This document shows, one piece after another, positions 1 through 15,105 of a DNA stretch of 15,105 bases (within the stretch, counting starts at the first letter, position 1; each line of letters opens with the position of its first letter). This DNA is from a virus. The position numbers were made by a program, and so were the translations under genes. The stretch is from the UHGV virus genome UHGV-0264650, one strand, 5' to 3'. The notes beneath the pieces were generated by a model that did not search any database, was not told the origin of the DNA, and saw nothing but the letters and a program-made list of their open reading frames with translations.

Positions 1-1262
1 CCTTTGTCACCAAGCCGATCAGCTTCCGATTTCTTCTCTTTTTTCTGTTTTTTCGGCTTGTCTACTGGCTTGTCGAATCCGGTAATCGCTCCGTCATTGG
101 CAGCATTCTGTTCATTTTTCCTTGCTTCTTCTGTAGCCTGGATTGCTGCGGTCAGATCATCCTGTAGTTGCATGACCTTGCCAACGGTCTTCCCGTATTT
201 CTTCTCGTAGTTGCTGTTATATTCGTCGGTTTGCTCTCCTACTACCTCCTTCACCCATTTATAGGCGTCCATTAGTGCCTTGATTGGCGTCACCATTGCG
301 ATGATCTTCTCGGCTACCTCGCCAGCCTTGATTCTGACATCTTCAAACATGTCGATGAATTCGCCACCAGCCGTCTTCAGGGTGTTAAAGCAGGTTTTAG
401 CGAAATCAGCGCCTTCACCTAAATCCTTAACAGCTTTCGTTACAAAATCGATACCAGCAACAACCGTATCGGATACACCGAAAAGATCATCCAATTGCTC
501 AACAAGTCCCATAACCTCGACTTTAAGCTCATTCAGGGCCATGCCGGATGTGCGCGGCAACTGCGCAAACTTCTCGTTTGTTTCCTGCGTAGCCGCCTGG
601 ATTGCGTTAACCATCCTTTCTGCCGTGATCTTACCGTCCAGCATTTCGGCGCGGAATTGGCCCATTGATAACCCCATCTGGCGTGCCATTGTCTGTACGA
701 TGGTCGGGGTGTTTTCTAACAGGCTGTTGAATTCTTCAGCGCGCAACACGCCACCGTCGATAGACTGACGGAATTGACGCATTGAGTTTGACATCTGCTC
801 CGCTGACGCGCCGCCCAACGCCCCCATTTTCTGAATCGTACCTACCAGGTTAAGCAATTGCCCTTCCGTAGCGGAGGTGTTTTTTAGTGAGATAGCCAGG
901 CCTTGCCATAATTCGCCAGTATCTTTCAGGCTCTGCCCCGTCTCCCTGGATATTTCTTTCAGACCATCAAAAACCCGCCCGGCAGATTCCGCGTCGCCTG
1001 TAAGCATTTTGATTTTGACGCGTAGCATTTTGGCCTGCTCTGCCATTTCCATAAACTGTCTAACGGCCTCGGCAGCAATTAGCAGATGGATAACCCTGGT
1101 CAGTGCTTTGATTGATGTTTTCAGTGTGTTTACCTGGCGATCGGCCTGTTTAGCACCGCGCTCTATACGGTCAAAGGCCTGGTCTGCCTGTCGTTGTGCT
1201 ACAAGAAGTTGTCCTGTTTTTGCGTCAACTTCGTAATAAATTGTGCCTACACTGGTAGCCAT
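1..1262 (-). CDS. Tail tape measure protein, N-terminal part (gene continues beyond the left edge of the window)
   Basis: Open minus-strand frame from ATG at 1262 (SD GAGG 7 nt upstream) with no stop to position 1. Translation starts MATSVGTIYYEVDAKTGQLLVAQRQADQAF and contains GGVLRAEEFNSLLENTPTIVQTMARQMGLSMGQFRAEMLDGKITAERMVNAI, which matches the conserved tape-measure N-terminal motif as I recall it. Position after tail tube and chaperone fits. Not in the ORF track because no stop lies in the window. Confidence 0.8.
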   Translation of the reverse strand, partial: MATSVGTIYYEVDAKTGQLLVAQRQADQAFDRIERGAKQADRQVNTLKTSIKALTRVIHLLIAAEAVRQFMEMAEQAKMLRVKIKMLTGDAESAGRVFDGLKEISRETGQSLKDTGELWQGLAISLKNTSATEGQLLNLVGTIQKMGALGGASAEQMSNSMRQFRQSIDGGVLRAEEFNSLLENTPTIVQTMARQMGLSMGQFRAEMLDGKITAERMVNAIQAATQETNEKFAQLPRTSGMALNELKVEVMGLVEQLDDLFGVSDTVVAGIDFVTKAVKDLGEGADFAKTCFNTLKTAGGEFIDMFEDVRIKAGEVAEKIIAMVTPIKALMDAYKWVKEVVGEQTDEYNSNYEKKYGKTVGKVMQLQDDLTAAIQATEEARKNEQNAANDGAITGFDKPVDKPKKQKKEKKSEADRLGDK

Positions 1263-1564
1263 GATTTAACCTCATGCAAAATGTGATCTATGTATCTATT
1301 TTATACAAAATGTCTTTATTTTAACGATACCGTTTTGTATAGGTGATGTAGAGAAAGATAGAAGAGATGCAGGAAGGCCGGATGTCCCGGAGGAAGTGAA
1401 AGAGGATAAGAAAATGAGAAACGTAAACTACCGCCCCAACGAATATGAACGCTATGCGAACCTTATCGAAGAAATGTTAAAAACACTTAAAAAATAAACA
1501 ATATGCGTGTATAACTAAGTTAAAGAAAGCATTTAGCAAATCAGAATAATTACAGGGGTTGATT

Positions 1565-1978
1565 ATGAAACGGTTAGCAAAAATGGTGCTTGCTGTGATT
1601 GCTGCACTAGCATTTAACGCTAACGCTAACGAGGCCATAAACATTAACTGTGAAGAAGTGGCAAACCATGTAGCCGCATATCACGACATGATCAAAAAAG
1701 AACCAGCCGCACCCACAATTCTTTTTAAGGCAATTGATAAAAATTTTGAAGGTAAACCAGTTTATGCTCGTTGGTTTAATTATGGCCTTGTAAACGAGGC
1801 TGCTGTAGGCGTAGTCTTTGAAAACAACAGCGAAATAAAAAACAGGATAGCTAACGAGTGTAAAGCAAATAAAGTTGCTTTCGCTGAAAGAATTTTTAAT
1901 GAAGGCGGCGCTGGTGCAAAAAATCACGCAATTGTCGATTTAGGTAACGGTTTTATTGATATTGTTAGAATCAAATAA
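1565..1978 (+). CDS. Moron: secreted/periplasmic protein of unknown function (137 aa) with a cleavable signal peptide
   Basis: Only convincing plus-strand gene. ATG at 1565 preceded by AGGGG SD with 6-nt spacer (the ORF-track start at 1559 is a TTG). N-terminus MKRLAKMVLAVIAALAFNANA-NEA is a typical Sec signal peptide with an AXA cleavage site; the mature part has two Cys. Sits in an AT-rich segment opposite in orientation to the structural operon, behind a ~300-bp AT-rich intergenic region. Confidence 0.6.
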   Translation: MKRLAKMVLAVIAALAFNANANEAININCEEVANHVAAYHDMIKKEPAAPTILFKAIDKNFEGKPVYARWFNYGLVNEAAVGVVFENNSEIKNRIANECKANKVAFAERIFNEGGAGAKNHAIVDLGNGFIDIVRIK

Positions 1979-1993
1979 GACAAACGCCCGGAT

Positions 1994-2671
1994 CTACCGG
2001 ACTTTTTCTTGCTTGCGATTTTCCATTCTTTTTAGCGCCTTTTTAGCGGCCTCCATTTGCTCGTCATAAGCACGTTTATTTATGTGAACATTTGGTCTAC
2101 TTCTTTCATTTCTTTCGTCTGGCGGCGTTTTAGCGCGCACTGCGGCCCTGTATCCGGTCATTGTCATATTCCATGCTTCTGATTCTGACAATCCCAGGTG
2201 AGCAACGGCAGAATAAACAAACTCAAGTACGTCAAATGTCGGCTTGTACTCGCCTTCCTGGATCGCGCCCGTGTCTTCTTCCGGCCCGTCACCAATTAAA
2301 CCGTGGTACATGCAATGTTGCGCCAGCGTGATAACATCACTTGTAGGCATCAGTCCGGGTTTTAGTCTCAATTTACCAGAAGGAGTAAACCTACATTTGC
2401 CCAATAACGGGCCTGTTTCGTCGTCTGAGCAACATTTCAGGATGCGCATTGACGTTTGCACTATCTCACCATAACACCGTGCCATAATGCGATTGCGGAG
2501 GTCTGGATCTGTAGGTAATCGTGAAGGGTATTTGCTGCCGTGGATAAGTGCGAAATATTCGACAAGCTCACTATCGTTGCCGATTTTAGCCATCGCAGCA
2601 AAGCAAGGATTAAACTCATAGCGCTTACCGTTCACCACAGCCGCAAATTGCCCTGTACGAACATGGATCAT
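1994..2671 (-). CDS. Hypothetical protein, possibly a tail assembly chaperone by position (between tail tube and tape measure)
   Basis: ORF-track ORF 1994-2680; the first codon there is GTG, and the ATG at 2671 has an AGGTGA SD 5 nt upstream, so 2671 is the preferred start (MIHVRTGQFAAV...). Function is inferred from synteny only; no recognisable motif. Confidence 0.35.
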   Translation of the reverse strand: MIHVRTGQFAAVVNGKRYEFNPCFAAMAKIGNDSELVEYFALIHGSKYPSRLPTDPDLRNRIMARCYGEIVQTSMRILKCCSDDETGPLLGKCRFTPSGKLRLKPGLMPTSDVITLAQHCMYHGLIGDGPEEDTGAIQEGEYKPTFDVLEFVYSAVAHLGLSESEAWNMTMTGYRAAVRAKTPPDERNERSRPNVHINKRAYDEQMEAAKKALKRMENRKQEKVR

Positions 2672-2683
2672 AGTATTCACCTT

Positions 2684-2708
2684 AAAAGAAAAGGGGCCAA
2701 ATGGCCCC
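2684..2708 (-). terminator. Putative intrinsic terminator/attenuator downstream of the tail tube gene
   Basis: On the minus strand: GGGGCC-ATTT-GGCCCC hairpin (plus 2693-2708) followed directly by TTTTCTTTT (plus 2684-2692). Lies between the tail tube stop (2727) and the next start (2671). Confidence 0.5.
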
Positions 2709-2726
2709 GATTGTTAATATTGGCTG

Positions 2727-3203
2727 TTATGCTGGCGGAACGTCGCCTACCGTTACCTTGCCAGCGCTTTCGCACTCAATAGACCAGGTGGAAACATCAT
2801 CATGCGGATCTTCTTCTTTAAAGGAAGTGCAAAGGAATGGGCCTTCAGTTACGTCTACAGGAGAAACGATCTTCAGCCATACATAAGGTTGTGATCCGGT
2901 GGTTTCACCTGGCGTAATTACGTGGCGTTTCAGCGCTTTCTGATTATGGATTTCTTCAGTGCGGGACACACCGTCGCCGGAGAAAGAAACGGATTTGTAA
3001 GTAACCATTGATTCTTTCGTGTAATCGGCTGATTTATCGGCGGTGGCGTCAGCGGCTTCCCATTCAACGGAAAGTGTTTTACCACGCATCATGCCTAACG
3101 CTTTGTACGCTCCAGCTTCCAGCTTCGCATTTGGACAAGCGATAGCGAAGAATACAGCAACGTCACGGCCTGTAAACGTGCCTTTTTCGCAAGTCTGAGA
3201 CAT
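2727..3203 (-). CDS. Putative major tail (tube) protein
   Basis: 158-aa ORF with SD AGAGGT 8 nt upstream of ATG 3203. Position immediately upstream of chaperone/tape measure, and followed by a terminator-like hairpin as is common for highly expressed tail tube genes. Family not verified. Confidence 0.5.
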   Translation of the reverse strand: MSQTCEKGTFTGRDVAVFFAIACPNAKLEAGAYKALGMMRGKTLSVEWEAADATADKSADYTKESMVTYKSVSFSGDGVSRTEEIHNQKALKRHVITPGETTGSQPYVWLKIVSPVDVTEGPFLCTSFKEEDPHDDVSTWSIECESAGKVTVGDVPPA

Positions 3204-3216
3204 GTTAATTTACCTC

Positions 3217-3603
3217 TTATCTTGATATGATGGTTTGAAAGGCTACGGTAAAAATAAAGCGCCCTTCTCTTGTCTGTATTGCAGGAATAGCGCCAACTGG
3301 CTTCATGTGTGTAATTTTATCAGTTTTATATTCTGTTAACATACTTTGACGGATGGCATCGGCAAGGTCTTCCACCTCACTGATATTTGCATCATTACGC
3401 GCTGAAATAACCAGGATGCGGAAATAATCACGGGTTATTGCTTCCTCACCAGCCGCGCCGCCGTTTTGCTGGATCACGATGTATCTGTCATTATTCGAAT
3501 TACTTCGCTCATTCCAGAAACGGGCCTGCAAAATATAGCCTTCATCGTATCCGTGGGATTGAATCCAATCCCTTATTTCGTCGTAAACTTCGCTGCGTTT
3601 CAT
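3217..3603 (-). CDS. Putative tail completion / tail terminator protein (head-tail joining module)
   Basis: 128-aa ORF; its ATG sits in an ATGA overlap with the stop of the upstream gene (translational coupling); located directly upstream of the tail tube gene. Confidence 0.4.
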   Translation of the reverse strand: MKRSEVYDEIRDWIQSHGYDEGYILQARFWNERSNSNNDRYIVIQQNGGAAGEEAITRDYFRILVISARNDANISEVEDLADAIRQSMLTEYKTDKITHMKPVGAIPAIQTREGRFIFTVAFQTIISR

Positions 3604-4064
3604 ACTTTGTAACCTTCTACAATTTCTTTATAAATATCATCGGCGTGGTTAGGATCTTCGAATGCCTTACGCAAGAATCCAGGCTCCGCATTTGGATCCC
3701 AATAATTACCCTTTCCAGTACCACCACCAAAACTAATTACCTGTTTCGGTCCGAAATCTGAAAGGTTATTCGTTTTGCCGAAATCTTCGCGCGGCTGGCC
3801 TTTTAATGTACCCGGCATATTGTGCACCCATTCAGCGTAGCGGGCCGTATATCCCAGGCGTAATTGCATACCGTCCGCCGTGTTCCCTATGTACTGGAAC
3901 TGACTGTTAATTAAGAAGCCCGTATCGACTGGCGTCATATTAGCCGCGAAGCCACCAGCCAGCATACCGACGCGCCATAAAACTTCGTGCGTCTTTTTAT
4001 CGGTGATTTCCTTTAGCTCCTGCTTTAATCTCTCACGGACGCGTTTAACCCCCTTGATAGGCAT
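3600..4064 (-). CDS. Putative neck/tail-component protein, HK97 gp10-like by recollection
   Basis: 154-aa ORF MPIKGVKRVRERLKQELKEI...TPVDTGFLINS; size, N-terminal basic region and the TPVDTG-containing stretch resemble the HK97 gp10 family as I recall it. Unverified. Confidence 0.45.
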   Translation of the reverse strand: MPIKGVKRVRERLKQELKEITDKKTHEVLWRVGMLAGGFAANMTPVDTGFLINSQFQYIGNTADGMQLRLGYTARYAEWVHNMPGTLKGQPREDFGKTNNLSDFGPKQVISFGGGTGKGNYWDPNAEPGFLRKAFEDPNHADDIYKEIVEGYKV

Positions 4065-4066
4065 GA

Positions 4067-4435
4067 TTAACCCCCTGTCACGATCTTATAATCCGGCGTG
4101 TCGTTAAACATGCTCATATCCCATTCAACGATCCCGGTAATAACGTTGGCCCCAGCCACCAGCGGGTCGGAAATATTAGTGGTGTCGCCAGTGGCAATCA
4201 TCCAGCCGTTTTTCGGGCGCTGCACTGGCTGCATATTATGAAGCAGTTCGGTAAATACGGTTATTGTATTGCTAACCTCATTACCGTTTGTGTCTGTTGC
4301 AGTGCCGTCGGTGCGCTCCCATGCGCAGTTAATCAGGTATGGTGCGCCGTATACGTCGGCGTTTGTCCAGTCGTCATGCGTTACGGGGTAGATGGTGGCT
4401 AATGCCTTGTAACTGAATCGCGCAATCTTACTCAT
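4067..4435 (-). CDS. Hypothetical protein in the head-tail joining module (possible head closure protein)
   Basis: 122-aa ORF with SD GGAGT 7 nt upstream of ATG 4435; overlaps the upstream 63-aa ORF by 8 nt. Confidence 0.45.
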   Translation of the reverse strand: MSKIARFSYKALATIYPVTHDDWTNADVYGAPYLINCAWERTDGTATDTNGNEVSNTITVFTELLHNMQPVQRPKNGWMIATGDTTNISDPLVAGANVITGIVEWDMSMFNDTPDYKIVTGG

Positions 4436-4619
4436 AGCCGTAACTCCAGCTAATAACCTTTGGATGAGTTTTCGCCACGCGCGGGCAAAGAATTACCCAT
4501 AAGCCAGCATCATTGAGGTAGGCCGCCACCTGACGTCCGCTATCCGTTTTAACCCACACGCGGGTAAATAGTTTCGGCAATACTGGATTTGGTAATGTCA
4601 GGTCGTTCCACATTGTCAC
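4428..4619 (-). CDS. Small hypothetical protein (63 aa)
   Basis: ATG overlaps the stop of the upstream gene (ATGA); tightly packed inside the structural operon. No recognisable motif. Confidence 0.35.
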   Translation of the reverse strand: MTMWNDLTLPNPVLPKLFTRVWVKTDSGRQVAAYLNDAGLWVILCPRVAKTHPKVISWSYGYE

Positions 4620-5002
4620 ATCCTCCTGCTCTTACCAATCCACAGCCCGGCGTGCGCGGTGTTTTCTGGATCTGGTGGAATTAGTTCGGCTGTACAATGG
4701 TGTTTGTCCAGTGAGTAAAGCAACGAATAGGCCGCCTTCCATCGCTTATTAAAATCGACATAGCGGTAAGACTGGCTTGCACCGTTCGGACCAGTCTGCG
4801 AGGAAACGTATTTATCAGCCTGGCTGAGTCCTAACAGGCCAATGAGATAAAGCTGAATCAATGTTGCAGTGGAGGACGGATAATTGGCATCAAGGCATTC
4901 ATTAACGCTATTTGCCTGCTCCACCAGCAAAGATAAAACCACGTCTGGTATTTCAATCCCCTGGCTTTCGAGATATTCCCGCGCCTGTTGTGTGGTAACC
5001 AT
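4616..5002 (-). CDS. Putative head-tail connector/adaptor protein
   Basis: ORF-track ORF 4616-5038, but the ATG at 5002 has a GGAGA SD 7 nt upstream and lies just downstream of the capsid terminator, whereas the 5038 ATG sits inside the terminator hairpin with no SD. Product MVTTQQAREYLESQGIEIPDVV... First gene after the major capsid gene, the usual place for the head-tail adaptor. Confidence 0.5.
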   Translation of the reverse strand: MVTTQQAREYLESQGIEIPDVVLSLLVEQANSVNECLDANYPSSTATLIQLYLIGLLGLSQADKYVSSQTGPNGASQSYRYVDFNKRWKAAYSLLYSLDKHHCTAELIPPDPENTAHAGLWIGKSRRM

Positions 5003-5020
5003 TTTGTTTTCTCCACATAC

Positions 5021-5048
5021 AAAAAAAATCCCCGGCATTGCGCCGGGG
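5021..5048 (-). terminator. Intrinsic terminator (likely partial/attenuating) downstream of the major capsid gene
   Basis: On the minus strand: CCCCGGC-GCAAT-GCCGGGG (7-bp GC stem, plus 5030-5048) followed by A then TTTTTTTT (plus 5021-5028), 20 nt after the capsid stop at 5068. Confidence 0.65.
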
Positions 5049-5067
5049 AGCTACAGAAACATATCAA

Positions 5068-6132
5068 TCAGGTATTGCTGCCGTAGACCACTCCTGAACG
5101 ACCTTCCATGTCACGGGTGATTTGCAGACCCTCAGCGGACATGATGCGGAAGTTGTAGTTATCAGTCGGCATCATGCGCGGTAACGGTACAACACCAGTA
5201 GTCATACCAACCAGCGGGGTAATTACGCTACGGCTGCGCTGATAAGCAATGAACTCGTTGCCGGACAATGCATAGCTCTGGCGAATCTCACCAACCGGAG
5301 CGAACGGCATAATGACGCTCAGCACGCTACCGACTACAGCACCATTGACGATGTGCGGACGGGCCAGGTTAGCCATGATCTCAGGCGATACCCACATGAC
5401 GTCGTATTTAGCTACGAAGTTGGCGCGAGCCAGCTTGCCGAACTCACCAACGGTGAAGAAGTCAATGATCTTGTCGAAAACCGCAGTAGTCAGGTCGACT
5501 TTTGCGACGGTTTTTAGTTTAAGCTGCTGGGTGCTTTTGTGGTTTTTAATACCCATAGCTTTATGACCATCAACCACGATGCGATCGTTACCATTCAGGT
5601 AGAACTGGACGCGTGCTTTGTTGAATTTTTTCAGTTTCAGGCGCTGGCTATCCAGGGCAAGGTCGATGCCTACAGTATTCAAGCCCTGAGCGAGACGCCA
5701 GTTAACACCGTAACCAGCCGCGAACATCGGGATCGGGTCGCCATCGCTACCGTATTCGGTGTGATCAAAGCCGTGTGGCGCTTGACCATCCATAGACATC
5801 ACAACTTCATCATTGATGTCACCGGATACGTTGTACATTTTCAGCGTTTTACCGACTGGCAGTACGGTTTGTACACCCATCAGGTCGTTTACGATCTCAA
5901 TACCGATTTCTTCGGTGTTCAGTTCGATGATCTGGTTATCAATTTCTTTCCAGAATTCTCTTGCGAAGCCGCCGACGGCGTTACAGGCCAACATTTCAGC
6001 GGTCATGTTTGCTTTGTTTGCTGCAATCATGGCGTTATGCTGATCGTTGAAGATATTGCGTTGCGCCCACAGTTCTTTCCAATGGCTCTGCATCCGGGAG
6101 TTGGCGGCAAGGTTTTCTTTAGTAAAGTACAT
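5068..6132 (-). CDS. Putative major capsid protein
   Basis: 354-aa ORF with SD GGGGA 6 nt upstream of ATG 6132. Follows portal, F-like and scaffold-like genes, and is followed by a strong terminator. Size and position are typical of a major capsid protein; family not verified. Confidence 0.65.
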   Translation of the reverse strand: MYFTKENLAANSRMQSHWKELWAQRNIFNDQHNAMIAANKANMTAEMLACNAVGGFAREFWKEIDNQIIELNTEEIGIEIVNDLMGVQTVLPVGKTLKMYNVSGDINDEVVMSMDGQAPHGFDHTEYGSDGDPIPMFAAGYGVNWRLAQGLNTVGIDLALDSQRLKLKKFNKARVQFYLNGNDRIVVDGHKAMGIKNHKSTQQLKLKTVAKVDLTTAVFDKIIDFFTVGEFGKLARANFVAKYDVMWVSPEIMANLARPHIVNGAVVGSVLSVIMPFAPVGEIRQSYALSGNEFIAYQRSRSVITPLVGMTTGVVPLPRMMPTDNYNFRIMSAEGLQITRDMEGRSGVVYGSNT

Positions 6133-6149
6133 GTTATTCCCCTTTTAAA

Positions 6150-6578
6150 TTAAGCCACGCGAACGCGGATAAAATCTTCCGCTCCCAGGGTTACGTCTTC
6201 CCGGCAGTATGCGATGATCGGATCTGGCGCTGCCTGTTCACTTGGCGCAACAAACAGTTTCACCCCGTCGGCTGCGAGAGCAATAGCTGCACCCTTAACA
6301 TAAGCGGCTGCAGGAACAAGGAGAGCAAACTCTCGGCCCTGTTCCACATAATCAGCAACAACAGTTTCATTTGCAGCGATTGCATCAGTAATGGTTTTGC
6401 CTTCGTGGAATGCCGGGTTGACGATGTACAACTGAGCTGCACCGACATCAGCACTGGTTGCTTTTGCAAACTTACCTCCGTCCAGTTTTACCAGTTCACC
6501 TGGTTTTACTGCAACCTTAGCAGTGTAGGTTTCGGTAATGGATTTACCATCAATATTTACACGACGAAAACGAGACAT
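6150..6578 (-). CDS. Small head protein (142 aa), possibly decoration or scaffold-associated
   Basis: SD GGGGA 5 nt upstream of ATG 6578. Ala/Val-rich protein directly upstream of the capsid gene. Shares the upstream junction motif TAATT(T)AAAAGGGGA with the capsid gene. Confidence 0.5.
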   Translation of the reverse strand: MSRFRRVNIDGKSITETYTAKVAVKPGELVKLDGGKFAKATSADVGAAQLYIVNPAFHEGKTITDAIAANETVVADYVEQGREFALLVPAAAYVKGAAIALAADGVKLFVAPSEQAAPDPIIAYCREDVTLGAEDFIRVRVA

Positions 6579-6594
6579 TGTGATCCCCTTTTAA

Positions 6595-7863
6595 TTAGAA
6601 ATAGGTGTTAAAGTCCGGGACTTCGCCTTTTTTACCTTCGTTTGCTGCGTTGGTAGCCATCGGCGCTGCTTTGCCCAGGGATTTAAACATTGCTTCTAAC
6701 GCTTCACCGCTTAATGCGTTAGCAACAATTTCGCCGTGTACTTTTGCTACTGCGGCGCGTTTTTCTGCTTCTTCTTTATTTGCGTTTGCTGCGATCTCTT
6801 CTTTAATCGCTTTCTGATTGGTCTGTAATTCTTCAACGCTTGCCTGTACTGGTTTTAATGCCTCTGCTACTGCATTAGCGATATTGGCGGATAAGCCTTC
6901 GTTAATTTCTTTTACCAGTTCGGCGCGTTCTTCTTTGGTCAAAGGCATGGGATCGTCCTCCGATTTATTGGCCTTAATTTTTTCATTCAGGGAGAAAAGA
7001 TTAGAAAGGTGTTCAGCGAACTGAGTAAACCAGGATTTACTTTCCTCGTTGGTTGTAAGCTCGCCATTATTGAGAATAATTTTATCAGCCTGTTTTTCGT
7101 AGTTGTATCTTTCCGCACAGTTTTCATTAGTGGCGATCGTCACCTCTCTATCAGTGAAGTCCACCACGTATACATAATCAGCGTCAGGGAACATTTCCCG
7201 CGCGGCAGCGGTTAACTGTTTTTCAAGTGTGCGATAGCTATTTTCTTTCATTGCCACCGCCATTAACGGCTTCGCCTGGTCGGTATTAACCATTAAGCCT
7301 ACGCCCTGTTCCGGCGAAGCGGCTGGCGGCTCATGCAGCAAGATAGCGTCATGGTCGATCGACATGATTTTCACTACATGGTCAGCACCCTGGGCTTTCA
7401 TTTCTTCGGTGGCTGGCATACGCTGGCGATATACAGCGACGGACGACCAGATAGGATCTTTGCTTTCTCCTTTCTCCAGTGCTTTCAGTCGGGCTAATAA
7501 TTCGCGGCCCTGGCTTGAATGGCTGGCGGTTTCCACATCCACCCATTTTTCCACATAAACACGGTTGCCGCGTAACTCAACGTTTCTGTTCCACGCACCA
7601 CAAAAACCCGTGTTTAATCCTTCCGGGCTAAATGCTGAAACAAATTTACCGTCAACGGTTGGATGGCCCAGCGGTGCAAGTGTACCCTCCAGCGACTGAT
7701 AATTAGCGATAATTTCAGCTTCCGGGTAATACTCGCGATTCATAACAATATTAAATGGCAACGTATATGACGGGACAACAATATGTTCGCGCCCGTTATA
7801 CGTTTCCCGGCGAATGGTATTAGCGGTTAATTTGGTATTAACCTGAATTAATTCTTTACTCAC
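6595..7863 (-). CDS. Putative scaffolding / prohead protease-like protein
   Basis: ORF-track ORF 6595-7878 starts at a TTG with no SD; the GTG at 7863 has GGGAG 8 nt upstream and is the preferred start. The C-terminal third is Ala/Glu/Lys-rich and coiled-coil-like (EEIAANANKEEAEKRAAVAKVHGEIVANALSGEALEAMFK), typical of scaffolding proteins. Position between the F-like gene and the capsid gene. Confidence 0.5.
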   Translation of the reverse strand: MSKELIQVNTKLTANTIRRETYNGREHIVVPSYTLPFNIVMNREYYPEAEIIANYQSLEGTLAPLGHPTVDGKFVSAFSPEGLNTGFCGAWNRNVELRGNRVYVEKWVDVETASHSSQGRELLARLKALEKGESKDPIWSSVAVYRQRMPATEEMKAQGADHVVKIMSIDHDAILLHEPPAASPEQGVGLMVNTDQAKPLMAVAMKENSYRTLEKQLTAAAREMFPDADYVYVVDFTDREVTIATNENCAERYNYEKQADKIILNNGELTTNEESKSWFTQFAEHLSNLFSLNEKIKANKSEDDPMPLTKEERAELVKEINEGLSANIANAVAEALKPVQASVEELQTNQKAIKEEIAANANKEEAEKRAAVAKVHGEIVANALSGEALEAMFKSLGKAAPMATNAANEGKKGEVPDFNTYF

Positions 7864-7868
7864 GATTT

Positions 7869-8813
7869 TTACTCCCAATCTTCGCCATATTTAGAGTGCG
7901 CAACCTTATAGTTTTCTTGCGCCCGATCTAATATTCGTTCGTTTAATATGTTACCGTCTTCGTCAACTAATACGGTAATCGTGCTACATTTGCAGTTAAT
8001 AGAATTTGGGGATCTGCTCCACCATTCGCGCTGCTCATCTATGGTGTATGTTTTCCCGTGCCGCTGCGCGTGCGATAGCCTGGTAGTCGGTGACAATGCC
8101 GAAATGTGCATTTGCATAGTGCGCAGATTAAATTCTTCTGTCGCCGCTTCTGCCTCATCCATACGCGCTGTGCGTAACGCTGTGCATATTTCAGTTCGAG
8201 CAATACGTTTGCATCTGTATAGCGGTAATTGCGTCTCCTGATTCAATGTGCGCGCTATTTCCAGTGGGTTTAAACCACGGGCCATACCTTCAGTTAATCG
8301 CCGGGCCATATCCTTTTTGATCTGTGCTGTCAGCCCGCGCATTTCCTCAAATACACGGGTACGGACCAGGGCAAGGCGCGTGCGGTAAGTCGTGCTGGAT
8401 AGCACGGCAGACACATCAGGATAGGCGCTTGAGTACGTGATAGACTGGTTAGCGAGGTTGGCATATTCCTGTGCCGTGCCGCGCTGATAAGCCACCTTCA
8501 CGTAATTCTGCCAAAACCAAAAACTTTCCGGGTCGGTTAGCTCGAATATCTCATCAATCATGTCGCTGGCGTCTTCCAGCAAGTCATGTAATTCGTCGAT
8601 GTAGATCTGGAAGGTGTATTTTTTATTAACAGCCAGGCTATATTGCATTCTGTCCAGTATGGCGATATATGGATCGGCAACTTTCTTCAGGCAGACTTTA
8701 AAACGCTTGATAGCACCAGACCTTAACTTCCCTGTCATGGTCGGGTCTTCGGTGTTAGATGGCATTATCGCGGCTGGAGGTATTCGCCTGATTATTTTCT
8801 TCACCTTCATCAT
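7869..8813 (-). CDS. Head morphogenesis protein, Mu F-like / SPP1 gp7-like minor capsid protein
   Basis: Open frame 7869-8819 (316 aa). Position immediately downstream of the portal gene is characteristic, and the central stretch RIARTEICTALRTARMDE fits this family as I recall it. Start is ambiguous: the ATG at 8813 has GAAGAGG 6 nt upstream and overlaps the portal 3' end by 59 nt. Confidence 0.65.
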   Translation of the reverse strand: MMKVKKIIRRIPPAAIMPSNTEDPTMTGKLRSGAIKRFKVCLKKVADPYIAILDRMQYSLAVNKKYTFQIYIDELHDLLEDASDMIDEIFELTDPESFWFWQNYVKVAYQRGTAQEYANLANQSITYSSAYPDVSAVLSSTTYRTRLALVRTRVFEEMRGLTAQIKKDMARRLTEGMARGLNPLEIARTLNQETQLPLYRCKRIARTEICTALRTARMDEAEAATEEFNLRTMQMHISALSPTTRLSHAQRHGKTYTIDEQREWWSRSPNSINCKCSTITVLVDEDGNILNERILDRAQENYKVAHSKYGEDWE

Positions 8814-10125
8814 CGTCATCCTCTTCCGTTTCTACTTCACTGGCTGGGCCATCGTATCCGGCAGCCTCGCGGATCTCATCGCCGCTAAATATTTCTTCAC
8901 CAGTAGCCAAACAAGCCTGATTGATTTGCGCCATCTTGTCTGCGGCTTCCAGTAGCTCTGCTTTGGTCATGGCGTTAAGGTCGTCCCATAGCACTGATAC
9001 ATCTACTGGCATACTGATAAGGCGTAGATCTGCCATCTTGCGGAACAGATCTTCAATCTCGCCACCGATTTCCTCCCTGCGGGTCATGCAGCGGCTGTTG
9101 AAGTAACGCAGGTCTTCTGTTGATGCGCGTTCTCCCTGCTGGTTCCCAACCAAGATGCGGGTTGGAATATCAACACCAGCGGCGGCGGTTTGCAGGTTTA
9201 CGTCATAGGTTGATGACGGGTCAGATACGGCAGTAACCAGCGGGCTTACTGTCGCACCCTGTAACGCCATCATTACGTCATTACCCTTATTCATTTCAGC
9301 CGCAGCCTCATTGAATCTTTCGCGTAACTCTGTAACGTCGCAATCGTATGTTGCAGCCAGGGAGCGGAAGTCAATCTCTTTATCGAACGAAATGGCAAGC
9401 TGACGCGCTGCGTTTTTCAGGAATGATTCACCACTACCGCCTTCCACTTTTTCCAGTGATACGAATGCGTTGTAGGAAGGTTCAAGGAAAGCGATGACAT
9501 CATCAGAATAGTCGCCAAAGATAAATATGCGGTCAGGGTGGATCTTTCTGGCAATGGTCTTACTGTTAATGCGTTCTTTGTATTCCCACCACGTTGGCAG
9601 GCCATAGTTTTCATTATCCGGGTTTTCTTCGAAGTCCTTCGGTGTAAGAGCGCCAGCCCACACAGGGGTAAATTTTGCAATGCCTACGCCTTTTGTCACT
9701 GGCTGATCCCACGGCTTGTTATCTCTGATATGAATTAACAGACCAGAGTAACGACCAATGAGGCGGCGGCGATCACATTCAGCAACAGTGCGCCAAAATC
9801 TGTTGTTAAATTTCTTCTTGATTTCTCTTTCCCACGGCGTTTCCTTTTTCGCTTTCTCGTCTTCAGTTCCTTCAATCATCTTTGGCTTGGTGCGCCAGCA
9901 AGTCGTAACAATCTTTTCTACAGCACCGTGAGCGATGCCGCCGCGTCTGTACAGTTTGTATAGATCGTGATACGTGATCTCTTCTTTGAATCCGTATTCG
10001 CTCCACGCAGCATCACGTTTGGCATCTATCCCCATAGTGAACGGATGTGCCGCTGCATAGCGGGCAAAGGCCGCCTGGCGTTGTGACAAGGCAGCATTAA
10101 CCGCCAATTCTAAATTGGATGGCAT
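8755..10125 (-). CDS. Portal protein
   Basis: ORF-track ORF 8755-10146; the ATG at 10125 has an AGGAGT SD 7 nt upstream, the 10146 ATG has none. 456-aa product with an acidic C-terminal tail (ETEEDDDDEGEE). Position between large terminase and the F-like gene. Family not verified. Confidence 0.7.
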   Translation of the reverse strand: MPSNLELAVNAALSQRQAAFARYAAAHPFTMGIDAKRDAAWSEYGFKEEITYHDLYKLYRRGGIAHGAVEKIVTTCWRTKPKMIEGTEDEKAKKETPWEREIKKKFNNRFWRTVAECDRRRLIGRYSGLLIHIRDNKPWDQPVTKGVGIAKFTPVWAGALTPKDFEENPDNENYGLPTWWEYKERINSKTIARKIHPDRIFIFGDYSDDVIAFLEPSYNAFVSLEKVEGGSGESFLKNAARQLAISFDKEIDFRSLAATYDCDVTELRERFNEAAAEMNKGNDVMMALQGATVSPLVTAVSDPSSTYDVNLQTAAAGVDIPTRILVGNQQGERASTEDLRYFNSRCMTRREEIGGEIEDLFRKMADLRLISMPVDVSVLWDDLNAMTKAELLEAADKMAQINQACLATGEEIFSGDEIREAAGYDGPASEVETEEDDDDEGEENNQANTSSRDNAI

Positions 10126-10236
10126 AATGTTTACTCCTGAATACATGTTTACGCGTTGCTACGCGAAAAATAGAAAAACTTGTGGGGGATTGTGAGACAG
10201 ATTTTATGTAGCCAATTGAGAATTATTCTTGTTCAT

Positions 10237-10255
10237 CTTCGAAAATTTTTCGAAG
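10237..10255. repeat. Perfect 19-bp palindrome CTTCGAAAA-T-TTTTCGAAG in the TerL-portal intergenic region
   Basis: Read directly from the sequence: two 9-bp arms that are exact reverse complements around a single central T, inside an unusually long (148 bp) AT-rich gap within the late operon. Confidence 0.6.
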
Positions 10256-10273
10256 TTGATAATAATCAATAAC

Positions 10274-11752
10274 TTAAAATCCGCGCAGGCGTTTAGGTAA
10301 CATAAGACCCATCGCCTGTGGTTGGCTTAATTCAGTGATCCCCCATACCATCGCATCCATACGGTCAGGGGATTTTTTAGCGGTAGCTGGCACATATTCC
10401 ATCATTTGATTTTCCAGCGTGTATAGCTCACCAGTGTGTGCCACCCTTCCTTGTGCATACAGTGCCGATATTGGTTCAGCGCGGGCGAATTTACCTTTAC
10501 TTGCGTGCACCTTAACAATGCGGCCTTTGAATCCGGCATTGCGTAGTGTGGCCTCTGCCATATCACCACCCTGGTTGGTTTCGATAACCATCGCGTCAGC
10601 TTCATGGATGTTGTAGGCGTTCATTGATGCCTGCGCCCAGTCGTTAGGTGACATACGGCCTGAATAGTCGCCATCAACAGAATACTGAGCATTCTTGCCA
10701 CCACCATAAGCGGAACATGCCATGATCCCCGTTTCGTCCGACTCATCAGATGATGTTGTCGCCGGGTCAATGGCTATCACAGTGCGGATTTTCTCCTGCG
10801 TTATCTGCATTCGGTGTGCTGCGGTTATCATTGCTTCAGTCCACAATGCGCCTTCTTCGTCGAATTTACGCGGGCGCTGCATGTACTGGGCTTCAAATGA
10901 CCGTCTGTGCGCCTTCAGTCCGGCTTCATGGGTGTCATTGTGTTTTTTAGGCCATAGCCAGCCGTCCGGCAGGTTGTGAGCGATAGGAATGGCGAACTCG
11001 TTTTCAGGGTACAGATCCCAATAATCCAGGCTGTTGTCGATCTTCACTGGCAGGTTAAGGTGATACCACTTTTCACCACTGCCGCCGCGTAACAGGTAGC
11101 CGGACAAATCATCGTAGTGGATGCGCTGCATGATGACGATAACAGGCGTTGTTTGCACTGCCAGACGCGATGCAAGCGTATCGTTATAGTTGGTGTTCAC
11201 CTGCTTTCTCACCACGTCAGAGTAAGCGTCAGCGGGTTTTAATGGGTCGTCGATGATTAACGCGCCATTAAATCCTGATTCCATGTACCCCGCACGGAAC
11301 CCGGTCACCTGACCAAGTGATGACGTTGCATACACGCCGCCGCCGTATTCGGTCCACCACATCGATTTTGAGTTGGCATCGTTGCGGATCTTCATGGGCC
11401 ACATTGCCTGATAGTCAGGCGTACAGATCATGTTTCTTACAGTCGAGGAGTTGAGTAGCGCCAGGTTGTTGGAATAGGAAACGTGAAGGAATCTTGTGCG
11501 GGGATTTATTGCGAGGGACCGCGCCATCATATTGATAGTCGCGATCATGGTTTTGCCGTACCCTGGGGGAATGTTAATGATGAGTCGGGTTATCTCACCA
11601 TTAATAACGCGTTGCAGTGCATCACGGATGGCTAAATGATGGCCTGAGATTAACATCTTCGTTCCGTTCGCTTGTTTATAGAAGTAGCGATTGAAAAACA
11701 GGCCATCGTTTTCACATTTGGACTGAATAACTCGTTCTTTGATTGTCAACAT
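10274..11752 (-). CDS. terL: Terminase large subunit
   Basis: ORF-track ORF 10274-11758 starts at GTG; the ATG at 11752 has GAGGTG 5 nt upstream and lies 2 nt after the TerS stop. Contains a Walker A-like P-loop (PPGYGKT), a Walker B-like hydrophobic stretch ending in acidic residues (GALIIDDP), and a C-terminal region with conserved acidic residues (VIAIDPATTSSDESDETG) consistent with the nuclease domain. Confidence 0.85.
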   Translation of the reverse strand: MLTIKERVIQSKCENDGLFFNRYFYKQANGTKMLISGHHLAIRDALQRVINGEITRLIINIPPGYGKTMIATINMMARSLAINPRTRFLHVSYSNNLALLNSSTVRNMICTPDYQAMWPMKIRNDANSKSMWWTEYGGGVYATSSLGQVTGFRAGYMESGFNGALIIDDPLKPADAYSDVVRKQVNTNYNDTLASRLAVQTTPVIVIMQRIHYDDLSGYLLRGGSGEKWYHLNLPVKIDNSLDYWDLYPENEFAIPIAHNLPDGWLWPKKHNDTHEAGLKAHRRSFEAQYMQRPRKFDEEGALWTEAMITAAHRMQITQEKIRTVIAIDPATTSSDESDETGIMACSAYGGGKNAQYSVDGDYSGRMSPNDWAQASMNAYNIHEADAMVIETNQGGDMAEATLRNAGFKGRIVKVHASKGKFARAEPISALYAQGRVAHTGELYTLENQMMEYVPATAKKSPDRMDAMVWGITELSQPQAMGLMLPKRLRGF

Positions 11753-11754
11753 AA

Positions 11755-12240
11755 TCACACCTCATCTTCAACTTCCTGGACGATGCGGGCGATCTCTTCT
11801 TTCGTTACTTCAACCCGGACGGGTGCTTCCTCCCTGTTGCCGACGATCTCCTGTGTGACGCGTTCACCATATTTACGCGGTTGCAGTTTTGCCAGTAACC
11901 ACTTGCGCGTTTCAATCATCAGTTGATGGCGGCGGCATTCATCTTTATCAATGTTCTCCGCTGCATCGGCTATATCTATGATTTCATCAGCCAATACCTC
12001 AAACCCTATTTCCTTCGCGCGTATGTACATGTCCGAAAACTCCGGAACATCTCTGAACCATTTAAGGATTGTCGAACGCGTTGGCATACCTGGCATCTTC
12101 GAGATCTTATTAATACTCTTACCGTCCGCCACCAGCTCACAGATCTCTAATGCCTTTTCTTCGGTATAACCATGCGGACGGCCCACCCTTTTTGCGGCTG
12201 GCTTTTTATCGTCAGCCTTCGCCTTTTTCGTGCGGGCCAT
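11755..12240 (-). CDS. terS: Putative terminase small subunit
   Basis: 161-aa ORF directly upstream of and translationally coupled to TerL. Basic N-terminus (MARTKKAKADDKKPAAKRVGRP) followed by a helix-turn-helix-like segment, acidic C-terminus. SD GAGGTG 4 nt upstream of ATG 12240. Confidence 0.7.
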   Translation of the reverse strand: MARTKKAKADDKKPAAKRVGRPHGYTEEKALEICELVADGKSINKISKMPGMPTRSTILKWFRDVPEFSDMYIRAKEIGFEVLADEIIDIADAAENIDKDECRRHQLMIETRKWLLAKLQPRKYGERVTQEIVGNREEAPVRVEVTKEEIARIVQEVEDEV

Positions 12241-12250
12241 AATTCACCTC

Positions 12251-12496
12251 TTAATTATCTTTTTCAAATCTTAATTTAAATTCATTCATCATCTTTTCTA
12301 CTTCCTGTTCGGAAAGATAGATGGTTTCATTATTTTCTGCTGAATCAAGTGCCTTTCTTATTTCATCTGCTATTTTTAGCTCCTCATCGTTCACAACGTC
12401 ACCTTTTAATATTTGTTGATGATATATACGCAAGCCACAAAACTTGCGCAGTATGTTAATACTTCCAACCAGTCGAATAGCTCTTTCACTGTTCAC
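12251..12496 (-). CDS. AT-rich hypothetical protein (81 aa from GTG 12496, or 47 aa from GTG 12394)
   Basis: Open frame ends 10 nt before the TerS start. The first in-frame start (GTG 12496) has GAAGG only about 1 nt upstream; the internal GTG at 12394 has AGGTGA 4 nt upstream. Acidic product (..DEELKIADEIRKALDSAENNETIYLSEQEVEKMMNEFKLRFEKDN). Noticeably AT-richer than the neighbouring terminase genes. Confidence 0.4.
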   Translation of the reverse strand: MNSERAIRLVGSINILRKFCGLRIYHQQILKGDVVNDEELKIADEIRKALDSAENNETIYLSEQEVEKMMNEFKLRFEKDN

Positions 12497-12499
12497 CCT

Positions 12500-12571
12500 T
12501 CACATAATCGAAAGCGCCCATGTAATAAGGACGATAGCCAAAACCATATAGATAAAATCTGACTCTCTCAT
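12500..12571 (-). CDS. Mini-ORF 9 of array: 23-aa hydrophobic peptide MRESDFIYMVLAIVLITWALSIM
   Basis: ATG 12571 with strong SD AAGGTGG 5 nt upstream; the SD overlaps the stop of mini-ORF 8. One predicted transmembrane helix. Confidence 0.4.
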   Translation of the reverse strand: MRESDFIYMVLAIVLITWALSIM

Positions 12572-12585
12572 ATTGTCCACCTTAC

Positions 12586-12654
12586 TTACGCAAAGAAAAT
12601 GATAACAGTTAACAGCGAACTTATAGCCATGATTAAGAAATCGCGGTCAGACAT
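12586..12654 (-). CDS. Mini-ORF 8 of array: 22-aa hydrophobic peptide MSDRDFLIMAISSLLTVIIFFA
   Basis: ATG 12654 overlaps the 3' end of mini-ORF 7 (out of frame); only a weak GGGG about 10 nt upstream. Hydrophobic C-terminal half. Confidence 0.25.
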   Translation of the reverse strand: MSDRDFLIMAISSLLTVIIFFA

Positions 12655-12721
12655 TGATAATAAACCCCACAATAACAACCGCTGCGATACATACGAATAA
12701 TACAGCTTCGATAGTTTCCAT
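12647..12721 (-). CDS. Mini-ORF 7 of array: 24-aa hydrophobic peptide METIEAVLFVCIAAVVIVGFIINV
   Basis: ATG 12721 with SD AGGTGA 4 nt upstream, overlapping the TAG stop of mini-ORF 6 (TAGGTGA-N4-ATGGA). Resembles mini-ORF 4 at the N-terminus (M-D/E-x-x-E ... C at position 11). Confidence 0.4.
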   Translation of the reverse strand: METIEAVLFVCIAAVVIVGFIINV

Positions 12722-12729
12722 ATATTCAC

Positions 12730-12798
12730 CTATTGAGTCAGCGCGGTCATGGTAAGAACAATCGCAACGATCAGGAAAAAGAAATCAAGCCATTTCAT
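12730..12798 (-). CDS. Mini-ORF 6 of array: 22-aa hydrophobic peptide MKWLDFFFLIVAIVLTMTALTQ
   Basis: ATG 12798 overlaps the TGA stop of mini-ORF 5 (ATGA); SD GGGAG 8 nt upstream. Confidence 0.35.
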   Translation of the reverse strand: MKWLDFFFLIVAIVLTMTALTQ

Positions 12799-12860
12799 TT
12801 TTTAAACTCCCGATAAACATCTACGGCAATGACTACAACTACAGCCACCAGCAATAGCAT
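12795..12860 (-). CDS. Mini-ORF 5 of array: 21-aa hydrophobic peptide MLLLVAVVVVIAVDVYREFKK
   Basis: ATG 12860 lies 1 nt after the stop of mini-ORF 4 (TGA-G-ATG); weak SD, so expression would depend on coupling. Confidence 0.25.
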   Translation of the reverse strand: MLLLVAVVVVIAVDVYREFKK

Positions 12861-12861
12861 C

Positions 12862-12969
12862 TCATATGCGTTCATTGACACTACCTATAACCAGACCAAT
12901 GATGATAATTACGGCTACTACGCCCAACATCATTCCGCACATAATAGCCAGTAGTTCGAATATATCCAT
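12862..12969 (-). CDS. Mini-ORF 4 of array: 35-aa hydrophobic peptide MDIFELLAIMCGMMLGVVAVIIIIGLVIGSVNERI
   Basis: ATG 12969 with SD AGGTGA 4 nt upstream, overlapping the TAG stop of mini-ORF 3. This is the C-terminal part of ORF-track ORF 12862-13074, whose N-terminal half is a read-through of intergenic and other-frame sequence. Confidence 0.4.
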   Translation of the reverse strand: MDIFELLAIMCGMMLGVVAVIIIIGLVIGSVNERI

Positions 12970-12977
12970 GCAGTCAC

Positions 12978-13052
12978 CTATACAACATTTTTCCACCAGA
13001 AATAGATAATGACGGCGACCAACGACCACCAGATAGGACCGTAAATATTCAT
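12978..13052 (-). CDS. Mini-ORF 3 of array: 24-aa hydrophobic peptide MNIYGPIWWSLVAVIIYFWWKNVV
   Basis: ATG 13052 with GAAGG 8 nt upstream; Trp-rich single hydrophobic segment. Confidence 0.3.
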   Translation of the reverse strand: MNIYGPIWWSLVAVIIYFWWKNVV

Positions 13053-13130
13053 GGTGAATACCTTCAGCTTTCAATGAATATCATGATCGCCAGCCATACA
13101 GCGACGCATAAAGAAAGGATAACGAGCGGG

Positions 13131-13247
13131 TCAATCATCTCGCCCCTCCAACCAGTGCTTGATCTTTGCGTTTATTAGTGCAACTGCAATAAAACCCACC
13201 AGATATACAGAAATGCCGATCAATCCGGCAATGATATAATCATCCAT
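13131..13247 (-). CDS. Mini-ORF 2 of array: 38-aa membrane peptide MDDYIIAGLIGISVYLVGFIAVALINAKIKHWLEGRDD
   Basis: ATG 13247 with GGTGA 8 nt upstream (the SD lies in the last codons of mini-ORF 1). One hydrophobic helix followed by a charged C-terminal tail. Confidence 0.35.
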   Translation of the reverse strand: MDDYIIAGLIGISVYLVGFIAVALINAKIKHWLEGRDD

Positions 13248-13251
13248 AACA

Positions 13252-13320
13252 TTATTCACCGACCAGTAATATTACAGCGGCAGCCATTCCGATAAATAAA
13301 CCTGACAGAAAAGTAAGCAT
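13252..13320 (-). CDS. Mini-ORF 1 of array: 22-aa hydrophobic peptide MLTFLSGLFIGMAAAVILLVGE
   Basis: ATG 13320 lies 2 nt after the TGA stop of the 185-aa gene, with GGGGGTGA immediately upstream (coupled start). Confidence 0.35.
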   Translation of the reverse strand: MLTFLSGLFIGMAAAVILLVGE

Positions 13321-13322
13321 AA

Positions 13323-13880
13323 TCACCCCCGTTTAAAGCTCATAACACGCGGTACAAGCGCTTCTTTTGCTTTCGGCTTACGTTTGCCTTTCTTAGCTGG
13401 TTTTTGCTTGTCTTTTGCCTCATTAGCAATATCCCTTGCCTCTTGTGCGCTAAGACGTTCGGTTACTTCTTCTGCCTGCATTGCTGCAACCTGTGCTTCG
13501 TTTGATTCATCCAGGATTGGGAAGAATGCGTCAAAGATGCGGCCTACCATGTAAGCGTAAGTCTCGTTCGCCGGATGAGTTGGATCAGTGGTCGCCACGA
13601 CGCCAACATCACTTAGAACGTGGAATGTAGTGTGGGCCGCTTCATATACCAGTGTTCCTAACTCATTGTCGAATACTGCGATCACATAGAAATTACCGCC
13701 TTTCTCACCAGTACAAGTAAGCGTTAATCCTCCTGCCAGTTCGAAATCAGGTTCGATTGGTATTCCGGCCCTTTCGCAAAATTCATAAAACATGTCGCGG
13801 GTCGGGCAGAAGAAAACTGTTGTATGCTCAAAGAGCGGAACTTTGAATTGAGGCAACTTAATGCCTTTAGCCTTAGCCAT
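13323..13880 (-). CDS. Hypothetical protein (185 aa) with a globular N-terminal region and a highly basic Lys-rich C-terminal tail
   Basis: ATG 13880 with GAGGA 8 nt upstream. C-terminus EAKDKQKPAKKGKRKPKAKEALVPRVMSFKRG. Lies between the lysis cassette and the mini-ORF array. I could not assign a family from the sequence alone. Confidence 0.55.
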   Translation of the reverse strand: MAKAKGIKLPQFKVPLFEHTTVFFCPTRDMFYEFCERAGIPIEPDFELAGGLTLTCTGEKGGNFYVIAVFDNELGTLVYEAAHTTFHVLSDVGVVATTDPTHPANETYAYMVGRIFDAFFPILDESNEAQVAAMQAEEVTERLSAQEARDIANEAKDKQKPAKKGKRKPKAKEALVPRVMSFKRG

Positions 13881-14158
13881 CAGAATATTCCTCTATCCTG
13901 AAAAATATAACCCCCGCAAAACTGGACACCGCAGGGAGTGAAAACAGCTATAAAACACTAAAACGGCGCTGCATAAGTACAGTTTTTAGAATTTTATAAA
14001 ACTGGAGAATGGTGCTTTCTTCTACCCAGGTAGCGCCGGACCTGTTAATGGGACTGTTGATCCGGTATTACGTGTTTTTGACTTTTCCGCCGTCGCTCGC
14101 GGGAAGGATTGGCCCGGTTATGGCTGGCTGGCAGAAACGGCGACACGTCCACGCGCTG

Positions 14159-14629
14159 TTATTCTTTGCGTATGCACTGCGTCTTGATGTAGTCCTGCAA
14201 TCCGGTGATCTTCGCGTCTTTCTCTTTTAGTTGTTCTCTGAGGGATAGATAAGCCGATTCAGCGTCGGGAGTGAGTCTACAGGCGGCTCCATCAATGGCG
14301 CTGGCGGTTCCGGTGGGGTCGGACACTCGCACGGGCGTTGCGTTGACGCGCAACCGGATAGTACCGTTATCAATGCCAGTGCGCAGATCGGCAATGTCAG
14401 ATCTGATAGCTTTAATCTCATCGTGATACCTCTTATCAAGTTTTGACAGTTCGGCGTTTCGCTCCTTCATCTGCTGAATAGTGTTACTTGCCGTCTTCAG
14501 TGCGCCTTTCGTCACCGTGACTTGTTCCTGTAACCTTGCCGCCTCACCCTGGTAATAACACGTTACGGCGGTCAGCCCGGCAATAATGCAAACAACAACG
14601 GCGATGATTAACGTCTTCACCTTGTCCAT
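14159..14629 (-). CDS. Rz: Rz-like inner-membrane spanin (i-spanin)
   Basis: 156 aa, start overlapping the 3' end of the endolysin gene by 13 nt. N-terminal transmembrane segment ([17 protein letters not shown]) followed by a long charged, coiled-coil-like periplasmic domain. Position and the embedded Rz1-like ORF match the lambda Rz/Rz1 architecture. Confidence 0.8.
14227..14421 (-). CDS. Rz1: Rz1-like outer-membrane lipoprotein spanin (o-spanin), embedded in the +1 frame of Rz
   Basis: ORF-track ORF 14227-14439 starts at a TTG; the ATG at 14421 has AGAGGT 6 nt upstream. Product [26 protein letters not shown]... has a signal peptide with lipobox LSGC, then a Pro-rich mature region ([14 protein letters not shown]). 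Lies entirely within Rz. Confidence 0.75.
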   Translation of the reverse strand: MRLKLSDLTLPICALALITVLSGCASTQRPCECPTPPEPPAPLMEPPVDSLPTLNRLIYPSENN

Positions 14630-15105
14630 TTTTCACCCCATTCGCAAACGGCATATTCAACATCTCGGCGGTTTACCAGGCCTTGCCACTTCTTACCACC
14701 AGCGTATACCCAGCGTTTAAGCTGTGCGCACGCTTCCGATTTCTTGCCGTCATTAAGTAGCTTTAATAAGGTTGATGTTTTGAAGTTGGTTGCGCCTACG
14801 TTATAGGCGAATGAATAAAGTGCTGCGCGGGTAAAATCTGATATTTCGACTTTGATATATGGGTCAATCGCTTTTGCGGTCTTGTGTAGATCTTTATTTA
14901 ACAAAGCATCGCATTCTGATTGCGTGTAAGTCTTACCAAGCATGATGTCTTTTCCGACGTGTCCATAACATATCGTGTAAACACCGATGACATCTCTGTA
15001 TGGCTTATACTCAACGCCTTCAAGATCTTTTATCATCACCGCCGCAATAGCGATCGCCCCACCAGCCGACGCCGCAACAATCTTGTTTTTCAGCGATTGG
15101 CTAAT
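14617..15105 (-). CDS. SAR endolysin (T4-lysozyme-like muramidase with signal-arrest-release N-terminus); 5' end lies beyond the right edge of the window
   Basis: The frame is open from the window edge: ...[49 protein letters not shown]... A Gly/Ala-rich weakly hydrophobic segment (a SAR domain) precedes a catalytic E-8-D-5-T triad (E in DLEG, D in YRD, T in VYT). The in-window start codons (15039/15036) fall inside the SAR domain, so the real start is upstream of the window. Confidence 0.85.

Follow-up and report, generated by a model that had tools for sequence, protein, structure and literature searches.

Organisation of the tape measure/DUF6246 junction

The DNA analysed here, referred to as the window, is the whole 15,105-nt stretch of the virus genome UHGV-0264650. 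It carries the minus-strand late module of a temperate siphophage, in which the terminase (10274-11758), portal and capsid (5068-6132) genes are followed by the tail genes. The region was 88.7% identical to Escherichia phage MagusPhagus, its tail genes were 78-85% identical to those of phages mEp021, mEp044, mEp554, mEp515 and mEp013, and prophages from five complete E. coli genomes matched it at 89-93% identity. The window belongs with the mEp021-like (mEpimmI group) temperate siphophages of E. coli. The following features were located in and around the tape measure/DUF6246 junction:

1-1262, minus strand: N-terminal 420 codons of the tape measure gene (PF20155 TMP_3, E 2.6e-50; PHROG 1538)
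1263-1993, no strand: AT-rich cassette slot of 731 bp, GC 0.369, at the tape measure/DUF6246 junction
1302-1312 and 1331-1341, no strand: inverted repeat identified in an 11-locus alignment, arms TATACAAAATG and CGTTTTGTATA with an 18-nt spacer
1315-1343, plus strand: promoter-like site by consensus match, -35 TTTATT (1315-1320), 17 nt, -10 TATAGG (1338-1343)
1414-1497, plus strand: small ORF of 27 aa, MRNVNYRPNEYERYANLIEEMLKTLKK, with the RBS GAGGA at 1402-1406
1487-1515, plus strand: second, cargo-proximal promoter-like site, TTAAAA, 17 nt, TATAAC (9/12 consensus positions)
1565-1978, plus strand: cargo gene of 137 aa, assigned from the ORF, substitution pattern, signal peptide and AF2 model
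1615-1631, plus strand: hexanucleotide repeat TAACGC x 2.8 (TRF), encoding NANAN of the signal peptide c-region
1986-2010, plus strand: predicted intrinsic terminator, hairpin at 1986-2002 (GCCCGG-ATCTA-CCGGAC) and T-run at 2003-2010 (TTTTTCTT)
1994-2680, minus strand: DUF6246 gene of 228 aa (PF19759, E 3.5e-54; PHROG 791, no assigned function)
2727-3203, minus strand: tail tube (major tail) gene (PF06199; PHROG 853)

The tape measure gene starts at 1262-1260, with the RBS GAGG as the reverse complement of 1270-1273, and extends past the left edge of the window. A preliminary description of this DNA had reported an AT-rich segment of about 730 bp between the tail chaperone position and the tape measure gene. 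The segment itself was confirmed, with a GC content of 0.369 in the slot versus 0.505 in the tape measure flank and 0.472 in the DUF6246 flank, and a deviant slot composition was also seen in 10 other loci. The naming of the neighbour fared less well. The DUF6246 gene does occupy the tail-assembly-chaperone position between the tail tube and tape measure genes, but the chaperone label is putative, its basis being that position alone. Its homologue in mEp021, gp62, is annotated as a 'hypothetical protein', and several adjoining genes are annotated as 'virion structural protein'.

Coding capacity of the slot

The cargo gene begins with an ATG at 1565, downstream of AGGGG at 1554-1558, and its stop codon ends at 1978. 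Besides the small ORF at 1414-1497, it was the sole credible gene in the slot. Comparison with the mEp021 homologue (72% amino acid identity) revealed 21, 18 and 73 substitutions at codon positions 1, 2 and 3, respectively, with a dN of 0.17 and a dS of 2.38. For MagusPhagus the corresponding values were 0.016 and 0.21, and dN/dS was about 0.07 against closer relatives. The codon-position bias and the low dN/dS bear out the plus-strand gene proposed in the preliminary description and, as substitution patterns, indicate that it is truly coding and under purifying selection.

Alternatively, the slot might encode no protein on the plus strand, but a tail gene on the minus strand or an extension of DUF6246 reached by read-through or frameshifting. 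A 106-codon antisense ORF (1607-1927) indeed lies in the same frame as DUF6246 and was considered as such a tail product. However, all three antisense frames hold stops, both in the window and in relatives, and the changes in them are mostly non-synonymous, with 4 synonymous versus 78 non-synonymous changes in the DUF6246 frame. Because of these stops and this ratio, the antisense ORF was judged an artefact and DUF6246 was considered to have no read-through or frameshift extension. A conserved frameshift extension, such as the programmed -1 frameshift product of gpG/GT-like tail assembly chaperones, is not possible either, since the sequence downstream of DUF6246 differs between cargo alleles and the extension would be wholly different from one allele to another. 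This alternative is thus refuted and retains practically no probability.

Predicted properties of the cargo protein

The features of a Sec signal peptide were checked heuristically against the criteria for signal peptidase I substrates, i.e., a positively charged n-region, an h-region of 7-15 residues, small residues at -3 and -1 and no lipobox Cys. The first 21 codons (nt 1565-1627) encode an n-region MKRLAK with a charge of +3, an h-region MVLAVIAALAF of 11 residues with a mean Kyte-Doolittle value of 2.95, and a c-region NANA with A at both -3 and -1, giving a predicted cleavage site ANA|NEA. No Cys was present at +1 of ANA|N, so that the protein has no lipobox, and the heuristic scan detected no second hydrophobic segment beyond the signal peptide. 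By this heuristic, the product is predicted to be a typical Sec/signal peptidase I substrate, as the preliminary description had proposed along with the cleavage after ANA. The mature protein would comprise 116 aa (12.8 kDa, pI 6.3). Its two cysteines, likewise pointed out earlier, are C29 and C99 (mature positions 8 and 78), and they were invariant in 16/16 aligned family members. The hexanucleotide repeat that encodes the c-region varied in copy number among homologues, with one additional NA in P0003 and two in P0004, and the same NA-copy variation was found in P0024, a member of the probably unrelated 165-aa cargo family.

The AF2 model of the 137-aa protein (pLDDT 85, pTM 0.83) showed five helices and a C-terminal beta-hairpin past the signal helix. 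The protein had no match in Pfam, PHROG, NCBIfam, PADLOC or the PDB sequences, and the PADLOC-DB defence HMMs matched neither this protein nor six alternative cargos. The 17 clusters returned by a search of 5.8 billion proteins came exclusively from E. coli or Caudoviricetes metagenome bins and were 71-99% identical. Apart from the family itself, an exhaustive phmmer search of 1.84 billion representatives retrieved only two large repeat proteins, whose EF-hand-like units aligned with residues 37-73.

Membership in the EF-hand family was examined and rejected. The loop of an EF-hand spans 12 residues, of which those at positions 1, 3, 5 and 12 are ligands, the last being Glu, and EF-hands are usually paired, whereas the corresponding loop D58-K-N-F-E-G-K-P-V-Y-A-R69 has R, T or K at position 12 throughout the family. 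No EF-hand Pfam match was obtained for the 137-aa protein, and no EF-hand was found among its fold matches. Since the loop has no Glu at position 12, the similarity was judged to be a degenerate helix-loop-helix resemblance. The homology and structure search of the mature domain suggested in the preliminary description came back empty: outside its own family, neither sequence nor fold relatives of the domain were found, and the 137-aa protein did not resemble known immunity or inhibitor folds.

A conserved slot with exchangeable cargo

To place the insert among relatives, IMG/VR was scanned with the DUF6246 protein and the distance to the next long ORF was measured. The close set comprised 46 IMG/VR loci with a DUF6246 at least 69% identical and a readable junction, and the distant set 19 IMG/VR loci with a DUF6246 26-41% identical. 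All 46 close loci contained a gap of 640-1275 nt with a GC content of 0.37-0.41 and opposite-strand ORFs. In the 19 distant loci, DUF6246 was only 0-77 nt away from the next long ORF, which was a PF20155 TMP_3 tape measure in four of the five distant loci tested. Full occupancy in the close set and the short distances in the distant set point to an ancestral junction that was contiguous and an insert that is lineage-wide, in agreement with the earlier statement that these genes normally adjoin. A few distant DUF6246 phages carried independent same-strand inserts at this junction, encoding lipoproteins and an Ail/Lom outer-membrane protein.

The cargo in the slot was compared across 11 annotated loci and the 46 IMG/VR loci. 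Among the latter, the cargo types were distributed as follows, some slots carrying two cargos:

VasI/TagO-like lipoprotein (PF11319, E 1e-15): 17/46 loci
137-aa secreted family, the cargo of the window: 15/46 loci
BamE/OsmE-like lipoprotein of 124 aa (weak BamE/OsmE match): 10/46 loci
100-aa protein with two TM segments: 9/46 loci
106-aa protein without a signal peptide: 7/46 loci
Secreted protein of 116-119 aa: 5/46 loci
Secreted protein of 165 aa: 1/46 loci
Lipoprotein of 245 aa: 1/46 loci

The RBS and the first ~16-26 codons (MKRLxK...A[FV]NANA) were common to unrelated cargos at both the DNA and the protein level. When the 137-aa, 116-119-aa and 165-aa secreted families were compared by hhalign, they matched in the signal peptide and at the first Cys only. 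AF2 modelled the 165-aa family (pLDDT 73) as a helical bundle, four of the helices being long and the fifth short, unlike the five helices and hairpin of the 137-aa family. The evidence leans towards the three secreted families being unrelated rather than diverged alleles of one family, and, judged from these alignments, mature domains appear to have been swapped behind a constant export signal.

Of 5426 complete E. coli genomes, 8 contained the 137-aa family, in each case as a single chromosomal copy in the slot, and among 50,697 phage records it occurred in MagusPhagus, mEp010 and mEp021 only. All homologues examined in their genomic context sat in the same slot, and the 5426 complete E. coli genomes held no chromosomal homologues outside the slot of this phage group. 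Carriers included human, cattle, deer, bird and food isolates, STEC and O157 strains among them.

Fixed joints of the slot

The 5' hallmark of the slot was the 11-nt inverted repeat, which was invariant across the 11-locus alignment, although its right arm reads CATTTTGTATA in most relatives versus CGTTTTGTATA in the window. Both arms (at most one mismatch each) were present in 46/46 IMG/VR loci, with the core pair 18 nt apart, and a third copy was found upstream in seven of these loci. A role of the repeat as an RNA hairpin or terminator was tested and rejected, the folding z-scores being -0.7 and -1.5 and no T-run being present. As the arms are invariant, covariation does not separate a DNA role from an RNA role. 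Scanning the window against Rfam and for tRNAs gave no hits.

A standard promoter scan found no strong promoter in the slot. The promoter-like site lying between and over the repeat arms is degraded in the window (7/12 consensus positions), whereas its version in most relatives reads TTTACT or TTCACT, 17 nt, TATAAA (9/12). The cargo-proximal site has no T at position 6 of the -10 and lies in a lineage-specific 67-nt spacer common to the window, PAR, LSU61 and MagusPhagus. From their match to the consensus, both sites are putative promoters.

The small ORF, 27-29 aa long, was detected in 9/11 aligned loci and 30/46 IMG/VR loci, including 15/15 IMG/VR loci that carry the 137-aa cargo family. Its pairwise differences at codon positions 1, 2 and 3 numbered 88, 14 and 226, respectively, and the mEp021 and mEp044 versions contain an in-frame 3-nt indel. 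This codon pattern and the in-frame indel argue for a real small gene. A tblastn search with the 29-aa ORF gave matches in mEpimmI phages only. The upstream region of about 300 bp that the preliminary description had assigned to the cargo gene is thus present, but it is not anonymous, as it is made up in part of the inverted repeat (1302-1341) and the small ORF.

At the 3' joint, the GCCCGG-loop-CCGGGC hairpin with its T-run was kept in 8/8 aligned loci irrespective of the cargo, and the stop codon of DUF6246 (1996-1994) is located inside the terminator loop. In the window, one G-to-A change weakens the 3' arm. No T-run follows the hairpin on the late strand, so late transcription should read through it.

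The 11-nt motif in the phage genomes

The motif of the repeat arms, TWTACAAAATG with at most one mismatch, occurred in 12 copies in the 50-kb mEp021 genome versus 1.7 expected. Ten of these copies were non-coding, non-coding sequence making up 12.6% of the genome (binomial P 5e-8), and when the non-coding mEp021 sequence was shuffled, 0.28 copies were found on average and never more than 4. The motif was located 2 nt upstream of the -35 of a near-consensus promoter-like site, TTGACT-17-TATATT, upstream of gp16/gp17, which is presumably the early rightward promoter. Copies in mEp021 also flank a terminator just ahead of the boxA-like sequence GCTCTTTAAAAA, which may be nutR2.

The register of the promoter-like site in the slot (motif, 2 nt, -35, 17 nt, -10) was the same as that upstream of gp16/gp17, and it recurred ahead of another counter-oriented tail-module island in mEp021 and MagusPhagus. 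In MagusPhagus, a motif copy or a close variant lay at the 5' edge of 4/4 counter-oriented tail-module islands. In mEp021, the motif was present at the slot and at the gp68 island, and the gp74 island had 2-mismatch variants only. The motif may bind a regulator, act as an UP-like promoter element or serve as a linker in recombination.

The slot may be more than a site of insertion, namely a regulated cassette system for envelope effectors, in which one phage regulator would govern all islands and mature domains would recombine between fixed joints. The motif shared by the slot, the gp16/gp17 site and the islands would put the islands under that one regulator; the repeat with the small ORF, the signal-peptide start and the terminator would serve as recombination joints for new domains, and any captured domain would automatically be expressed and exported. 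This proposal is speculative, and we consider it rather unlikely.

Moron character and comparison with known systems

Several features recommend segment 1263-1993 as a moron cassette in the tail operon. It is extra DNA between genes that are adjacent in relatives, as the 46 close and 19 distant loci show, and its base composition deviates from that of both flanks. It has its own predicted terminator, weakened by one mismatch in the window copy, and sites weakly matching a promoter (TTTATT-17-TATAGG and TTAAAA-17-TATAAC), the TATAAA sites of the relatives being better matches. The opposite orientation and a predicted exported product under purifying selection are further traits of this kind. 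A moron assignment is supported by these sequence features, and to this extent the earlier interpretation of the insert stands. The insertion is not a sporadic one, as the slot was always occupied in the close set and its cargo varied. By sequence comparison, the insert is one allele of a conserved polymorphic slot with fixed joints and exchangeable cargo.

The first element to be called a 'moron' was HK97 gene 15, located at the chaperone/tape measure junction, and its product is a superinfection exclusion protein expressed from the prophage with a specificity that depends on the incoming tail (PMC3594210). The window element resembles gene 15 in the junction itself, in being extra DNA of deviant composition, in an envelope product (predicted for the window) and possibly in having its own expression signals. 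It differs in its orientation on the opposite strand and in belonging to a polymorphic cassette with fixed joints. Moreover, gp15 is a small inner-membrane protein related to YebO, whereas the window protein is predicted to be periplasmic with a cleaved signal; no homology to gp15/YebO was found, the protein having no Pfam, PHROG or NCBIfam match and no TM anchor.

The exclusion lipoprotein Ltp of phage TP-J34 is cited in PMC3952083 as targeting the tape measure, and mEpimmI phages carry tested Lpp exclusion lipoproteins in their structural cluster (PMC11893012). Like Ltp, the Cor/Llp-type proteins and the mEpimmI Lpp proteins, the window gene is a prophage moron in or beside the tail genes with an envelope-exported product (export being predicted for the window). 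Unlike the Lpp type, its protein has no lipobox, its locus is another than that of the Lpp genes, and its type does not track the receptor. A further likeness, in small size and predicted Sec export, is to T4 Spackle (gp61.3) and P1 Sim. These are small Sec-exported periplasmic proteins of a resident phage that block a post-adsorption step, and Spackle is helical and disulfide-bonded. The lambda lom/bor and P2-like TO regions, in turn, carry different AT-rich cargo genes at a fixed position in different relatives. The window slot has the same fixed position with varying AT-rich cargo but differs in that its joints are themselves conserved functional elements, namely a promoter-like site set in an inverted repeat, the small ORF, the common beginning of the signal peptide and the terminator.

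Possible function of the cargo

The preliminary description had listed virulence, serum resistance and exclusion as possible roles of the product; neither the sequence nor the predicted fold points to any one of them. In the expression model considered here, the cargo gene would be transcribed against the late operon, mainly in the lysogen, from its own weak sigma-70-type promoter or promoters. The 137-aa precursor would be exported by Sec and cleaved after ANA, and oxidation of C29-C99 by DsbA would yield a 12.8-kDa helical periplasmic protein acting on the cell envelope. The weakness of the promoter-like sites in the window and the G-to-A change in the terminator stem speak against this model and the exclusion function attached to it.

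By analogy with known morons, the cargo may exclude superinfecting phages while their DNA is being delivered, at the periplasmic or inner-membrane stage, a tentative reading to which we give somewhat less than an even chance. In the manner of HK97 gp15, P1 Sim and T4 Spackle, the protein would act against the incoming tail tip, the tape measure or a muralytic step. Exclusion at the periplasmic stage is favoured because of the junction shared with HK97 gene 15, the tape measure as the target of Ltp and the mostly envelope-directed cargos of the slot. The independent inserts of distant DUF6246 phages, with their lipoproteins and Ail/Lom protein, are a further precedent.

Relations between the cargo and its phage background were also examined. 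No correlation was found between cargo type and outer-membrane receptor: mEp021 (OmpA) and mEp010 (LamB) carry the same cargo family, and mEp515 (OmpA) carries another (receptors from PMC11893012). Such independence from OmpA or LamB usage speaks against exclusion by receptor masking. Tape measure identity was 88% between phages with the same cargo versus 74% between those with different cargos. DUF6246, too, showed 88% versus 83% in these comparisons, so the association of cargo with the tape measure is confounded by linkage and ancestry. The tape measure type of ~780 aa was found with at least four cargo types, which does not favour exclusion, and neither does the tested exclusion lipoprotein that the mEpimmI phages already carry elsewhere (PMC11893012).

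A somewhat less probable reading is that the cargo serves host fitness or virulence, protecting or modifying the envelope from the periplasm in a way unrelated to phage exclusion. It might be, for example, an inhibitor of foreign muralytic enzymes (lysozyme, T6SS or colicin effectors) or a stress-protective or colonisation factor. Such a role would suit the company that the gene keeps, since other cargos of the slot resemble envelope-homeostasis or T6SS-associated lipoproteins (the VasI/TagO-like and, weakly, the BamE/OsmE-like proteins), and an Ail/Lom protein, of a classical serum-resistance/adhesion family, sits at the same junction in a distant lineage; the range of carrier isolates, with STEC and O157, also fits. 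The distribution of the 137-aa family argues the other way, as it is restricted to this phage group and to the slot, and the protein has neither chromosomal homologues nor similarity to known immunity or inhibitor folds. An accessory role in the lytic cycle is clearly less probable still. The protein would then be made after induction and would, in the periplasm, aid the timing of lysis or stop progeny from adsorbing to or injecting into lysing cells. The 11-nt motif 2 nt upstream of the gp16/gp17 -35 and beside the possible nutR2 would fit co-regulation with early lytic genes, but a freely exchangeable cargo and a dispensable small ORF are unlike a core lytic function, and late transcription should interfere with a gene that faces the late operon head-on.

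Significance of the slot

As a moron, the window element is ordinary. The orphan exported family, the architecture of a constant signal peptide and a variable domain, the small conserved ORF and the phage-wide 11-nt motif are not described elsewhere, and the literature searched contained no description of the 137-aa protein or of the motif. The same predicted expression and export signals are followed, in one phage or another, by at least seven unrelated envelope proteins, which makes the slot a comparative system for what prophages gain from periplasmic or lipoprotein cargo beside the tape measure gene. The repeated motif offers a handle on the transcriptional wiring of accessory islands in the mEpimmI phages. 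Should the cargos prove to be exclusion factors, they would include several new inhibitors that act on DNA delivery at the periplasmic stage; otherwise, they would represent new functions of lysogenic conversion in E. coli, both pathogenic and commensal.

Sequence motif at the 5' side of the cassette

The arms of the inverted repeat at the 5' side of the moron cassette carry the 11-nt motif TWTACAAAATG, which was found to be strongly over-represented in mEp021, with 12 copies (at most one mismatch) against 1.7 expected, 10 of them located in non-coding DNA (P = 5e-8).

Sites of TWTACAAAATG
Window: 1302-1341
mEp021 (L011): 2376, 6063, 7725, 11925, 20076/20144, 37647/37676 and 42050
MagusPhagus (L021): 18 sites

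The motif lies 2 nt upstream of the -35 element of a promoter-like site 5' of gp16/gp17, which is presumably the early rightward promoter, and it also adjoins a boxA-like sequence that may correspond to nutR2. No description of the motif was found in the searchable literature. The tail module of mEp021/MagusPhagus is broken up by three or four counter-oriented islands, the cassette slot included, and in MagusPhagus every such tail-module island has a motif copy or a close variant at its 5' edge. The contents of the other islands include a ParE-like toxin-antitoxin component, an antirepressor-like gene and an Lpp exclusion lipoprotein.

Other counter-oriented islands
mEp021 (L011): 40127-41976 and 42877-43906
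MagusPhagus (L021): 12727-13137, 19661-20437 and 21257-21978

Shared leader region and exchangeable cargo genes

Two features of the slot recur with different cargos, a small upstream ORF and the start of the cargo gene itself.

Features of the cassette
1414-1497, plus strand: conserved, non-hydrophobic small ORF of 27-29 aa with a strong RBS
1615-1631, plus strand: in-frame hexanucleotide repeat TAACGC, coding for the signal-peptide c-region NANA

The small ORF product reads MKNVNYRPNEHERYADFIEEMLKALKNKN in most relatives, and its substitutions by codon position (88/14/226) follow a coding-type pattern; in annotations it was mostly missed or the opposite strand was called instead. A comparison of window positions 1554-1640 with the related loci L005 (1761-1890), L007 (1712-1840), L010 (2084-2210) and L018 (3971-4100) revealed that, at the DNA level, the window family, 165-aa and 119-aa secreted proteins and a TagO-like lipoprotein have in common their RBS as well as the initial ~16-26 codons. 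The mature domains of these cargos appear unrelated, and the common start suggests a recombination joint within the signal-peptide coding region. The TAACGC copy number varies among homologues of the window protein (one or two extra NA in P0003 and P0004) and likewise in the apparently unrelated 165-aa family (P0024). This suggests that slippage occurs around the cleavage region and leaves the reading frame unchanged.

In the window lineage, point changes weaken two elements: the cassette terminator stem at 1986-2002, where CCGGGC has become CCGGAC, and, upstream, the -10-like hexamer at 1338-1343, where TATAAA has become TATAGG. The coding sequence is intact.

The DUF6246/tape measure junction

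For the DUF6246 gene, which occupies the tail-assembly-chaperone position, no conserved -1 frameshift product was found. A few distant DUF6246 phages carry same-strand inserts at its junction with the tape measure gene, encoding an Ail/Lom-family outer-membrane protein and lipoproteins.

Gene and inserts at the junction
Window 1994-2680, minus strand: DUF6246 gene
L094: insert 4164-4709
L072/L074/L080: insert 4246-5064
L096: insert 4161-4625

Since these distant phages have inserts at the same place, the DUF6246/tape measure junction is a recurrent moron site across lineages.

Follow-up and report, generated by a model that had tools for sequence, protein, structure and literature searches.

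In bacteriophage lambda, the tail assembly chaperones gpG and gpGT are synthesized at a G:GT ratio of about 30:1 through a programmed -1 frameshift, and a large excess of G has been reported to be crucial (PMC5009743). The G moiety, whether as gpG or within gpGT, binds the tape measure protein, while the T part of the longer product binds and recruits the major tail protein, and the two chaperones leave the finished tail (PMC5009743). Phages without an annotated chaperone frameshift are already known (PMC10885494; RcZahn in PMC8601537) and, thus, a missing frameshift alone is unsurprising.

The window, i.e., the whole stretch of 15,105 nucleotides analyzed here from the virus genome UHGV-0264650, is most closely related to phage MagusPhagus (86% DNA identity) and to the mEp010/013/021/044/515/554 group. 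The mEp phages have been described as Nus-dependent, non-lambdoid "mEpimmI" coliphages (PMC11893012). Related prophages were found in 29 of 5,426 complete E. coli genomes. According to the ORF map and the profile searches, the morphogenesis genes of the window all lie on the minus strand, and the features of the locus are as follows:

10274-11758, minus strand: terminase
8755-10146, minus strand: portal
5068-6132, minus strand: capsid protein
3217-3603, minus strand: tail terminator (PF23842)
2727-3203, minus strand: major tail (tube) protein, 158 aa (Pfam Phage_tail_2, E 2.3e-8; PHROG 853 major tail protein, E 1.2e-45)
2693-2708, minus strand: terminator-like hairpin GGGGCCATTTGGCCCC, a perfect GC hairpin of 6 bp with a T-run behind it, separating the major tail gene from the DUF6246 gene
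1994-2671, minus strand: DUF6246 gene, 225 aa, the sole gene in the tail-assembly-chaperone slot (Pfam PF19759, E 3.4e-54)
1986-2002, minus strand: hairpin whose loop contains UAG, the stop codon of the DUF6246 gene, with a weak T-rich tail behind it (fold z-score -1.9, weak)
1565-1978, plus strand (ATG at 1565): cargo ("moron") gene for a 137-aa protein that has a cleavable signal peptide MKRLAKMVLAVIAALAFNANA
1-1262, minus strand: tape measure protein, of which the N-terminal 420 aa are present as the gene runs off the window (Pfam TMP_3, E 2.6e-50; PHROG 1538)

The DUF6246 gene occupies the position after the major tail gene (2727-3203) and before the start of the tape measure gene (1262), on the same strand as both. 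Variable cargo aside, it has this interval to itself, as have its homologues in ES18, the mEp phages, phi297, Skate, and Klebsiella F14. Its start codon is the ATG at 2671, preceded at a distance of 6 nt by the Shine-Dalgarno sequence AAGGTG, and its stop codon lies at 1994-1996. The GTG at 2680, which the ORF finder took as the start, falls within this Shine-Dalgarno sequence. The 225-aa product matches Pfam DUF6246 (PF19759) with 183.9 bits against a cut-off of 27 bits, and it matches PHROG 791 from end to end, residues 2-223 corresponding to profile positions 3-226 of 227 (E 8.8e-68). Pfam and PHROG searches of the window ORFs revealed no second chaperone candidate between the capsid and tape measure genes, the remaining ORFs of this interval being assigned to the tail terminator, to tail completion/Neck1 families, or to PHROGs of unknown function.

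The DUF6246 family comprises 328 phage records and, at 50% identity, 300 clusters of proteins mostly of 190-235 aa. Its DUF6246/PHROG 791 members include gene 17 of ES18, SPN3UB, the Jersey-like and Skate-like Salmonella phages, the phi297/D3-like Pseudomonas phages, and phages of Klebsiella and Vibrio. Both families are listed with function unknown in the Pfam and PHROGs copies searched, and NCBIfam holds no model for the 225-aa protein. Among 60 sampled phage records, the homologues are labelled as hypothetical, DUF6246, "tail protein" or "glycoprotein", and in none of the 60 as a chaperone. The literature search returned nothing on the function of DUF6246, the sole paper that mentions it dealing with an unrelated topic, and no description of a T-type domain fused in frame as in this family.

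An AlphaFold2 model of the 225-aa protein, built on a 93-sequence alignment, reaches a pLDDT of 92.3 and predicts an alpha/beta domain (residues 1-127), a linker, a helical region (148-190), and a long helix (199-224). Model and profile comparisons together divide the protein into the following parts:

2291-2671, minus strand: N-terminal alpha/beta domain, residues 1-127 (AlphaFold2 model of the domain alone, pLDDT 95.5)
2237-2290, minus strand: acidic, poorly conserved linker, residues 128-145 (high amino-acid diversity; hhalign GT alignment)
2045-2257, minus strand: T-like domain, residues 139-209, with the motif AHLGLSESEAWNMTMT ... P..YD..M (hhalign, Phage_TAC_6)
2000-2077, minus strand: long charged C-terminal helix, residues 199-224 (AlphaFold2 secondary structure)

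The pLDDT of the linker falls to 73 at residues 131-140, and the YD..M..A motif of the C-terminal helix is invariant in alignment A1. When the model was compared with BFVD by Foldseek, the first match outside the family was the Rhodobacter phage RcapNL protein H6WBL9 (E 2e-3, probability 1.0), which was taken to be RcapNL gp16 since both are 190 aa long, and at least eight annotated tail assembly chaperones appeared among the weak matches.

In RcapNL, gp16 is encoded in the interval that separates the tape measure genes from the major tail gene, and the N-terminal part of the protein is Phage_TAC_11. Its gene is annotated as one in-frame ORF of 190 aa (L088, 10354-10926), and all its homologues have just 117-157 aa and cover about 60% of gp16. 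In the contigs of these relatives, a Phage_tail_2 major tail gene is followed first by the Phage_TAC_11 gene, then by a small ORF that overlaps in a different frame, and finally by the tape measure gene. All 15 relatives contain A AAA AAA/G near codon 110-118, from which an extension of approximately 65-80 aa continues in the -1 frame, and a -1 shift at this A-run recreates a protein of 187-200 aa collinear with RcapNL gp16. The small out-of-frame ORF between the Phage_TAC_11 and tape measure genes of one contig (L093) scores as Phage_TAC_6 (PF09550), a family also found in three separately called T ORF products. The out-of-frame ORF and the read-through reconstruction thus identify Phage_TAC_6 as the T part of the canonical G/GT pair of the RcapNL lineage. 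RcapNL gene 16 itself stands apart as a single ORF from the 15 relatives (within L089-L105), in which the G ORF and the -1 T part are joined at an A7-A9 run, and is either naturally fused in frame or the product of an error in sequencing or annotating the homopolymer.

The DUF6246 family resembles this T part in several comparisons. Phage_TAC_6 matches 20 of the 93 DUF6246 members (best E 2.1e-5), and on the window protein it aligns with residues 155-186 at E 0.19 and 12.6 bits, below the Pfam gathering cut-off of 23.4. In profile-profile alignments with hhalign, the signal strengthens as the T profile deepens: four reconstructed GT proteins gave E 6.6e-4, 13 gave E 2.8e-5 (74% probability, collinear across 167 columns), the T part alone of 13 sequences gave E 3.6e-5, and a 45-sequence T profile gave E 2.7e-6 with residues 139-209 aligned to T positions 7-75. 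The latter probability (88.5%) is the best obtained between DUF6246 and T and, at 88%, is not above 95%. As a control, none of 70 column-shuffled T alignments reached the score of 32.1 observed with the 13-sequence T profile; the shuffled scores had a mean of 11.6, an SD of 3.2, and a maximum of 25.3, which places the observed value at a z of about 6. In the alignment with the 13 proteins, the slippery KKK of canonical GT falls opposite the DUF6246 linker. Sequence comparison makes a moderately strong but not conclusive case for homology between residues about 139-209 and the T extension that canonical G/GT chaperone genes encode in the -1 frame.

The N-terminal domain behaves differently in the same searches. 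A 48-sequence G-only profile (PF11836, Phage_TAC_11, GTA-gp10) aligned with DUF6246 at E 0.095 and in the wrong region, the G part of the GT alignment gave E 0.042, and Phage_TAC_11 (PF11836) produced weak matches in only four of the 93 members (best E 0.023). The interpretation of the whole 225-aa protein as an RcapNL-type G+T fusion was dropped for want of a match to the G-only PF11836 profile, and homology is claimed for the C-terminal domain alone, since T profiles match and G profiles do not. Foldseek searches of the PDB with the full and the N-domain models returned nothing at E <= 0.001, and chaperones are absent among the top 50 listed matches of either model; matches to uS11 at E 0.06 were regarded as chance, and a search of the PDB with the sequence profile gave nothing significant. 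The N-terminal domain is a different fold, so far without a match. Since it shows no similarity to G families or solved structures, its putative role as the tape-measure-binding, G-equivalent part of the protein is drawn from position only.

It appears rather likely, though well short of certain, that the 225-aa protein is, in this E. coli phage or prophage of the mEpimmI type, a frameshift-free, single-ORF tail assembly chaperone whose N-terminal domain coats the tape measure protein and whose C-terminal domain is T-homologous. The lineage-specific N-terminal domain (1-127) would hold the tape measure protein and coat it in the manner of lambda gpG, and the C-terminal domain would recruit a tube protein of the Phage_tail_2 type. 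The chaperone activity, the binding partners, and the handling of stoichiometry are what we infer for this protein. A minor structural or regulatory tail protein that shares the major-tail-binding module, with the chaperone absent or supplied by another gene, would also suit an N-terminal domain unlike any known chaperone, and it would agree with the "tail protein" and "glycoprotein" labels of some records. However, this explanation is unlikely, as no other ORF from the capsid to the tape measure gene matches a chaperone family, and the slot and orientation, like the tight coupling with the tape measure gene seen in distant members, are those of chaperones. A weak point in the same direction is provided by the mEp021 GenBank record, which flags several neighbours of the DUF6246 homologue as virion structural proteins and not the homologue itself.

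A chaperone encoded by a single ORF raises the question of a second reading frame. Stop-to-stop maps of the three minus-strand frames across the DUF6246 gene showed open stretches of only 30-33 codons in the -1 frame, none of them close to the 3' end, and a +1 frame that is open for 35 codons across the stop, reaching 22-23 codons beyond it. An in-frame X XXY YYZ heptamer is missing from the gene of the window, and its homopolymer runs do not exceed A5. Moreover, 84 related loci were fetched, and their distinct genes (45 mEpimmI-type and 21 ES18-type) were scanned for recoding signals. No slippery heptamer is conserved in either set, the commonest one occurring in four sequences, and neither a heptamer nor a homopolymer is conserved in the linker. 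As a positive control, the same scan recovered the conserved A AAA AAA/G in each of the 15 relatives of RcapNL gp16 with a canonical G/GT pair. Canonical G/GT pairs are recognized by an overlapping -1 (rarely +1) ORF that adds about 60-150 aa, and no conserved ORF of this kind exists in the 66 distinct genes, in which the open stretches across the stop amount to 2-56 aa in the +1 frame and 3-175 aa in the -1 frame. The sequence-only reading had described a single 225-aa ORF in the chaperone position with no G/GT pair, overlapping frame or slippery site; the minus-strand ORF, the frame maps, and the gene order agree with the former observation, and the negative heptamer searches of this gene and its 66 distinct homologues, together with the control, extend the latter to the family.

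A -1-frame ORF located 3' of the DUF6246 gene in four loci (L054, L075, L078, and L081) was considered as a T extension and rejected, as it lies in the +1 frame in the near-identical L080. It also has its own start codon and a C-terminal transmembrane helix, which identify it as cargo. A synonymous-site scan of the codon alignment found low diversity in the last 60 codons of the mEpimmI group (group A). Such dips were discarded as an embedded signal and the scan was judged uninformative, since they coincide with high amino-acid divergence and are missing in the ES18-like group, which suggests mosaic alleles rather than an embedded signal.

Non-canonical recoding could nevertheless persist, e.g., as +1 shifting close to the 3' end, or as a shift or slippage in the linker that ends early and yields a G-only product. 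The GenBank record of ES18 notes a "possible +1 frameshift at 3' end of gene" for the homologous gene 17, and this possibility would also accommodate the open +1 frame of the window, the low synonymous diversity of group A, and the two products at a set ratio required by lambda. However, the extensions past the stop change in length and sequence with the cargo that follows, the tape measure gene of phi297, Skate, and F14 begins at the stop codon, where an extension could not be accommodated, conserved heptamers and homopolymers are lacking both in the linker and in the rest of the gene, and the synonymous dip, absent in the ES18-like group, tracks amino-acid divergence. Thus, hidden recoding is considered improbable, and the single-ORF chaperone is retained as the preferred reading.

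The region downstream of the gene is highly variable. In 80 related loci, the filler between the DUF6246 gene and the tape measure gene measures 567-2198 bp and exists in 62 distinct versions, and every close relative carries filler at this site. Their products are proteins with signal peptides, lipobox-bearing lipoproteins, and small membrane proteins; fillers of the mEpimmI group run antisense to the DUF6246 gene, and those of the ES18-like group share its strand. The cargo gene of the window (1565-1978) belongs to no Pfam, PHROG or NCBIfam family, occurs in about 20 of the 84 fetched loci, and is replaced elsewhere by other genes. The DUF6246 gene itself remains unchanged across differing fillers, and the C-terminal motifs AHLG.SE.EAW.MTMT, K.P, and YD..M..A are the same throughout, from prophages of E. 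coli as far as ES18 of Salmonella. Cargo is inserted after the DUF6246 gene in ES18 and the mEp phages, and upstream of it, between the major tail and DUF6246 genes, in Skate and Klebsiella F14. The DUF6246 ORF of phi297, Skate, and F14 is again single and abuts the tape measure gene directly, with no insert between them. The gene order of Pseudomonas phi297 is major tail, DUF6246 (205 aa), and tape measure, the latter two with overlapping stop and start codons. Since the C-terminus is kept across fillers and the insert-free members have the same organization, one ORF is the ancestral state of the DUF6246 family.

Two explanations had been offered for the lone ORF in the sequence-only reading, namely an unconventional chaperone or a frameshift extension disrupted by the moron. 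The former is supported by a full-length DUF6246/PHROG 791 protein that is the sole gene in its slot and carries a T-like domain in frame in its C-terminal third, whereas the latter fails, a single ORF being present without the insert too, as the suggested comparison with relatives lacking it (phi297, Skate, and F14) makes clear. A truncated and possibly defective chaperone, cut off from an ancestral extension by the moron, has only the gene order in its favour, with a foreign opposite-strand gene right after the ORF, and can practically be dismissed, given the end-to-end PHROG 791 match, the C-terminal motif kept from E. coli phages to ES18, the same gene beside 62 different fillers and where filler is absent, and the viable isolates mEp021, mEp013, and others.

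Several further observations concern the cargo site. A small plus-strand ORF of 27 aa (1414-1497, MRNVNYRPNEYERYANLIEEMLKTLKK, with an alternative GTG start at 1396) adjoins the start of the oppositely oriented tape measure gene; it is kept upstream of at least four different cargo genes and was found in 17 of 49 loci by a strict pattern. In nine loci (L008, L014-L019, L025, and L050; gene 6001-6699), a 232-aa DUF6246 allele, in which the last two residues are replaced and a short extension is added, is linked to one particular lipoprotein cargo, which points to recombination breakpoints at the extreme 3' end of the gene. In the ES18-like loci (L053-L084), approximately 40 nt just 3' of the DUF6246 stop are conserved whatever cargo follows (frame 0 ...LLLRSKNQTCPLR), and this stretch may be a recombination or terminator element that bounds the cargo site. 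Moreover, the hairpin at 1986-2002 overlaps a terminator annotated in relatives for the convergent cargo gene. Taken as a whole, both borders of the DUF6246 gene are hotspots for phage host-conversion cargo.

In the proposed single-ORF chaperone system, the DUF6246 gene would yield only one product and every chaperone molecule would carry the T-like domain, so any dosage control must come from elsewhere. A candidate is the attenuating terminator just upstream of the gene. The records of mEp013, mEp021, and ES18 have a terminator annotated in the corresponding interval, separating the DUF6246 gene from the major tail gene, and the strong hairpin at 2693-2708 is probably an attenuator that lowers chaperone and tape measure expression in comparison with that of the tube protein. 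In this manner, it may keep chaperone and tape measure protein low and at matched levels.

What is new here is the recognition that the DUF6246 family carries a T-type domain in frame on a novel N-terminal domain. On a broader and more tentative view, which we would place slightly under an even chance, DUF6246 constitutes a large siphovirus chaperone class (at least 328 phage genomes, including ES18, Jersey/Skate-like, D3/phi297-like, and mEpimmI phages) that has abandoned the otherwise near-universal G/GT frameshift, with the T-type domain hard-wired on the novel N-terminal domain and a GT-only mode of assembly. If true, the G:GT ratio thought to be crucial in lambda would not be a general requirement, and dosage would be set otherwise, e.g., by the upstream attenuating terminator. 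DUF6246 would also gain a likely and testable function, being located in the chaperone slot of hundreds of sequenced phages, among them the well-studied ES18, D3/phi297-like, and Jersey-like Salmonella phages and a gut-prevalent group of E. coli prophages. Annotators who seek the "missing" frameshift at DUF6246 loci will find none. In turn, the family offers a natural experiment on whether the G:GT frameshift ratio is needed for tail-length determination.

Three known systems place the DUF6246 protein of the window in context. Gene 17 of ES18 and the other DUF6246/PHROG 791 relatives share 27-40% identity with it across the full length and occupy the same slot, with no difference in kind. The RcapNL gp16 relatives and the GTA-type g10/g10.1 pairs (Phage_TAC_11 plus Phage_TAC_6) appear to share with it a homologous T part, and RcapNL gp16 provides an overall Foldseek match; moreover, both the RcapNL-like phages and the window phage have a major tail protein of the Phage_tail_2 family. 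However, the G part of these pairs (PF11836) gives no profile match to the DUF6246 N-terminal domain, and the RcapNL relatives reach T by a -1 shift in 15 of 15 cases, whereas the DUF6246 protein carries the T-like domain in frame. Finally, lambda gpG/gpGT are encoded in the same slot, between the major tail and tape measure genes, and gpGT and the DUF6246 protein both consist of an N-terminal part followed by a C-terminal T-type part. Unlike the lambda pair, the DUF6246 gene has a single product, with no second frame and no slippery site, and a system operating with such a GT-only protein would violate the need for an excess of G reported for lambda.

Follow-up and report, generated by a model that had tools for sequence, protein, structure and literature searches.

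The window analysed here is the whole 15,105-nucleotide stretch of viral DNA, and the late genes in the part considered below all lie on its minus strand. Two of them enclose a long intergenic gap. On the upstream side is the ORF of the large terminase TerL (10274-11758, minus strand), which was recognized by Pfam Terminase_6C (1.3e-11), ends with the stop codon TAA at 10276-10274, and shows about 89% nucleotide identity to the mEp021 junction, where the gene is annotated as "putative terminase large subunit". The true start of TerL is likely the ATG at 11752, giving a gene of 1479 nt as annotated in mEp021. On the downstream side is the portal protein gene (8755-10125, minus strand; Pfam Phage_portal_3, 5.7e-19), annotated as "portal protein" in both mEp021 and MagusPhagus, which starts with the ATG at 10125-10123 behind a Shine-Dalgarno sequence AGGAG at 10138-10134. 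RefSeq (PGAP) calls the same protein "anti-CBASS protein Acb1 family protein" at loci L003-L010, and NCBIfam gave no match; the Acb1 name looks like a misnomer that has spread across E. coli prophages. The ORF ends, together with the portal ATG and its Shine-Dalgarno sequence, place the gap at 10126-10273, so that the 148 nt given for it in the earlier note were confirmed, as was its AT-richness (GC 0.324, versus 0.47 for the window).

The other genes had been described as lying 0-20 nt apart or overlapping, which is broadly correct, except for the spacer 3' of the major capsid gene, which measures about 29 nt by the ORFs of the window and 65 nt by the annotation of the related prophage L113. 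The major capsid gene (5068-6132) is followed immediately by a strong terminator-like hairpin, TCCCCGGCGCAATGCCGGGGA and then T8, at 5029-5049 on the minus strand, which probably attenuates read-through. Another terminator-like feature was found at 2693-2708, between the ORFs 2727-3203 and 1994-2680, where the perfect G+C palindrome GGGGCCAAATGGCCCC is accompanied by a T-run on the minus strand. Upstream of the small terminase gene, the stretch 12250-13300 is AT-rich (GC 0.35-0.42 where profiled, 12100-12499), and several of the best promoter-like matches of the window fall within 12633-12968, such as TTGACA-17-AATGAT at 12875-12903 on the plus strand.

The window shares 87-91% identity with the phages mEp021, mEp044, mEp013, mEp554, mEp515, mEp010, and MagusPhagus, and 85-96% identity with prophages in 35 complete E. 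coli genomes. It is a member of the mEp021/mEpimmI group of temperate E. coli phages. The mEpimmI group has been described (PMC11893012), in a paper that is silent on the TerL-portal gap.

Comparison with these relatives showed that the gap is composite. Its promoter-distal part is a 78-nt spacer (10126-10203) that is common to all mEp021 (mEpimmI) group phages, and the remainder is a polymorphic insertion of exactly 70 nt (10204-10273, minus strand, GC 0.257) placed directly after the TerL stop codon. In an alignment of 12 junctions, with about 65 relatives listed, the insertion behaved as an exact 70-nt indel between flanks that were otherwise colinear, the short form reading GGATTT-TAAAATC and the long form GGATTT-TAAGTTATTGATTATTATCAACTTCGAAAAATTTTCGAAGATGAACAAGAATAATTCTCAATTGGCTACA-TAAAATC. 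Owing to a TAA at both borders, the placement is ambiguous by 3 nt (10204-10273 or 10207-10276). In the short forms, the corresponding site is the midpoint of a short AT palindrome, between ATTTT and AAAAT, which spans the TerL stop. The long form was present in 14 of the 49 IMG/VR contigs that carry the spacer of the group (the other 35 being short) and in the prophages of 9 of the 35 complete E. coli genomes, and it was found in none of the seven cultured phages named above. Overall, the insertion was missing in about 70% of the close relatives that share TerL, portal, and spacer. Since all seven cultured phages and most relatives do without it, the insertion is dispensable for growth and packaging.

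Two variants of the insertion were distinguished. Variant A has TAA on both borders, and variant B (L019-L022) carries three substitutions in the 3' part of the insertion, one of which removes the downstream TAA, so that one border reads CAA. The 10-codon ATG ORF in the insertion (MNKNNSQLAT, ATG at 10232) was rejected as a gene because it has no usable Shine-Dalgarno sequence and its stop codon is lost in variant B.

The perfect 19-bp palindrome reported for the gap was recovered at 10237-10255 as CTTCGAAAA-T-TTTTCGAAG, with 9-bp arms and a 1-nt centre; the full palindrome, CTTCGAAAATTTTTCGAAG, lies wholly inside the 70-nt insertion. As a single strand it would fold into an 8-bp stem with a 3-nt loop, with a DNA folding energy of -8.4 kcal/mol (z -4.4). 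No other palindrome in the window combines arms of 9 bp or more with a loop no longer than 5 nt. Dinucleotide shuffles yielded 0.47 such palindromes per window, with at least one in 31% of the shuffles, and the chance of finding one in the 148-nt gap alone was 0.7%. The palindrome is therefore real, yet not statistically remarkable at the scale of the window. No second copy was detected in the window (up to 3 mismatches) or in a 50-kb long-form prophage (up to 4 mismatches). An intrinsic terminator was rejected, as only 3 of the 8 stem pairs are G-C and the stem runs into AUGAAC when read on the minus strand and into UUGAUAAU when read on the plus strand; consistent with the opinion of the earlier note that no obvious terminator is present, the scan returned no terminator-like site in 10126-10273 on either strand. 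The promoter scan found no promoter-like site adjoining the palindrome on the transcribed strand. The lone promoter-like match in the gap is weak (9/12) and lies on the non-transcribed strand, and the window has fewer such matches than its shuffles.

The comparison with related phages that had been proposed for the palindrome was run, and conservation was not what it returned. The palindrome is absent, with the whole insertion, from the roughly 70% of relatives that have the short form, and among the 14 IMG/VR carriers it is perfect in 11 and broken in 3 (L041, L042, and L046) by a T-to-C change in one arm that is uncompensated. Among close relatives the palindrome thus appears largely unconserved.

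Most of the insertion could be traced to a gene. The stretch 10217-10276 is homologous, on the plus strand, to codons ~48-68 of a Roi-like anti-repressor gene, with 50 identities in 60 ungapped positions. The match of 60 nt, at 82-83% identity, had an E value of 5e-8 in a blastn search of 28 Gb of E. coli genomes, and a pairwise comparison gave 5e-12. In the window the homologous stretch is sense on the plus strand and hence antisense to the late operon. Its relic frame reads ..LRIILVHLRKFFEVDNNQ* and is truncated on both sides, leaving about 20 codons that end in a stop; the plus-strand ORF at 10180-10272 was rejected as a gene, being simply this relic frame. No homolog was detected for the last ~10 nt of the insertion (the region 10204-10216).

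The source ORF encodes 200 aa and is located in a prophage-like island adjoining eutA in strains such as ATCC 8739 (L012, 3600-4202; a second prophage-like island locus is L110, 5368-7560). Matches of the 200-aa ORF to the Roi proteins of Stx phages were obtained by tblastn, and the alignment with Min27 Roi covered residues 3-131 at 33% identity (E 1e-18) and was ungapped over the fragment (residues 45-68). In addition, the motif EV(D/E)NNQ within the fragment recurs in distant members of the Roi-like family. The direction of transfer runs from the gene to the fragment because the segment is integral to a conserved Roi-like protein domain. The homology shows about 60 of the 70 nt to be a truncated internal piece of a Roi/Rha-like anti-repressor gene.

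The distribution of the sequence was followed by blastn of a 73-mer query against E. coli genomes, phages, and plasmids, and by a degenerate pattern that covered both versions. The degenerate pattern had no match in the species-representative genomes, 11 matches in IMG/VR, all of them at TerL-portal junctions, and 11 matches in 241 million metagenome records, divided between 6 junctions and 5 Roi-like genes. The insertion sequence was not found in plasmids by blastn. Only two contexts, the TerL-portal junction and the Roi-like gene, therefore occur in the scanned collections, and the insertion is not a multicopy mobile element. No donor gene closer than 83% identity was found. A word-based protein search recovered nothing beyond the cluster of the gene itself, and a full HMMER search of 1.84 billion representatives returned distant Roi-like relatives only, none of them with the KFFEVDNNQ variant. 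A TerL scan of the species-representative genomes for intermediate forms in other species yielded only distant relatives in Providencia and Pasteurella.

No full Roi-like gene was found in the window or in the long-form prophage. With most of the eutA-side island loci, the window shares only the 60-nt fragment. The metagenome contig L110, which is of the island type, also matches the start of the tape-measure gene of the window; the island tape-measure start is 80% identical over 60 nt to that of the window (~1212-1271, minus strand). Of the three readings in the earlier note, the closest is that the gap might hold what is left of an excised element, for instance a homing endonuclease. A fragment of a gene is indeed present, but the gene is Roi- or anti-repressor-like. 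A homing-endonuclease remnant was rejected, since Pfam and PHROGs gave no endonuclease family, Rfam gave no intron, and the homology is Roi-like. Nothing in the comparisons suggests that a whole element would have been inserted at the junction at some time.

The coding ancestry also offers an account of the palindrome. The corresponding place in the Roi-like gene is occupied by the imperfect palindrome CTTCGA-AAAAAAA-TCGAAG, with 6-bp arms and a 7-nt loop, which encodes ..LRKKIEV... Compared with this gene, the phage copy shows four adjacent A-to-T changes that turn loop into stem and extend the arms to 9 bp. This region of the gene is a strong quasi-palindrome in its own right: in the gene copy of ATCC 8739, an independent A-to-T change produced perfect 10-bp arms, TCAACTTCGA/TCGAAGTTGA, with a DNA fold of z -4.4. 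Hairpin-templated (quasi-palindrome) mutation characteristically leaves adjacent substitutions that, as a block, increase self-complementarity, and from this pattern such a mutation would have produced the four A-to-T changes; alternatively, a donor that was not sampled may have had them before the transfer. In both cases the palindrome is explained by coding-sequence ancestry together with a known mutational bias, and a binding-site function is not needed. Adenine-specific divergence of the kind produced by diversity-generating retroelements (DGR) was rejected on inspection of the alignment and annotation: although 8 of 10 differences affect adenines, four of the 8 are contiguous, adenine makes up 47% of the background, and a reverse transcriptase is lacking.

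The portal leader, the 53 nt at 10126-10178 on the minus strand, is common to long-gap and short-gap relatives and nearly invariant (pi 0.007) across about 65 junctions of the mEpimmI group, against a pi of 0.15-0.19 at synonymous sites. The remaining part of the ancestral 78-nt spacer (10179-10203, minus strand) is variable, with a pi of 0.11 and 11 segregating sites in 28 columns among the long forms. The leader contains a hairpin, CGCGU-AGCA-ACGCG at 10165-10152, with a 5-bp G+C stem that is present in both RNA folds. Its loop varies (AGCU, AGCG, AGAA), and the closing U-A pair is changed to U-G in L010, L049, and L050. The leader also contains a second in-frame ATG at 10146 and a direct repeat, GUAAACAU, with ATGTTTAC at 10127-10134 and 10145-10152. 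The portal leader probably acts in the control of portal at the level of translation or RNA, and it is a better functional candidate in the gap than the insertion. In mEp021 (L001 3490-3547, compared with window 10100-10146), ATTATATTGCGTTTATT replaces ATTATGCCATCCAATT around the second portal ATG; as the ATG proximal to the Shine-Dalgarno sequence is thereby absent, mEp021 must start portal at the upstream ATG or at a TTG.

Comparison of the backgrounds showed how the insertion is passed on. Between the window and the near-identical short-gap relative L015, there were no differences from TerL -1078 to -122, 11 differences from TerL -121 to -19, a different spacer, and 9 differences in the first 1300 nt of portal. 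In the comparison with the long-gap relatives L003 and L048, on the other hand, the window was identical from -150 to portal +33/+75 and strongly diverged beyond these limits. These patterns identify the window as an L015-like backbone with a patch of ~300-370 nt from a long-form donor. The patch, comprising the last ~120-150 nt of TerL and the gap (window ~10150-10397), matches without a single difference long-form relatives whose sequences diverge by 10-15% elsewhere. The insertion therefore moves among phage backgrounds by ordinary short-patch homologous recombination. Crossovers also occur inside the insertion, since that of L106 is a hybrid.

Among 24 long-form loci, the diversity of the insertion (pi 0.013) was far below that at the third codon positions on its TerL side (0.19) and portal side (0.15). 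The insertion was found on at least six flank haplotypes, with the nearest differences only 2-10 nt from its borders. Such low diversity would fit a young insertion spreading by recombination, and purifying selection would explain it equally well. Recent spread by recombination requires unusually tight exchange boundaries, and in that scenario mismatch repair would trim the flanking markers and leave the 70-nt loop unrepaired. Close to the end of TerL (10277-10285), CGCGGA is replaced synonymously by CGAGGG in some long forms only (L008, L019-L022, L103, and L106) and never in short forms. This synonymous pair suggests either a second, older long-form lineage or arrival of the insertion from a diverged relative with a few flanking bases.

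We regard the insertion as a gene-fragment scar, an ordinary relic of recombination that carries no dedicated function, and consider this the probable explanation, with moderate confidence. It combines an exact presence/absence polymorphism, colinear homology to an intact gene from which only an untranslatable fragment is left, and dispensability. Illegitimate recombination would have placed the fragment between ATTTT and AAAAT across the TerL stop, either through direct capture of filler DNA or as what a later deletion left behind of a larger insertion. The insertion itself most likely has no function. At most it would add a hairpin to the late mRNA between TerL and portal, and portal translation would depend on the conserved leader and the Shine-Dalgarno sequence, which are the same with or without it. 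Confidence in the scar explanation is moderate mainly because young age and selection would each explain the low diversity.

The TerL-portal boundary is plastic in this lineage, as distant TerL relatives (55-77% amino acid identity) hold unrelated content at the junction, which ranges from -1 to 554 nt. Unrelated junction insertions were observed in L056/L061 (2457-3010), L069/L071/L078 (3980-4208), L076/L059 (3986-4107), and L074 (3986-4187). What these distant relatives have at the junction is either an ORF, of 138 aa (membrane-type), 76 aa (conserved), or 34 aa (proline-rich), or an intrinsic terminator consisting of GGCTGCCGCCCGGCGGCC and T6.

Among the other explanations, the one that survives best is that the insertion is a selected cis-element, acting either as a late-mRNA hairpin or fold that would tune stability, processing, or the TerL:portal ratio, or as a DNA site for a dimeric protein. 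Its diversity comes near that of the constrained portal leader, although the insertion is found on six or more flank haplotypes; folded as DNA, the single strand is more stable than its shuffles (z -2.9, -3.7); and the palindrome is perfect in most IMG/VR carriers. The RNA fold of the gap, however, was not significantly better than shuffles (z -1.2, -1.4), and an Rfam scan of 9900-10500 with E up to 10 gave nothing relevant, only a chance-level match outside the insertion (E 7.5). The insertion is also missing in most close relatives and in every cultured phage, the palindrome is broken uncompensated in three loci, and its palindromy was inherited from coding sequence. A selected cis-element is thus possible but doubtful. 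The regulatory operator put forward in the earlier note would agree with the palindromic form but is not supported, given its absence from ~70% of relatives, its breakage in 3 of 14 carriers, the lack of an adjoining promoter on the transcribed strand, and the lack of a second copy in the prophage. A related and bolder version, in which the insertion is a recently recruited and selectively maintained RNA hairpin module or antisense decoy that has been driven through the mEpimmI population, appears unlikely to us; if true, selection would explain the near-invariance on at least six flank haplotypes with boundaries a few nucleotides from the ends.

A MITE-like or PATE-like non-autonomous mobile element, or a homing footprint, that inserted itself at the TerL stop is very improbable. 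The TAA at both borders resembles a target duplication, the target is a short AT palindrome, the ends of the insertion can pair with each other in the fold, and tracts of identity hug the insertion in several backgrounds. However, the TAA border is not kept in variant B, the terminal pairing relies on G-U pairs and is weak as DNA, and no homology to homing endonucleases was found. E. coli genomes, IMG/VR, and the metagenomes contain a single insertion site, the other context being the colinear coding sequence of the Roi-like gene, and transfer into the window is explained by the homologous patch of ~300 nt that includes the flanks.

Some terminases recognize sites that include palindromes, and this one adjoins the terminase genes, but a part in pac or cos recognition, the packaging-related site of the earlier note, would be hard to credit when the entire segment is missing both from phages with a TerL 94-99% identical and from the cultured members of the group. 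That the late transcript of the fragment serves as an antisense decoy against the anti-repressor of a competing prophage or satellite is purely speculative and most improbable: the orientation antisense to the late operon, the 60 nt of similarity to a Roi-like gene that belongs to a different prophage-like element of E. coli, and the low diversity of the insertion would suit it, but the only known target is just 83% identical with a 4-nt block of mismatches midway, and no better target was found in the searched collections.

Read as a gene-fragment scar, the insertion advises caution, in that a perfect palindrome of regulatory or packaging-like appearance in an unusually long gap was inherited from an unrelated coding sequence and is dispensable. 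It would also provide a small, clean example of gene-fragment capture at a gene boundary, of the apparent perfecting of a quasi-palindrome, and of how an indel spreads on recombination patches a few hundred bases long.

The insertion can be compared with several known systems. Roi of HK022 and the Stx phages, a DNA-binding protein and anti-repressor of the Roi/Rha type, represents the family of the donor gene of the fragment, but the window retains about 20 codons and no start, from which no Roi-like protein is possible. Accessory ORFs occur at the terminase-portal junction of related phages; the junction is the same, whereas the insertion of the window encodes nothing plausible. Quasi-palindrome mutation (hairpin-templated, by template switching) was reportedly defined by Ripley and is said to have been studied in E. 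coli by Lovett and colleagues. The likeness here is the AAAA to TTTT cluster that perfects an imperfect palindrome, from 6-bp arms and a 7-nt loop to 9-bp arms; unlike that process, the central base was changed as well, although pairing makes no demand on it, and the changes may be older than the transfer. Finally, "novel joints" arising from illegitimate recombination are said to have been described for lambdoid and HK97-like phages in literature of the Hendrix and Juhala type. The insertion differs from such mosaic-joint relics in being very short (70 nt), in lying inside a colinear module and not at a point of module exchange, and in its unusually uniform sequence. Like them, it is a short, truncated, unexpressed piece of a gene exactly at a gene boundary, with a presence/absence polymorphism that has spread by homologous recombination in the flanks.

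What the first reader, a model, noticed from the sequence alone, without database searches (positions are those of the whole stretch)
12251..12496. AT-rich acidic small protein gene immediately upstream of TerS, with an ambiguous start
The gene sits 10 nt upstream of the small terminase and directly after the mini-ORF array, in the same AT-rich block. The product is acidic and predicted helical, with no recognisable motif. The first in-frame start (GTG 12496) lacks proper SD spacing, while an internal GTG at 12394 has a perfect AGGTGA 4 nt upstream, so the real product may be only 47 aa. It could be a partner of the hydrophobic peptides (antitoxin- or chaperone-like) or an unrelated moron.
Basis: partly seen in the sequence, partly recalled or inferred. 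Interest (0 to 1): 0.45.

Follow-up and report, generated by a model that had tools for sequence, protein, structure and literature searches.

The report
Optional 47-residue acidic phage gene
The 81-codon reading frame is really a conserved 47-residue acidic helical protein gene of unknown function, carried on an optional 155-bp cassette just before the small terminase of an mEp021-like coliphage, while its apparent front end belongs to a neighbouring 27-residue membrane mini-gene read in another frame.

Summary
The ORF at 12251-12496 (minus strand) exists as described. It is AT-rich, ends 10 nt before an Sf6-type TerS, and matches no family.

Comparison with 30 related loci settles the start. 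The gene is the 47-aa version, 12251-12394, with GTG here and ATG in 6 of 8 alleles, behind AGGTGA. It is under purifying selection (pN 0.069 against pS 0.446).

The upstream 34 codons are not part of it. Relatives break that frame with TAA stops or a 1-nt deletion. All 13 substitutions there are synonymous in an overlapping 27-aa hydrophobic mini-ORF (12406-12489), the last member of the mini-ORF array.

The gene sits on an exact 155-bp cassette flanked by the 10-bp repeat TAARAGGTGA (stop plus Shine-Dalgarno). The cassette is present in 5 of 35 matching complete E. coli records, and 14 others join mini-ORF and TerS directly. No promoter or terminator rises above chance.

The product has pI 4.4 and is a predicted helix-loop-helix. 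It is an orphan, with no relatives among 1.84 billion representative proteins and no fold match.

No mini-ORF or TerS variant co-occurs with it, so an obligate antitoxin or chaperone role is not supported. Function remains inferred: probably an accessory acidic binding protein. Ordinary, low-to-moderate interest.

The parts
12251..12394 (-). Real gene. It encodes a 47-aa acidic helix-loop-helix protein, (M)NDEELKIADEIRKALDSAENNETIYLSEQEVEKMMNEFKLRFEKDN, with a GTG start and TAA stop.
   Evidence: Homologues begin with ATG at this codon in 6 of 8 distinct alleles, and PGAP annotates the 47-aa form as WP_021537953.1. pN/pS is 0.069/0.446 against L008. AF2 model. Coordinates checked.
12399..12404 (-). 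Shine-Dalgarno AGGTGA for the 47-aa gene, 4 nt (CGTT) before GTG 12394.
   Evidence: GGTGA plus 4 nt plus a start codon is conserved in all 8 alleles. TerS uses the same SD type with a 3-nt spacer. In mEp021, TerS and TerL are annotated with AGGTG ribosome-binding sites.
12395..12496 (-). Apparent 34-codon N-terminal extension of the 81-aa ORF. It is not part of the gene; the frame is open here by chance.
   Evidence: Relatives have an in-frame TAA 6 codons upstream in the L004, L018 and L021 types, a 1-nt deletion in L016, and no ATG or GTG start in L005. Where the frame is open, its upstream start positions vary (-34 here and in L022; -36 and -4 in L008; -47 in L012). Of the 11 substitutions fully inside this stretch that can be classified singly, 3 are synonymous in this frame, 6 are missense and 2 nonsense (CAA>TAA); the two changes in MagusPhagus's TTG>CTT codon are set aside.
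12406..12489 (-). 27-aa hydrophobic mini-ORF 'm11', (M)KELFDWLEVLTYCASFVACVYIINKY, with a GTG start here and ATG in most relatives. It is the last member of the mini-ORF array.
   Evidence: The peptide is identical in every locus except mEp021, and it has 11 distinct nucleotide versions. All 13 internal substitutions are synonymous in this frame. Two diverged variants keep the length and hydrophobic pattern: 27 aa in mEp021 and L029, 28 aa in L030. The SD AAGGG lies 6 nt upstream.
12399..12408 (-). Upstream copy of the 10-bp direct repeat, TAAAAGGTGA. It is the stop codon of m11 plus the SD of the acidic gene.
12244..12253 (-). Downstream copy of the repeat, TAAGAGGTGA. It is the stop codon of the acidic gene plus the SD of TerS.
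   Evidence: Cassette-less relatives have a single copy, T[AG]AGAGGTGA, between m11 and the TerS ATG.
12244..12398 (-). The 155-bp facultative cassette, defined as the indel relative to cassette-less relatives.
   Evidence: The alignment shows a clean indel. Fourteen complete E. coli genomes match the flanks in two pieces; the twelve that match the whole query span 446 nt, which is 601 minus 155.
11755..12240 (-). Sf6-type small terminase (161 aa), the gene immediately downstream.
   Evidence: PF20901 at 7.3e-37 and phrog_1482 at 1.4e-49. PDB 3HEF (Sf6 gene 1 protein) at 2.3e-28.

Best explanation
Shown:
- The 246-nt ORF is a composite. Only its last 144 nt (12251-12394) are a gene.
- That gene encodes a 47-aa, soluble, strongly acidic helix-loop-helix protein. 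It is translated from GTG 12394 behind AGGTGA.
- The first 102 nt are an accidental open frame. They lie over the 27-aa hydrophobic mini-ORF m11 (12406-12489), which is read in another frame.
- The 47-aa gene and its SD form an exact 155-bp optional cassette, bounded by the direct repeat TAA-RAGGTGA (stop codon plus SD).
- The cassette sits between m11 and the Sf6-type TerS in a minority of mEp021-like (mEpimmI) E. coli prophages.
- The insertion regenerates the native stop-SD-ATG context of TerS.

Inferred from anatomy:
- With only 10-11 nt on either side, and no promoter or terminator above chance, it is transcribed as part of the lysis-packaging late operon.
- It is translated from its own SD, possibly coupled to termination of m11.

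Inferred, low confidence (about 0.3):
- The product is an accessory protein. It is not needed for packaging or for the mini-peptides.
- It acts by stoichiometric binding, as a negatively charged helical hairpin or small bundle.
- Its target would be a basic, probably nucleic-acid-binding, protein. The most likely target is a host factor or defence sensor active late in infection, in the manner of small acidic phage DNA mimics.

The confidence value refers to the whole statement. The gene model and the cassette stand at about 0.9.
For: Start site:
- ATG sits at the position of GTG 12394 in 6 of 8 alleles, and the GGTGA SD is conserved.
- PGAP annotates the 47-aa form.
- Ten 47-aa clusters were seen on roughly 260 contigs.

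Selection:
- pS 0.446 against pN 0.069 versus L008, in this frame only.

Extension is spurious:
- In-frame stops, a frameshift and missing starts in relatives.
- 13 of 13 substitutions are synonymous in the m11 frame.
- GTG 12496 has 0-nt SD spacing, whereas that same SD sits 6 nt before the m11 start.

Cassette:
- Clean 155-nt indel with a 10-bp repeat.
- 5 of 35 complete-genome records carry it, and 14 have the m11-TerS junction without it.
- Four further genomes that I inspected also lack it.
- It is absent from all 50,697 INPHARED phage records, including the six mEp phages.

Operon embedding:
- No promoter or terminator above shuffled expectation.
- All neighbouring genes are on the same strand, downstream of a Q-like antiterminator.

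Product:
- pI 4.36, net charge -7.5, GRAVY -1.12.
- Two-helix hairpin, pLDDT 79.8.

Accessory status:
- TerS of the cassette-bearing L016 and L018 differs by 1 residue from that of cassette-less mEp010.
- No mini-ORF co-occurs with it.

Small size combined with high acidity is associated with DNA mimicry in phage proteins such as T7 gp5.9 and lambda Gam (PMC9836394).
Against: - There is no experimental or homology evidence for any function.
- The family is an orphan.
- Known DNA-mimic or anti-defence proteins are usually early genes, whereas this one lies in the late operon.
- Acidity and helicity are weak, non-specific predictors.
- The hairpin model rests on a shallow alignment of 13 sequences at 85% identity or more, with pTM 0.34.
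- The invariable position next to TerS could mean a packaging role instead.
- Direction of the event, insertion versus deletion through the repeat, is not established.
Confidence: 0.55

Rival explanations
1. The full 81-aa ORF from GTG 12496 is the real product. It would have a basic N-terminal third fused to the acidic hairpin.
For: - The frame is open in this window.
- Gene callers produced 81-94-aa models in four clusters.
Against: - In-frame TAA stops in the L004, L018 and L021 types, a frameshift in L016, and no ATG or GTG start in L005.
- Where the frame is open, the start position is not conserved.
- Substitutions there are synonymous in the overlapping m11 frame but missense or nonsense in this one.
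- The SD abuts the GTG with 0-nt spacing.
- The same out-of-frame ORF is called in cassette-less mEp044, where it ends before TerS (P0015).
Confidence: 0.03
2. It is a packaging accessory that binds TerS, either its basic N-terminal arm or its oligomerisation hairpin. It would tune pac recognition or terminase assembly.
For: - In every locus inspected the gene lies 10-11 nt upstream of TerS.
- The first 30 residues of TerS are strongly basic, pI 10.2.
- Residues 8-21 resemble TerS 83-96 (8 of 14 identical, single-comparison E 0.012). From my knowledge of the Sf6 gp1 structure, that segment lies in the oligomerisation helices.
- The single BFVD hit is a TerS, that of phage phiKT, with a 20-aa local match.
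Against: - The same TerS, 1 residue different, works without it in mEp010.
- It occurs with both the 161-aa and the 171-aa TerS types.
- The TerS similarity is not significant once searches are counted: E 0.14 within the window, shuffle p of 0.025-0.04, hhalign probability 4.9%, BFVD E 7.4 and probability 0.04.
- PF20901 does not match it.
Confidence: 0.15
3. It is a partner of the hydrophobic mini-peptides, acting as antitoxin, chaperone or regulator.
For: - It lies directly after the array, on the same strand, and is presumably in the same transcript.
- Its physico-chemistry is complementary: soluble and acidic against membrane peptides.
Against: - The array is present without it in mEp010, mEp021, MagusPhagus, N921 and at least 14 complete genomes.
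- No mini-ORF family is restricted to cassette-bearing loci.
- There is no RHH or HTH fold, and no antitoxin family match.
Confidence: 0.08
4. The peptide itself is irrelevant. The cassette would be a translational spacer or leader, or selfish filler, whose only effect is on TerS translation.
For: - It is tightly packed between two stop-SD-start junctions.
- It is facultative.
Against: - Clear purifying selection acts on the amino-acid sequence, with a pN/pS ratio of about 0.15 and conservative replacements.
- Length and stop position are identical in all alleles.
Confidence: 0.05

Closest known systems
The same gene, annotated as a 47-aa 'hypothetical protein' in E. coli prophages (RefSeq WP_021537953.1 and WP_185737921.1)
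   Same: 94-98% identical over all 47 residues. It occupies the same position 10-11 nt upstream of the Sf6-type TerS in mEp021-like prophages.
   Different: Most copies start with ATG, whereas this window and L022 use GTG. No function is attached to any copy. One JGI label, 'glycine/serine hydroxymethyltransferase', is spurious: 14 bits against a cut-off of 335.
Morons, the accessory gene cassettes of lambdoid phages (Hendrix/Juhala concept; cited from my own knowledge)
   Same: It is present in some closely related genomes and cleanly absent from others. It is inserted exactly between two conserved genes, and it is markedly more AT-rich than its flanks.
   Different: Classical morons carry their own promoter and terminator and are expressed from the prophage. 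This cassette has neither. It is wedged into the late operon with 10-11-nt spacers.
Small acidic helical phage DNA-mimic proteins: T7 gp5.9, lambda Gam, possibly P22 Arf (PMC9836394)
   Same: It is very small, strongly acidic (pI 4.4 against 4.0 for gp5.9) and all-helical. [quoted passage not shown]
   Different: There is no sequence or fold similarity to any solved structure. The prediction is an antiparallel hairpin, not a parallel coiled coil braced by a beta-sheet. It is a late-operon gene rather than an early one. No binding data exist.
Oligomerisation helices of Sf6 gp1-type TerS (PDB 3HEF)
   Same: A 14-residue local match, IADEIRKALDSAEN against LADEIIDIADAAEN. Both are helical-hairpin elements.
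   Different: The match is not significant: hhalign probability is 4.9%, and there is no PF20901 match. It does not extend beyond one helix.

Membership tests
47-aa hypothetical protein family of mEpimmI prophages (WP_021537953.1) | Full-length similarity over 47 residues | tested here: met
   85-98% identity to 12 homologues across all 47 residues.
47-aa hypothetical protein family of mEpimmI prophages (WP_021537953.1) | Same genomic position, between mini-ORF m11 and TerS | tested here: met
   All 18 loci with the gene inspected, plus this window, have this arrangement. L024, L025 and L027, found later, match too.
Classical moron | Present or absent at a precise site among close relatives | tested here: met
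   Exact 155-nt indel.
Classical moron | Own promoter and terminator flanking the gene | tested here: not met
   There are no sites above shuffled expectation. Only 10-11 nt separate it from each neighbouring ORF.
Classical moron | Deviant base composition | tested here: met
   GC 29.9% against 47.0% for the window and 49.6% for TerS. Part of this follows from the K/E/N/D/I-rich composition.
Classical moron | Expression from the repressed prophage | not testable with these tools
   Needs transcript or protein data from lysogens.
DNA-mimic proteins (gp5.9, Gam, Ocr type) | Small size and high negative charge | tested here: met
   47 aa, 14 Asp or Glu residues, pI 4.36, net charge -7.5.
DNA-mimic proteins (gp5.9, Gam, Ocr type) | Sequence or fold relationship to a known mimic | tested here: not met
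DNA-mimic proteins (gp5.9, Gam, Ocr type) | Binds and blocks the DNA-binding site of a target protein | not testable with these tools
   Needs pull-down, structure determination or multimer modelling.
Type II antitoxin or dedicated chaperone of the mini-peptides | Strict co-occurrence with its partner gene | tested here: not met
   The array is present without it in most relatives, and no mini-ORF family tracks it.
Type II antitoxin or dedicated chaperone of the mini-peptides | Recognisable antitoxin fold or family (RHH, HTH, Phd, etc.) | tested here: not met
   No Pfam or NCBIfam match. The prediction is a bare two-helix hairpin without a strand.
Sf6_terminase (PF20901) or a TerS fragment | Profile match to the TerS family | tested here: not met
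   PF20901 is not listed at E up to 1. hhalign probability is 4.9% over 15 columns.

The most novel reading that the evidence does not exclude
The 47-aa acidic hairpin is a new late-expressed counter-defence or masking protein. It would be made together with TerS and TerL, and would act as a nucleic-acid or partner-helix mimic. Its role would be to blind a host nuclease or sensor that acts on packaging-stage DNA ends or recognises terminase. Alternatively it could cap the basic DNA-binding arm of TerS. It would spread between mEpimmI phages as a self-contained stop-SD-bounded cassette.
Probability: 0.15. Interest if true: 0.55.

Novelty: new member of a known kind. Interest (0 to 1): 0.25.

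Why it matters
Practical points:
- The analysis fixes a gene model. The product is 47 aa, not 81-94 aa, in several hundred database entries.
- It shows that the region upstream encodes a conserved 27-aa membrane mini-protein. RefSeq (PGAP) annotation misses it in all nine E. coli chromosome loci examined, and in phage mEp044 an out-of-frame ORF is called over that stretch.

Biological points:
- It documents a very clean example of how a tiny gene can be slotted into a phage operon. The insertion duplicates a 10-bp stop-plus-Shine-Dalgarno junction, so the translation signals of the downstream essential gene are left intact.
- The mEpimmI coliphages are a recently defined, gut-prevalent group (PMC11893012) whose accessory genes are uncharacterised.
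- If the product proved to be a late-acting counter-defence or terminase-modulating factor, it would be a compact new tool and a new family. As it stands, it is one more small phage ORFan.

Tried and rejected
- Family libraries. Pfam, PHROGs, PADLOC and NCBIfam gave nothing. The only listed hits score far below their cut-offs: Complex1_49kDa, the DNA pol III finger domain, NAMPT_N, YlbF/YmcA and SHMT.
- Remote homology. The word-indexed search of 5.8 billion proteins returned only 15 near-identical hits. The full HMMER profile search of 1.84 billion representatives returned only the family's own two clusters.
- Other collections.
  - tblastn against phages gave only a weak hit, E 3e-3, inside a 297-aa Klebsiella JD001 protein. 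I took this as compositional.
  - Plasmids gave noise.
  - GTDB species representatives gave none.
  - IMG/VR gave two loci of the same type.
- TerS-derived hypothesis.
  - The local 14-aa match to TerS 83-96 has pairwise E 0.012, shuffle p of 0.025-0.04 and window-wide E 0.14.
  - hhalign probability is 4.9%. I rejected this as evidence of homology and kept it only as a lead.
- Paralogue within the window: none.
- RNA element. No Rfam match at E up to 1 in 11700-13400.
- Autonomous transcription unit. Promoter and terminator counts are at shuffled expectation.
- Co-variation. Presence of the cassette does not track any TerS variant or any mini-ORF.
- Alternative cargo at the m11-TerS junction: none in four further genomes.
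- Not attempted. A whole-prophage co-occurrence analysis for a distant partner gene was begun but not completed. The sample is small and the genomes are mosaic.

Full report
**Context.** The window is the late region of an mEp021-like temperate coliphage. [quoted passage not shown] The genes lie on the minus strand in this order:
- lysozyme (14617-15039)
- Rz (14159-14629)
- a conserved 185-aa protein of unknown function (13323-13880, phrog_1365)
- a run of about 11 tiny hydrophobic ORFs (13326-12406)
- the ORF in question (12251-12496)
- an Sf6-type small terminase (11755-12240; PF20901 at 7e-37; PDB 3HEF at 2e-28)
- the large terminase (10274-11758)

The closest deposited phages are MagusPhagus and mEp010, mEp013, mEp044, mEp021, mEp515 and mEp554.

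**Observation.**
- The ORF is 81 codons long, starts at GTG 12496 and ends 10 nt before the TerS ATG.
- GC is 32.9%, or 29.9% for the last 144 nt. The window is 47% and TerS about 50%.
- An internal GTG at 12394 is preceded by AGGTGA and a 4-nt spacer. At GTG 12496 the purine run abuts the start codon.
- The C-terminal 47 residues have pI 4.36 and net charge -7.5. The 34-residue extension is basic, pI 10.3.
- No family library recognises the protein.

**Which start?** The protein search returned 15 near-identical proteins.
- Ten are 47 aa long and begin MNDEELK, with ATG exactly where the window has GTG 12394. These ten were seen on roughly 260 contigs.
- Four are 81-94 aa long.
- One is an unrelated ORF call from mEp044.
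- RefSeq annotates the 47-aa form as WP_021537953.1 and WP_185737921.1.

I collected 19 sequences carrying the gene (18 loci plus the window), representing 8 distinct alleles.
- Within the 47 codons, the most divergent allele (L008) differs at 20 of 144 nt.
- For that pair, pS is 0.446 and pN is 0.069. The two alternative frames show no such bias.
- The 47-aa frame is therefore a protein-coding gene under purifying selection.

The 34-codon extension behaves differently.
- Three allele types (L004, L018, L021) have an in-frame TAA six codons upstream of the ATG.
- L016 has a 1-nt deletion that shifts the frame.
- L005 has no ATG or GTG start in the frame.
- Where the frame is open, the possible starts lie at different positions: -34, -36 and -47.

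**What the upstream 102 nt really encode.** The alignment of relatives shows a conserved block of about 100 nt upstream of the acidic gene. In another frame it contains a 27-codon ORF, window GTG 12489 to TAA 12406. The peptide is (M)KELFDWLEVLTYCASFVACVYIINKY.
- The peptide is identical in every locus except mEp021, although there are 11 distinct nucleotide versions.
- All 13 internal substitutions are synonymous in this frame, counting TTG>CTT in MagusPhagus as Leu>Leu.
- In the 81-aa frame, most of these same changes are missense and two are CAA>TAA nonsense; only three are silent.
- Two diverged variants keep the length and hydrophobic pattern. One is MKYLSSWFGVSIYFATLIECLYIVNKF in mEp021 (MKDLSSLLGVSIYFATLIECLYIVNKF in L029). 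The other is MKELFDFLEMVTYCATLIACLYILCKWF in L030.
- The AAGGG that abuts GTG 12496 sits 6 nt before this ORF's start, so it is this ORF's SD.

The '81-aa protein' is an artefact of a chance-open overlapping frame. The same artefact was annotated in cassette-less mEp044 as mEp044_76 (P0015), where it stops before TerS.

**A 155-bp optional cassette.** In N921, MagusPhagus, mEp010 and mEp021, the mini-ORF's stop codon is followed directly by GAGGTGA, 3 nt and the TerS ATG. In the window the arrangement is TAAAAGGTGA-CGTT-[47-aa ORF]-TAAGAGGTGA-ATT-ATG.
- The gene lies between two copies of a 10-bp stop-plus-SD motif. The difference from the cassette-less state is exactly 155 nt, at 12244-12398.
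- 35 complete E. coli genome records match this module.
  - Five have the cassette, two of which look like the same chromosome.
  - Fourteen match the flanks in two pieces; the twelve that match the whole query span 446 nt, which is 601 minus 155.
  - Thirteen match only TerS, and three match only the mini-ORF.
- Four of the thirteen TerS-only records were inspected. All have an m11 variant abutting TerS and no other cargo.
- None of the 50,697 deposited phage genomes carries the gene. Neither does any plasmid or any GTDB species representative. IMG/VR has two loci, both of this kind.
- The cassette occurs with both the 161-aa TerS (with 492-aa TerL) and the 171-aa TerS (with 504-aa TerL).
- The TerS of cassette-bearing L016 and L018 differs by one residue from that of cassette-less mEp010.
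- A presence/absence matrix of the 11 mini-ORF families against the cassette shows no family restricted to cassette-bearing loci.
- Promoter-like and terminator-like sites are at shuffled expectation, and there is no Rfam match.
- With 10-11-nt spacers, the gene can only be expressed as part of the same-strand late transcript that runs from a Q-like antiterminator through lysis into packaging.

**The product.** AlphaFold2, run on a shallow alignment, gives helix 3-20, loop 21-28 (NNETIYLS) and helix 29-43. Mean pLDDT is 79.8. From the sequence, both helices are amphipathic, so a hairpin that dimerises or docks on a partner is plausible. That last step is inference.

Every search for relatives failed:
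- 1.84 billion representative proteins
- PDB by sequence
- Foldseek against PDB
- BFVD

Two weak resemblances to small terminases were followed up. One is the match of residues 8-21 to TerS 83-96. The other is a 'YLSEQE' match to phiKT TerS. They did not survive shuffling or profile comparison.

**Interpretation.**

Shown:
- The gene is 47 aa long and under purifying selection.
- It is optional and cleanly bounded.
- It is embedded in the late operon.
- It is independent of any particular TerS or mini-ORF variant.

Inferred:
- It is an accessory factor, not a core packaging component.
- It is not an obligate partner of the membrane peptides.
- Given its size, charge and helicity, it most plausibly works by binding a basic, nucleic-acid-binding protein. 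This would be the manner of small acidic phage mimics such as T7 gp5.9 or lambda Gam (PMC9836394), but at the late stage.

I put about 0.3 on that mode of action, about 0.15 on a TerS-directed role, and less than 0.1 on a role as a mini-peptide partner. It fails the membership test for a classical moron because it has no promoter or terminator of its own. It fails the test for every known protein family I tried.

**Verdict.**
- The proposed link to the mini-peptides is not supported.
- The gene is an already-annotated hypothetical ORFan, now with a resolved gene model and a well-defined cassette structure.
- The main value is the corrected annotation, the recognition of mini-ORF m11, and a neat example of insertion at a stop-SD junction.
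- Interest is low to moderate, at 0.25.

Noticed in passing
window 12406-13326, minus strand: About 11 tandem ORFs of 21-42 aa, each a single hydrophobic helix, packed end to end between the 185-aa gene and TerS. The set varies between related phages. Members m3, m6, m7 and m11 are near-universal and the others come and go. RefSeq (PGAP) annotates none of them in the nine E. coli chromosome loci I fetched; the Pharokka-style and PHANOTATE annotations of MagusPhagus and mEp010 call some of them.
   Followed up: partly
window 12406-12489 and the equivalent in L001-L032: Mini-ORF m11 (27-28 aa) always ends 9-11 nt before the next start codon, whether TerS or the acidic gene, with the SD directly after its stop. 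It exists in three protein variants. It might act as a translationally coupled leader for TerS.
   Followed up: partly
P0015 (mEp044_76): The annotated 51-aa protein of phage mEp044 is read in the wrong frame across m11. It is the same artefact that creates the 81-aa ORF here.
   Followed up: partly
P0005: One JGI source names the 47-aa protein 'glycine/serine hydroxymethyltransferase'. The only basis is a 14-bit similarity to the C-terminus of PRK00011, whose cut-off is 335 bits.
   Followed up: yes
L004, L005, L006, L026 and L027, portal gene downstream of TerL: RefSeq labels the portal (PF06381 Phage_portal_3) as 'anti-CBASS protein Acb1 family protein'. This looks like a naming error.
   Followed up: no
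L012-L015, L019, L021 and L027 compared with the window and L004, L008, L016: TerS comes in two forms that differ only in the C-terminal tail, 161 aa and 171 aa. Each form is paired with its own TerL type, 492 aa and 504 aa. This is consistent with a co-swapped TerS-tail and TerL module.
   Followed up: no
window 1559-1978, plus strand: A low-GC block (36-39% across roughly 1200-2100) lies inside the tail genes. Within it is an opposite-strand ORF whose product starts with a signal-peptide-like sequence, MKRLAKMVLAVIAALAFNANA. In strain FAH the corresponding place holds two opposite-strand genes, one labelled 'TagO'.
   Followed up: no
window 13323-13880, minus strand: A 185-aa protein (phrog_1365, no Pfam match) is conserved in all relatives between Rz and the mini-ORF array. 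Its function is unknown, and its C-terminus is Lys-rich.
   Followed up: no

Follow-up and report, generated by a model that had tools for sequence, protein, structure and literature searches.

Near-identical stop-Shine-Dalgarno-start junctions in a phage micro-gene array probably reflect a shared compact translational design

Does the near-identity of two junctions between very short open reading frames (ORFs) in a phage genome record the duplication of a block of genes, or the way in which such genes are joined? The question is raised by the window analyzed here, the whole 15,105-nucleotide stretch of the virus genome UHGV-0264650, in which TAGGTGA-N4-ATGGA occurs on the minus strand at 12980-12965 and again at 12732-12717. 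A preliminary description, which read both sites in the same way, took them to suggest that the array had grown by duplication of a two-ORF unit. Our analysis gives a probability of roughly 70% to another reading, namely that the junctions are translation (re)initiation signals in one packed late-operon message, and that their likeness comes from a shared compact design and not from a recent block duplication.

Sequence comparison matched the window to phages mEp554, mEp010, mEp044, mEp013, mEp021 and MagusPhagus, and by this comparison it is assigned to a temperate E. coli phage of the mEpimmI type (mEp021-like), a group reported to be prevalent in the human gut (PMC11893012). The genes lie on one strand in the order endolysin, Rz/Rz1, a 185-aa gene, the array, the small terminase subunit (TerS), TerL and portal. 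The array comprises 11 single-helix micro-genes (22-38 aa) and one hydrophilic gene of 47 aa, and is located between the 185-aa gene and TerS (Table 1); the 66-aa holin that is separately annotated in relatives lies on the opposite side of the endolysin. Public annotations mostly miss the array genes or leave them 'hypothetical'. A literature search found no description of this micro-gene array, and the terms 'transmembrane', 'small ORF' and 'terminase' occur nowhere in the text of the paper describing the phage group.

Table 1. Features of the micro-gene array and its two bounding genes, in the order of the minus strand.
Feature	Coordinates	Strand	Sequence	Occurrence	pN/pS	Remarks
185-aa gene	13323..13880	-		50/50 loci		phrog_1365 (function unknown); upstream bound of array
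W1, 22 aa	13252..13320	-	MLTFLSGLFIGMAAAVILLVGE	29/50 loci	0.26	one hydrophobic helix
W2, 38 aa	13131..13247	-	MDDYIIAGLIGISVYLVGFIAVALINAKIKHWLEGRDD	45/50 loci	0.27	ribosome-binding site GGTGA-N8-ATGGA
W3, 24 aa	13064..13138	-	MIDPLVILSLCVAVWLAIMIFIES	46/50 loci	0.34	start overlaps W2 stop (ATGATTGA)
W4, 24 aa	12978..13052	-	MNIYGPIWWSLVAVIIYFWWKNVV	32/50 loci	0.34	mini-ORF3 of the preliminary description; stop is the TAG of TAGGTGA
Junction 1	12965..12980	-	TAGGTGActgcATGGA			W4 stop TAG, AGGTGA Shine-Dalgarno, 4-nt spacer, W5 start
W5, 35 aa	12862..12969	-	MDIFELLAIMCGMMLGVVAVIIIIGLVIGSVNERI	22/50 arrays	0.15	mini-ORF4; accessory
W6, 26 aa	12795..12875	-	MNAYEMLLLVAVVVVIAVDVYREFKK	47/50 loci	0.26	14-nt overlap with W5 end
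W7, 22 aa	12730..12798	-	MKWLDFFFLIVAIVLTMTALTQ	46/50 loci	0.13	mini-ORF6; ATGA overlap with W6; stop is the TAG of TAGGTGA
Junction 2	12717..12732	-	TAGGTGAatatATGGA			W7 stop TAG, AGGTGA Shine-Dalgarno, 4-nt spacer, W8 start
W8, 24 aa	12647..12721	-	METIEAVLFVCIAAVVIVGFIINV	38/50 loci	0.39	mini-ORF7
W9, 22 aa	12586..12654	-	MSDRDFLIMAISSLLTVIIFFA		0.33	start overlaps W8 stop (ATGTCTGA)
Junction 3	12569..12588	-	TAAGTAAGGTGGacaatATG			W9 stop to W10 start
W10, 23 aa	12500..12571	-	MRESDFIYMVLAIVLITWALSIM	17/50 loci	0.20	paralog of W7 and x1
W11, 27 aa	12406..12489	-	MKELFDWLEVLTYCASFVACVYIINKY	46/50 loci	0.08	allelic x8/x9 in the other 4
W12, 47 aa	12251..12394	-		6/50 arrays		hydrophilic; TAAAAGGTGAcgttGTG precedes start
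TerS	11755..12240	-		 		downstream bound of array; start TAAGAGGTGAattATG

The minus strand reads gtaTAGGTGActgcATGGATATATTCGAA at 12983-12955 and caaTAGGTGAatatATGGAAACTATCGAA at 12735-12707. The peptides encoded downstream begin with MDIFELLAIMCG (W5) and METIEAVLFVCI (W8), with the N-terminal pattern and the Cys at residue 11 in both that had been reported earlier, and the third junction, which had been placed between mini-ORF8 and mini-ORF9, was found as gcgTAAGTAAGGTGGacaatATG at 12591-12569. The earlier numbering had missed one ORF, so that mini-ORF n corresponds to W(n+1).

The mini-ORFs had also been described as maintained genes, and this claim was borne out. Across 50 arrays, pN/pS was 0.24 in frame versus 0.96 and 1.50 in the other two frames, for ORFs that were selected for intactness and for sequence pairs that are not phylogenetically independent; within families, the in-frame value was 0.05-0.39 and was the lowest of the three frames in 15 of the 15 families tested. 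Because frame-specific purifying selection was found in every family, the micro-ORFs are real genes. In addition, the 50 arrays contain 466 intact ORF instances in a fixed order, a Shine-Dalgarno (SD) match of at least 4 nt precedes 12 of the 13 starts from W1 to TerS (the exception is W9, which has none), and each peptide possesses a hydrophobic core of membrane-helix length, with a 15-residue Kyte-Doolittle maximum of 1.65-3.33 (2.51 in W1). These four results leave almost no probability to the view that the mini-ORFs are open merely by chance in a spacer that is not translated, with an incidental motif, a view which the selection data already refute. That view could appeal to the very short length of the ORFs (22-38 aa), to the RefSeq E. 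coli genomes, most of which have little or no annotation at this locus, and to family scans of the peptides, in which no PHROG, NCBIfam or Pfam family was matched and the marginal Pfam matches fell far below cut-offs. Protein-level searches gave few matches as well: the 42-aa GTG-start form of W2 retrieved only 10, all unnamed or 'hypothetical' E. coli proteins, and W5 matched only 2 representative clusters among 1.84 billion representative proteins.

The genes are tightly packed. Intercistronic distances range from -14 to +14 nt in the window, and 398 of the 416 distances in the 50 arrays fall within -14 to +18 nt, with +8 (77 cases), -4 (73) and +11 (44) being the commonest. ATGA and ATGxxTGA stop/start overlaps are present, the TGA stop of the 185-aa gene sits within the W1 ribosome-binding site GGGGGTGA, and the TerS start TAAGAGGTGAattATG has the same stop-SD-start design as in the array. 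Thus, co-directional genes with minimal or negative spacing and an SD at or inside the upstream stop show the organization of a polycistron. Promoter-like and terminator-like sites were at or below shuffle expectation; the promoter-like sites numbered 5 versus 6.4 expected, with no excess on either strand.

Termination-reinitiation coupling at overlapping stop/SD/start junctions is known in bacterial and phage operons. The array resembles such operons in its co-directional genes, in its spacing and overlaps, in the placement of the SD in or on the upstream stop, and in the complementarity of AGGTGA to the 3' tail of 16S rRNA. In contrast to the usual coupled operons, its chain is unusually long, with 13 consecutive putatively coupled starts, and its cistrons have only 22-47 codons. 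Under the reading that we favor, a single message between the lysis genes and the terminase would encode the 11 single-helix membrane micro-proteins and the hydrophilic 47-aa protein. At junctions 1 and 2 the upstream TAG stop provides the first bases of AGGTGA, which is complementary to UCACCU in the 16S rRNA tail, and AGGTGA placed 4 nt before ATG is equivalent to GGAGG with a spacing of about 7 nt. Because the TAG stop overlaps this AGGTGA, a terminating ribosome would probably be passed directly to the next start.

Could two such junctions be alike by chance? The window contains two exact instances of TAGGTGANNNNATGGA versus 0.00 expected from 200 dinucleotide shuffles, and the pattern is therefore not a chance product against random sequence. 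The bases common to both junctions are functional elements, namely the stop codon, the SD site, the start codon ATG and the acidic codon after it; between the spacers 0 of 4 positions agree, and of the six nucleotides upstream (gttgtA / actcaA) only the final A is found in both. AGGTGA-N3-5-ATG is found 4 times in the window versus 0.29 expected and also starts TerS and a 228-aa ORF, and GGTGA-type sites lie upstream of Rz, W1, W2, W5, W8, TerS and the 228-aa ORF. In this phage AGGTGA-N3-5-ATG is a strong ribosome-binding site of a generic kind, and for this reason the junction loses the weight that had been put on it as evidence of duplication: the fusion of a stop codon with such a site is ordinary and should not be taken as a duplication mark. 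Junctions 1 and 2 would be alike because both have the same near-optimal stop-SD-start design and because most array peptides begin with an acidic cap. The shared features of the peptides are similarly widespread, with an M-x-x-x-(D/E) N-terminus in about half of all array families and Cys11 also in W3; by our own estimate, three Cys at position 11 are unremarkable when about a dozen conserved Cys are spread over about 14 helix positions.

To our mind, the alternative that a multi-ORF block including the junction was duplicated in tandem, so that junction 1 with W5 onward and junction 2 with W8 onward are paralogous copies, is unlikely. Its appeal lies first in the 12 identical specified bases of TAGGTGA-N4-ATGGA, present twice versus 0.00 expected. 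At the DNA level, the top direct repeat is the junction 1/2 pair itself, with 74% identity over 27 nt at a spacing of 248 nt; this gapless 27-mer (20/27) is the best internal match, but it is not significant, since 7.7% of shuffles did at least as well when the dinucleotides of the 931-nt array were shuffled. The longest exact repeats within any array were at most 16 nt, and each unit model gave only p = 0.02-0.05 when the DNA of candidate units was aligned beyond the junction, the comparison of the W5-W7 unit with the W8-W10 unit giving p = 0.019. No significant DNA repeat was found in the array, and self-alignment thus ended, beyond the junction motif, essentially in the outcome that the preliminary description had named as speaking against its proposal. 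In addition, three ORFs (W5, W6 and W7) lie between the two junctions, so a duplicated block would span three ORFs and not two, and the z-score matrix had no clean stripe at a two-ORF period (mean z 1.06 at offset 2 and 1.52 at offset 3). The two-ORF unit was therefore not upheld.

At the peptide level, families were defined by average-linkage clustering of global identities; single-linkage clustering of local alignments was discarded, as it merged nearly all hydrophobic peptides. Segment-preserving shuffles and reversed-profile controls replaced full-sequence shuffling, which is too lenient because all of the peptides share the pattern of a polar cap and a hydrophobic core; in the hhalign control, 0 of 210 forward-versus-reversed comparisons scored above 17.4. 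W5 and W8 gave an hhalign score of 16.2 with a probability of 24%, ranking 20th of the 210 family pairs, and p about 0.02 with rank 19 in the segment-preserving shuffle; the MDVIE allele of W8 has 9/24 identities with W5 by our own count. This weak signal favors a block duplication, as does the strong W7~W10 pair, which has the same register (offset 3), and a Fisher combination of W5/W8, W6/W9 and W7/W10 gave p = 0.0003 for an ancient three-ORF block, in a test chosen post hoc. Against these points, W5/W8 ranks only 19-20 of 210 and its paralogy is not demonstrable from the sequences, W6-W9 (p = 0.19) and W7-W9 (p = 0.11) have no signal, and TAGGTGA is the tail of W4 and W7, two genes without mutual similarity (z = 1.0). 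Moreover, W5 is accessory (22 of the 50 arrays), and in arrays without it the same W4 TAGGTGA runs directly into W6. A variant with the two-ORF blocks [W6 W7] and [W8 W9] could draw on W6~W8 (hhalign probability 70%, p = 0.0015), a pair whose paralogy is suggestive, and on a 19-nt junction shared in some alleles.

The claim of paralogous units was correct insofar as some array genes are paralogs; the pair that had been singled out, W5/W8, is not demonstrably among them. W7~W10 gave an hhalign score of 25.9 (E 5e-7, 52% identity over 21 columns, z = 4.2-4.4), W10~x1 a score of 43.9, W6~x3 33.0, and W4~x3 29.3 together with a 16-nt exact DNA match. Judged from these profiles, W7~W10~x1, W6~x3 and W4~x3 are old paralogs that would derive from single-gene duplications, and W6 is possibly paralogous to W4 and W8 also. 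In the history that we propose, such old duplications would have been followed by divergence and by whole-gene gain, loss and decay, with allele exchange having boundaries at junctions also shaping the array.

The related arrays differ by whole genes. They hold 3-12 ORFs each, and the differences consist of the presence or absence of distinct families in the fixed order; decay remnants of genes were also seen. The arrays thus differ in whole-ORF steps, but not in the copy number of a unit: in 0 of the 50 arrays were two copies of one family found, and the absence of unit copy-number variation from every array also argues against a block duplication.

The junction itself is conserved. In the 33 W4-bearing loci, one of which has a frame-altered copy, the W4 stop context is TAGGTGA in 32 and TAGGTGG in 1. 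TAGGTGA is fixed at the 3' ends of W4, W7, x7 and x11, while the spacer and the next gene vary: W4's TAGGTGA is followed by W5, W6 or x7, and that of W7 by three divergent W8 alleles, with the N-terminal forms METIE, MDVIE and MNAID. Just past the TAGGTGA of junction 2, the mean pairwise identity of the relatives falls from about 0.95 to 0.71-0.81. A stretch of 19 bases in the MNAID allele (TAGGTGAaagcATGaacgc) recurs unchanged at the W4>W6 junction in other phages, a hint that on at least one occasion a junction was copied together with the N-terminus. Such observations, together with an x7 cassette that is bordered by TAGGTGA on both sides (L005 and L008) and the junction-like 3' end of W5 (ATAGGTAGTGTCAATG, with the possible relic ATAGGTAGTG), might suggest that the fixed stop-SD motif is a recombination linker, marking the boundaries of cassette or allele exchange that keeps the junctions alike or homogenized. 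Conserved boundary 'linker' sequences between modules of lambdoid and P22-like phages are familiar from the modular theory of Susskind and Botstein and from HK620 comparisons, and the array resembles them in having a short fixed boundary sequence beside which the neighboring module changes. However, TAGGTGA has just 7 nt, far too few for homologous recombination, and its invariance is already fully explained because the motif is both the stop codon of a gene and the ribosome-binding site of the next. Some deletions end within genes and not at junctions (L009), and other cassette boundaries (x1, x3 and W10) have no TAGGTGA. We therefore consider a linker role very doubtful, and the invariance of the motif, which goes with the upstream gene whatever follows, is in keeping with the translational design favored above and speaks against the junction as a sign of duplication.

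What might the peptides do? In E. coli, larger membrane proteins are modulated by small inner-membrane proteins with a single helix, such as AcrZ, MgrB, KdpF, CydX, MgtS and PmrR, and chromosomal proteins of this kind are mostly encoded alone or beside a partner gene. The array peptides are similar in size and likewise have one hydrophobic helix with short charged ends; unlike the AcrZ/MgrB-type proteins, they form a set of eleven and lack NCBIfam or Pfam matches, and NCBIfam models of known small E. coli membrane proteins gave no hit at E <= 1 for W1 to W10. The peptides would be inserted in the inner membrane, their N-termini facing outward, and may act late in infection by modulating host or phage membrane proteins, for example in lysis timing or exclusion. 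The type I toxin peptides Ibs, Ldr, TisB, ShoB, DinQ and Hok (19-50 aa) are likewise short and hydrophobic. This identity was rejected: there was no antisense RNA gene (an Rfam scan of 12000-14000 at E <= 1 gave no match), no promoter excess, no family match and no long structured leader, and the array genes abut in a putatively coupled polycistron. A holin or antiholin identity was not supported either, since the peptides matched no such family in PHROG, Pfam or NCBIfam, have 22-38 aa versus the usual 60 or more with a charged C-terminal tail, and the holin of the relatives lies elsewhere.

Arrays of genes for small putative membrane proteins have been described in Arthrobacter phages of Clusters AM and AU and in Rhodococcus phages Pepy6 and Poco6 (PMC5513430). 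They too contain many small predicted membrane-protein genes that vary between relatives; in contrast to the present array, they lie downstream of tail genes and their proteins have 1-5 helices (PMC5513430). There is no sequence relationship between the two, and the E. coli phage array is located between lysis genes and terminase in a temperate phage of a Gram-negative host, each of its 22-38-aa peptides being a bare single helix. These eleven consecutive genes, each encoding a single membrane helix and under purifying selection, are a more useful finding than the motif that drew attention to them, and they make a clean set of test cases, amenable to experiment, for the question of what phage membrane proteins of very small size do. 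They also caution that gene callers skip such arrays.

The array is restricted to one phage lineage. A search of genome contigs with the 185-aa protein gave no match, and one with TerL found a Providencia prophage (68% identity), which has no micro-gene array upstream of TerS, and a Pasteurella fragment. P22-like phages have a homolog of the N-terminal domain of the 185-aa gene, and the annotations of ST64T and HK620, the two that were inspected, show no micro-gene array beside it. A tblastn search with W11 against a phage collection matched only 5 phages, all of this group (four mEp phages and MagusPhagus). This restriction, the fixed-order presence and absence of genes, the allelic replacement past TAGGTGA and the strong purifying selection on each peptide would also be compatible with a bolder and quite improbable reading, in which the array is a diversifying cassette locus of bare transmembrane-helix micro-proteins, each tuned to a different inner-membrane protein of host or phage and shuffled between phages at the stop-SD junctions. 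Putative targets would be, for example, DNA-entry channels, transporters or the holin, and such a locus would equip the phage with a compact toolbox for lysis timing, for taking over the host or for superinfection exclusion.

Start codons vary among the relatives as well. The W9 start codon is ACG in L040, and a callable W9 is absent from L040-L044, while W11, the most conserved member of the array, starts with GTG in the window and with ATG in relatives.

All of the long ORFs in the window lie on the minus strand (see table). An SD-aware ORF call (SD, Shine-Dalgarno site) applied to the 1.09-kb stretch revealed an array of eleven short ORFs (W1-W11; 22-38 aa) that each have a single hydrophobic core (maximum Kyte-Doolittle value over 15 residues, 1.65-3.33), and after them a hydrophilic ORF of 47 aa (W12). 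The preliminary description had missed the first ORF, and its mini-ORF n is our W(n+1). Successive array genes are spaced by -14 to +14 nt; some overlap (ATGATTGA, ATGA and ATGTCTGA), and at others the stop lies inside or adjoins the next SD site. A mechanically called ORF of 81 aa (12251-12496, minus) is probably not a gene; the comparative data split it into W11 and W12. Promoter- and terminator-like sites in the array were counted at or below the level in shuffles, and an Rfam scan of the array gave no match. Together with the tight packing, these results suggest that the array is part of a late message running from the lysis genes to the terminase.

Features of the window named in the text
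Feature	Coordinates	Strand	Remarks
Endolysin	15039-14617	minus	
Rz with embedded Rz1	14629-14159	minus	
185-aa gene	13880-13323	minus	
1.09-kb stretch	between 185-aa gene and small terminase	minus	no ORF >81 aa
W3	13064-13138	minus	
W5	12862-12969	minus	
W8	12647-12721	minus	
W11	within 12251-12496	minus	27 aa, other frame than 81-aa ORF
W12	within 12251-12496	minus	47 aa, GTG start after TAAAAGGTGA
Small terminase (TerS)	12240-11755	minus	then large terminase, portal

With the 185-aa protein as the query, 47 related loci were retrieved from IMG/VR, which together with two GenBank phages and the window gave 50 arrays. The 185-aa gene and TerS flank a gap of 322-1158 nt in 50/50 arrays, which hold 466 ORF instances (3-12 per array, median 9). 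ORF calling and average-linkage clustering yielded 28 peptide families (those from relatives' arrays are named x1, x3 and so on); their order is fixed, and the same family never occurs twice in one array. Nei-Gojobori counts inside 15 families gave pN/pS values of 0.05-0.39 per family and 0.24 overall in the called frame, and 0.96 and 1.50 in the two alternative frames. The earlier proposal that the mini-ORFs are maintained genes was therefore borne out, by this frame-specific constraint and not by the junctions. Two loci contain a non-coding W10-W11 gap of ~150 nt (L001, ~3732-3883; L003, ~4954-5103) with a decayed x5 remnant (C-terminal ...IYKEAKQRFKGKQ), illustrating that array members do decay, and such occasional decay shows the outcome without selection. 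Locus L009 retains the remnant of a deletion, and an in-frame W2-W3 fusion in L023, a rare frame change, forms a two-helix ORF of 60 aa (family x15).

Some further irregularities were observed among the relatives. An uncovered run of similar size (~150 nt) is present in L005, L013, L018, L026 and L034, and W5 of L038 reads through into the W6 region (family x16), again a rare frame change. The W9 start codon in L040 (4743-4811) is ACG instead of ATG and the remainder of the frame is intact, so this copy is either a recent pseudogene or uses a non-canonical start; by gene call only, W9 was also not callable in its near relatives L041-L044.

The minus strand reads gtaTAGGTGActgcATGGATATATTCGAA at 12983-12955, across the W4 stop and W5 start (junction 1), and caaTAGGTGAatatATGGAAACTATCGAA at 12735-12707, across the W7 stop and W8 start (junction 2); TAAGTAAGGTGGacaatATG is found at 12588-12569 on the same strand. 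In a repeat search, the junction pair was the top direct repeat of the window (27 nt, 74% identity, 248 nt apart), and exact TAGGTGA-N4-ATGGA occurred twice in the window vs 0.00 times in shuffles. The repeated stop-SD-start junction was thus observed as first noted, and the peptides encoded downstream, Cys11 included, agree with that description. The preliminary description had taken this repetition as a sign that the array grew by duplication of a two-ORF unit. The junctions are truly repeated, but three ORFs, not two, lie between them, and their likeness provides no evidence of duplication, five results being against it. A gapless 27-mer match as good as theirs (20/27) turns up in 7.7% of the array's dinucleotide shuffles. 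Apart from the stop, SD, ATG and GA elements, junctions 1 and 2 are unlike, sharing 0/4 spacer bases and 1/6 of the upstream six bases. The phage employs the stop-SD-start design generically: AGGTGA-N3-5-ATG is present 4 times in the window vs 0.29 expected, the extra two being those of TerS (TAAGAGGTGAattATG) and a 228-aa ORF; GGTGA-type sites lie upstream of Rz, W1, W2, W5, W8, TerS and the 228-aa ORF, and the ribosome site of W12 is TAAAAGGTGAcgttGTG. AGGTGA is the complement of UCACCU in the 16S rRNA 3' tail, and at 4-nt spacing it is equivalent to the canonical GGAGG placed about 7 nt away; the junction follows the textbook layout of translational coupling, and the flagged motif is ordinary. 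Among the relatives, W4, x7, x11 and W7 all have TAGGTGA as a fixed tail, whatever gene comes next: W4 is followed by W5, W6 or x7, depending on the phage, and W7 by three divergent N-terminal W8 alleles (METIE, MDVIE and MNAID). The spacer after TAGGTGA varies freely (cggc, ctgc, aagc, agc, att, atat, gcga, acgc), W4 and W7 are mutually unlike (z = 1.0), and W5 is an accessory gene, found in 22/50 arrays. About half of the families start with M-x-x-x-(D/E) (W4-W10, x1, x3, x6 and x11). W3, W5 and W8 each have their sole conserved Cys at residue 11, which is probably chance, given the number of Cys-bearing families.

W5 and W8 had also been flagged as paralogous units, a pairing that did not stand out among the 210 family pairs. 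In a profile-profile comparison of family alignments it scored 16.2 (probability 24%, 12 aligned columns, rank 20/210), and forward-versus-reversed controls reached up to 17.4. An N-anchored ungapped profile score, compared with shuffles made separately within the polar cap and the hydrophobic core, gave z = 2.2 (p about 0.02, rank 19/210). We regard W5-W8 paralogy as a hint and not a demonstration. W7 and W10 scored 25.9 (E 5e-7, 52% identity across 21 columns), W10 and x1 43.9, W6 and x3 33.0, W4 and x3 29.3 (these two share an exact 16-nt DNA stretch, TACGATCTCATCTGGT), and W9 and W10 23.3; W6-W8 similarity is suggestive (20.2, probability 70%, p = 0.0015). The W1-W11 similarity matrix revealed no clean periodic stripe. 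DNA alignments of candidate blocks, taken beyond the junction, were only marginal for all three models tried (W5-W7 vs W8-W10, p = 0.019; W6-W7 vs W8-W9, 0.046; best allele pair, 0.036), and an ancient block duplication may thus have occurred. A pairing of W6-W7 with W8-W9 is favored by 19 identical bases (TAGGTGAaagcATGaacgc) common to the W4>W6 and W7>W8(MNAID) junctions of different phages; no block model is established, and W5-W8 is not the best-supported pairing.

Homologous arrays do vary in whole-unit steps; each step, however, is one distinct gene or a coupled pair (W8+W9, for example) and not a copy of a repeat. Mean pairwise identity among relatives is about 0.95 over W6-W7 and 0.71-0.81 directly after TAGGTGA, and TAGGTGA borders the x7 cassette at either end; mosaic boundaries thus fall at the junctions. 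The junctions may promote exchange between phages, although a seven-base stretch is too short for homologous recombination and some deletions have an endpoint within a gene. The MDVIE and MNAID alleles of W8 share the spacer gcga, a sign that recombination may have taken place only a few bases from the W8 start codon.

The array consists of densely packed, co-directional, real micro-genes whose stops overlap or adjoin strong ribosome-binding sites. Termination-reinitiation would carry translation from one gene to the next. The peptides would enter the inner membrane, probably with the N-terminus outside because of their acidic caps and neutral-to-basic tails, and might target membrane proteins of the host or phage late in infection. 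Scans of the peptides against Pfam, NCBIfam and PHROG gave no family match; a search of 1.84 billion representative proteins with W5 yielded only two relatives, W2 matches only unnamed or 'hypothetical' E. coli proteins, and W11, searched against a phage collection, hit this phage group alone. The peptides resemble the single-helix small proteins of E. coli, and the array resembles, by analogy only, the small membrane-protein gene arrays of Arthrobacter Cluster AM/AU and Rhodococcus phages (PMC5513430). Type I toxins were rejected because there is no antisense RNA and no own promoter, and holins because of size, the lack of a family match and the presence of a separate holin. With its real but under-annotated and lineage-restricted genes, the array belongs to a poorly understood class of phage small-membrane-protein clusters.

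The 1.09-kb stretch is matched, at 88-92% identity and partial coverage only, by MagusPhagus and by temperate E. coli phages of non-lambdoid type (mEp554, mEp010, mEp044, mEp013, mEp021 and mEp515); prophages in 35/5,426 complete E. coli genomes match it too. The matching phages are the mEpimmI phages of PMC11893012, a paper in which 'transmembrane', 'small ORF' and 'terminase' have zero occurrences. In the prophage region of the E. coli RefSeq genomes H8-H42, the array is mostly unannotated or given as one 'hypothetical protein'; standard annotation systematically misses these micro-genes. A Providencia prophage with 68% TerL identity is without the array. Over its N-terminal ~125 residues, the 185-aa protein (phrog_1365) is 33-45% identical to ORFs of P22-like phages (ST64T orf-129, HK620 hkcC, epsilon34 gp70), whereas only the mEpimmI group has its Lys-rich tail at the C-terminus. 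ST64T orf-129 likewise has the lysis genes on one side and the small terminase on the other; in ST64T and HK620, the two P22-like phages inspected, no array is annotated adjoining the domain gene. The 278 nt between the Rz stop and the 185-aa gene start (13881-14158, minus) hold no convincing ORF, the only candidates being GTG frames of 21 and 35 aa, and may represent a regulatory or packaging site. The MagusPhagus annotation places two small CDS, of 31 and 35 aa, between Rz and its homolog of the 185-aa gene.

Follow-up and report, generated by a model that had tools for sequence, protein, structure and literature searches.

Among the closest known systems is the lysis cassette of phage 21 (S21, R21, Rz21/Rz1-21), in which holin, endolysin, and Rz with its embedded Rz1 follow one another in the same order as in the locus described here. 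Its endolysin, R21 (PDB 3HDE, 3HDF), shares with the present endolysin a signal-anchor-release (SAR) segment, a GG motif, an E/D/T triad, and four cysteines in the body of the enzyme, and its spanins share their Pfam families with the Rz and Rz1 of our sequence. The lysozyme of the DLP12 prophage, RrrD (PDB 4ZPU), is a cognate of R21 and is also close to the present endolysin. The phage 21 holin, which comprises the S21-68 pinholin and the S21-71 antiholin, is a member of PF04971, whereas the holin of the mEpimmI group of coliphages belongs to PF16080. The latter family also includes the holin of the HP1 hol/lys system (PMC7312051), which has two predicted transmembrane domains (TMDs), a single start, and no antiholin. 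As in the mEpimmI group, the HP1 holin gene lies directly upstream of a lysozyme gene whose product depends on Sec and is anchored by its N-terminus. Cells are killed by HP1 Hol without being lysed and without leaking beta-galactosidase, and the partner of this holin is a Sec-dependent SAR lysozyme (PMC7312051). The two systems are nonetheless set apart by host and virion type, as HP1 is a P2-like myovirus of Haemophilus, and HP1 Hol has 78 amino acids (aa) in place of the 66 aa of the holin discussed here, with ≈25% identity between them in a multiple alignment.

Outside the mEpimmI group, the closest holin is that of the P22-like Salmonella phage SPN9CC (SPN9CC_0042-0044), at 47% identity in the multiple alignment and 49% by tblastn. 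The SPN9CC cassette continues with an R21-like lysozyme that carries a SAR-like segment, SVIAAISGGAIAIASVLI, and then with an Rz-like gene. Unlike the short linker of the present endolysin, however, the linker of the SPN9CC lysozyme is long and of the R21 type (TGPGGNDG), and the phage backbone is a different one. SAR endolysins are recognized by an N-terminal region in which two to three basic residues precede a weakly hydrophobic TMD (PMC9239132). The Mu endolysin gp22 (PMC9239132) is a SAR endolysin with N-terminal lysines, as is the case here; Mu has a releasin and no holin (PMC9239132), whereas the mEpimmI group does have a holin.

The window analyzed here is the whole stretch of 15,105 nucleotides presented from virus genome UHGV-0264650, and its lysis cassette is encoded entirely on the minus strand. 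On the right, the source contig ends where the window does; a 100% identical locus (L005) begins at contig base 1, and at 100% identity the window corresponds to the terminal part of a metagenome contig in ENA. This metagenomic contig belongs to the mEp021/mEpimmI group of coliphages, with mEp021, mEp010, MagusPhagus, and 35 E. coli prophages showing 88-94% identity to it. Its right end is a standard phage lysis module, in which a membrane-tethered, phage-21-like lysozyme is followed by nested Rz and Rz1. Because a small two-helix holin is encoded directly upstream in every related phage, we regard the cassette as a routine example of a lysis system that has been well studied. The Pfam E-values and the conservation in 13-17 related loci place its features far beyond chance. 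A search of the whole window against Rfam returned nothing at gathering thresholds, and the paper on the mEpimmI phages nowhere discusses a holin, an endolysin, or a SAR segment. Overall, we think it probable that a late cassette of four genes (holin, SAR endolysin, Rz, and embedded Rz1) from an mEp021/mEpimmI temperate coliphage is represented in the window by its distal three-quarters, and that this cassette would work like the pinholin/SAR-endolysin pathway of phage 21 and HP1.

The endolysin and its parts occupy the extreme right of the window:

14617..15105, minus strand: endolysin of the GH24 / T4-lysozyme family, R21-type SAR (from translation, PF00959, PDB matches, and an AF2 model)
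15082..15105, minus strand: N-terminal segment ISQSLKNK, residues 2-9, predicted to be cytoplasmic (K7 and K9 lie ahead of the SAR helix)
15031..15081, minus strand: SAR segment, residues 10-26 (from composition, R21 alignment, and the AF2 model)
14974..15021, minus strand: catalytic triad region, E-8-D-5-T (from alignment to R21)

The window retains 162 codons of the endolysin gene and its stop codon; the ATG alone is absent, lying 1-3 bases past base 15105. The full-length protein in relatives has 163 aa and the N-terminus MISQSL. The translation matches Pfam PF00959 (Phage_lysozyme) with E = 8.4e-44 and, in the PDB, RrrD (4zpu, E = 7.2e-63) and R21 (3hde, E = 8.5e-62). The alignment with R21 begins at residue 5 and thus takes in the SAR segment, and the catalytic body is 63% identical to that of R21. 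Within this T4-lysozyme-like domain, the Glu-8aa-Asp-5aa-Thr triad that the initial annotation had pointed out is formed by E30 (15019..15021), D39 (14992..14994), and T45 (14974..14976), which align with E35/D44/T50 of R21. Among 66 homologues, neither the Glu nor the Asp column shows any variation, and conservation in the Thr column is at least 90%. An AF2 model of the endolysin (pLDDT 90.8) superposes on full-length R21 (3hde) with a TM score of 0.95 and an rmsd of 0.9-1.2 A over 164-165 columns, as against a TM score of 0.64 on the SAR-less, truncated R21 (3hdf).

The SAR segment itself, I10-I26, consists of 17 uncharged residues, 59% of which are Gly, Ala, Ser, or Thr, with a mean Kyte-Doolittle value of 2.31 and with K7 and K9 preceding it; the 15-residue stretch quoted in the initial annotation corresponds to residues 10-24. 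A few basic residues and a Gly/Ala-rich TMD of weak hydrophobicity thus make up the whole N-terminus. Two to four basic residues likewise stand ahead of the SAR segment in most homologues (44 of the 56 in which the AIAIA core could be located). The segment aligns with the SAR of R21, AVAAAIGGGAIAIASVLI, and the N-terminal part of the model is a helix-GG-helix (H3-15, H17-28; pLDDT >90) that packs against the body in the manner of full-length R21. The predicted refolding of the SAR helix onto the body is therefore of the R21 kind and involves no regulatory Cys, unlike that of the P1 Lyz type; a Cys before the catalytic Glu occurs in 0 of 66 homologues. The linker from the SAR segment to the catalytic Glu is six residues shorter than that of R21. 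We considered this short linker as a possible novelty and rejected it, as it is the commoner form (33 versus 22 of 66 homologues).

On the strength of homology that includes the SAR segment and of a confident model that matches full-length R21, the protein is assigned as an R21-type SAR endolysin, as had originally been proposed. Sec export without signal-peptidase cleavage, pmf-dependent tethering, and release on depolarization are predicted by analogy. If the hydrophobic segment were instead an ordinary Sec signal peptide that is cleaved, the lysozyme would be constitutively periplasmic, with no SAR-tethered zymogen. Small residues (Ala-Ile-Ala, Ala-Ala-Val) do end the hydrophobic stretch, and release by signal peptidase has been proposed for some phage endolysins, such as KBNP1315 ORF51. 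Nevertheless, the stretch can be matched to the R21 SAR one residue at a time, and in the crystal structure of full-length R21 that SAR is still present. No polar c-region follows the stretch, the catalytic Glu being just 4 residues past its end. The model, moreover, packs both helices into the enzyme body at pLDDT >90, and constitutive release would bring about premature lysis and make the conserved holin pointless. We consider a cleaved signal peptide extremely improbable and retain the assignment as a SAR endolysin.

The start of the endolysin gene points in the same direction. A normal cytoplasmic N-terminus encoded upstream, which the initial annotation had named as the observation that would speak against a SAR domain, is not borne out in the relatives, every one of which has an ATG followed by ISQSL. 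The holin TAA stands in frame directly before this ATG in 10/15 relatives and rules out an N-terminal cytoplasmic extension in these. In the remaining 5/15, the open frame upstream of the ATG falls within the holin gene, and misannotations are all that it has yielded. Some public records carry an endolysin lengthened by ≈42 spurious residues, which come from out-of-frame reading through the holin gene.

The window contains no holin gene, its endolysin open reading frame running off the right end, and no exact 44-nt match to that end was found in viral, genome, or metagenome collections, so that the holin of this particular phage was not recovered. The initial annotation had placed the holin outside the window and had suggested that extending the sequence to the right would find and classify it. 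The placement was correct: in 13/13 relatives with upstream sequence, a 66-aa holin with two TMDs, at least 95% identical among them, abuts the endolysin ATG. The extension accordingly succeeded in the relatives, where the holin found is of class II and of the HP1 family, but not for the window's own gene. One apparent exception, mEp044, was examined as a phage without a holin and rejected, the gene being intact and the annotation wrong. The relatives' holin has uncharged stretches at residues 8-26 and 28-47 and a charged C-terminal tail, KSQENKRAQEEHDARMGNK, and it is thus a small class II protein with two TMDs and a charged tail, encoded beside a SAR endolysin. It has no dual-start motif and therefore no antiholin of the S21-71 type.

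Because holins are short membrane sequences, family assignment was made by profile matches instead of BLASTP, which in pairwise comparisons of the relatives' holin with HP1 Hol and with S21-68 gave no alignment. The relatives' holin scores 54.1 bits against PF16080, the HP1 holin family (cutoff 28.8), and matches the holin family phrog_20 with E = 3.7e-20. Against the P21 holin family, PF04971, it reaches 22.9 bits, below the cutoff of 26. The S21-68 sequence that served for comparison was validated by its score of 122 bits against PF04971. TMD1 of the relatives' holin is 53% G/A/S/T with a mean Kyte-Doolittle value of 1.41, and TMD1 of S21-68 is 55% G/A/S/T, a likeness of composition that is suggestive only. 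TMD2 carries Ser36, Thr40, and Asn44 at the spacing i, i+4, i+8. In pinholins of the S21-68 / HP1 Hol kind, TMD1 behaves as a SAR-like helix and exits the bilayer, TMD2 lines a small heptameric pore, and the lesions admit neither a cytoplasmic endolysin nor beta-galactosidase. NCBIfam offered no specific family for the holin, for Rz or Rz1, or for a 185-aa protein encoded beyond them.

PF16080 includes an experimentally characterized pinholin, HP1 Hol, and membership in this family, together with that one characterized member (25% identical in the multiple alignment), suggests that the relatives' holin is a pinholin. In SPN9CC, phi1026b, and F108, a holin of the PF16080 type adjoins a lysozyme that has a hydrophobic anchor at its N-terminus; in APSE-7, the lysozyme is soluble, and an extra lambda-type holin is present besides the PF16080-type one. 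The same cassette could also be read with a canonical large-hole class II holin in the upstream position, in which case the SAR endolysin would be released when that holin triggers. SAR endolysins do work with canonical holins, as P1 Lyz also does with LydA and LydC, and hole size is not something that the sequence reveals; the PF04971 score below cutoff and the lack of pairwise BLASTP similarity to S21-68 or HP1 Hol are compatible with this reading as well. Yet the relatives' holin is a clear member of PF16080, the founder of which behaves as a pinholin, and its TMD1 is weakly hydrophobic, with a G/A/S/T content similar to that of S21-68. Members of PF16080 also pair with membrane-anchored lysozymes, and APSE-7, the sole example with a soluble lysozyme, adds a lambda-type holin. 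A large-hole holin thus appears unlikely, and a pinholin is the reading that we favor. The expectation in the initial annotation that a SAR endolysin implies a pinholin agrees with the finding of a holin of the HP1 pinholin family, although the implication was overstated, as P1 and Mu differ.

Downstream of the endolysin, the cassette continues with the two spanin genes:

14159..14629, minus strand: Rz i-spanin, 156 aa (PF03245, E = 4.5e-26; phrog_13 Rz-like spanin, E = 9.1e-43)
14227..14421, minus strand: Rz1 o-spanin, 64-aa precursor (PF06085, E = 3.2e-8; phrog_3198, E = 2e-16)

Rz begins before the endolysin gene ends, and the two genes share 13 nt. In family, N-terminal TMD (residues 6-28; 14546..14614), and cysteines in the periplasmic part (Cys117 and Cys152), Rz is an i-spanin of the lambda Rz/Rz1 kind, and family membership suggests that its periplasmic region forms a coiled-coil. 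An identical Rz protein is encoded on 11 public contigs. The open frame of Rz1 extends over 14227..14439 on the minus strand and scores 33.6 bits against PF06085 (cutoff 27.9); its start is likely the ATG at 14421, which has AAGAGG ahead of it. Rz1 lies wholly inside Rz in the +1 frame, from 0.44 to 0.85 of the length of Rz. Embedded o-spanins typically start at ≈0.4-0.5 of this length, in the +1 frame as in lambda (PMC6139136). The nested, +1-frame Rz1 with the lipobox LSGC had been recognized in the initial annotation and is found where it was placed, on the minus strand. The lipobox lies at 14350..14361 and is followed by Ala at the +2 sorting position, and the mature protein is a short, proline-rich peptide of 41 aa with 11 Pro. 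Both the Rz1 reading frame and the LSGC motif are intact in 17/17 loci examined. The embedded Rz1 is unannotated in every public relative that we examined.

The cassette would then act as follows. Lys-Asn-Lys and the 17-residue Gly/Ala-rich helix would serve as an uncleaved signal anchor, and the Sec translocon would export the lysozyme domain, which would remain tethered to the inner membrane in an inactive state; both steps are modeled on the homology with R21. The 66-aa, two-TMD holin encoded upstream, a gene known here from the relatives, would accumulate, trigger, and depolarize the membrane, as its place in the HP1 holin family suggests. With the pmf lost, the SAR helix would exit the bilayer, refold on the catalytic body, and position Glu30; it is the refolding for which the model matches full-length R21. 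The refolded endolysin would degrade the murein. Once the murein is lost, the Rz i-spanin and the Rz1 outer-membrane lipoprotein, which together would span the periplasm, are expected from their families to disrupt the outer membrane. The mini-ORF array described below would be a separate accessory region next to the cassette.

Two features lie beyond Rz and bear on how far the lysis cassette reaches:

13901..13940, minus strand: terminator-like hairpin, CCCTGCGG...TGCGGGGG then TTATATTTTT (MFE and centroid folds)
12406..13326, minus strand: mini-ORF array of 10-11 translationally coupled ORFs of 22-42 aa, one TMD each (from ORFs and hydrophobicity)

The hairpin follows Rz and closes the lysis cassette, and the gene for the 185-aa protein comes next. 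Terminators are annotated in the corresponding spacer between Rz and the next gene in mEp021 (TERM_6) and mEp013 (T11). A scan of 12200..15105 for promoter and terminator consensus sequences gave counts no higher than those in shuffled sequences and missed the hairpin after Rz. Folding of the spacer as a whole gave z = -0.63, and there is thus no unusual structure in it beyond the terminator-like hairpin. The 185-aa protein has no sequence match in Pfam or the PDB; its sole match is phrog_1365, a family without assigned function.

In the mEpimmI phages, the mini-ORF array is located between the lysis cassette and terS. Across 13 loci, its peptides fall into 11 families that were tested for substitutions and one more that was seen by eye. 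Differences are distributed over the three codon positions as 585:398:1176, with pN/pS of 0.20 (13 loci), and families C, F, and G are present in 13/13 loci. The mini-ORFs are real, selected, membrane-directed genes, and the array is a more unusual feature than the lysis cassette itself. The small membrane peptides that the initial annotation had noticed in this adjacent region are therefore present, although they number 10-11 rather than nine. The peptides match nothing in Pfam or PHROGs at E = 0.001 or the family cutoff, and DUF2730 is absent even among the weak matches; PADLOC returned nothing for the mini-ORFs and their neighbors. In RefSeq, the selected array is left blank.

The sole established precedent for a role of such peptides in lysis is the Mu releasin gp25 (DUF2730; PMC9239132), a membrane protein encoded a few genes downstream of gp22 that controls gp22 release. 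The array could be part of the lysis program, with antiholin-like or releasin-like peptides that set pinholin triggering or SAR-helix release. The low pN/pS and the single TMD of each peptide, the presence of families C, F, and G throughout, the strand shared with the lysis and packaging genes, and the translational coupling to the gene downstream of the cassette all fit this idea. The peptides of 22-42 aa, however, resemble neither DUF2730 nor any other lysis family, and they are without a cytoplasmic domain such as the 73-aa one that forms most of Mu gp25. The terminator-like hairpin and the 185-aa gene stand between the array and the cassette, and HP1 and phage 21 do without such an array. 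The content of the array differs, moreover, between phages whose holin and SAR segment are near-invariant, a pattern more in keeping with an accessory hot-spot than with a tuned partner. We accordingly judge a part for the array in the lysis program to be distinctly unlikely. The proposal in the initial annotation that the mini-ORFs modulate membrane potential and SAR release finds no support, given the lack of lysis-family matches, the intervening hairpin and 185-aa gene, and the variable content. The more specific notion that the peptides are a new class of lysis-timing modulators, short helices placed in the membrane next to the pinholin or the SAR helix, where they would delay (antiholin-like) or promote (releasin-like) triggering, is very unlikely in our estimation.

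The lysis cassette by itself matters little, in that it adds the gut-prevalent mEpimmI coliphages to the probable users of a pinholin/SAR-endolysin system. Its combination of an R21-type lysozyme with a holin of the HP1 rather than the S21 family illustrates module mixing. Among nearby features, only the mini-ORF array may repay experiments; were its peptides to prove to be lysis-timing modulators, cassette shuffling would let related phages tune the time of lysis.

The lysis genes at the right end of the window lie, like every gene of the window, on the minus strand. The endolysin matches the Pfam Phage_lysozyme family (E = 8.4e-44), and its best matches among solved structures are the DLP12 lysozyme RrrD (4zpu, 7.2e-63) and R21, the signal-anchor-release (SAR) endolysin of phage 21 (3hde, 8.5e-62), to which it is 63% identical over the catalytic body. 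Because the structure alignment begins at residue 5, it covers the hydrophobic N-terminal segment. There, K7 and K9 (counting the missing Met as residue 1) precede the uncharged stretch I10-I26, an arrangement that fits the hallmark of SAR endolysins, basic residues followed by a weakly hydrophobic Gly/Ala-type stretch (PMC9239132). The catalytic triad E30, D39 and T45, with E-8-D-5-T spacing, aligns with E35, D44 and T50 of R21. The SAR segment and triad proposed in the initial annotation are therefore borne out by the R21 alignment, the composition and the flanking lysines.

Features of the lysis cassette and the neighboring region
12251..12496, minus: 81-aa ORF just upstream of terS
12406..12489, minus: 27-aa peptide VKELFDWLEVLTYCASFVACVYIINKY, GTG start, overlapping the 81-aa ORF in another frame
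12406..13326, minus: mini-ORF array, 10-11 tandem overlapping ORFs of 22-42 aa
13323..13880, minus: 185-aa protein, phrog_1365, with a Lys-rich tail
13901..13940, minus: terminator-like hairpin between cassette and array
14159..14629, minus: Rz (PF03245, 4.5e-26)
ATG 14421, stop 14227, minus: Rz1 (PF06085, 3.2e-8)
14617..15105, minus: endolysin, 162 residues plus stop in the window (translation)
15031..15081, minus: SAR segment I10-I26, 17 residues, 59% Gly/Ala/Ser/Thr

The window endolysin lacks only its ATG, since the protein of its relatives has 163 aa and begins MISQSL. A normal cytoplasmic N-terminus upstream, which the initial annotation had regarded as incompatible with a SAR domain, was not found among 15 relatives. 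In 10 of these, the holin TAA is in frame with and directly adjacent to the endolysin ATG, which excludes any N-terminal extension; the remaining five have one extra base (TAA-N-ATG), and the frame is open for 29-44 codons, only inside the holin gene. These data place the hydrophobic segment at the N-terminus, as a SAR domain requires. The open frame also explains two erroneous 205-aa endolysin annotations, the mEp044 "lysozyme R" and a TPA "endolysin R21 like protein"; the annotated proteins of mEp044 (L015 2669..3286) and P0001 carry ~42 spurious N-terminal residues, out-of-frame through the holin gene. The mEp044 holin is intact but was left unannotated.

The linker from the SAR segment to the catalytic Glu is six residues longer in R21 than in the window endolysin. 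Homologues at 60% identity or above number 66; 33 of them have the short linker and 22 the R21 form. An AlphaFold2 model built on an alignment of the homologues (pLDDT 90.8, pTM 0.87) has an N-terminal helix-GG-helix packed against the body, and it superposes on full-length R21 with a TM of 0.95 (rmsd 0.9-1.2 Å over 164-165 columns), versus 0.64 for the SAR-less truncated R21. Because of this superposition, the short form is predicted to be compatible with an R21-type refolded conformer. The disulphide-switch type of P1 Lyz is ruled out, as the SAR region is free of cysteine in all 66 homologues.

The holin had been placed outside the window, and a 66-aa ORF, MFDRIREACAYVTGAVTAFFGAITINDIAVFVGILSTVGTFAVNYYFKSQENKRAQEEHDARMGNK, indeed directly abuts the endolysin in all 13 relatives with upstream sequence. 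It varies by at most three substitutions among relatives. Two stretches of the protein are uncharged, the tail is charged, and there is just one start, no further start codon lying in frame upstream. The protein matches PF16080, the HP1 holin family (54.1 bits versus a cutoff of 28.8), and PF16082 just above that family's cutoff, and falls below the cutoff of PF04971, the P21 holin family (22.9 versus 26 bits). HP1 Hol, the founder of its family, kills cells without lysis or β-galactosidase leakage, has no dual start, and is partnered with a SAR lysozyme that depends on Sec; the authors who characterized it term it a pinholin (PMC7312051). It is only about 25% identical to the 66-aa holin, and BLASTP gave no pairwise alignment of the latter with HP1 Hol or S21-68. 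HP1-family holins also adjoin lysozymes with N-terminal hydrophobic anchors in SPN9CC (R21-like), phi1026b, and F108. These family data support a putative pinholin role for the 66-aa protein. As a general rule, the initial step from SAR endolysin to pinholin goes too far, P1 and Mu (PMC9239132) being exceptions; within this group it holds on family grounds.

The APSE-7 locus (L013 1498..2429) encodes, in this order, an HP1-family holin, a lambda-family holin and a soluble lysozyme that lacks an N-terminal anchor; this natural order is consistent with HP1-family holins being unable alone to release a cytoplasmic endolysin. A strong GC-rich terminator hairpin, CCCGGCCCCGCGCCGGG, with a T-run lies outside the window, ~20 nt upstream of the holin ribosome-binding site in relatives (about 5270..5300 in L003, 3493..3532 in L014 and 6422..6438 in L002). 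Its position is like that of a Q-antiterminated late terminator such as the one upstream of lambda S.

Exact-match searches of three collections with the right end of the window, for the phage's own holin, found nothing. Over its first bases, the ENA gut-metagenome contig ERZ28626709 scaffold_126 (47.8 kb) shows 100% identity to the window, so base 15105 is a physical contig end. Two public assemblies, this scaffold (L005) and Logan contig L006, break at that base (their base 1), just after the endolysin ATG; an assembly-graph branch from co-occurring relatives is a plausible cause. Across the group, nucleotide conservation is slightly higher in the holin gene than in the endolysin gene (mean 96.2% versus 94.3%). 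The phage belongs to the mEp021/mEpimmI group of Nus-dependent non-lambdoid temperate coliphages; mEp010, mEp021, and MagusPhagus are 88-92% identical to the window, and prophages up to 94% identical occur in 35 of 5426 complete E. coli genomes. The group's literature consists of one paper, which does not discuss holin, endolysin or spanins.

Rz1 lies entirely within Rz in the +1 frame (0.44-0.85 of Rz length), with an LSGC lipobox, Ala at +2 and a mature peptide of 41 residues, including 11 prolines. Coordinates and Pfam matches agree with the embedded Rz1 first proposed, and the geometry follows the typical embedded-spanin pattern (PMC6139136). Both ORFs are intact in 17/17 related loci. Rz1 is unannotated in every public relative examined, GenBank phage or RefSeq prophage (L001, L002, L009, L014-L020), and is intact with its LSGC lipobox in all of them. 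Gene calls on two Logan contigs, L006 and L008, include a plus-strand 73-aa ORF (14009..14230) antisense to the Rz 3' end; it is probably spurious.

The mini-ORF array, counted initially as nine ORFs, contains 10-11, which are translationally coupled and each encode a single-TMD peptide with a short, polar N-terminus. Substitution tests across 13 loci covered 11 peptide families, which vary in presence and absence; three of them are universal: C (MIDPL..), F (MNAYEM..), and G (MKWLDFFFL..). A twelfth family (MIMLTF...) was seen by eye. Differences by codon position are 585:398:1176 with a pN/pS of 0.20, and the ORFs are therefore genuine coding genes. A DNA-level search found the array in the mEp021/mEpimmI group alone; the region is blank in RefSeq prophage annotation.

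These peptides had been suggested to modulate membrane potential and thereby SAR endolysin release. Although Mu provides a precedent, the only established one, for a lysis role (PMC9239132), Pfam, PHROG, and PADLOC searches matched the peptides to no family, releasin included; the terminator-like hairpin and the 185-aa gene, which has no assigned function, separate the array from the cassette; and array content varies while holin and SAR are nearly constant. A lysis role is therefore not supported, and we consider it very improbable.

At the terS end of the array, VKELFDWLEVLTYCASFVACVYIINKY shows 56 synonymous and no non-synonymous differences (seven loci scored), and relatives lack an intact 81-aa ORF; the peptide, rather than the 81-aa ORF, is for these reasons probably the real gene. 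At the other end, the 185-aa protein has an HExxH-like motif, HE[ACV]AH[AT]TFH, in 12/12 relatives and no match in Pfam and PDB sequence searches. In the window the motif is YEAAHTTFH, Tyr (codon 79, 13644..13646) standing in place of the first His. This may be a small protein of metallopeptidase-like type whose window copy is possibly inactivated, or the replacement itself may be a sequencing variant.

With the gene structures, family memberships, and predicted refolded conformer established, the phage 21/HP1 pathway is the best-supported reading of the cassette. The lysozyme would be exported through Sec and stay tethered to the membrane, inactive; upon depolarization of the membrane by the upstream holin, the SAR helix would exit the membrane and refold, murein would be degraded, and Rz/Rz1 would disrupt the outer membrane. 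Here we infer hole size and timing as well as endolysin export and tethering. This core interpretation is supported by homology, by structure prediction and by the comparative context. Overall, the cassette is an ordinary member of a well-known lysis system, and its study yields useful by-products in the form of annotation corrections and a record of the mini-ORF array.
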